Assembly: GCA_936943315.1 (NCBI GenBank)
Contig: CAKZJM010000228.1
Span: 1 to 42,618 of the forward strand
Origin: an uncultured Methylophilus sp.
GTDB taxonomy: Bacteria > Pseudomonadota > Gammaproteobacteria > Burkholderiales > Methylophilaceae
Length of the DNA: 42,618 bases
Direction: 5' to 3'
Shown here: one piece after another, positions 1 through 42,618 of the stretch
Layout of the letters: every line of letters begins with the position of its first letter
How positions within the stretch are numbered: the first letter of the stretch is position 1
Translations under genes and position numbers: made by a program
Notes under the pieces: model-generated
Seen by the model: the letters and a program-made list of their open reading frames with translations, nothing else
The model's database searches: none
Told to the model about the DNA's origin: nothing

Positions 1-1
1 C

Positions 2-130
2 CGCCCAGCCAGCATCACTACTGGTGGCGCGCTCTCTGATATTGCGCCCACGTTGCTGTCACTGATGGGCCTCCCGCAACCGGCAGAGATGACTGGCAAC
101 AGCCTGATTACCCTCCATGCAGCAGCCTAG
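2..130 (+). CDS. gpmI: 3' end of 2,3-bisphosphoglycerate-independent phosphoglycerate mutase (partial, runs off window start)
   Basis: Not in the ORF track. Frame 2 reads [42 protein letters not shown], matching the iPGM C-terminal LxDIAPT...P.EMTG motif; gpmI-envC is a conserved gene order. Confidence 0.9.
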
Positions 131-147
131 CCTGGCCAGGTCGGTGC

Positions 148-1524
148 ATGTCTGAATCTGCTGTTCACGCCCTCTCCCGCTTGTTTAGACGGTTAGGCGC
201 AGGCGTATGGCTGGCATTCTGCGCAAGCATGTTGCCGCCCGCAGTCCAGGCGGCAACGAATGACAATGCAGAAGCCGCCAAAGGCGACCTGCAACAGGTC
301 AAGGAAAAAATCCAGCAACTGGCCAATGCGCTCAAAGCCTCACGCGTCGCCAAGCAAGATGCACATGAAGCGCTCAAAGCCTCAGAAACCGCCATTAGCG
401 CCTCGCGTAAAAAACTGCGTGAGATTCAGGATGCGCAGCAGGAAAACCGCGGCAAACTGCAAGACCTGCAAAAGCAGATGAGCTTATTGCAGCGCCAGGT
501 CAATCAACAGCGCAACGCGTTAAACACACAGCTTAACCAGCAATACCGCCATGGCAACAACAGCCCATTACAAATGCTGTTACAACAGCAGGACCCCGCC
601 AACACCACGCGTAACCTCAAATATTTAGGTTACGTCACGGCGGCGCATCAACAACAAATACAATCGCTGCAAGACAACCAGGAAGCCATAGACCGCGTGC
701 GTGCGGCCACCACTGAGCAATTGCACGAAACCGAGCGCCTGGCCAGCCAATACAGTGAAACCACGCAAAAGCTGGAAAGCGAAAAATCCCGCCGCAGCGA
801 AGCACTGAATGAGCTGTCCAAGCAGATTGAAACGCAAGAACAGCAGATGGTGCGACTGAAAAAAGACGAAGAAGCGCTATCGCAATTGTTCCAGCGCTTG
901 CTGGCCGAGGCTAAAAAACGTGAACAGGAAGCTTTGGCCAAAGCCAAACGTGAAAAAGAAGCGGCAGCAAAACGTGCGGCTGAACTGGCACGCAAGAAAA
1001 AATCTGCCGGGCGCACCTTTGAGCGTTCACCGCAAACCAATGTAGAGGAAAGCGACAATAGCTCGTCCAGCAGTACGGTGATCGCCAAAAACGAGACCCT
1101 GCCGGAATACAACGCCATCAAAGAGAATTTTGCCCAATTGCGTGGGCGTTTACGCCTGCCCGTGCGGGGCGATGTGATTAACCGTTTTGGCACAGCCCGT
1201 GCCGACACCGGCGTCAGCTGGAAAGGCATTTTCATCCGTGCCAAAGAAGGCAGTGAAGTGAAATCCGTGGCAGGCGGCCAAGTGGTATTTGCTGACTGGA
1301 TGCGCGGATTCGGCAATCTGATTGTGATTGACCACGGCAATGGCTACATGAGCTTATATGGCAACAACGAAGCCTTGTATAAAGCGTCCGGGCAAAACGT
1401 CAAATCCGGCGACACCATTGCAGCAGTCGGCAACAGTGGCGGCAATGCAGAGAATGGCGTTTATTACGAACTCAGGCGCAACAGCATCCCGTTTGACCCG
1501 CTGCAATGGAGTACGGTGCGCTAA
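148..1524 (+). CDS. envC: Murein hydrolase activator EnvC (coiled coil plus degenerate M23/LytM domain)
   Basis: Signal peptide, long coiled coil, C-terminal WKGIFI..., GFGNLIVIDHGNGYMSLYG, YYELR (Zn ligands absent, as in EnvC); follows gpmI. Confidence 0.9.
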   Translation: MSESAVHALSRLFRRLGAGVWLAFCASMLPPAVQAATNDNAEAAKGDLQQVKEKIQQLANALKASRVAKQDAHEALKASETAISASRKKLREIQDAQQENRGKLQDLQKQMSLLQRQVNQQRNALNTQLNQQYRHGNNSPLQMLLQQQDPANTTRNLKYLGYVTAAHQQQIQSLQDNQEAIDRVRAATTEQLHETERLASQYSETTQKLESEKSRRSEALNELSKQIETQEQQMVRLKKDEEALSQLFQRLLAEAKKREQEALAKAKREKEAAAKRAAELARKKKSAGRTFERSPQTNVEESDNSSSSSTVIAKNETLPEYNAIKENFAQLRGRLRLPVRGDVINRFGTARADTGVSWKGIFIRAKEGSEVKSVAGGQVVFADWMRGFGNLIVIDHGNGYMSLYGNNEALYKASGQNVKSGDTIAAVGNSGGNAENGVYYELRRNSIPFDPLQWSTVR

Positions 1525-1568
1525 CCCCACGCGCATTTTTTAGCAGCGCTCACCCAACAAAACAGCCT

Positions 1569-1844
1569 TTAATATTGCCCGTCTTGCACGGCCGGATCTG
1601 GCGGAATGACAGGCACCGGCATATTACGCCTGGCTTCGGCATAAATCTTATCCAGCTCTTCTTGCGACATGGTGATGCCTGGCACACGTTCATTAGCCTT
1701 GGGCTCATAACCGCCCGTGGCCGCCTGGGTGGGTGAGGCTGGCGGCAAGGTTAACTCGGTAGTGCTATTCGCTGTATCGCGACTACAGGCAGAAAGATAA
1801 ACACTACAGAGGCAAAAAAAGAAGACTTCAGACCAACACTTCAT
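1569..1844 (-). CDS. Small hypothetical protein, possible lipoprotein
   Basis: Hydrophobic N-terminus ending in lipobox-like LSAC; Pro-rich body; fills the gap after yjbQ. Start is 1844 or 1850. Confidence 0.55.
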   Translation of the reverse strand: MKCWSEVFFFCLCSVYLSACSRDTANSTTELTLPPASPTQAATGGYEPKANERVPGITMSQEELDKIYAEARRNMPVPVIPPDPAVQDGQY

Positions 1845-1862
1845 ACACACAACTTTAAAAGA

Positions 1863-2282
1863 TTACTCACCCATCACATGCATCAGCACCCGCCTGCGTG
1901 CTGGCAGGTGACGGTGCTCAAACAGGAAAATGCCCTGCCATTGCCCCAGTGCCACGCGGCCTTGCAATACAGGAATAGACAGGCTGGTTTGCGTCAATGC
2001 GGTCCGCACATGCGCTGGCATATCGTCCGGCCCTTCAACGGTGTGAATGAATAAATCATCGCCATCGGGCACCAGGCGGTTGAAAAATGCTTCCATATCG
2101 ACCAGCACATCACGGTCGTAATTTTCGTTAATCAGCAGGCTGGCAGACGTATGCTGGATATACAAAGTGAGCAAGCCGCTCTGGATACCAGACTGTTGCA
2201 CCCATTGCAGCACTTGCGGCGTGATGTCGTACAGACGCCGCCCCTGGGCATTGATGGAAAGTGTTTCGTGGAGTTGACGCAT
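1863..2282 (-). CDS. yjbQ: YjbQ/UPF0047 family protein (secondary thiamine-phosphate synthase)
   Basis: HTSASLLINEN, EGPDDMPAHVR and LGQWQGIFLFEHR motifs. Confidence 0.9.
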   Translation of the reverse strand: MRQLHETLSINAQGRRLYDITPQVLQWVQQSGIQSGLLTLYIQHTSASLLINENYDRDVLVDMEAFFNRLVPDGDDLFIHTVEGPDDMPAHVRTALTQTSLSIPVLQGRVALGQWQGIFLFEHRHLPARRRVLMHVMGE

Positions 2283-2350
2283 GCCGAATTCCGGGGATCA
2301 AAAAGCTAAAGCCACATTATACCGGAGCCAACCTGCGATACGCAGCCGGA

Positions 2351-2869
2351 TTACCAGTAGCGCCAGCCACCGCCCCAATAGGGCCGGTAACCCCATGGGC
2401 CGCCATAAAAACCGGGGCCATAAAACCAGGGATCCATACTGCGTAACCGCGCGGCATCGCGTTCACGCTTAAGCTTGGTCTCAGATTCAACCCGGGCTTT
2501 TTCGCGTTTGTTAATTTCGTCAGCAATCGCGTTTTGCTCGGCCAGCGCATTGGCTTGCTGCATGTAATCAAGTACGCCTTTGGAAATGCCTTTTTGATGC
2601 CAGGTCAGCACTTCGGAAGGCGTCAGGGCATACCGCGATTGTGACTGTTTGATGGCCTCTATGATTTCAGCGTCCGTCTTACCTTGTTTGCTCATGGTCA
2701 CAATATCGGCCAGGCTCAAGGTCGATTGCGCAGGTGGCACCAGCGCCGCCAGTTGCTCCGGCGAAATGCGATCAATTTCCACAGGTTGTGGAGGCTGGGT
2801 GGCACAACCGGCCAGCACAGCTAACAGGCTAATCACAGGAATAAAACGCAAATAAATTGAGTGATGCAT
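2351..2869 (-). CDS. Hypothetical lipoprotein with Gly/Tyr/Trp/Pro-rich C-terminal tail
   Basis: Lipobox LAGC; helical middle; tail DPWFYGPGFYGGPWGYRPYWGGGWRYW. Confidence 0.75.
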   Translation of the reverse strand: MHHSIYLRFIPVISLLAVLAGCATQPPQPVEIDRISPEQLAALVPPAQSTLSLADIVTMSKQGKTDAEIIEAIKQSQSRYALTPSEVLTWHQKGISKGVLDYMQQANALAEQNAIADEINKREKARVESETKLKRERDAARLRSMDPWFYGPGFYGGPWGYRPYWGGGWRYW

Positions 2870-2891
2870 AGGGCTTCCATTCTACACCCGA

Positions 2892-2926
2892 TAAAGCAAA
2901 GGGTCATACGCATACGACCCTTTGCT
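2892..2926 (-). terminator. Probable intrinsic terminator downstream of clpB
   Basis: Inverted repeat AGCAAAGGGTC (2895-2905) / GACCCTTTGCT (2916-2926) with a short U-rich tail on the minus strand. Confidence 0.65.
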
Positions 2927-2991
2927 CTGGTTCAAGGTTCAGTGACTTTAGCGAATCAACGACCTGAGCGCCTCTGTCACATCAATACGCT

Positions 2992-5574
<2,583 letters not shown>

Positions 5575-5629
5575 GTCAAACCCTTTCATGATTCAAATCA
5601 TGCCGCATGCTTGCGGCTGGATAACCCTA

Positions 5630-5656
5630 TAATGCGGCGGGTTTTTGCGTTTTCAA
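5630..5656 (-). promoter_or_regulatory. Sigma32-type heat-shock promoter of clpB
   Basis: Minus strand TTGAAA-N13-CCGCATTA versus consensus TTGAAA-N13/14-CCCCATNT. Confidence 0.7.
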
Positions 5657-5715
5657 TAGATATAGATCAAATTTGTAGGAGTTTGTCGGCACCTGAAGGT
5701 ACGGTAAAGCAGGGC

Positions 5716-6900
5716 TTATTGCGTAAACGGAATCACCTGCAACCCTTTGTCTGCGGTGTTGACTGCGAGTATGGCCTTGCCCTGAAGGTTTAACCATTGC
5801 GGATAATCAAGCTTGCTGCTGCTATGCAACATGGTCACAGCGGCTCCCCAGGTACGGCCCCCATCCAGCGAGGCCATGGCGACGATGTCATAGCCTGTGC
5901 TGTCACGTTCTTGCCAGGCCACCCAAACTTTATCTTCCACACTGAGCAGGGCAGGATGGCCGGCATTTTTCTTCGCATCCCCAATGCGTCGCGGGGGTGA
6001 AGTCACCCAGGCATGGCCGTCCATGCGGGCAATGCGCAATCCCGGCTTTTCGCCAGCGCCGTCAAAATAAGCCAGGTGATAACCAAACCCCTCACCCACG
6101 GCCAGCGCCGCCCCATGATGCGGGCAGCCATCGAGTTTCCAGTGGCCATAGCTGGCGCGGACCAGGACAGGTTTGCTGGCAGGGCTGATTTCAGCCATGG
6201 CATGGTCGCGTTCGCCGCCATCAAACACATGGCGCCACAATACCGCCACCGTGCCATCTGGCTTGCTGGTCATGGCAATGCGGCAGCATTCGCAGCTACT
6301 GTCTGCCAGTTTTTGCTCAGTGCTGAAGCTTTTGCCGTGATCGTTAGACACGGCATAATAAATGGCCGCGCCCTCGTAAGGCTTACCGGCTGCTTTGGCG
6401 GCCAGCGCATCGCGTTTATCGATCCAGGCCACGGTAATATTGCCATTGGCAGCGGCTTCCAGGACATCAAAGCGGTGCGTGATTTCTTCGCGGTGCTGAT
6501 GCACGATATAGGGCGCTTCAAAACTTTTGCCGCCATCGACAGAGCGCGCAAACCAGATAAACCCGGCATAAGACTTCTTGAGCGATTCCGTCCAGGTGAC
6601 ATACACCTGGCCTTCCGCCCCCAGCGCAATGTGGGGGCGCGCTTCGGCATCGGCGGCAATCTGCATGGGGGTTGGATTGGCAGCGACCTCTTTGCCAAAG
6701 TGCTGGCCTGCATCGTCACTGGCAGACACCCACACCTGCCCATGTTTCACTTGCGCTAACCACACACGCCCGGCCTGGTCGGCGGCAACACTTACTGCCA
6801 GCGGTTGCGAAGCATGTTCGGCATGGCCATCATGTGCCTGGGCAGCAGATACCAGGCATAACACACTGGCCACCAGCCATTGAGACAGCAGCAATTTCAC
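5716..6900 (-). CDS. Periplasmic BNR/Asp-box (sialidase-like beta-propeller) protein with Cys/His motifs
   Basis: Signal peptide then HDGHAEH; Asp-boxes SDDAGQHF, SVDGGKSF, SNDHGKSF, SLDGGRTW; CECC and CPHHG motifs. GTG start at 6900 has AAGGAG 6 nt upstream. Confidence 0.8.
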   Translation of the reverse strand: MKLLLSQWLVASVLCLVSAAQAHDGHAEHASQPLAVSVAADQAGRVWLAQVKHGQVWVSASDDAGQHFGKEVAANPTPMQIAADAEARPHIALGAEGQVYVTWTESLKKSYAGFIWFARSVDGGKSFEAPYIVHQHREEITHRFDVLEAAANGNITVAWIDKRDALAAKAAGKPYEGAAIYYAVSNDHGKSFSTEQKLADSSCECCRIAMTSKPDGTVAVLWRHVFDGGERDHAMAEISPASKPVLVRASYGHWKLDGCPHHGAALAVGEGFGYHLAYFDGAGEKPGLRIARMDGHAWVTSPPRRIGDAKKNAGHPALLSVEDKVWVAWQERDSTGYDIVAMASLDGGRTWGAAVTMLHSSSKLDYPQWLNLQGKAILAVNTADKGLQVIPFTQ

Positions 6901-7039
6901 TCCTCGCTCCTTATCAAAAACACTCATTACTTTACGTGTGTTATCACAGCTTGATCTGGCTAAAGTTTGGTATCGTGAGCGCCGTTAACCCACATATCCG
7001 GGCCAACATCAAATACACCGCACCGAAGCAGATTTAACT

Positions 7040-9982
7040 ATGTCATTACCAACCGTTTTTGATCATCATAGCACAGCATGGTTGCAGCCATTGGCGGCTG
7101 CCATGCCTGAGATGCCTATGCTGGCGCTCAATCGCAGGGCTCAATACCTGTCGATCAATGCGGCTGCGCAGGCGCTGTTGGGAAATGATAGCGAAGCATT
7201 TCCCCAGGAAATCCGCACCGCCTTTTTGCAAGCAATCCGCGACAAGCAAACCGAGCTGCAACTGAGTTTCAGCCTGCGCAATTTGAAGCGCCACTTCAAA
7301 TGCCGCTTGCTTTATCCGCACGCTGGCCGCGGGGCGATTGGCCTGATGCTGGAAGAAGAAAAAACCACCCTGGCAGATCAATTGCAGCACATGCAATCCA
7401 TCGTGCACTCGTTGATTGAGATGAGTCCCGACCTGATTTGCATCAAGGACCATGAAAACCGCTGGATGATGGCCAACCAGCAGATGCTCAATACCTTTCA
7501 GATTGACGGGTTTGACTATGAGTTTTTAAACAACCTGCAAATTGCAGATACCCTGCATCCGGTGTTCCGTAACAGCTTCGAGCACCATGAAAAATCTGAC
7601 CAGCAAGTGTGGCAGACCCGCCAGGCTTACCGCAATGAAGAGCTGGTGCATTTACCCCAGGGCGGCTACAAAACCCTGGAGGTTAACAAGATTGCCTATC
7701 ACGACCAGAAAGACGAGCCTAGCCACCTGATTACGGTGGCACGTGATGTCAGTGAGCAAAAGTTTATTGAGGGCCAGCTACAAAACCGCAGCGCGGTGCT
7801 CGACACCCTGATTTCGTGTGACTGGATGCTGCACTCGGCAGAGCGCTGGCAAAGCGTGGCAGAAAACGTGCTGCAACAGTGCTGCCTGTCTTTCCGTTTC
7901 AGCCGCGCGGTATTGCTGCAACACGAAACCATTACCACCCGCAAAAAAACCGAGGTGCGTTCCAAGGTCGTGTTCCAGTGGGCCCTCAACGGCTTTCACC
8001 ACACTTATCAGCATTGGGAAAAAATTTCATTCCTGTCACCCGAGTTACAGCGCTGGTACGCCCTGCTTTCTAAAGGCCAACCAGTGATGTGTGATGCGCT
8101 GACGCTGCCCGAAGCGGAACGTGCGTTGCTCAAGTCTCACGACACCGTCAACCTGGTGATTGTGCCGCTTATGATAGACGATGAGTGGTGGGGCTCTATG
8201 GTGATTGAGCGTTGTTTTGACGCCGACAACACCAGCTCACAAGAGCTGGGTTCACTGATGGCGATTGGCCGCACACTGAGCGTGGCGATTGACCGTGAAC
8301 GCACCGGCAAGCACCTCAAGCTGGCCAAGATTGCTTTTGACAGCACCACAGAAGGCATCATGATCGTCAATCCGGCCGGGGAGCTGGTCGGCATCAACCA
8401 GGGCTATACCTTGATTACCGGGTTTGAAGAGTCAGAGGTGCTGGGTACAAAACCGCAAATTTTCAAGCAACGTCCGCGCGGCCTGTTTGGCGCCCTCAAG
8501 CGTGACGGCAAATGGTCAGGCGAGATTGAGAACGTCCGTAAAAATGGGGACAGCTACACCGAGTGGATGACCATTACCGCTGTGCGTAATCACGCCAACG
8601 TGATTACTAACTATGTCGGCGTGTTTGCAGACATCTCTGAGATGAAGCGCTCGCAAATCCAGCTCAACTCACTGGTGAACCACGACCCGTTGACCGGATT
8701 GCCAAACCGCAGGCTGATCAACCATCTGTTTACGCATGCACTCCAGCGTGCCCACCGCAATGATCATCAAGCGGCCGTGCTGTTTATTGACCTGGACCGC
8801 TTTAAAAACATTAACGATAGCCTGGGCCATTATTCTGGCGACCAGTTGCTGTTAGGCGTCAGCGAGCGGCTGCGCGCCTCATTACGCGAGTCTGACATTG
8901 TGGGCAGACTGGGTGGGGACGAGTTTATCGTGCTGCTGGAAAACCTGCATGGCAAGGCAGATGCTGCACAAAAAGCGCATGACATTCTCGATGCCATCCG
9001 GCGCGAATTCATGATTGACCATCATGAAATTTTTGTCGGCGCCAGCATCGGCATCTCCATGTATCCGCACGATGGGCAGGATGTGGAAAGCCTGATCAAA
9101 GCGGCCGACCTCGCAATGTATGAAGTAAAAAACAATGGCAAAAACCATGTGTCGTTTTACGATGCAGCCTTGAGCCGCGATGCGGTTGAACACTTCCAGC
9201 TTGAAACCGAGTTGCGCCAGGCGCTGACCAAAAACCAGCTCAAGATGTTCTACCAGGCCCAGATAGACCTGAAAACCGGCATGATTATTGGCGCTGAAGC
9301 GCTGATCCGCTGGCTACATCCGACCCAGGGCATGATTTCACCGGCCAAGTTTATTCCGCTGGCTGAAGAAACCGGCCTGATCTTGAGCATAGGCGAATGG
9401 GCGCTGACGCAAGCCGTGCGCCAGGCACATACCTGGCACAAACAACATCCTGAGTTCCAGAAAATTGCCATTAATGTCTCCGGCGTGCAGATCATGAAAA
9501 GCAAATTTGCCGATACCGTGTATGGCATCCTCATGGACAGTGAATGTGACCCGTCCATCATAGAGCTGGAGATCACAGAAAGCACACTGATGCAGCATAC
9601 CCAGCATGTGGTAGATACCTTCAACCAGCTGAAACTGCTGGGGGTGAGCATTGCCATTGACGACTTTGGCACCGGCTATTCTTCGTTGTCACACCTGAAA
9701 CGCTTACCGCTGGACCAGATCAAGATCGACCGCAGCTTTGTCAAAGACTTGCCTGACGACAAAGACGATGCGGCGATCACCAGCGCCATCTACGCCATGG
9801 CGACGCAATTGGGATTCAGCGTCGTTGCCGAAGGTGTCGAAACCGAAGAACAGGAAAAGTTTTTACAGAAACTGGGCTGCCAGACCGCGCAAGGCTTCCT
9901 GTATGCCTATCCCGTCAATGCAGATGATTTTCTGCAGTTATTAGTCTTAAATAATCAAAGAAAAATAAAACGCCATGCCTAA
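7040..9982 (+). CDS. PAS/GAF/PAS-GGDEF-EAL c-di-GMP enzyme
   Basis: HDPLTGLPNR, RESD I-site, GGDEF, AEALIRW, DDFGTGYSS; PAS and GAF-like N-terminal regions. Confidence 0.92.
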   Translation: MSLPTVFDHHSTAWLQPLAAAMPEMPMLALNRRAQYLSINAAAQALLGNDSEAFPQEIRTAFLQAIRDKQTELQLSFSLRNLKRHFKCRLLYPHAGRGAIGLMLEEEKTTLADQLQHMQSIVHSLIEMSPDLICIKDHENRWMMANQQMLNTFQIDGFDYEFLNNLQIADTLHPVFRNSFEHHEKSDQQVWQTRQAYRNEELVHLPQGGYKTLEVNKIAYHDQKDEPSHLITVARDVSEQKFIEGQLQNRSAVLDTLISCDWMLHSAERWQSVAENVLQQCCLSFRFSRAVLLQHETITTRKKTEVRSKVVFQWALNGFHHTYQHWEKISFLSPELQRWYALLSKGQPVMCDALTLPEAERALLKSHDTVNLVIVPLMIDDEWWGSMVIERCFDADNTSSQELGSLMAIGRTLSVAIDRERTGKHLKLAKIAFDSTTEGIMIVNPAGELVGINQGYTLITGFEESEVLGTKPQIFKQRPRGLFGALKRDGKWSGEIENVRKNGDSYTEWMTITAVRNHANVITNYVGVFADISEMKRSQIQLNSLVNHDPLTGLPNRRLINHLFTHALQRAHRNDHQAAVLFIDLDRFKNINDSLGHYSGDQLLLGVSERLRASLRESDIVGRLGGDEFIVLLENLHGKADAAQKAHDILDAIRREFMIDHHEIFVGASIGISMYPHDGQDVESLIKAADLAMYEVKNNGKNHVSFYDAALSRDAVEHFQLETELRQALTKNQLKMFYQAQIDLKTGMIIGAEALIRWLHPTQGMISPAKFIPLAEETGLILSIGEWALTQAVRQAHTWHKQHPEFQKIAINVSGVQIMKSKFADTVYGILMDSECDPSIIELEITESTLMQHTQHVVDTFNQLKLLGVSIAIDDFGTGYSSLSHLKRLPLDQIKIDRSFVKDLPDDKDDAAITSAIYAMATQLGFSVVAEGVETEEQEKFLQKLGCQTAQGFLYAYPVNADDFLQLLVLNNQRKIKRHA

Positions 9983-11258
9983 TCACGCCTCCGACACCTA
10001 TTACATAGACATAGACCAGCTTCAGGTCGGTCTCTACATCCACCTCGACCTGGGCTGGATGGATCATCCATTTTCGGTCAGCAACTTTAAGATCACGGAT
10101 GAAGCGCAAATTGAGACTTTGAAATCCTTAGGCTTGAAGCAACTGCGTTATGATCCGCGACGCAGTTCGAGCACGCCATTGAGGAGCGCCGCCTACCAGA
10201 ATGTGGTTGAGTTTCCGCTCAAAAAAGCGCTGGGCGCTAAACTGGAAGTCATAGACGATGTGCCGGAGTTGAGTCCCGCACAGAAAAAACAGCTGGCGCT
10301 GAGGCAAGCCATTGCCGACAGTGAACACAAGTTCATGAAGACCAGCTCTGAAGTGAAAACCATCCAGAAACTCTCGACCGAGCGCCCGGAACAGGCGTAT
10401 GGCCTGGCGGCAAAACTGGTTGAAGACCTGGTAAACAGCACGCTCACAGAAGGCGAGGTTGCGATTCACGCCATGAATGGTCACCGCGTGGGCGACCAGC
10501 ATTTTCAGCATGAGCTTAACACCCTGGTGGTGTCTTTGCTGCTGGCTAAAAACCTCGATATTACCGACGATGATGCGGTGGTGCTTGGCATGGCAGCCAT
10601 TTTGCATGACATCGGCAAACGTCAGATCAGCGATAAAATCCTGCTCAAAAAAGACCCGCTCAGCGTCCGCGAAACGGCGATTTACCAGACCCATGTCCTG
10701 CTTGGCCTGAATATGCTGCGGGATGTGGCAGTGCCTAGAAGGATACTAACTCTGATTTCGCAGCATCATGAGTTTGCCGATGGTAGCGGCTACCCTAAAG
10801 GCCTGAATTGTGATCAGATCGACCCGTTATCGCATATCCTGATCATTGCCAACATGTACGATAACCTGTGCAACCCATCCAACCCGGCATTCACCAAAAC
10901 CCCTTATGAAGCCTTAAGCATGATGTTTGCACAACAAAGGCACCAGTTTGACCAGTCTATTTTGCGCCGCTTTATCAAGTGCCTGGGCATTTACCCGCCC
11001 GGCAGCGTGGTGCGTCTGTCAGACCAGAAACTGGCCACCGTGCTCTCGACCAACCCGCAACAACCTTTGCGGCCGTTTATACAGATGTTGAGCGATGACC
11101 GCGAAGAAGAAGGCGAGATTATTGACCTGAGGGAAGCCCTGGATATCAATATCATCCAATGCCTGAAACCAGAGCAATTGCCCAATGCGCTGCAAAGAAT
11201 CTTGCGTTTAAAACAGCGTACCAGCTATTTCCTGGACAAGATTTACGCAGCCTCTTAA
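9975..11258 (+). CDS. HD-GYP phosphodiesterase with DUF3391-like N-terminus
   Basis: LQVGLYIHLDLGWMDHPF N-terminus; HDIGK; HHEFADGSGYPKG; GIYPPGS; overlaps the upstream gene by 8 nt. Confidence 0.88.
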   Translation: MPNHASDTYYIDIDQLQVGLYIHLDLGWMDHPFSVSNFKITDEAQIETLKSLGLKQLRYDPRRSSSTPLRSAAYQNVVEFPLKKALGAKLEVIDDVPELSPAQKKQLALRQAIADSEHKFMKTSSEVKTIQKLSTERPEQAYGLAAKLVEDLVNSTLTEGEVAIHAMNGHRVGDQHFQHELNTLVVSLLLAKNLDITDDDAVVLGMAAILHDIGKRQISDKILLKKDPLSVRETAIYQTHVLLGLNMLRDVAVPRRILTLISQHHEFADGSGYPKGLNCDQIDPLSHILIIANMYDNLCNPSNPAFTKTPYEALSMMFAQQRHQFDQSILRRFIKCLGIYPPGSVVRLSDQKLATVLSTNPQQPLRPFIQMLSDDREEEGEIIDLREALDINIIQCLKPEQLPNALQRILRLKQRTSYFLDKIYAAS

Positions 11259-11297
11259 TGAGGCTGCTGCCGTATGCCCTCCCTTAATCTTGGCGGG

Positions 11298-12773
11298 CTA
11301 CCCACGCTTCTTCGCAAACAGATAGGCGCCCAGCAGTCCGGTCAGGCTCACCGCCAGCGCGGCCAGGATAGCCAGCACGTCACGCACATCCTTGCTGACT
11401 GACTGCACACTCCACTTGTGCAGATAAGCAAACACAAAACCTTCCAGGCCATCGGTATCATTGATGCTAGCAGCCAGCGTGCCTGTAGCAGGTTCTACAT
11501 ATAGCCTTGTATGGTCAGCCTGGCTAGTTTGCACTTTCAGCACAGGCAAGCGTTTAAAAACAAACCCATACTCATTGGCAAATGCCGTCACCCAGCCTAC
11601 AGAAACAATCCCAGGCAATGTTTTTCCAGCGATCACATTGACCCACTCGCCAGCATAGGTTTCAGGGGTCAATGCAGTCACGAGCTGGTGGCGCGTCATC
11701 CATAACATGGGTGCCGGGGGCGCGGCTGACGGGTCACCATGATGATGCATGGCAGCCACTTGTGCCGAAGGCACTCCATCCATCCCAGTAGTCACAGGAA
11801 TGATTTGCCAGAACAGCGCTTCCCCACGGCCATAAATATCCAGCTTGAGTATTTTTCCTGTAGCCAATTGCGACCAGGCTTGCAGACTCAAAGCAGAGCC
11901 ATCAGCCACGAATGCTGTGGCCTGTAAAGGCCTGCGCTGCTGGATGTCTGACATCCACAAATGAAACAACCCGGAACTCGCCAATAACAGAATGACCAGT
12001 GAAACCCATCCCCCAAACTCGCGATGCCACCATTGCACGCCCCAGCGCTTCAAGCGATAAGGTGCCGTTTTGCGTTGCTTGATGTAAAGGGTGATCCCGG
12101 TGACTGCCGATGCAAGAATCAAAATCAACACCGTGGTCGCCACGGCCAGTTGCAGTCTGGAACAAGCTTGCAGGAACGACCAGTTATGACCCCATTGAAA
12201 TACCTTGGTCAAAAATGCCCGCCTGTCATCGACCAAGGTCGCTAAGCGCGATTGCTCGGTATCAATATAAGCACGCAAGCCATCCTCGCTGGCATAAGCC
12301 ACCCGCCAAACGGGTAGCAAGCGGTTGACCGGATGGTAATCCGGTGCAAAGTCGGTCACAGCCTCGACTGCGCGCACCGACGATGCATCACGCCCGGTGT
12401 AATAATTGGCTAGGCTGATCGCCGCGGCCCGCTCGGCGTCTGTACGCTCTTGACCATTCACCACTGAAAAATACCTGACCGCATCGGACAACGCGACCCG
12501 GTAGTATGCTTCACCATCCAGATGCACCAGACTGATATGCCGAAACTGCGTGATCGCCTGTTGCTGCAGCAATGCTGGCAGAGACACTGCCTGGCTTAAA
12601 TCGACTGGCGCCAATGGCGGCATAAACTGTTTAGGTGCTGGTTGTAAACGACTCATGATGGGATGCGACGCTCCAGACAAGCCCCACAACACCATACCGA
12701 CACAGGCAATCACGCCTATCCATTGATGCCAAAATAACCAGCGATTTTTAAGCGAGGATGACTTAATGACCAT
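11298..12773 (-). CDS. PepSY-associated TM helix membrane protein
   Basis: WHQWIG...LWGLSG, HNW, WHR and LHKW conserved His-bearing helices. ATG at 12773 has a GGAG SD and overlaps the upstream gene. Confidence 0.85.
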   Translation of the reverse strand: MVIKSSSLKNRWLFWHQWIGVIACVGMVLWGLSGASHPIMSRLQPAPKQFMPPLAPVDLSQAVSLPALLQQQAITQFRHISLVHLDGEAYYRVALSDAVRYFSVVNGQERTDAERAAAISLANYYTGRDASSVRAVEAVTDFAPDYHPVNRLLPVWRVAYASEDGLRAYIDTEQSRLATLVDDRRAFLTKVFQWGHNWSFLQACSRLQLAVATTVLILILASAVTGITLYIKQRKTAPYRLKRWGVQWWHREFGGWVSLVILLLASSGLFHLWMSDIQQRRPLQATAFVADGSALSLQAWSQLATGKILKLDIYGRGEALFWQIIPVTTGMDGVPSAQVAAMHHHGDPSAAPPAPMLWMTRHQLVTALTPETYAGEWVNVIAGKTLPGIVSVGWVTAFANEYGFVFKRLPVLKVQTSQADHTRLYVEPATGTLAASINDTDGLEGFVFAYLHKWSVQSVSKDVRDVLAILAALAVSLTGLLGAYLFAKKRG

Positions 12774-13239
12774 GAGCGTCTCCATGCATATCATGGGCTA
12801 TCGACGACACCGGCTGACCCTTGCTAAATTTCACTACTCCTTTAAAACTGTCTATCCGCTGACGCTGATCCTCGGCCAGACCCTGTTCTTGCTTTTGCAG
12901 CCGTGCCACCAGTGTCTGCGCATCGGCTGCAGCCATCCCGGCCGCCTCCAAATGGCTGGATACGGTCAACTCCGCGCCACCACAAAGCAAAGTATGCCAA
13001 TGCTGATGGGCTGGATGATATTTTAATAATGCGCGCCCGCCTTTATCGCCTTGAATCCAGTCAGCAATCGCCATGCCCTGGTGTATGACAATCACTGGCA
13101 GCGTTAATGGCTGATTTGGTTTATCCCAGGTTTCATGCATTTCGGTTGCCACCGATTGTTCGTCTGCTGCTGAGTGAGCATGCGCTGTAGCAATGTTTAG
13201 CAGCATTAAAAACAGGCTAAATTTCAACATCCATTTCAT
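12763..13239 (-). CDS. Copper uptake system-associated periplasmic protein
   Basis: Signal peptide; WDKP...AIADWIQGDKGGRALL...LCGG...SFKG pattern recalled for the family found beside copper chaperones/methanobactin uptake loci; His-rich tail HDMHGDAHGH. Confidence 0.7.
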   Translation of the reverse strand: MKWMLKFSLFLMLLNIATAHAHSAADEQSVATEMHETWDKPNQPLTLPVIVIHQGMAIADWIQGDKGGRALLKYHPAHQHWHTLLCGGAELTVSSHLEAAGMAAADAQTLVARLQKQEQGLAEDQRQRIDSFKGVVKFSKGQPVSSIAHDMHGDAHGH

Positions 13240-13255
13240 TCAAATACTCCATCGT

Positions 13256-13276
13256 CCGGGGTGCCATGCACCCCGG
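13256..13276. other. Intercistronic GC hairpin after the TonB receptor gene
   Basis: CCGGGGTGC-CAT-GCACCCCGG perfect 9-bp stem with no U tract; probably an mRNA stability element. Confidence 0.55.
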
Positions 13277-13283
13277 TCTATCG

Positions 13284-15344
13284 CTAATAGGTCCAGGTCA
13301 CACCCAGGTAAGCTGTGCGGCCATCGCCTGGCAGGAACAAGGCACCATCTGCACCATTCTGGTTTCTGGCAACGCCAGTCGTAGCGGCATATTTCTGGTT
13401 AGCCAGATTGCGGCCCTCAACGAACCATGACCAATGCGGGTTGATTTTCTGTCCGGCTTTAACACCCCACAGAAAATAACTGTCTGCATACAAGGTTTCT
13501 GCAAAGTCCACGTTGTAGCGCTGTGGCGACCATTCTATGGTCGGGCCGATATAGAAATTTTCGAGTACATCACTGCCACGGTAAACCAACTCGGCACGGA
13601 GTAATGAGCGCTGGATACCCGGCAAGCGATTGCTGCCAAAAGTCGGGTCGTTATCCAGTTTGAAGTCATTAATCAACAGGCTGGAGCGCCATTGCAAGCT
13701 ATAAGGCAAACGCGCAGTGAGTCCAAACTCCAGGCCGCGGTGTATGGTTTTACCTGCGTTAATGGTTTGTGAAGCCACCGGGGAGCCTGCCGCTGCCACG
13801 GCAAGTAACTCATCCTGCAAGCGGGCATGATAGAGGGCAATATCCCAGTCGACAAACTCGGTATTGCCTCGCGAACCAACTTCAAACGTGGTGCCTTTTT
13901 GTGCCTTGAGGCTGCTCACCACCAGGCTGTTTAACTCGCCAAAACTCGGTGGCTCAAAGCTACGTGAGGCATTAGCAAACAGTTGAACCTGAGGTTGCAA
14001 CTGATACAGCACACCCAGTTTGGGGCTGGTCTGGCTATAGGTCTTATCTACGCTCTGATTACCGCTGGCAGTAATCAGTTGGTCTTGGGAATCACGTTTG
14101 GATTTAGCATATTGCATCCCGGCAATTAGCGTCCACTGTTCGTCCAGGCTCAGGCGATCCTCTAGATAAGTTTCGAAGTTGGTGGCTTTCTGGTCAAAGT
14201 CGTTGAGTAATGCGCCACGTCTGGCATTCACGTTTTGATAGTTTTTGGCGTCAGTGCGGCCACTGGTTGGGGAGAGGCCCGCGACAAACTCGTTCTTGAG
14301 GCCGAACAACTCGCCAACATGGCTCCAGCGAGCGGTTAAGCCAATGTCATAAGACGCCTGGTCAATCACACCAGTGGTATCGCCAAAGTTACCAATGGGG
14401 TGAAACAGCGTCTTGCGTGCATAAAACGCGCCTAATTCGAGTTTGCTCTGGTCAAACAGAATGGTGGTTTTATTGGCCAGCCTGGCGACATTGATATTGC
14501 GCTCGTTGATTCCCTGGCCTGGGATCACGGTTGCCTGTTTGGGATCATCTTTTAACTGGGCCTTGGTCAAACTGCTTGAAAGCTGCGAGTCATTATTGAC
14601 ATAGCCGAAGTAAAAACGCGTTTCGACCTGGTCATTAATCTTGACACCGACATTTCCGGTCAGGCGGTCTGCCCCTTGCTGAGCGTTGTCCCTAAAACTA
14701 TCTGTGTGGTATTTGCTGGCAGCCACAAAATAATCCACGTTTTCTTTTACGCCGCCAGTGCTGACGCCAAGACGATAATAACCATAGCTGCCGCCTTCGG
14801 TTTTCACTTCCAGCGCCGGGGCTGTGTAACCTGTACGGGAAATAAAGTTAATACTGCCGCCCAAATTACTTGAGCCATATTGCAAGGCATTTGCGCCACG
14901 ATACACTTCAATATAATCGGTGGCCATCGGGTCGATTGCAGGGAAATCAAAACCGCCATCGGCCAGGTTTGTTGGAATGCCATCTTGCATCAGCTTTAAC
15001 CCACGACCATGAAAGGTACGCTGCAAACCAGACCCGCGAATCGACAAGCGGGTTTCTTCGGCACCAAAACGTGATTGTGCCAAAACGCCGGTCGCCATGC
15101 CCAGTGTATCCTGCATATTGCTGGTACGGCCTTCGCGCACGGTCTCCATATTGACCACTGTGGTGCCGCCTGCGGTTTTAGACAGGTTTTCTTTTGCCGT
15201 TTCAATATCCGGCTGTGTCAGTGACGCTTTGTTTTTCTTTGCCACTACTTTGACTTCATCAAGATGTACTGTGCCCTCATGCTCGGCGTGCGCCATGTAA
15301 GGCATCGCCGCCAGAATCGCCAGGCAGATTTTTGTTTTATTCAT
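13284..15344 (-). CDS. TonB-dependent outer-membrane receptor
   Basis: Signal peptide, TonB-box-like DEVKVVA, plug motifs SIRGSG...DGIP...IEVYRGANALQYG...GGSINF, NLANQKY, C-terminal GRTAYLGVTWTY. Confidence 0.95.
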   Translation of the reverse strand: MNKTKICLAILAAMPYMAHAEHEGTVHLDEVKVVAKKNKASLTQPDIETAKENLSKTAGGTTVVNMETVREGRTSNMQDTLGMATGVLAQSRFGAEETRLSIRGSGLQRTFHGRGLKLMQDGIPTNLADGGFDFPAIDPMATDYIEVYRGANALQYGSSNLGGSINFISRTGYTAPALEVKTEGGSYGYYRLGVSTGGVKENVDYFVAASKYHTDSFRDNAQQGADRLTGNVGVKINDQVETRFYFGYVNNDSQLSSSLTKAQLKDDPKQATVIPGQGINERNINVARLANKTTILFDQSKLELGAFYARKTLFHPIGNFGDTTGVIDQASYDIGLTARWSHVGELFGLKNEFVAGLSPTSGRTDAKNYQNVNARRGALLNDFDQKATNFETYLEDRLSLDEQWTLIAGMQYAKSKRDSQDQLITASGNQSVDKTYSQTSPKLGVLYQLQPQVQLFANASRSFEPPSFGELNSLVVSSLKAQKGTTFEVGSRGNTEFVDWDIALYHARLQDELLAVAAAGSPVASQTINAGKTIHRGLEFGLTARLPYSLQWRSSLLINDFKLDNDPTFGSNRLPGIQRSLLRAELVYRGSDVLENFYIGPTIEWSPQRYNVDFAETLYADSYFLWGVKAGQKINPHWSWFVEGRNLANQKYAATTGVARNQNGADGALFLPGDGRTAYLGVTWTY

Positions 15345-15416
15345 GTTGTATTCCCTTATTTTTGTACGTCATATGCACTGCCTGACATCAAGCAAGCAGT
15401 GCAACCACCTTAAACA

Positions 15417-15665
15417 TCACGCCGCAATCACATGCCTGGCAGTCTGTTCTGGTTGCCAGCGGATCAAGGCACTGATGTCGCAATCAAAGTAATTGCAGAG
15501 TTTGCTGAGGTGCTCGGTGCAGGCGTTGTAGGCAGGATTTTTAACCATGCGGTGCAAGGTCATGCGGCTGATGCCGGTGGATTCGGCGACTTCTTTGAGG
15601 GTGATGTGGCGTTTCCACTCCACCTGTTTGGCAAATATCATTGCCTGTAGATTGATAATAATCAT
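15417..15665 (-). CDS. XRE/Cro-C1-type helix-turn-helix transcriptional regulator
   Basis: ITLKEVAESTGISRMTLHRM HTH and LSKLCNYFDCDISALI; GGAG SD 7 nt upstream of the ATG. Confidence 0.85.
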   Translation of the reverse strand: MIIINLQAMIFAKQVEWKRHITLKEVAESTGISRMTLHRMVKNPAYNACTEHLSKLCNYFDCDISALIRWQPEQTARHVIAA

Positions 15666-15729
15666 GTGATGACTCCATTCATGCCTGTGTCGCAGGCAGA
15701 CTCATAAGCCGTCAAACCAACTGACGGAG

Positions 15730-16164
15730 TTAGACTGAGTGTGGAGTCAGCGGGGGCGCGCGTGAGAGATGCGCAGTAGGATAAACACTTGAAACAACAG
15801 GTGGCTGATATTCGCTTAACGCGATCTGCGCCTGTGCTTTTTGAAACAGAATATATGAAGGGTTATGCGCTGGAATAGTGGCCTGGTCCAATGCCATCTG
15901 ACAGAACGGGCAATGGCTAAGGTGGTGGCTTAATGAGGCCGGTTTTTGCGAAGGCTGATAATCAATCAGGGTGGAGCGCCACTTGCCCTGGGTGGTCATG
16001 ACCTGAATGACCAGCTTGCTGCCTTGCGAAGAGCACACCTCTTGCACAAAGGTTTTACCACTTTGCATCGGGAAAGCTACAGTCAGTGTTGGCATAAGCG
16101 TAGCGAGCATGATTGCCATCAAGGCCATGCGTGCCATCCAACGTTGAAATTTGACCGTTCCCAT
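15730..16164 (-). CDS. DUF2946 family CruR/CutF-like regulatory leader protein (CxxC plus RAPP)
   Basis: N-terminal signal/TM segment, EVCS, HHLSHCPFC, Pro-rich linker, C-terminal SRAPP; heads a TonB receptor operon. Confidence 0.88.
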   Translation of the reverse strand: MGTVKFQRWMARMALMAIMLATLMPTLTVAFPMQSGKTFVQEVCSSQGSKLVIQVMTTQGKWRSTLIDYQPSQKPASLSHHLSHCPFCQMALDQATIPAHNPSYILFQKAQAQIALSEYQPPVVSSVYPTAHLSRAPPLTPHSV

Positions 16165-16226
16165 TCCGGCATTTTAACGACAATCCTTTAGAATAGACAA
16201 GAATTTCCATTGATACAGGACAAACC

Positions 16227-17114
16227 ATGGCCGGATCCAGCCTGCTGGCATTACTTGATGACATCACTACCATGCTCGACGACGTGTCGGTCATGAGCCA
16301 ACTGGCCGCCAAAAAAACAGCGGGGGTGCTGGGTGATGACCTGGCGCTCAATGCGCAACAGGTGACCGGCATTGCCGCAAAACGGGAGCTACCTGTGGTG
16401 TGGGCGGTGGCCAGGGGGTCGTTTATCAATAAGCTGATGCTGGTTCCGGCTGCCTTATTGATCAGCGCTTTTTTGCCTTGGTTGATTACACCGCTACTGA
16501 TGCTGGGCGGTGCGTTTTTATGTTTTGAAGGCTTTGAAAAAATCTGGCACAAACTGCATGCGGATCACGCGCATGATCAGGCGGTACATACGGCCATGCA
16601 AGACCCGCAAACAGACCTGGTGGCGCTGGAGCAAGAAAAAATCAAGGGTGCAGTCCGCACTGACTTTATCCTTTCAGCCGAAATTATCGTGATTGCCTTG
16701 GGCGTAGTCGCCGAAGCCGCGCTCACGCAACGTATTCTGGTGCTGTCTTTGATTGCGGTGTTGATGACCATAGGCGTCTATGGCCTGGTGGCACTGATAG
16801 TTAAAATGGATGACATCGGTTTATGGCTCATGCAGCGCCAGGGCAATCATCTGTTATCCCAATCCACACGCAAGTTGGGGTGGGGGTTGGTGCAAATTGT
16901 GCCTTACCTCATGCGCTTGCTGAGCATCTTGGGCACGGCGGCCATGTTCCTGGTCGGGGGCGGCATCATCGTCCACGGCATCCATCCCTTACACACCGTG
17001 GTTGAACAGTTTGCCTCATGGGCATGGCTGATCAACGCAGCCGTGGGCGTGCTTGCTGGCGCAGTCTGTTTTGGATTAATATACATCGTGAAATTAATTA
17101 TCGAAAAGAACTAG
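16227..17114 (+). CDS. DUF808/YedI family inner membrane protein
   Basis: [49 protein letters not shown]. Confidence 0.92.
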
Positions 17115-17160
17115 TTTTTTTCTAACCCCTTGTTAGAATTGACAAAAACTAGGGGGTTGC

Positions 17161-19485
17161 ATGACACTTTCTCGGAAAGTCATTGTTGTTGCATTATCCA
17201 TTTCCAGCCTTTGTCTGCTGGCAACGATCAATGCAACCGCCCAAACCAGCCTCTGGTTAGATAACATCCACTGGTTCACCAGCATCACCGCCTGCCTTAT
17301 GCTTGCCATATTAGGCTACCTCAAAGCCAATACCGCACATCGCCCCTGTAAACGCTGGTTTGTCATAGGTACTTCGGCCTATTTCACAGGCGGCTTGTTA
17401 TGGATTTTTGAGGTCCTCACCGATCAAACCACCTTCCCGGCCCAATCCGATATTTTCTACCCCCTGCTTGGCCCCTGCCTGATCATCGGCTTCGTCATGG
17501 CCTTACGTAACCAGCTGTCTCGCGCTAAAACCTGGGCCTTTACCATTGATGCACTGTCTTTCAGCGTGGCAGTGATTGGCTACATCTTGATTGCCTACCT
17601 GCCAAAATCTGCCGAAGTGAACCTGCTGCAACTGGGTGTACTCACGGCCTATCCCGCTGGCATGCTGAGCGCGGCCATGGTGTCACTGTTATTGATCCCC
17701 TACCTAAGACCGGCCTGGATGCTGCCCTGGCTGTTGCTTAGCGCAGGGCTCACCATGCAGGGCGCCTGCTGGATGCAGTGGAACCTCAATGCCCTCAATC
17801 ATGCCGCCCAAGATAGCCTGTGGGTCAATTACGGATTCTCTGTGGCAGACTTGCTGATTGGCAGTGGTTTATATGGCTGGCAGGTACGCATTGCCAAACG
17901 TCCCGTGTACCTTCAGCAATGCCGCCGTCTGCGCAGTTGGACGCCAGTCATCGCCGTGGCATTTAGTATCAGCACCCTGCTGCTGATCTGGTGGCAGAGT
18001 GGCGCCCATCCTTATGCTTACCACATTGCCATTGGCTCTGTGGCCATGATCCTGATCTTCTCTGCCATCCGGCAAAGTATTTTGCTGCGTGAAAGCGAAA
18101 AACTGCTGCGTGCAGAAAAACGCCTGGCTGAAAAAGAGCTCGAATACCTCAAACTTTCCCGTAACGATCCGCTCACACAGTTGCCCAACCGCCTCACCAT
18201 GCTTAACCTGCTGGAGCATGCCATCATCAGCGCAGCCACCGACAGCGGCATGGTCGCCTTGCTGATGATTGATTTGAAACATTTTCAAAGCATCAATGAC
18301 AGCTTTGGTCACCGCACCGGTGATCTTTTTCTACTCGAGATCGCCCAGCGCCTGCAATACGTTGCCCACGAGTGCGGGGAACTCGGACGTGTGCATGGCG
18401 ATAAATTTGCCTTGATTATCACCAGGCGAAAAACAGATGCCGAACTGGTGCACCTCGCCCATAACCTCTGCAAAATCGTGCACAAACCGGTGCTGATAGA
18501 TCACCATGAGTTGATTCTCGATGCTTGTATAGGCATCAGCATGTATCCCCGCGACGCGGCCAATGCAGACCAGCTTGCCCGCAACGCCAATACGGCACTG
18601 GCCCATGCCAAGCGCTCCAGCCAGCACTTGTTTCTGTTTTATTGCAAAGAGCAAACCAAACTCGCGCAAAACCGTTTCCGGCTCGACGTGCAACTACGCA
18701 AAGCCATTAAAAAACAGGAATTCTTTTTGCACTTTCAACCGATTTTCAAGCTGGGTAAACAGCCACAGCCCAGGGTTGCGCATATAGAAGCCTTGATCCG
18801 CTGGCGTACCAACAAAGGGGATATTATTTCGCCCGCAGAATTTATCCCTTATGCAGAGCAATCCGGCCTGATTGTGCCTATGGGTGAATGGGTGATTAAC
18901 GAAGCGTTCCGTCATCTCTCTGCGTTGATGTATAAAAGCGGCCAGACCGTCGGGCTCTCGATTAACATTTCGCCACGCCAATTCCGTGACCACGGCCTGC
19001 CGTTGCGGATTTCGCAGTGCTTGAAACAATATGCGATTCCGCCCGCTTATATCACGCTCGAAATCACCGAAAGCGCTGTGTTTGAACACGAAGAACAGGC
19101 ACTGGAAATTCTCAAGCAGCTGAAAGCGCTGGGCGTGCGCATTTCACTGGATGACTTTGGCGTCGGCAACTCATCGCTGTTTAAACTCAAGCAGTTGCCC
19201 ATTGATGAACTCAAGATAGACCGCGCCTTTTTGGTAGATGTGCCAGAGAGCAGTGCGGACAGCGAGATTGTCAGCACCATCGTTAAAACAGCCGGGATTC
19301 TTGGGGTGTCGGTAGTGGTTGAAGGGGTAGAAACCGAAGCCCAGCTCAACTTCTTGCGCCAGATTGATTGTGACTACATACAAGGATTCTTGTTAGGCAA
19401 ACCGATGGCAATTGGCGAGATAGACACTTTATTGTCAGCGTCACAACCGCCTGTCTCCTCCCTCACCAGAGAAGTGATATCGTAA
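17161..19485 (+). CDS. Multi-TM sensor with degenerate GGDEF and intact EAL; probable c-di-GMP phosphodiesterase
   Basis: About 9 TM segments; DPLTQLPNR; HGDKF replaces GGDEF; IEALIRW, DDFGVG, KIDR, EGVE and QG present. Confidence 0.88.
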   Translation: MTLSRKVIVVALSISSLCLLATINATAQTSLWLDNIHWFTSITACLMLAILGYLKANTAHRPCKRWFVIGTSAYFTGGLLWIFEVLTDQTTFPAQSDIFYPLLGPCLIIGFVMALRNQLSRAKTWAFTIDALSFSVAVIGYILIAYLPKSAEVNLLQLGVLTAYPAGMLSAAMVSLLLIPYLRPAWMLPWLLLSAGLTMQGACWMQWNLNALNHAAQDSLWVNYGFSVADLLIGSGLYGWQVRIAKRPVYLQQCRRLRSWTPVIAVAFSISTLLLIWWQSGAHPYAYHIAIGSVAMILIFSAIRQSILLRESEKLLRAEKRLAEKELEYLKLSRNDPLTQLPNRLTMLNLLEHAIISAATDSGMVALLMIDLKHFQSINDSFGHRTGDLFLLEIAQRLQYVAHECGELGRVHGDKFALIITRRKTDAELVHLAHNLCKIVHKPVLIDHHELILDACIGISMYPRDAANADQLARNANTALAHAKRSSQHLFLFYCKEQTKLAQNRFRLDVQLRKAIKKQEFFLHFQPIFKLGKQPQPRVAHIEALIRWRTNKGDIISPAEFIPYAEQSGLIVPMGEWVINEAFRHLSALMYKSGQTVGLSINISPRQFRDHGLPLRISQCLKQYAIPPAYITLEITESAVFEHEEQALEILKQLKALGVRISLDDFGVGNSSLFKLKQLPIDELKIDRAFLVDVPESSADSEIVSTIVKTAGILGVSVVVEGVETEAQLNFLRQIDCDYIQGFLLGKPMAIGEIDTLLSASQPPVSSLTREVIS

Positions 19486-19780
19486 CCGCCACCTCGCTGC
19501 CAGCGGCAATGCCCAAGGCCTTACGCACATCTGCTTTTAAAAACAACGCGTAACGCCCATCATCAAACGCCGGAAAAATCGATGTGTGCCATTGCTGATC
19601 GCGAACCGTCACCTCAACCTTCACGGCACCCCAACCGCGGCGCTTGGTTTGATGATATTGGCTCAGGGTATGGATTTCATCAGACATGGCCTGCGGCAAA
19701 CTCACATAATGCCAGGTGCTTTTGCTTCCCACCCATAGCTTGACCACATCATCAAAACGGTAACTCAGGCCGTCCATCAC
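19463..19780 (-). CDS. DUF1905 family protein
   Basis: WHYVSLP, RGWGAVKV, WHTSIFP, LKADVRK. Confidence 0.8.
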   Translation of the reverse strand: MMDGLSYRFDDVVKLWVGSKSTWHYVSLPQAMSDEIHTLSQYHQTKRRGWGAVKVEVTVRDQQWHTSIFPAFDDGRYALFLKADVRKALGIAAGSEVAVTISLLW

Positions 19781-19825
19781 ACCTCACATGAGATAAGCGC
19801 TGACATCAAAAAAATTGCGATGCAC

Positions 19826-20302
19826 TTATGCGTCTGGCTGCTTGAAACTATCCAGCATTAACAGGCCCACACCCACACAGATTGCACTATCAGCCACATT
19901 AAAAGCAGGCCAAGCCCATTGCTGATAATAAAACAGCAAAAAATCCACGACATAGCCCAGCGTCAGCCGGTCATACAAATTACCCAGCGCGCCGCCTAAT
20001 ACCAGTGCCAGGCCAAAGCAGAACAGTTTTTTTTCGGGGTGTTTAACCAGCAAATAAACCATCACTGCCGATGCCAGTGTAGAGACCGCCGTAAAAAAAC
20101 CATGTTGCCAGCCACCAGCATCCGCCAGAAAGCTGAAAGCCGCGCCGGTATTGTGATAGCGCACCAGGTCAAAAAAACTTGTCACAGGCAGATGCTCACC
20201 ATACACAAACAATTGCTGGATCACATGTTTGGTGTACAGATCGAGCGCGATCACGATCGCGCTCAACACTAACCAGGGCAACGCAGAACGCACATTACGC
20301 AT
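19826..20302 (-). CDS. lspA: Lipoprotein signal peptidase II
   Basis: [25 protein letters not shown]; ATG at 20302 overlaps the end of ileS. Confidence 0.97.
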
Positions 20303-23180
20303 ATTTGCGCACTTCACCACTACCAAACAAATTGCTCACGCAACGGCCACAAATGGTCGGATGCACGGCATCACTGCCCACATCGGCACGGTAATGCCAG
20401 CAACGGTCACATTTTGCATTTGTGCTTGATTTAACATTTACCCTCACTCCCGAACCAACCTCTTTATAAACAGTTGCTCTTGAAGTGATCAGCATAAACT
20501 TCAAATCATCACCAAAGCGACTTAACGTATCAAACGTTTTGTCATCCGTGTAAATATCAAGTTCGGCTTGTAGAGAGGACCCAACGATCCCTTGCGCACG
20601 CTGCTCCTCAATACGTTTGTTTGTGATGTCTCTGAATTGCCTCAAATTGCCCCAATCATCAAGCTGAGAAGGACTCAAGCCGTGGGCTGGCAAGTCATAC
20701 CAATCCTCTTCAAACACCGTCGCGACATTATCCAGGCCTAAAGTCTGCCAGATTTCATCCGCTGTAAAGCTCAAAATAGGCGCCATCAAACGCATCATGG
20801 CATGTGTGATGTGATACAAGGCACTTTGTGCAGCACGGCGTGCATGCGAGGTTTCGCCACTGGTGTAAAGGCGATCTTTGAGGATATCAAGGTAGAAACC
20901 ACCCAAATCTTCAGAGCAGAAGCTCACGAATTTCTGCATCGCCAAATGGAACTCATACTTTCCATAGTAAGAAATATCATTTCCACTCTGATCTTTTCGT
21001 GTTGCAAGATCAAGTTGCAATTGCTCCGTAAAGTGCAAGGCATAGCGGTCAACTTCTAACCATTCATCAACGGGCAGCAGGTCTTTGCTGGCGTCGAAAT
21101 CGGCCAGGTTAGAGAGCAAAAAGCGCAAGGTGTTGCGGATACGGCGGTAACCATCGGCCACCCGTTTGAGGATCTCGTCACTGATGGTCAACTCACCAGA
21201 GTAATCGGTCGAAGCCACCCACAAGCGCAGAATATCAGCGCCGTAAGTATCCATCACCTTTTGCGGCGCCACCACGTTGCCCTTGGACTTACTCATTTTG
21301 TGACCCGCACCATCCACCACAAAACCATGCGTCAGCAGCGCTTTGTAGGGCGCATTGCCATCAATGGCGCAACCGGTCAGCAAGCTGGACTGGAACCAGC
21401 CACGGTGCTGGTCAGAGCCTTCGAGGTACAAATCAGCCACGGGCTGATGCGCCGCTTCGCGCACATTCGCCGCGGCAGACAGGCTCGCGTGATGCGCTGA
21501 ACGCACCACTGCATAATGCGTGGCGCCGGAGTCAAACCATACGTCCAGCGTATCCGTCACTTTTTTATACTGGGCTGCATTTTCAGGCGCATGTTGCGCA
21601 AGGAAAGCATCGCCATCGAGGCTGAACCAGGCTTCTATGCCCTGCTGCTCCACCTGCTTGCACATGGTTTCCAACAGCTGCATGGTGTGAGGATGCGGCT
21701 CGCCCGTTTCCTTATGCACAAAGAATGGCATAGGCACGCCCCAGTTACGCTGGCGTGACACACACCAATCCGGGCGGTTTTTGATCATGGCTTCCAGGCG
21801 GGCACGGCCCCAGCTCGGGAAGAACTGTGTGGCATCGACCGCGGTATTAGCATGTTCACGCAAGGCCTTGCCATCTTTACCGACGGAATTCATGCCGATA
21901 AACCACTGATGCGTCGCCAATTGCATCAGTGGCGTTTTGTGACGCCAGCAATGCGGGAAGCTATGGTTTAAACGGGCAGATGCAAACAGCACGCCGTTTT
22001 CCTGCAATTTAGCTAAGATCACTTTGTTGGCATCCTGACGGCTCAGGCCACGAATCTCCGCCAACTCCACCAACTCACTAGTGAAGAATTTGCCATCGCC
22101 ACCAATCAGTACACGTGGTTTCTCGTTGGGGAAGTTGGCACGCATGACCAGCCAGTCATCGTTACCATGCGCGGCGGCCGTATGCACCAGGCCAGTACCG
22201 GCCTCGGTGGTGAAGTGGTCACCGGTGATCACAGGCACCTGGCGGTTATCGAACGGGTGTTGCAAAAAGAGGCCGCGCAGGGCTTCGCCCTTGCAACTTG
22301 CCAGCACAGAAGTATTTTCTTCCGCATATCTGGCTAGGGTCTTCTCGGCCAAGTCACGCACCAGTATCAGTAAACCCTTGCTGGTCTGGATCAAATCATA
22401 TTCCAACTCAGCATTCACACTCACCGCCTGGTTGGCAGGCAAGGTCCAAGGCGTCGTCGTCCAGATCACGGCATACGCATCGCCACTCACTGTGGTGTTA
22501 AATGCGTTGCCAAGCGCCGCGTTGTCCACGACCTTGAACCCGACATCAATCGCAGGTGAATTGACATCTTCGTACTCCACCTCCGCTTCAGCCAGGGCAG
22601 AGCCGCAGTCCACGCACCAGTGCACGGGTTTGGAACCCTGGTACAAATAGCCATTCTGGTAGATGTCGCCCAGGGCGCGCATGATATCGGCCTCGGTATC
22701 AAACGCCATGGTCAGGTATGGGTGATCCCAGTCGCCCAGCACGCCCAGGCGGATAAAGTCTTTCTTCTGTTTTTCTACCTGCTCGGCGGCGTAGGCGCGG
22801 CACAGTTCACGGAACTTGGCCGGGTCTATATTCTTGCCGTGGTTTTTCTCGACCACCAGTTCAATCGGCAGGCCGTGGCAATCCCAGCCTGGCACATAAG
22901 GCGCGTCAAAACCACTCATGGTTTTGGCCTTGATGATGATGTCTTTCAGGATTTTGTTGACGGCGTGACCAATGTGAATATCACCGTTAGCGTAGGGCGG
23001 GCCATCATGCAGGATAAACGCTGGCGCACCCTTGCGCTTGGCGCGGATACGCTCGTAAACTTTGCGCTCTTGCCAGCTCTTCAACCAGGCGGGTTCGCGC
23101 TTGGAGAGGTCGCCACGCATGGGGAAGCTGGTTTCCGGTAAATTCAGTGTGTATTTTGAATCTTTGGTTTGGTCGGTCAT
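20295..23180 (-). CDS. ileS: Isoleucine--tRNA ligase (type 1)
   Basis: [26 protein letters not shown]-terminal CDRC...CGRC zinc finger. Confidence 0.98.
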
Positions 23181-23198
23181 TTAACAATCCATATTTAA

Positions 23199-23284
23199 AC
23201 CGCCGATAAACGCAGATGCACGCCGATAAAACCCTCTATCAAAGTATAGAAGGCTATCGGCGTTTATCCGCGTGTATCGGCGGT
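23199..23284. repeat. Inverted-repeat element built from 10-bp tandem units
   Basis: 30-bp arms 23199-23228 and 23255-23284 match at 26/30 as inverted repeats; each has three units like CGCCGATAAA; inner hairpin TCTAT/ATAGA. Confidence 0.8.
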
Positions 23285-24166
23285 AAAGTAATTCTTTGCC
23301 TGCAAGGCATCCAGCGCAATTTGCGCTTTCAGGGCATCCAGTCCGGCAAACTTTTGTTCGTCGCGCAGTTTATGAAAAAACTGCACATGCACATGCTGAT
23401 CATACAGATCACCATTAAAATCAAACACATGCACTTCAAGTTTGAGTTTGGGGATGCCTTCGAGCGTTGGGCGGTTGCCCAAATTGGCCACCGCCGGTAA
23501 ATTGTTCAATTTTACCGCATAAACCCCTGTCAGTGCAGGCCGCTCGTGGCGCATGTGCACATTGGCGGTGGGAAAGCCAAGCTGACGGCCAAGTTTGGCC
23601 CCATGCACCACTTTGCCGCTGATGCTGTAAGGGCGACCCAGCAGGGTTTGCGCCTTGACCAGCTCACCCGCTGCCAGCGCATCACGCACCAATGTGCTGG
23701 AAACACGCTCGCCATGCAATTGCACCTCAGGTAATGGAATCACATTAAAGCCGTTTTCAACCAGGGTGTGTACCGACCCGGCCCGTTTGGCCCCAAAACA
23801 GAAATCTTCACCCACCATCACCACATTGGCGTTGAGCTGCTCACGCAGCACCTGCATAAACGCGGCGGGGCTTTGCGCAGCAAACGCCTTGTTAAAACGC
23901 TGCACGTAGACATGTTGCACCCCGCACTCGGCAAAATATTCCAGCTTCTCGCGCATGGAAGCCAGGCGTGCTGGGGCATTTTGCGGCATGAAGAACTCGC
24001 GTGGATGCGGTTCAAACGTCATCACCGCGGGCGTGATTTTATAGGTATCCGTGAAAGCAATCAGCTGGCGCAACAAGGCCTGGTGCCCCAGATGCATGCC
24101 ATCAAAATTACCAATGGCAATGGCTTGAGGCGTCGATGATGCTGGAATATGCCGAAATATCTTCAC
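23264..24166 (-). CDS. ribF: Bifunctional riboflavin kinase/FAD synthetase
   Basis: IGNFDGMHLGHQ, TFEPHP, VSST, GFPTAN, LEVH. Confidence 0.97.
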   Translation of the reverse strand: MKIFRHIPASSTPQAIAIGNFDGMHLGHQALLRQLIAFTDTYKITPAVMTFEPHPREFFMPQNAPARLASMREKLEYFAECGVQHVYVQRFNKAFAAQSPAAFMQVLREQLNANVVMVGEDFCFGAKRAGSVHTLVENGFNVIPLPEVQLHGERVSSTLVRDALAAGELVKAQTLLGRPYSISGKVVHGAKLGRQLGFPTANVHMRHERPALTGVYAVKLNNLPAVANLGNRPTLEGIPKLKLEVHVFDFNGDLYDQHVHVQFFHKLRDEQKFAGLDALKAQIALDALQAKNYFTADTRG

Positions 24167-25707
24167 TTGGACACCCGTTTCATAAAGTCTCGCGGCCTAA
24201 ACCCTAACACCCCTAGTGCCGCAAAATACACACTCATCCCTAGCACGACCACACCCGCCAGATGCACCATGCGGTTGAGGGTAGGCATGGCCAGCCAGTC
24301 ACCAGACCAGGTTGCGGCCGCATGGAGTGACAGTGCCATGACGGTAACCGCCACCACCAACTTGAACAGGAATAGCAACCAACCTGCCTGAGGTTTAAAA
24401 GCACCCGATTTTTGCAAGGTGACCCACAGTAAAGTGGCATTCAGGCATGCGCCCAGGCCGACAGCCAATGCCAAGCCCGCGTGTTGCAACGAGGTAAACT
24501 TCAGAAAGCAAATGTTCATCAACTGCGTCATCACCAGGGTGAAAATAGCGATTTTGACTGGTGTTTTCACGTTTTGGCGGGCATAAAACCCAGGGGCCAG
24601 TACTTTCACCATAATCAGGCCCAGCAGGCTCAGGCTATAAGCGATCAATGCCCGCTCGGTTTGTGCGACATCTACCGGTGTGAATTTGCCGTAATAAAAC
24701 AGGCTGGCGACCAAGGGTTTTGAGAGCACCGCCATGGCCACCGCAGCCGGAATCGCCAGCATAAAAGTTAGGCGCAAGCCCCAGTCCAGCAGCAGCGAAA
24801 ACTCAGTACTGGATTTATCGACGTGCGCCTTGGATAAACTGGGCAGTAGGATGGTGCCCAACGCAACACCAAGCACACCCGTTGGGAATTCCATCAGGCG
24901 ATCGGCATAATAGAGCCAAGAGACACTGCCAGTTGGCATAAACGAAGCAAAAATATTGTTCAATACAATGGAGATTTGCGCGACAGACACACCAAAAATG
25001 GCAGGTCCCATCAGCTTGAGGATACGGCGCACGCCTTCGTCTTGCAGATTCAGCTCATAGCGCGGCAACATGCCAATCTCTTGCAGATAAGGTAACTGGT
25101 ATAGCAACTGGATAATGCCGCCGACAAACACGGCCCAGGCCAATACATAGACCGAGTTGTGAAAATGTGGCGCCACAAACAGGGCGGCAGTAATAAAACT
25201 CACATTGAGCCACACGGGCGTAAACGCGGGCACCTGAAACTTACTGAAAGCATTGAGCACACCCCCGGCCATCGATACCAGCGAAATAAACAAGATATAA
25301 GGAAAGGTAATGCGCAATAGCTCAGTGGTCAGGGCAAACTTGGTCGGGTCATGCACAAAACCAGGCGAAGTCAGGCGCACAATGAGGGGGGCAGCCAGCA
25401 TGCCGACAATGGTAATCGCCACCAGAAACAAACCCAGCAAACTGGAGACATGGTTAATCAGGGCTTTGGTCGCTTCGGGCGTGCGTTGTTTGCGATACTC
25501 GGAGAGAATGGGCACAAACGCCTGGCTGAATGCGCCCTCCCCTGAAATGCGGCGCAACAGGTTGGGGATTTTAAACGCGACAAAGAAGGCATCGGTCGCC
25601 ATGCCCGCACCAAAAATGCGTGCAATCAGCGTGTCACGTACAAACCCCAGCAAGCGCGAGATAAACGTCATGCCACCCACGGTGGCCAGTGCTTTGAGCA
25701 AATTCAT
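24163..25707 (-). CDS. murJ: Lipid II flippase MurJ (MviN)
   Basis: MNLLKALATV start, SRLLGFVRD, PNLLRR, YYADRLMEFP. Confidence 0.97.
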   Translation of the reverse strand: MNLLKALATVGGMTFISRLLGFVRDTLIARIFGAGMATDAFFVAFKIPNLLRRISGEGAFSQAFVPILSEYRKQRTPEATKALINHVSSLLGLFLVAITIVGMLAAPLIVRLTSPGFVHDPTKFALTTELLRITFPYILFISLVSMAGGVLNAFSKFQVPAFTPVWLNVSFITAALFVAPHFHNSVYVLAWAVFVGGIIQLLYQLPYLQEIGMLPRYELNLQDEGVRRILKLMGPAIFGVSVAQISIVLNNIFASFMPTGSVSWLYYADRLMEFPTGVLGVALGTILLPSLSKAHVDKSSTEFSLLLDWGLRLTFMLAIPAAVAMAVLSKPLVASLFYYGKFTPVDVAQTERALIAYSLSLLGLIMVKVLAPGFYARQNVKTPVKIAIFTLVMTQLMNICFLKFTSLQHAGLALAVGLGACLNATLLWVTLQKSGAFKPQAGWLLFLFKLVVAVTVMALSLHAAATWSGDWLAMPTLNRMVHLAGVVVLGMSVYFAALGVLGFRPRDFMKRVSK

Positions 25708-25836
25708 AAATGATGGAAAATTGGCGCCTTGGATTGTTTTTGGCAGCTTATGCCAGCAGCATGCCGCCAGCAGATTAAAAAGTTGGGCGATTTTACCATG
25801 CAGCAAGAATCAATCGACGAAAATGCGTTTTTAATA

Positions 25837-25865
25837 TTGCAAAAACAAAGCAAAAACAGTATGAT
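25837..25865 (+). promoter_or_regulatory. Sigma70 promoter of rpsT
   Basis: TTGCAA-N17-TATGAT about 50 nt upstream of the start. Confidence 0.6.
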
Positions 25866-25914
25866 GCACGGTTTCGTATCACACCCCTTTTGAAAGTTAC
25901 AGGATAAAACGAAT

Positions 25915-26301
25915 ATGGCAAATACCGCACAAGCCCGCAAACGCGCGCGCCAATCCGTCAAAGTAAACGCGCACAATGCTGCGTTGCGTTCAACTTTGCG
26001 TACTGCGATCAAAAAAGTAATCAAAGCGATTCAATCTGGTGACAAGGCTGCTGCTGTGGCTTCTTACCAGGAAAATGTGAGCGTGATCGACCGTATCGCT
26101 GACAAGAAAATCATCCACAAAAACAAAGCTGCTCGTCATAAGAGCCGTCTGACTGCTGCGATCAAGGCATTGTCCGGTGACGCACCAGCCACTTTGACTT
26201 CTGTGAAAAAAGCCGCTGCGCCTAAAGCGAAAGCGACTAAAGCAGAAGCTGCACCAGCTAAAAAAGCTGCTAAGCCTCGTGCCAAAAAAGCCGCTGAATA
26301 A
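25915..26301 (+). CDS. rpsT: 30S ribosomal protein S20 with Ala/Lys/Pro-rich C-terminal extension
   Basis: [13 protein letters not shown]...[13 protein letters not shown]; divergent from murJ as usual; about 40 extra residues. Confidence 0.96.
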
Positions 26302-26326
26302 TTTCAGTAGGGGTGCGTACTAAAAG

Positions 26327-26351
26327 AGCCGGACAGATGTCCGGCTTTTTT
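26327..26351 (+). terminator. Intrinsic terminator of rpsT
   Basis: AGCCGGACA/TGTCCGGCT stem followed by a T tract. Confidence 0.88.
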
Positions 26352-26460
26352 ATTGTTTAAATCTGCCCGCTTTTGAGTGCCTGTCAATCCGCCTTGCTGA
26401 TACCATGGTGCTTAAACGTGTAGACACTTCACGTATTCACCGTATTTGAAGGAGCATGCC

Positions 26461-26925
26461 TTGAGCTTTATCGAAAAAAACCTTCTTGAGAATGAGGCCG
26501 TGATTTATCGCGCCCATGTCCACTGGATTATTTTTCTGAATACCTTTTTATACTTACTGTTGAGCGTTTTGGCCTGCGCATTTAACCTGCGCCAGGCGGA
26601 ACCCAGCCAATTTCTGTGGGCAATCTGCCTGCTCAGCCTGTTACTAGCACTCATCGCCGCCATTAGCAGCTATATCCACTACAAAACGTCTGAGTTTGCC
26701 ATCACCAATAAACGCGTCCTGATCAAGGTTGGCTTTATCAGACGGCATTCTTTGGAGGTGCTTCTGCATAAAGTAGAAGGGATTGGCGTCAATCAAAGCA
26801 TTCTGGGCCGAATATTAGGCTTTGGCACCATTACCGTCACCGGGACAGGCGGCACCAAAGAAACGTTTGACCGCATTGCGTCACCACTTGAATTCAGAAA
26901 ACAGGTGCAAGCCAATCTGTCATGA
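26461..26925 (+). CDS. Bacterial PH-domain (bPH_2) membrane protein
   Basis: Two TM helices then TSEFAITNKRV...GFIRR...QSILGRILGFGTI; TTG start with AAGGAG SD. Confidence 0.85.
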   Translation: MSFIEKNLLENEAVIYRAHVHWIIFLNTFLYLLLSVLACAFNLRQAEPSQFLWAICLLSLLLALIAAISSYIHYKTSEFAITNKRVLIKVGFIRRHSLEVLLHKVEGIGVNQSILGRILGFGTITVTGTGGTKETFDRIASPLEFRKQVQANLS

Positions 26926-26947
26926 GGCTGAGTGATGGCAGGTAAAT

Positions 26948-26979
26948 AACAAAAAGCCCGGATGTCCGGGCTTTTTGTT
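26948..26979. terminator. Bidirectional intrinsic terminator between convergent genes
   Basis: AACAAAAAGCCCGGA-TG-TCCGGGCTTTTTGTT. Confidence 0.88.
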
Positions 26980-27015
26980 GATGCATCGCGCAAAGGATGC
27001 GTGCCTGATGCTCAG

Positions 27016-28164
27016 TTATTCACCAATATGTAATTCGCTACGCGCTACTTTGGCGATGTTGAGCACAGACTCCGCATGATCGCCAATCACGGTGAAATGA
27101 CCCATCTTGCGGCCTTTGCGCGGCTCATGTTTGCCATACAAATGCATTTTGAGATTGCCGTGGACAAAGGCTTTGTCCCATGCTGGCTCAACTTGCTTGC
27201 CAGTGTAGAGCCAGCTATCGCCCAGGATATTCACCATGACCGCATTGCTATGCAGCGCTGGACTGCCTAATGCCTGACCGGTAATCACACGGACTTGCTG
27301 TTCAAACTGGTTAGTGACACAGGCATCAATGGTGTAATGGCCTGAGTTATGTGGGCGCGGTGCAATTTCATTGACCAGTAACTGGTTGCCGACCACAAAA
27401 AACTCCACACCGAGCACACCTACATAATTGAGTTTGGTGGCGAGTTTTTTGGCCAGCTCCTGCGCATTGGCCTTGATCACTTCAGAGCAGCGCGCCGGGG
27501 CGATACTGATATCGAGAATGCCATTCAAATGGCTGTTTTCTGCGGTCGGAAACGCGGCAACATTGCCGTGCACATCGCGCGCCAGCACCACTGATACTTC
27601 CAGATCCAATGGCAGCATTTTTTCCAATACACAGACTTCCTGTTTGAAACCCTGGAATGCCGCCACCGCCTGCTCGCGGTTGGCAACACGCGCCTGGCCT
27701 TTACCATCGTAACCAAAGCGGGCTACTTTGAGCACGGCCGGATACATCTCGCCATCGGCAGGTAAATCACTTTCAGCCATCACCGGCACAAACGGCCCCA
27801 CCGGCAGACCCGCCTCTTTGAAGAAAGTTTTTTCTTTGACCCGGTGCTGCGCAATCGCGACGGCATCGGCACTGGGATGCACCACGGTAGACTTGGCCAA
27901 CGTGGCGAGCGTTTGAGCAGGTACGTTTTCAAACTCGGTAGAAATCGCCTGGCACGTCTCGGCCATGGTTTTCAACGCGGCTGCATCATCATAAGCGGCA
28001 CATAAATGCACATCGGCAATCATGCCGGCCGGGCTGTTTTTATCCGGATCGAGCACCGTGACTTTATACCCCATCTCGTGGGCAGCAATCACGAAAAAAC
28101 GGCCCAGCTGGCCGCCACCTAACATGCCTAGCATGGCTGAGGGTTGAATCAGAGAGGATGTCAT
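27016..28164 (-). CDS. purK: N5-carboxyaminoimidazole ribonucleotide synthase
   Basis: [32 protein letters not shown]. Confidence 0.97.
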
Positions 28165-28655
28165 GGCTTTTCGCTTAACTCCATTGCGTGTACTTTTTCG
28201 GCTTGTTTAGTGCGGAAGGCAGCCAGCTTGTCAGCCAGGGCCTGATCCTGATTTGCCAGCATCGCCACGGCAAACAACCCGGCATTGGCGGCGCCAGCAT
28301 CGCCAATGGCGAAGGTCGCCACGGGGATGCCTTTAGGCATTTGTACGATAGACAGCAGGGAATCTTGCCCTTGCAGGTGCTTGGAAGGCACAGGCACCCC
28401 CAATACCGGCAACGTCGTTTTCGCTGCCACCATGCCTGGCAAGTGCGCAGCGCCACCGGCACCGGCAATAATCACCTGATAGCCATTGCTGGCAGCAGAT
28501 TCCGCAAACTGGAACATCAGGTCTGGCGTCCTGTGGGCAGACACGACTCGCGCCTCATAGGCCACGCCAAAATCGGCCAGCATTTGCGCGGCATTCTTCA
28601 TCACCGGCCAATCACTGTCCGACCCCATAATAATGGCTACCAAAGGTTTACTCAT
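28161..28655 (-). CDS. purE: N5-CAIR mutase
   Basis: [34 protein letters not shown]. Confidence 0.97.
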
Positions 28656-28796
28656 ACAATTGCCTTTAATTGAATTCAATTAGCTGAACAACAAGGTTGG
28701 CAATAAGCTCAATGACGTTTGCTTTTTTGCGGTTGTGGCTTCTGCCACTACGCTTAACTTGCTTCGCAGGTGAGCCTACGCCGCAATCTTGTATTG

Positions 28797-29918
28797 CTAA
28801 AGCAACACAAGATTGTCCCGGTGTATCAATTCTTTTTCTTCGACATATCCCAGCACGCTTTCTATTTCGCTGCTGGGTTTACGTTTAATCCGTCGTACTT
28901 CATTGGCATTGTAATTGACAATGCCACGCGCCCACTCTTTACCGGCAGCATCCACACAAGCCACCACATCGCCGCGCTCAAACTGGCCCAGCACATCGAC
29001 CACACCAATCGGCAACAAGCTCTTGCCATCCTTGGTCAGCACAGTCACGGCACCATCATCCAGCACCAGCTTACCACCTACACGCAGATGATCGGCCAGC
29101 CACTGTTTTTTAGCCAGTGTTTTCATTTTACCGGCTTGCAAATGCGTACCAATCGCTTCGCCCTGGCTCAAGCGCACCAACACTTCAGGCTCTCTGCCTG
29201 AAGCAATCACGGTATGCGCCCCACTATTGGCGGCACGCTTGGCCGCCAGGATTTTGGTCAGCATGCCCCCCGTTCCGACGGCACTGCCCGCCCCGCCTGC
29301 CATGCTTTCAAGCTCTGGGTTGCCTGCGGTTTCAAAATTGATAAACACCGCATGAGGGTCTTTGCGCGGATCAGCAGAATACAGGCCCTTTTGGTCAGTC
29401 AGAATAATCAGGGCATCGGCTTCTATGAGGTTGGCGACCAATGCCCCCAGGGTATCGTTATCGCCAAAGCGGATTTCTTCGGTGACGACGGTGTCATTTT
29501 CGTTGATGATGGGGATGACGTTCAAATCGAGCAGCGTACGTAAAGTAGTACGCGCATTGAGGTAACGTTTGCGGTCTGCCAGGTCTTCGTGCGTCAGAAG
29601 CAGCTGTGCCGTGTGCAAGCCATGCTGGGCAAAGCACTGCTCATACATTTGTACCAGGCCCATTTGGCCCACTGCCGCCGCGGCTTGCAGTTTATTGACT
29701 TCGACCGGACGCTTTTTCCAGCCCAGGCGCTGCATGCCTTCGGCAACCGCCCCGCTAGACACCAGCACCACCTGTTTGCCCTGTTTGACCAAGCCACTGA
29801 TCTGTTGCGCCCAGGCAGCAATGGCTGTTTTATCCAACCCCTGGCCGTCATTCGTCACCAGGCTGGAGCCTACTTTGACAATCAGGGTTTTGCTGTCTTG
29901 TATGAGTGAAACGCTCAT
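28797..29918 (-). CDS. proB: Glutamate 5-kinase with PUA domain
   Basis: [38 protein letters not shown]. Confidence 0.97.
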
Positions 29919-29923
29919 AAAAC

Positions 29924-30994
<1,071 letters not shown>

Positions 30995-31144
30995 TTACTC
31001 GTAATCTCGCATGTTTTTTGTACTCGTTCCTTGCCGTACTGATGGGTACGATGTGCGTCACTGCGCGCAAAAAACAAGCAAGCTAACCCAAGCAATAAGA
31101 AACCTGAAGTAGGCTAACTTTTTCTAATGCATGAACTATAAAGT

Positions 31145-31175
31145 AAAAAGCCCCGTCAAGCGACAGGGCTTTTTT
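31145..31175 (-). terminator. Intrinsic terminator after rpmA
   Basis: AAAAAGCCCCGTC-AAGC-GACAGGGCTTTTTT hairpin with A/T tracts on both sides. Confidence 0.8.
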
Positions 31176-31188
31176 CATAAAAGGGCGA

Positions 31189-31446
31189 TTAAACCGCTTC
31201 GATGCTCACGGTGTGACGCTTCAACGCGCCTTTCACAGCAAATTTCACTTTGCCTTCTACCAGTGCATACAGCGTATGGTCTTTGCCCATGCCAACGTTT
31301 TCGCCAGCGTGCATTTTAGTACCGCGCTGACGCACGATGATGCTACCTGCGTTAACCACTGTTTCACCGAAAGCTTTAACGCCCAAGCGTTTGGCTTGTG
31401 AGTCGCGACCGTTACGTGAACTACCGCCTGCTTTTTTGTGTGCCAT
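31189..31446 (-). CDS. rpmA: 50S ribosomal protein L27
   Basis: [16 protein letters not shown]. Confidence 0.99.
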
Positions 31447-31526
31447 GTTTGATTCCTTATTCTAGCAATCTGCTCTACTCAAGCAGAACGTGCTTATTTG
31501 CTGAACTAAATTTGTTTTGACGAAAT

Positions 31527-31841
31527 TTATTTTGCCGAAATGGTATCGATTTGAATTTCTGTGTAGCTCTGACGATGACCTTGAGTCTTGCGGTAGTGCT
31601 TACGACGGCGCATTTTGAAGATCATCACTTTGTCGCCACGGCCATGTGATACCACTGTGGCATTCACTTTTGCACCAGCTACCAACGGTGCACCAATCGT
31701 AGTTGTCTCGCCGTCAGCAATCAACAACACTTTGTCAATCACTACTTTGGAGCCAACGTCGCCAGTCAATTTCTCAACTTTTACTTTGTCACCAGCGGCT
31801 ACTTTGTACTGTTTGCCACCTGTTTTAATCACTGCGTACAT
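31527..31841 (-). CDS. rplU: 50S ribosomal protein L21
   Basis: [14 protein letters not shown]...GHRQ. Confidence 0.99.
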
Positions 31842-31878
31842 AATAATGCCTTAAACATCGCCTTTTAAAGAACCCGCA

Positions 31879-31906
31879 ATTATACGCAATTTATTCGATA
31901 ATGCAA
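31879..31906 (-). promoter_or_regulatory. Sigma70 promoter of rplU-rpmA
   Basis: Minus strand TTGCAT-N16-TATAAT. Confidence 0.6.
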
Positions 31907-31977
31907 ATATATTTGCGCATCATTTTAGCAAATGTGAGGACCCCGTCACCAGCGTACATAGACGCCTCGACAAGCCT

Positions 31978-32328
31978 TTATTTTAAACTGTGCCGCCAGG
32001 GACGGATACTGCCATTTGTATAATAGGCATAGACCGCAAATACTGACTCCAGCAATTGCTCGCAACCGTCCAGTTTTGAGTCTGCCATCGCCTGGAAAGA
32101 GACCATGCGGTACATGGGTAGCATCTCCAGATTATTTAATGAACTGAGTGGCTGAAAGGTGGCGCACGCCAGTGACCGCCCGGACTGCCGCACATGCACA
32201 TTAAACATATCCACCACGGCCAACTCTAACTGCTGGCCATCCATTAAAGCCAACTGGTACTGTTTTTTATTCAGTTGCGCCACGCTGAGCACCGCATTTA
32301 TGGCCATTGTGTTTGAAGTCATCGGCAT
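31978..32328 (-). CDS. Hypothetical protein divergent from the MocR regulator
   Basis: Only substantial ORF in the gap; AGGGA SD-like sequence near ATGs at 32328/32322; preceded by a copy of the shared operator. No family recognised. Confidence 0.65.
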   Translation of the reverse strand: MPMTSNTMAINAVLSVAQLNKKQYQLALMDGQQLELAVVDMFNVHVRQSGRSLACATFQPLSSLNNLEMLPMYRMVSFQAMADSKLDGCEQLLESVFAVYAYYTNGSIRPWRHSLK

Positions 32329-32370
32329 ATCCCTACTCAAAAGACGCAGCATAAAGCGCCGCCAATTTGC

Positions 32371-32409
32371 ATAACAGCCGCAGTTTGCATTAAATTAACC
32401 ATATCAGAT
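32371..32409 (-). promoter_or_regulatory. Candidate MocR/MpaR operator, copy 1
   Basis: Minus strand ATCTGATATGGTT-N10-AAACTG-N3-CTGTT, same motif and spacing as at 33871. Confidence 0.7.
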
Positions 32410-32434
32410 ATGCGCCACTGAATGAGACGACAGC

Positions 32435-33847
32435 TTGAAGAAATATGAAATCATCGCCGAAGAAATCGCCAGCGCCATTCAGCAAGTCCTGTTAAAACGC
32501 GGCGATAAATTACCATCTATCCGGCAAATACAAGTCAGCAAGCAAGTGAATGCCTCGACCGTTTTCCAGGCTTATTACCTGCTGGAAGCCCGAGGGCTGG
32601 TGGTGACGCGCCCACGTTCTGGCTATTACGTGGCCGGCCCTTTGCGCAGTGAACGCCTGCTGCCGCACACGGCCAGCGATACCGGCCTGCCCACCACTCT
32701 GCAAATCAGTGACCTGGTTTTCACCTTGCTCGAACGCATCAAAGATCCGCAGCAGATCCCGTTTGGATCAGCCTTTCCCAGCCCGCTATTATTTCCGCTA
32801 TCGAAACTGGCAGATCATATGGCAACCACCGTCCGCCGCATGCAACCGCAGGATACCGTGAGTGACATTGGGCAGGGCGATGCAGAGCTCAGGCGGCAAA
32901 TTGCCTTGCGTTATCAACTGGATGGCAAGCATACCGACCTCAATGATATTGTCATCACCAATGGCGCGCTGGAGGCGCTTAACCTGTGCCTGGCGGCGGT
33001 GACGCAACCGGGTGACAGCGTGATCATTGAATGCCCCACCTTTTATGCCGCCTTGCAAGCGATTGAGCGCATGGGACTCAAAGCCATTGAAGTGCCCAGC
33101 CACCCTGAACACGGCCTGGACCTGGACGCGCTGGAGCGCGCCATTCTTCAGCACAAGCCCAAGGCCTGTTGGCTCATGACCAACTTCCAGAATCCGACTG
33201 GCAGCCTGATGCCGCAAGACAAAAAACAGGCATTAGTCGCACTGATCACACGCTATCAGTTGCCACTGATTGAAGACGACGTGTACAGGGAGTTATATTT
33301 TAGCAAACAGCGCCCTTTGCCTGCCACCACCTGGGATAAAGAAGGCTGGGTCATGCATTGCAGCTCCTTCTCCAAATCACTGGCGCCGGGTTACCGCGTC
33401 GGTTGGGTGTCGGCGGGCCGCTTTAGTGAACGGATTACGCGCCTGAAAATCTCCACGACCCTGGCCACCTCTATCCCGGCACAGCAGGCGCTCGCGAGTT
33501 ACCTGAGCAAGGGCGGCTATGACAAGCATTTACGGCAGCTGCGCCACCAGCTGATGTTGCAGCAACTCCAGTTTTCGCAGGCCATCCACCAGCATTTTCC
33601 AGCACAGGTACGCTTTACCTTGCCGCAAGGCGGTTATTTTTTATGGCTACAGTTGCCAGGCGGGCAGGACAGCCTGCAACTGTTCCAGCAAGCCATTAAT
33701 CACAATATCAGTTTGGCCCCAGGTCATATGTTTTCGTCCCAGCAGCAATATGCCAGCTACATCCGTCTCAACTATGGCCATCCTTTTACGCCAGTCAATC
33801 AGCAGGCAATTGCCACCCTGGGCAAATTAATCAAACCCGTTCATTAA
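32435..33847 (+). CDS. MocR-family (GntR HTH plus PLP aminotransferase-like) regulator, MpaR-like
   Basis: GDKLPSIR...STVFQAYYLLE..G...RPRSGYYV; NFQNPTG, IEDDVY, SFSKSLAPGYRVGW (PLP lysine kept). Adjacency to ccoG resembles P. aeruginosa PA4131/PA4132. Confidence 0.88.
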   Translation: MKKYEIIAEEIASAIQQVLLKRGDKLPSIRQIQVSKQVNASTVFQAYYLLEARGLVVTRPRSGYYVAGPLRSERLLPHTASDTGLPTTLQISDLVFTLLERIKDPQQIPFGSAFPSPLLFPLSKLADHMATTVRRMQPQDTVSDIGQGDAELRRQIALRYQLDGKHTDLNDIVITNGALEALNLCLAAVTQPGDSVIIECPTFYAALQAIERMGLKAIEVPSHPEHGLDLDALERAILQHKPKACWLMTNFQNPTGSLMPQDKKQALVALITRYQLPLIEDDVYRELYFSKQRPLPATTWDKEGWVMHCSSFSKSLAPGYRVGWVSAGRFSERITRLKISTTLATSIPAQQALASYLSKGGYDKHLRQLRHQLMLQQLQFSQAIHQHFPAQVRFTLPQGGYFLWLQLPGGQDSLQLFQQAINHNISLAPGHMFSSQQQYASYIRLNYGHPFTPVNQQAIATLGKLIKPVH

Positions 33848-33870
33848 GAAAAGCAATGCGATACCACGGC

Positions 33871-33907
33871 ATCTGATATGGTTTTTTAATTAAAAACTGA
33901 ATCTGTT
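33871..33907 (+). promoter_or_regulatory. Candidate MocR/MpaR operator, copy 2, upstream of ccoG
   Basis: ATCTGATATGGTT-N10-AAACTG-N3-CTGTT. Confidence 0.7.
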
Positions 33908-33961
33908 TATACCCGCATTCTTCTTCTACACTGCACCCGTCTGATTGATTCGAGTGCCTGT

Positions 33962-35371
33962 ATGACTTCACACCGTAGCAAACCCATCATCCCGATTGTG
34001 GCAGCGCCCGTCACTGAGCAAACCATTTCGCTTTACCAGAAAACCCGCAAAGTCTATCCGCGCTCGGTCAGCGGCTATTTTAAAAACTGGCGCTGGCTCA
34101 TGATCTGGCTGACCCAACTGGTGTTTTACGGCATGCCCTGGCTGCAATACGGTGATCGGCAGGCGGTTTTACTTGATCTCAATGCGCATCGCTTCTACCT
34201 GTTTGGCGTGGTGATCTTTCCGCAGGATTTGTTTTACCTAGCGTTGCTGTTGATTGTCTGTGCCCTCGGCCTGTTTCTGTTTACCGCAGTGGCCGGGCGG
34301 CTATGGTGCGGTTTCTCCTGCCCGCAATCGGTCTACACAGAACTCTTTTTATGGATGGAGCGCACGATAGAGGGTGACCGCATGGCCAGGCAAAAACTGG
34401 ACGCACAATCCTGGGGCTTGCGCAAAACCGGTATCAAAGCCAGTAAACATAGCGCCTGGCTGGTTTTTTCATTGGTAACCGGATTTACCTTTGTCGGCTA
34501 CTTTACCCCTATCCGTGACTTACTGGTCGACGTGCAACAAGGACAATTGGGGGACTGGTCTTTCTTCTGGCTGGGCTTCTACAGCCTGGCGACCTACGGC
34601 AATGCGGGGTTTTTACGCGAGCAGGTGTGCAAACACATGTGCCCTTATGCCCGCTTTCAAAGCGCTATGTTCGACAACCATACCCTGATTGTGGCGTATG
34701 ACAGCGCACGCGGTGAACCCCGTGGCGGCCGCAGCAAAAGCCAGGACTACCAGGCGCAGGGCCTGGGCTCATGCATAGATTGCAATATTTGTGTGCAGGT
34801 GTGTCCGGTAGGCATCGATATCCGCAATGGCTTGCAATATGAGTGCATTAGTTGCGGCCTGTGTATTGATGCCTGCAATGACGTGATGGACAAAATGCAG
34901 TATCCGAGAGACTTGATCCGCTTTTCCGCGGCGGGCTTGAGCGGCCAGCACCAGTTAAGCAAGCACCTGTTACGCCCGCGCGTACTCATTTACAGCGGAC
35001 TATTTCTACTGATTACGGGCTGGATGGTCTACGGGCTGCTGCACAAACCGGACTTCAAGGTCGATGTCATGCGTGACCGCAATATCATGTACCGTGAAAC
35101 GGCGCAGGGCGTAGAGAACCTGTATCAGTTACACCTAACCAATGCGACTGAACACACGCAGCGCTACCAACTGCGGGCTACCGGCCTGGACGGGCTTAAA
35201 GTAGAAAGTGAGCAGACACTGACTGCGGGGCCCACAGAAGAGATATTGTTGCCGGTGAGCCTGGCCTTACCCGCCAGCGAGCAGCGTGGCAGCCAGCGCA
35301 TCAAGATCGAGGTGACTGCGCTCGCCAATGGCGAAACCGTGACGACAGACAGCACCTTCTACCTCCCCTGA
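33962..35371 (+). CDS. ccoG: Cytochrome c oxidase accessory protein CcoG/FixG (membrane 4Fe-4S protein)
   Basis: GRLWCGFSCPQ, REQVCKHMCPY, CIDCNICVQVCP, CISCGLCIDAC, C-terminal Ig-like domain. Confidence 0.95.
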   Translation: MTSHRSKPIIPIVAAPVTEQTISLYQKTRKVYPRSVSGYFKNWRWLMIWLTQLVFYGMPWLQYGDRQAVLLDLNAHRFYLFGVVIFPQDLFYLALLLIVCALGLFLFTAVAGRLWCGFSCPQSVYTELFLWMERTIEGDRMARQKLDAQSWGLRKTGIKASKHSAWLVFSLVTGFTFVGYFTPIRDLLVDVQQGQLGDWSFFWLGFYSLATYGNAGFLREQVCKHMCPYARFQSAMFDNHTLIVAYDSARGEPRGGRSKSQDYQAQGLGSCIDCNICVQVCPVGIDIRNGLQYECISCGLCIDACNDVMDKMQYPRDLIRFSAAGLSGQHQLSKHLLRPRVLIYSGLFLLITGWMVYGLLHKPDFKVDVMRDRNIMYRETAQGVENLYQLHLTNATEHTQRYQLRATGLDGLKVESEQTLTAGPTEEILLPVSLALPASEQRGSQRIKIEVTALANGETVTTDSTFYLP

Positions 35372-35434
35372 TGAAACGACTACCCCTTGGCCCGCGTGAT
35401 TTTGCCTGTGACAGCGAAGGTTGACCACCTTCGC

Positions 35435-36850
35435 TCAACCAGCCAAATCGAGTACGCGGGTCTTTTTTTGCGGCAGCATTTTCAGTAAGAGCCTATACGT
35501 TTCGAGGTCAAAATGGAGGAGCGTTTTTTGTTCGCGCAAGGCCTGCAAACTGTCATCGTCCGTCGCCACCCCCAGATACACCCAATGCTCAAACACATGC
35601 ACCTGGCGCAAGTCATTTTCCAGGTTATATTCTTCAATGCCTATCTTGCCACGGTATGGCCAGGCTTTGAGCTGATGTGCCATCAACGCCTGCTGCATAC
35701 GCAAGGCGTGTATTTCTGGAGGCTCTTTTCCGCAACAGACGCCCTTGCAGCGATTAAGCGCAAAAGCGGAACACGCGCCACTGCCACCGGGTTCGAGTCC
35801 AATCATTTTTGCGCATAAATGACTCATGTCAGTGATTTTGCGCAAGGCCTCTACCGCCTGCCGTTTGCTTTTAAAAATCCCAAACAACTGCCTGAGCTGG
35901 CTAGGGTCAATATCGTCTTCATTGACCAGGGTCAGTAATGAGGTTGTCGAAAGTGAAGCCGGGCGTGAAGGATTGCCAACGGCCAGTTGCCAACTGAACA
36001 AGGACTGCTCTCGCCTTGACGGCCGTTGATATAAGGGCGAATGCTGCCGGACCAGGCGTGACTCAAGCAACAAGGCGCTCAACTCACCCGCAGTCGGAAT
36101 CCACTCAAACTTTTTCATTTCCTGCGTCAGCCGTTTTTCCTTACTCGCCTCACTGGTCAGATGTGACAACACACGCGCCCGCAGATTAGTGGCTTTGCCA
36201 ATATAAAGCGGCACATCCTTGTCCCCATAAAATAGGTACACGCCTGGCGCTTCGGGCAGCTCGCCCACCAGGCTGGCATCCACATGCGGCGGCAATGCAG
36301 GCACCGCCATGAGTTTTTGCGCAGCGGCCTCTACCGCCCCGTCACCGAGGTCGCGCCGGGCATCATGAAGCATGACTAAAATCGCTTCCACATCGCCCAT
36401 GGCGCGGTGGCGGGCGAGACCGCTAATCTGGTGACGTTCAACAATGGCATCAATGCCATGACTGTAAAACTGGGGATACAACAGACGTGACAGTTTGACG
36501 GTACATAGCACTTTGGGGCTGAAGCTCACGCCGATACGCTTGAATTCGGTTTTAAGAAACCCGTGATCAAAACGCACATTGTGCGCAGCCAGCACCGAGC
36601 CTTCCAATAAGCTTTGCAGTTTCTCTGCCACTTCAGAAAACAAAGGCGCATCGGCAACCATCTCGTCGTTAATGCCGGTCAGTGACTGGATAAACGGCGG
36701 AATCGGCTGCTGTGGATTGACTAGTGTTTGCCAGCGCACGGTTTCAACGCCATGATCAAAACGCACCAATGCAATTTCGGTGATCCGGTCTTTTAATGGG
36801 GTTGCCCCGGTGGTTTCAAGGTCGAGAAAAGTTACGGCAGGCAATATCAC
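35435..36850 (-). CDS. DEDDh 3'-5' exonuclease fused to GIY-YIG (UvrC/Cho-like) endonuclease
   Basis: DLETTG, AHNVRFD, HRAMGD; PGVYLF...LYIGKA.NLR.RV.SH; Cys-rich Cho-like C-terminus. Confidence 0.88.
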   Translation of the reverse strand: MILPAVTFLDLETTGATPLKDRITEIALVRFDHGVETVRWQTLVNPQQPIPPFIQSLTGINDEMVADAPLFSEVAEKLQSLLEGSVLAAHNVRFDHGFLKTEFKRIGVSFSPKVLCTVKLSRLLYPQFYSHGIDAIVERHQISGLARHRAMGDVEAILVMLHDARRDLGDGAVEAAAQKLMAVPALPPHVDASLVGELPEAPGVYLFYGDKDVPLYIGKATNLRARVLSHLTSEASKEKRLTQEMKKFEWIPTAGELSALLLESRLVRQHSPLYQRPSRREQSLFSWQLAVGNPSRPASLSTTSLLTLVNEDDIDPSQLRQLFGIFKSKRQAVEALRKITDMSHLCAKMIGLEPGGSGACSAFALNRCKGVCCGKEPPEIHALRMQQALMAHQLKAWPYRGKIGIEEYNLENDLRQVHVFEHWVYLGVATDDDSLQALREQKTLLHFDLETYRLLLKMLPQKKTRVLDLAG

Positions 36851-37123
36851 GCGGAAAAGTTCCTACTGCACATCAAAATAGTGGCGAAATGGCTGGGATG
36901 AGTGTCATTTTAACGCACTTTGGCCTGTTCACCGTGGCAGCCAAAGTTTGCCTTAAAAATGCGCTTCAGCAGGCAGATTTGCCATCAAATCGCAAAAAGA
37001 GGTGTGTGATGTCTCATATCTTATACAAAAGCAGTGTTTCTCCTACAAAACACCTATAGACACCCTTCTCAATTGATGCTGTAATTACCAATTACATATT
37101 AATGACAATATAATTTTAACTTC

Positions 37124-37564
37124 ATGCCTAACTTATATTTGGAAAACCAGTTGTGCTTTTCGCTTTACTCGGCCACCCATGCTTTGCTGCGTTCTTACAA
37201 GCCTGATTTGGATAAACTCAATCTGACCTATCCGCAATACCTCGTATTGGTTGCCCTGTGGCAATACAAGCAACTATCGATTAAAGATATCGCTGAAAAG
37301 CTCATGCTGGAACCTGCGACGATTACACCGGTAGTCAAGCGCCTGGAAGCAAAAAAACTGACCAAGCGTACCCGGCAGAAAGATGATGAGCGTGTGGTCA
37401 TTGTCAGCCTGACCGAAGAAGGACAGGCCCTGCGCACAAAACTCTCAGAAGTGCAAAAACGTGTCGCTTGCGATACCGGCTTGAACAGTACCGCGTTTGA
37501 GAATCTCAATAAGACCCTGAATACGCTGACCAAAAGCGTGACAGCCAAGATCCCAAACTACTAG
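37124..37564 (+). CDS. ohrR: MarR family regulator, OhrR-like
   Basis: LENQLCFSLYS with the peroxidatic Cys, LTYPQYLV, DERVV; second Cys near the C-terminus. Confidence 0.8.
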   Translation: MPNLYLENQLCFSLYSATHALLRSYKPDLDKLNLTYPQYLVLVALWQYKQLSIKDIAEKLMLEPATITPVVKRLEAKKLTKRTRQKDDERVVIVSLTEEGQALRTKLSEVQKRVACDTGLNSTAFENLNKTLNTLTKSVTAKIPNY

Positions 37565-37599
37565 ACCGATGGTAGTTTAGCCTGACCCGACCAGGCATC

Positions 37600-37633
37600 A
37601 ATAAAAAGAGGAGCATCGGCTCCTCTTTTTATT
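37600..37633. terminator. Bidirectional intrinsic terminator
   Basis: AATAAAAAGAGGAGC-ATCG-GCTCCTCTTTTTATT. Confidence 0.9.
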
Positions 37634-37641
37634 TGCTGACT

Positions 37642-37976
37642 CAACAGCGTGGGCGCTTTATGTCCTGCATCCAGGCCCTCTTCAAACGATCAAATCAGCC
37701 CCATGATTGTGGTATGGAATCACATTTCTTGTGAAAACACTACACAAAAGCCAAGGAGAGTATGCTGAAAGTACGCATCTCCCCGAAGCGCCCTAGTGGC
37801 TGGTAGAAGCCGTGGATCAAAAGAAGGCGCGTTTAAACTGCATTCGCCATTTGCTGAGCCAGATTGACGATGGCGAAGTTGGCCATACGCAAGTTGTGCG
37901 GCGCAAACGGGTATCCCACGCGGATGACATCCGCGGCCCGGTCCCCAAAGAAATGTTTGTGCCGGCCAACTATTAA
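37642..37976 (+). pseudogene. ppk2: Degraded 3' remnant of polyphosphate kinase 2
   Basis: YTKAKESML (from 37741), frameshift, then THLPEAP*WLVEAVDQKKARLNCIRHLLSQI...RGPVPKEMFVPANY*, with in-frame TAG at 37794; matches the class I PPK2 C-terminus. The 5' boundary is approximate. Confidence 0.85.
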
Positions 37977-38215
37977 TCCGGCATATTCAATTGCCGCATA
38001 AATGTCTGGAAAGACCCTTTGGTGGCGTGTAACGCTTGCAGCTTGGTCACAGACTCATCCAGGGCATCGCTCATCAGTTCCAGCGCGTCTTCATCCAGGC
38101 GCAAACTCATCGCACCGATTTCCAGCTCGATAGTGCGATGCGTTTCGCAATAATGGACGCGGAATCCGGCCTGGCCAGACAATAGAATTTTTTTACACAT
38201 AGCTTCCTCATTCAC
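37973..38215 (-). CDS. Small hypothetical protein (third gene of Fur-box operon)
   Basis: 80 aa ORF, SD-like sequence upstream (GTG 38215 or ATG 38200); similar to the 38517-38729 product. Confidence 0.7.
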   Translation of the reverse strand: MNEEAMCKKILLSGQAGFRVHYCETHRTIELEIGAMSLRLDEDALELMSDALDESVTKLQALHATKGSFQTFMRQLNMPD

Positions 38216-38232
38216 AATTAATCCCCCGTTTT

Positions 38233-38502
38233 TTATGCGCGCAACTGCGTGGCAGCCTGCTCGTGTTCATTGACCAGCAAGGTCCATTGCACGCACATGC
38301 GACGCGACACCCGACAAATCAATTCTGAATCGGCGTATTCAGGGGCGGTCAGTGTTTCGGCCAGGCGCAAGGCCTGTTTGGCCAGGTCGTAGGTTGGTTT
38401 TTTAATATACAAGGTGGCGATATACAGCAATGACGCCATGACGGACTCGGCGTCAGGCAGGCTGGGGTCATAGCGTATCGGGTGGACATTCATTACATTC
38501 AT
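38233..38502 (-). CDS. Small helical hypothetical protein (second gene of Fur-box operon)
   Basis: 89 aa ORF, 14-17 nt spacing to neighbours, C-x6-C-xxW near the end. Confidence 0.7.
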   Translation of the reverse strand: MNVMNVHPIRYDPSLPDAESVMASLLYIATLYIKKPTYDLAKQALRLAETLTAPEYADSELICRVSRRMCVQWTLLVNEHEQAATQLRA

Positions 38503-38516
38503 GGCAATCTCTCTTT

Positions 38517-38729
38517 TTAAAGACTCATCTCAATCTCGGTCTGCATCACAATGCGGGCGGCCGCCTTGCGCAACATTTCGTTAATCACGATAAAGTTGCC
38601 TGCCTCAAACTTCAGCGTGGTACCGCCAACTTCGAGTTCCACCATGTCTGAAGATTGATGATAAAGCACCTTGCAGGCGGTTTTTCCGGCCAACATTGTC
38701 TTGCCCACTACTGTGTGACGTTTCATCAT
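38517..38729 (-). CDS. Small hypothetical protein (first gene of Fur-box operon)
   Basis: 70 aa ORF with AAGGAG SD directly downstream of promoter and Fur box. Confidence 0.75.
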   Translation of the reverse strand: MMKRHTVVGKTMLAGKTACKVLYHQSSDMVELEVGGTTLKFEAGNFIVINEMLRKAAARIVMQTEIEMSL

Positions 38730-38751
38730 GAGGCTCCTTTGCTAATCTTGA

Positions 38752-38784
38752 GTAAATGATAATAATTATCATTTACAAAGTCAA
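38752..38784 (-). promoter_or_regulatory. Fur box overlapping a sigma70 promoter
   Basis: Perfect palindrome GTAAATGATAAT-A-ATTATCATTTAC (38752-38776) containing the 7-1-7 TGATAAT-N-ATTATCA; minus strand TTGACT-N17-TATCAT. Confidence 0.88.
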
Positions 38785-38849
38785 GCGGATTTACATGGCA
38801 ACCAGGTTTACATGACATCTAGGAAAGATAAACAGCGGAAGAGGACAGA

Positions 38850-38919
38850 GAAACAGACCGAGTGAAATTAAGCCACTGAAATGAACCGAGAGAAACTGGC
38901 CGAATGAAGTTAAAGGAGT
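38850..38919. repeat. Degenerate 14-bp tandem repeat, about 5 units
   Basis: gaaacagaccgagt, gaaattaagccact, gaaatgaaccgaga, gaaactggccgaat, gaagttaaaggagt starting at 38850, 38864, 38878, 38892, 38906. Confidence 0.55.
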
Positions 38920-38923
38920 GACA

Positions 38924-41557
38924 TCAGTCCGCCACAGGCGGCACATAGGCAAGCAAAAAGGCGGTGGCATCTTCACTGCTCATGGGCTTGCTTAACAGGT
39001 AACCTTGCATTTCGTCGCAGCCTTGCGCTTGCAAAAACGCTTTTTGTTCAGCCGTTTCTACGCCTTCGGCAATGGTTTTCAGCCCCAGGCTGCGCGCCAG
39101 TTGAATGATGGCGATAACAATGGCTTTGTCTTCATCGTCTGTGCTGATATCACGCACAAAGGTCTGGTCGACCTTGAGCTTGTACACTTTGAATTTTTTC
39201 AGGTAGCTCAATGAGGAGTAGCCGGTACCAAAATCATCAATGGAGAGGCGCACGCCCAGGCCATGCAGGGCATCCATCATGGCGACAGCCCCCTCTGGAT
39301 TTTCCAGCGCCACACCTTCGGTCAACTCCAGCTCCAGGCATTCGGGTGAGACCTGGTAACGCTCTAGCGTAGATTTCACCAGCGCAGGCAGTTTGGGATC
39401 ACGAAACTGGATACTGGACAGGTTAACGGAGACGGCAATGCCGTGAATACCCGCCAGACGCCAGGCATGCACTTGCTGCGCAGCCTGCTCCAGCACCCAG
39501 CTACCTATTGAAATAATCAGCCCGCTAGACTCTGCCAACGGGATAAATTCCGCAGGCGAGATAAACCCCAGCTGCGGGTGCTTCCAGCGCAGCAAGGCTT
39601 CTACGCCTAACAAACGTCCGGTATCCAAGGCCACCTGCGGCTGGTAATAGACGGCCAACTGCCCCAGCGCGACAGCGTGGCGCAAGGCATTAACCAGTTG
39701 CAGGTTACGCGCCGTTTGTACTTGCATGTGATTACTAAAAAAGCGGTAACTGTTACGGCTTTCTTTCTTGGTGCGATACATGGCCACATCGGCATTGCGC
39801 TGCAAGCTTTCCATGTCGAGGCCATCATCCGGATAAATGGCTACCCCAATGGAAGCGGTAATGGTCAGCTCATACTGGTCGATGACAAAAGGCTGTTCGA
39901 CCGCTTTCAATAAACGCTCCACCACCTCTTTGGCAATCACGTGGTCAGCTTCGGCCAGCAAGAAGACGAATTCATCCCCACCCAGACGGCAAACGGTATC
40001 TTGCGGCCTCACCAGGGTCTCAAATCGCTTGGTCAGGGCGATCAGCAAGTTATCGCCATAGCGGTGCCCCAGGCTGTCATTTACATCCTTGAAGTGGTCC
40101 AGATCAAGAAACATTAGTGCAAATTGGCCATCCTGGTCCCACGCTTTTTCAATTTCCACAATCACGCGTTCGTTGAGCAAATTGCGGTTTGGCAAGCCGG
40201 TGAGTGCGTCATAATTGGCCAAGACGCGAATGCGTTCTTCGGCCTCTTTGCGTTTGGTGATATCGCGGATAAATGCGCTGAAGTAGTGCTCCTGCTCACG
40301 GTCGATTTCAACAATGGTCAGCTCGACGGGGAACTCACTGCCATCCCGGCGTAAGGCCGTGATCTCAATCAGCTTGCCCAGCAGGCGGGTTTGGCCGGTT
40401 TGTTGCAGGCGTCGCATGCCCTGACGATGCGCCTCACGGTGCTCCGGTGGCACAATCACATCTTCCAGCAGGCGGCCAATGACTTCGTTGCGTGTGTAGC
40501 CAAAAATATGGGTTGCCGCGCGGTTCCACTCGACGATCTTTCCCTCCATATCAATATTCACAATCGCATCCAGGGCATTTTCAAGCACCAGCCGCGCGCG
40601 TTGCTCACTGTCCCGCAAATGAGTCTGGATCAGGCTACGTTGCGCCTGTACTTCAAAACGGTCCAGGGCAAAATCAATATTAGCCACCATGCCTTGTAGC
40701 AAGCGCTGAATGTCCGGGTCAAACGCACGGTCACTTTCTGCATAGAGTGACAAGCACCCCGTGACTTGGCCTTCTACATGCAGCGGTAAGAAAGCCGCCG
40801 ATTTCCAGTCGAATTCAAGGGCCTTGTCATGCCAGGGCGCACTGATGGGATTGGTTTGGAAGTCGTGCACCCAATACGGGTGATCTGACATCATGCTCAA
40901 GCCACAAGGGCCGTTGCCGCTAGGCTCAGCCGGGTCAGCTGAAATCACCACCTGCGCCAGGTAATCAACCCCTGAGCCAAACGCACTCACAATATGAATG
41001 CGTTTGTTGTCTGCGCCCAGCTCGCCGATCCAGGCCATATTGGCATGGCCCAGGTTCACGATAATGCGGCAGATTTGCTCAAACAGGCTGTATTTGTCCT
41101 GGCTTTGCACAATCGCCTGGTTGCACTGGCTCAAGGCCAGGTAAAGCTGGTTTAATTGCTGATGATGCTGCTTGACGGTAATACTCTGCATCCCAAGCTG
41201 ACTGGCTTGTGAACGCAATTGCTGCCAGCCTGCCTGCACACTTTCTTCCTGGTCTGGCGAAAACTGCACGGGCGTATATACGTCGCTGGAATAAGTACTC
41301 TGCAATACCCGATTCACCGTTTGCAGGTCTTCGGCTTGCGTGGTTACAGAAATTGCCTGGGAACACCAGGCCAGCCATGTGGCCAGACCCCACATGCCAA
41401 TACCAGCAGCCAGCAGGACAATGATCAGGGAATGTGAAAATGGTAATAGATCAGAGGTCAGCAGACCCAGGCAAATCAACAACGCAAAAAGGCCCATCAG
41501 CCACAAACGCCTGATAAGCCTGACCTGCCTTGCAGATGTGTGTTGTTGTGCAGACAT
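38924..41557 (-). CDS. 2TM-GAF-PAS-GGDEF-EAL c-di-GMP enzyme
   Basis: Two TM helices; GAF (MAWIG...SAAFLPL); PAS; YDALTGLPNR, RPQD I-site, GGDEF, VEALLRW, DDFGTGYSS. Confidence 0.93.
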   Translation of the reverse strand: MSAQQHTSARQVRLIRRLWLMGLFALLICLGLLTSDLLPFSHSLIIVLLAAGIGMWGLATWLAWCSQAISVTTQAEDLQTVNRVLQSTYSSDVYTPVQFSPDQEESVQAGWQQLRSQASQLGMQSITVKQHHQQLNQLYLALSQCNQAIVQSQDKYSLFEQICRIIVNLGHANMAWIGELGADNKRIHIVSAFGSGVDYLAQVVISADPAEPSGNGPCGLSMMSDHPYWVHDFQTNPISAPWHDKALEFDWKSAAFLPLHVEGQVTGCLSLYAESDRAFDPDIQRLLQGMVANIDFALDRFEVQAQRSLIQTHLRDSEQRARLVLENALDAIVNIDMEGKIVEWNRAATHIFGYTRNEVIGRLLEDVIVPPEHREAHRQGMRRLQQTGQTRLLGKLIEITALRRDGSEFPVELTIVEIDREQEHYFSAFIRDITKRKEAEERIRVLANYDALTGLPNRNLLNERVIVEIEKAWDQDGQFALMFLDLDHFKDVNDSLGHRYGDNLLIALTKRFETLVRPQDTVCRLGGDEFVFLLAEADHVIAKEVVERLLKAVEQPFVIDQYELTITASIGVAIYPDDGLDMESLQRNADVAMYRTKKESRNSYRFFSNHMQVQTARNLQLVNALRHAVALGQLAVYYQPQVALDTGRLLGVEALLRWKHPQLGFISPAEFIPLAESSGLIISIGSWVLEQAAQQVHAWRLAGIHGIAVSVNLSSIQFRDPKLPALVKSTLERYQVSPECLELELTEGVALENPEGAVAMMDALHGLGVRLSIDDFGTGYSSLSYLKKFKVYKLKVDQTFVRDISTDDEDKAIVIAIIQLARSLGLKTIAEGVETAEQKAFLQAQGCDEMQGYLLSKPMSSEDATAFLLAYVPPVAD

Positions 41558-41820
41558 GGATGTTTAGCTTAAGCCCCCGTCCACTACTGTAAGGGATGTG
41601 ATTAAAATCAAATCCTAAAATACGCATGCGAATGCCCGGTAATTGGCTCATTCAGCAGGGCGCTAACGCCAGAGTGAGACTGATCGCCCGCGATCAAAGC
41701 GCCAGGCATTGCCTGTCATGTGCCTGGCCAAATCATCACGGCACGCCTGAGGATGACTTCACCGTGGCAATCACACCTCAACGGCGTGCCCCTAAAACTC
41801 TCGGCCCTGAAGTTGCGTCA

Positions 41821-42618
41821 CTAGTGGGCCCAGGCCATTTGCCCGCAGCCGAGCAACTTGGCCTGGTACATGGCCTTGTCGGCCGCAGACAACACCTGCT
41901 CTATGGCATCGCCCTCCCGGCACAACGTGAGACCAATGGAAGTACCCAGACGGCATACGTTATCCTGGATAAGAAACTCAGGCTCGAATACCATCAGGCA
42001 CTTCTGCGCCACCATTTCTACTGGCGCCTTGCCCTCTGTTGGCAAGTCAGACAACACCACCACAAATTCGTCACCGCCTACCCTGGCCAGGGTATCACTA
42101 CCGCGTATCACCTTGCTCAAGCGTTGCGCCACTTCAATCAATGCCAGATCGCCTGCTTCATGGCCAAGCTGGTCATTCACGGCTTTAAAGCCATCCAAGT
42201 CCAGATAAAGAATGGCGGTGCGGTTGTTTTTCAGTTTGGCCAGCGCGATCGCCTGTTGCAACCGGATGGAAAGCAATTTTCGGTTCGGCAAGCCAGTCAG
42301 TGCATCGTGGTGGGCGACGTGGTTCAACTCCTCATTCTGCGCCGAAATCTTGTGGTAGGCGTCCTTGAGTGAACCAATCAAATCTTCATTCTCAAAACTG
42401 ATGCGCGCCGCTTGCCGCAACGAATGATTAAAGCGGTAAGTCACGCCTATCATCAACAAATAAAAAATGACACTGAACACCACCATGACCACATTTGACA
42501 CGCCATCCCCGAAGGAAAACATCAGCATGGTCGGCAGCATGGCTGGCAAGCTAAACGCAAAAAAAGCCGGAATACACGACGCCATGGTGACCACCCCGCC
42601 CATCACCATCGCCTGGAT
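41821..42618 (-). CDS. Membrane-bound diguanylate cyclase (5' end beyond window)
   Basis: TM helices then HDALTGLPNR, DLDGFK.VND..GH, RGSD I-site, GGDEF, ADKAMY; frame stays open to the window edge. Confidence 0.92.
   Translation of the reverse strand: MQAMVMGGVVTMASCIPAFFAFSLPAMLPTMLMFSFGDGVSNVVMVVFSVIFYLLMIGVTYRFNHSLRQAARISFENEDLIGSLKDAYHKISAQNEELNHVAHHDALTGLPNRKLLSIRLQQAIALAKLKNNRTAILYLDLDGFKAVNDQLGHEAGDLALIEVAQRLSKVIRGSDTLARVGGDEFVVVLSDLPTEGKAPVEMVAQKCLMVFEPEFLIQDNVCRLGTSIGLTLCREGDAIEQVLSAADKAMYQAKLLGCGQMAWAH

What the first reader, a model, noticed from the sequence alone, without database searches (positions are those of the whole stretch)
11298..16164. Ribosome-arrest-controlled putative copper acquisition operon
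Seen: co-oriented DUF2946 leader (HHLSHCPFC...RAPP), HTH regulator, TonB receptor, His-tailed periplasmic protein, PepSY-TM protein with an MHHH loop. Established: DUF2946 proteins CruR (Bordetella pertussis) and CutF (Rhodobacter capsulatus) are exported leader proteins with CxxC and Pro-rich arrest motifs that control downstream copper genes post-transcriptionally. Inference: this is a copper-scavenging system, perhaps importing a Cu-ligand complex made by other organisms, since no chalkophore synthesis genes are in the window.
Basis: partly seen in the sequence, partly recalled or inferred. Interest (0 to 1): 0.72.

Follow-up and report, generated by a model that had tools for sequence, protein, structure and literature searches.

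The report
Copper-starvation leader gating a small regulator
A methanol-eating bacterium carries a five-gene cluster, likely for copper uptake, headed by a known kind of ribosome-stalling leader gene; the unusual part is that the gene right behind the leader, whose ribosome-binding site is predicted to be uncovered by stalling, encodes a small DNA-binding protein that stays attached to the leader across the bacterial family while the transport genes behind it are swapped.

Summary
Observation confirmed: five co-oriented genes (DUF2946 leader, XRE-type HTH, TonB receptor, NF033672 protein, PepSY_TM) in a Methylophilus-like genome. The leader meets every sequence criterion of CruR (CxxC, RAPP, spacer 46). 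The receptor is neither CrtA nor PqqU: it is a homologue (34% over 664 aa) of Caulobacter TccA, a receptor needed for aa3 oxidase, and keeps its predicted copper-binding His pair. So the core is a known kind: a likely copper-starvation uptake operon feeding heme-copper oxidases. Variant features: (1) a covarying RNA junction pairs the codons just after RAPP with the HTH ribosome-binding site, a CutF-like gate on a CruR-like leader; (2) leader plus HTH is a fixed cassette (30 of the 30 best family loci) ahead of changing cargo, while 28 HTH relatives outside the family show no leader; (3) the leader mRNA looks leaderless. No operator or target of the HTH was found. The 'ligand made by others' idea has no support: the genome encodes two copper-peptide clusters of its own. 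The scan noted a similar leader-plus-small-HTH layout before on other DNA (nitrite oxidisers, different HTH type).

The parts
16171..16200 (-). Predicted sigma-70 promoter (TTGTCT-18-TAAAAT); -10 ends 6 nt before the leader's ATG, so the mRNA is likely leaderless
   Evidence: a -10-like hexamer 5-9 nt before the start in 47 of 55 family leaders versus 63 of 999 genome ORFs
15730..16164 (-). DUF2946 / CruR-type leader, 144 aa: hydrophobic N-terminus (13-31), CPFC (15912-15901), RAPP (15762-15751)
15742..15749 (-). Anti-Shine-Dalgarno TGACTCCA, starting 1 nt after the RAPP codons, inside the footprint expected of a ribosome stalled on RAPP
   Evidence: stall position from PMC12992588 (passages)
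15670..15749 (-). Predicted three-way RNA junction; outer stem closes on the HTH Shine-Dalgarno TGGAGTCA (15677-15670)
   Evidence: z -2.33; 92% of 495 cells paired; covariation 0.151 vs 0.083 shuffled
15417..15665 (-). XRE/Cro-C1 HTH protein, 82 aa, stand-alone DNA-binding domain; C-rich coding strand
15372..15404 (-). Hairpin between HTH and receptor, no U-tract; hairpins of differing sequence occur here in most Methylophilus copies by eye
   Evidence: (z -1.22, not significant)
13284..15344 (-). TonB-dependent receptor, TccA homologue, 686 aa; His112 (15011-15009) and His315 (14402-14400) match TccA His116/His321
12763..13239 (-). NF033672 copper uptake system-associated protein, 158 aa, signal peptide-like start, invariant Cys86, His-rich tail; likely periplasmic copper carrier
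11298..12794 (-). PepSY_TM protein, 498 aa, four predicted TM helices, invariant His23/44/203/257/278/459; likely heme-dependent periplasmic reductase
5716..6927 (-). BNR-repeat protein, a likely separated member: homologues (48-61% identical) lie directly inside leader-headed operons of relatives; here two oppositely oriented c-di-GMP genes lie between

Best explanation
This is likely a copper-starvation uptake operon in which a CruR-type leader is predicted to stall its ribosome at RAPP when copper is scarce, which would uncover the ribosome-binding site of the HTH gene and let the TccA-type receptor, carrier and reductase genes be expressed. Steps: (1) shown: gene order, family identities, CxxC/RAPP spacing, His pair, complementary anti-SD/SD sequences. 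(2) Inferred from CruR: without copper the ribosome stalls with the RAPP prolines in the P and A sites; with copper, binding to CPFC releases it. (3) Predicted here: the stalled ribosome covers the anti-SD, so the HTH gene is translated; once the ribosome leaves, the junction closes on the SD and the C-rich, now untranslated RNA would be open to Rho, shutting off the genes behind. (4) Inferred from TccA, CrtA and CrpH: the receptor would bring Cu(II), probably in small-molecule complexes, into the periplasm through its His pair; the PepSY_TM protein would reduce it; the His-tailed protein would hold it for the PCuAC/Sco chaperones that metallate the aa3 and cbb3 oxidases encoded elsewhere. (5) Least certain: the HTH protein, made only when copper is scarce, most likely acts as a transcription regulator (feedback on this operon or control of other copper-sparing genes); no target was found.
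For: Leader passes Pfam cut-off and CruR spacing (PMC9426467). Receptor vs the gene bounded by both published tccA primers (L147): 34% over 664 aa, E 3e-107, His116/His321 align with His112/His315; that gene also follows a leader and precedes PepSY_TM, PCuAC-like and Sco-like ORFs. His pair invariant in 27 of 27 aligned homologues; second His absent in 8 of 8 weaker homologues that lack such neighbours. Of the 21 best phylum-wide loci, 14 have an xPP-ending leader and 3 more a DUF1775-PCuAC gene within 1.5 kb upstream. Leader-receptor-NF033672 trio annotated on a Bradyrhizobium plasmid. In the family, 24 of 29 receptor loci have a leader directly upstream. RNA gate: covariation above all 500 shuffles; blocking the stall footprint lowers the cost of opening the next RBS by >1 kcal/mol in 49 of 55 leaders, against 5 of 55 for a footprint 12 codons upstream; window 10.7 to 5.7; native anti-SD beats its shuffles in 52 of 55. 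C>G windows in leader and HTH are in the top 0.4% of coding windows. Genome has two COX1-family genes, a CuA subunit, PCuAC and Sco.
Against: No expression or binding data for copper in this organism. Direction of control is borrowed from CruR; CutF uses the same kind of hairpin with the opposite sign. Mean SD pairing probability fell only from 0.74 to 0.65 when the footprint was blocked in 24 RAPP-HTH loci, so other pairings partly replace the stem. The outer stem has one double-sided change only, the 20 rows are close kin and the structure was derived from one of them. The genome's second cassette fails the shuffle test (L002). C>G windows were picked as maxima and proline codons inflate C. 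TccA's copper site is itself a prediction and the tccA mutant showed no change in cell copper (PMC12617631). 34% identity does not prove the same substrate; the nearest solved structure is the PQQ receptor. No operator found. 14 of 55 leaders end in QAPP and 4 in HAPP, whose stalling is untested.
Confidence: 0.72

Rival explanations
1. Same copper operon, but control is purely CruR-like Rho termination and the HTH is a passenger or a mere translated spacer, not a regulator of anything.
For: Strong C>G windows at 15980-15903, 15800-15723 and 15580-15503. Many family leaders drive the receptor with no HTH (HTH in 8 of 29 receptor loci). Outside relatives of the HTH sit beside integrase-like and restriction-modification ORFs (by eye), so it may be a mobile-element relic. 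No operator found; no co-occurrence with cydA (13 of 29 HTH-positive vs 49 of 101 HTH-negative genomes).
Against: HTH kept in 53 of 201 family genomes, directly behind the leader in 30 of 30 best loci despite at least five kinds of cargo; recognition helix ISRMTL nearly invariant; 241 synonymous vs 137 non-synonymous codon differences over 14 pairs; leader and HTH duplicated together in this genome.
Confidence: 0.12
2. The receptor imports an organic compound (PQQ, or a chalkophore such as methanobactin made by neighbours) rather than loosely bound copper.
For: Best solved relatives by sequence and fold are PqqU/YncD (156 bits; TM 0.84); NF033672's short name refers to methanobactin clusters; no MbnB above cut-off in the genome; CrtA imports chelated copper and a xenometallophore model is open for it (PMC12914433).
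Against: PqqU model score 199 vs cut-off 1200; PqqU lacks both His (alignment); the TccA match (329 bits) is far stronger than the PqqU match and TccA acts in pure culture and is bypassed by CuSO4 (PMC12617631); the genome makes its own copper-peptide maturases.
Confidence: 0.1
3. The leader works with CutF polarity (metal induces stalling, operon on at high copper) or senses another metal (Zn, Ni, Co) through its extra histidines.
For: Short gap (64 nt) and SD-shielding hairpin are CutF traits (PMC9973294); HHLSH before the CxxC; a Caulobacter table lists DUF2946 genes among zinc-regulator-affected genes (PMC4176598, passage).
Against: CxxC with 45-46 spacing in all 55 leaders is the CruR signature; cargo are importers and copper chaperones, not oxidases or efflux pumps; the DUF2946-headed pcu operon is induced by copper starvation (as cited in PMC9426467, PMC12617631).
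Confidence: 0.06

Closest known systems
cruR-crtA(bfrG)-crpH operon of Bordetella pertussis (PMC9426467; PMC12914433; PMC13038864)
   Same: DUF2946 leader first, CxxC and RAPP about 45 residues apart, C>G bubble, TonB receptor and PepSY_TM behind, heme-copper oxidases in the genome.
   Different: Receptor is not CrtA; an HTH gene and an NF033672 gene are added; gap 64 nt not 162; SD-shielding junction; start likely leaderless (CruR has a 45-nt 5' UTR).
TccA (CCNA_03615) locus of Caulobacter vibrioides (PMC12617631)
   Same: Receptor 34% identical over its length with the same His pair; leader-like ORF before and PepSY_TM after.
   Different: Caulobacter has no HTH or NF033672 gene there and has PCuAC and Sco in the operon; its PepSY_TM shows no significant BLASTP match to this one; its leader lacks CxxC/RAPP (CPF...PPTGPP). 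The paper's main text has no occurrence of CruR or DUF2946.
cutF-cutO of Rhodobacter capsulatus (PMC9973294; 10.1101/2025.02.05.636593)
   Same: Exported leader whose stalled ribosome opens a stem over the next gene's SD; short gap.
   Different: CutF has CxxxC, stalls with copper and switches on a detoxifying oxidase; here the motif and cargo point to the opposite sign.
pcuABCDE of Bradyrhizobium (seen only as cited in PMC9426467, PMC12617631, PMC6669012; original paper not held)
   Same: Copper-starvation operon headed by a DUF2946 gene with a TonB receptor and PCuAC; locus L109 has that layout with a homologue of this receptor.

Membership tests
DUF2946 / CruR | Pfam PF11162 above cut-off | tested here: met
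   44 bits vs 23.7
DUF2946 / CruR | CxxC and C-terminal RAPP, 45 +/- 2 residues apart | tested here: met
   CPFC 85-88, RAPP 135-138, 46 between; criterion from PMC9426467
DUF2946 / CruR | N-terminal export signal; first gene of operon | tested here: met
   hydropathy peak 13-31 (no signal-peptide predictor run); upstream gene is divergent
DUF2946 / CruR | C>G bubble at the leader's 3' end | tested here: met
   C-G excess 0.218 at 15800-15723, top 0.25% of 42,758 coding windows
DUF2946 / CruR | Stalling relieved by copper; Rho-dependent shut-off | not testable with these tools
   needs toeprinting and bicyclomycin tests
CutF | CxxxC motif; multicopper oxidase downstream | tested here: not met
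   CxxC; HTH and receptor downstream
CutF | Stem-loop shielding the next gene's SD | tested here: met
   predicted and covarying; not shown experimentally
TccA-type receptor (no formal family definition seen) | Full-length homology and the His116/His321 pair | tested here: met
   34% over 664 aa, His112/His315 aligned
TccA-type receptor (no formal family definition seen) | PCuAC and Sco genes adjacent | tested here: not met
   both elsewhere in this genome; PCuAC adjacent in relatives such as L042
TccA-type receptor (no formal family definition seen) | Needed for aa3 oxidase activity, bypassed by copper | not testable with these tools
   needs a knockout
CrtA | Same sequence cluster; 707-911 residues | tested here: not met
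   686 aa; 38.8 bits against PDB 9rvq (taken to be CrtA from its 732 residues and two entries; inference), against 156 for PqqU
PqqU / YncD | NCBIfam NF041535 cut-off | tested here: not met
   199 bits vs 1200
OprC | Conserved Cys/Met copper site (motif recalled, from no call) | tested here: not met
   only Cys is in the signal region; no conserved Cys or Met column; TIGR01778 not among the 25 of 26 hits shown
PepSY_TM reductases (FoxB, CrpH) | PF03929, four TM helices, two His on each membrane face | tested here: met
   37.5 bits vs 28.8; TM at 25-43, 216-234, 264-282, 473-491; His23, 203, 257, 459 invariant in 8 of 8
CrpH subfamily | Membership of the CrpH sequence cluster | not tested
   CrpH sequence not available; no significant match to the PepSY_TM of the TccA locus
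NF033672 copper uptake system-associated protein | NCBIfam cut-off | tested here: met
   114.3 bits vs 50
XRE / Cro-C1 HTH (PF13443) | Pfam cut-off; sequence-specific DNA binding | tested here: inconclusive
   49 bits vs 22; no operator found

The most novel reading that the evidence does not exclude
The leader-HTH pair is a two-step copper switch: a ribosome-stalling sensor turns on a transcription factor captured from a mobile element, and that factor runs a copper-starvation regulon in Methylophilaceae, including the copper-free cytochrome bd oxidase that lies divergent from the cassette in several genomes. It would be an arrest peptide standing in for a metal-sensing transcription factor in a copper-scarcity response.
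Probability: 0.25. Interest if true: 0.75.

Novelty: new variant of a known kind. Interest (0 to 1): 0.47.

Why it matters
How Gram-negative bacteria get copper for respiration, and how they sense its lack, is still thinly known. This locus ties two lines of work together: TccA, found genetically with no regulator named, belongs to a widespread receptor family that mostly sits behind DUF2946-type leaders and carries a testable His pair. It also offers a harmless, culturable model where a CruR-type leader appears to use a CutF-type RNA gate, and where the gated gene is a DNA-binding protein, which would extend arrest-peptide control from one operon to a regulon. The known core keeps the score moderate.

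Tried and rejected
Operator search: palindromes in 150 nt upstream of 34 HTH-linked and 13 other leaders gave only TTCTA-N12-TAGAA in 11 close kin, which is the pair of back-to-back -10 boxes; palindromes upstream of 20 cydA genes gave FNR boxes in 6 (FNR consensus recalled). HTH-cydA co-occurrence: none (13 of 29 vs 49 of 101). RNA runs: in 4 of 5 RNA runs laid (2 studies) the leader lay on a separate contig of higher depth than the receptor (87 vs 47, 316 vs 13, 91 or more vs 28-32, 22 vs 3), in the fifth the leader was mostly uncovered; one run of unknown kind was flat at about 50; but contigs of the unknown-kind runs break at the same places and contig depth cannot rank genes, so this is not used as evidence. 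Pairing-probability version of the unmasking test was weak and is reported against. Solved-structure searches for the NF033672 and PepSY_TM proteins gave nothing significant; the Atlas only returned the same family name. The receptor model (pLDDT 88) gave no coordinates, so the His112-His315 distance was not measured. CrtA, PqqU and OprC membership rejected (see tests). Terminator scan found no site between leader, HTH and receptor on the coding strand. The pcuABCDE paper is not held. Literature searches for NF033672 terms, arrest peptide + XRE, Methylophilaceae + copper + TonB and TccA + CruR listed no paper describing this cassette; Fig. 7 of PMC9426467 and File S1 of PMC9973294 (neighbour families) could not be seen and might list HTH neighbours.
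Full report
1. Observation. The five genes are present as described on the - strand between 16164 and 11298, with gaps of 64, 72, 44 and -32 nt. Families: DUF2946, HTH_26, Plug plus TonB barrel, NF033672, PepSY_TM, each above its curated cut-off. The closest named records for the receptor are Methylophilus (87-94% identity). The genome is 2.96 Mb, 94% complete.

2. The leader. CPFC and RAPP are 46 residues apart; CruR has 45 and tolerates one or two more or fewer (PMC9426467; I read parts 1-4 of 7: abstract, introduction, results, discussion, start of methods, and searched its supplements, whose table lists Methylophilus proteins). Among 57 distinct leaders found in loci L001-L076, 55 had a callable next gene (2 dropped); all 55 have spacers of 45 or 46; 34 end in RAPP, 3 in RGPP, 14 in QAPP, 4 in HAPP. 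A -10-like hexamer lies 5-9 nt (mostly 6) before the start codon in 47 of 55, against 63 of 999 genome ORFs, so the mRNA likely starts at the ATG. C>G windows at the leader's end and within the HTH gene are in the top 0.4% of coding windows (windows chosen as maxima).

3. The RNA gate. From RAPP to the HTH start the RNA folds into a three-way junction whose outer stem pairs UGACUCCA (15749-15742) with the SD UGGAGUCA (15677-15670) (z -2.33, 3 of 200 shuffles as good). In 20 Methylophilus copies 92% of 495 cells pair, 5 of 25 pairs have double-sided changes, covariation 0.151 against 0.083 (0 of 500 shuffles), and slid partners give 31-37%; the rows are kin and the outer stem has one double change. 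CruR stalls with the two prolines in the P and A sites (PMC12992588, passages), which puts the anti-SD under the ribosome. Blocking that footprint lowers the energy to open the next RBS by more than 1 kcal/mol in 49 of 55 leaders (35 of 39 before an HTH, 14 of 16 before other genes); a control footprint does so in 5 of 55. The native segment closes the RBS better than its shuffles in 52 of 55; the genome's second cassette is one of the three failures. Against: pairing probability of the SD window dropped little on average. This gate is what CutF uses (PMC9973294, passages and sections 11-12; 10.1101/2025.02.05.636593, passages), while CruR was described as Rho-controlled. The two can be joined: an untranslated C-rich HTH message would invite Rho. 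That joint reading is inference.

4. The receptor. Against solved structures the best match is PqqU/YncD (156 bits; 26% in the fold search), and the entry taken to be CrtA scores 38.8 bits. Alignment of 27 homologues showed invariant His112 (plug) and His315 (barrel). PMC12617631 (passages and supplement hits) reports TccA, needed for aa3 oxidase and bypassed by CuSO4, with a predicted site His116/His321. The gene in L147 begins and ends with that paper's two primers, has His at 116 and 321, and is 34% identical over 664 aa with the His pairs aligned. It follows a leader-like ORF and precedes PepSY_TM-, PCuAC- and Sco-like ORFs. Phylum-wide, 45 of 401 genomes match at 1e-40; of the 21 best loci fetched, 14 have an xPP-ending leader upstream, 3 more a DUF1775-PCuAC gene, 2 a PepSY_TM or cupredoxin gene, 2 nothing of the kind (7 of 13 leaders scanned match DUF2946, 4 above cut-off). 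The next 8 loci show no leader by eye and lack the second His. In the family, 33 of 151 genomes have it; 24 of 29 fetched loci have a leader directly upstream, and within 1.5 kb 8 have the HTH, 12 the NF033672 gene, 16 this PepSY_TM.

5. The two downstream proteins. The NF033672 protein keeps Cys86 and a His tail in 10 of 10 and sits behind leader and receptor on a Bradyrhizobium plasmid too; a carrier role is inference. The PepSY_TM has four predicted helices and the His pattern of FoxB and CrpH (PMC13038864, parts 1, 3, 4 of 7), but is a separate lineage from the PepSY_TM of the TccA locus. CrtA's import of chelated copper is from PMC12914433 (parts 1-4 of 8).

6. The HTH. It is found in 53 of 201 family genomes, 70 places. 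I fetched the 30 best, one per genome: all 30 have a leader directly upstream (26 by pattern, 4 HAPP by eye). Cargo differs: this receptor, an OprC-like receptor, PEP-CTERM pairs, Cys-rich outer-membrane proteins, other receptors. The own genome has a second leader-HTH cassette (C226) and a third, leaderless copy (C291); the two leaderless copies examined nest inside the family clade (100/99), which stands apart from 28 outside relatives (80 columns, weak inner resolution). None of those 28 (19 from 400 class genomes, 9 from 401 order genomes) showed a leader; many lie by integrase-like or restriction-modification ORFs (by eye). I infer capture of a mobile-element HTH by the leader in this family. 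No operator was found. cydAB lies beside a leader in 6 of 7 regions that I picked because their coordinates were close, three times divergent from leader-HTH, and in 1 of 13 regions not so picked; presence of cydA does not track the HTH, and FNR boxes account for the palindromes. A DUF2946 gene numbered next to a GntR regulator gene appears unremarked in a Caulobacter table (PMC4176598, passage), so leaders before regulators are not unique.

7. Genome context. Two COX1-family genes, a CuA subunit, cytochrome bd, PCuAC, Sco, an azurin-like protein and a multicopper oxidase are present. There is no MbnB above cut-off, but BufB-type (379 vs 310) and HvfB-type (387 vs 360) maturases.

8. Verdict. 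A real, conserved operon of a known kind (CruR leader, TccA-type receptor, PepSY_TM), with variant features not found in my searches: the RNA gate on a CruR-type leader and the fixed leader-HTH head. Look-ups by sequence, place and family words found nothing for this cassette. Also seen: 10.1101/072470 (one passage, DUF2946 cofit with a copper receptor) and PMC6669012 (passages). Interest 0.47; new variant of a known kind.

Noticed in passing
L003:3695-8386 (G000:C226): Second leader-HTH cassette (54% and 68% identical) heading two PEP-CTERM proteins (one with CAPGGMMGAVCM) and a receptor with CPNHMNP, best NCBIfam hit TIGR01778 below cut-off. In G169 (L155) these genes and the window's three cargo genes form one operon. 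The PEP-CTERM pair may be surface copper-binding proteins.
   Followed up: partly
window 7040-11258: A GGDEF-EAL gene and an HD-GYP gene on the opposite strand lie between PepSY_TM and the BNR gene; in other genera BNR follows the copper cargo directly and clpB comes next, so these two look inserted.
   Followed up: partly
window 16227-17114: DUF808 gene divergent from the leader, sharing a 62-nt promoter region with back-to-back -10-like boxes; the pairing recurs across several family genera.
   Followed up: partly
L160, L161, L162, L169 (divergent); L164, L165, L166 (co-oriented): Cytochrome bd genes next to leader-headed operons, fitting a copper-starvation neighbourhood; a small unannotated ORF precedes cydA in most.
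   Followed up: partly
L148:1040-3552 and L149:421-3302: Two copper-peptide (bufferin/Hvf-type) clusters in the own genome with Cys-rich precursors; L149 has an ECF sigma factor.
   Followed up: partly
L013, L014, L017, L020, L026, L028, L062, L065, L070: Leaders ending PPxQAPP or PPSHAPP in place of RAPP with the same CxxC spacing; whether they stall is open.
   Followed up: no
G000:C155:10155-10469 and C352:1683-2117: Two more short RAPP-ending ORFs with export-like N-termini (one CxxC, one His-rich) that Pfam DUF2946 did not pick up.
   Followed up: no
L076:1360-1650 (G000:C291): Leaderless paralogue of the HTH (53%) between a YihY-like and a TPR gene near pgsA and uvrC; a like copy in G034.
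   Followed up: partly
window 33962-35371: FixG/CcoG-type ferredoxin, 17 kb from the operon; CcoG overlaps in function with CrpH in PMC13038864 (abstract).
   Followed up: no
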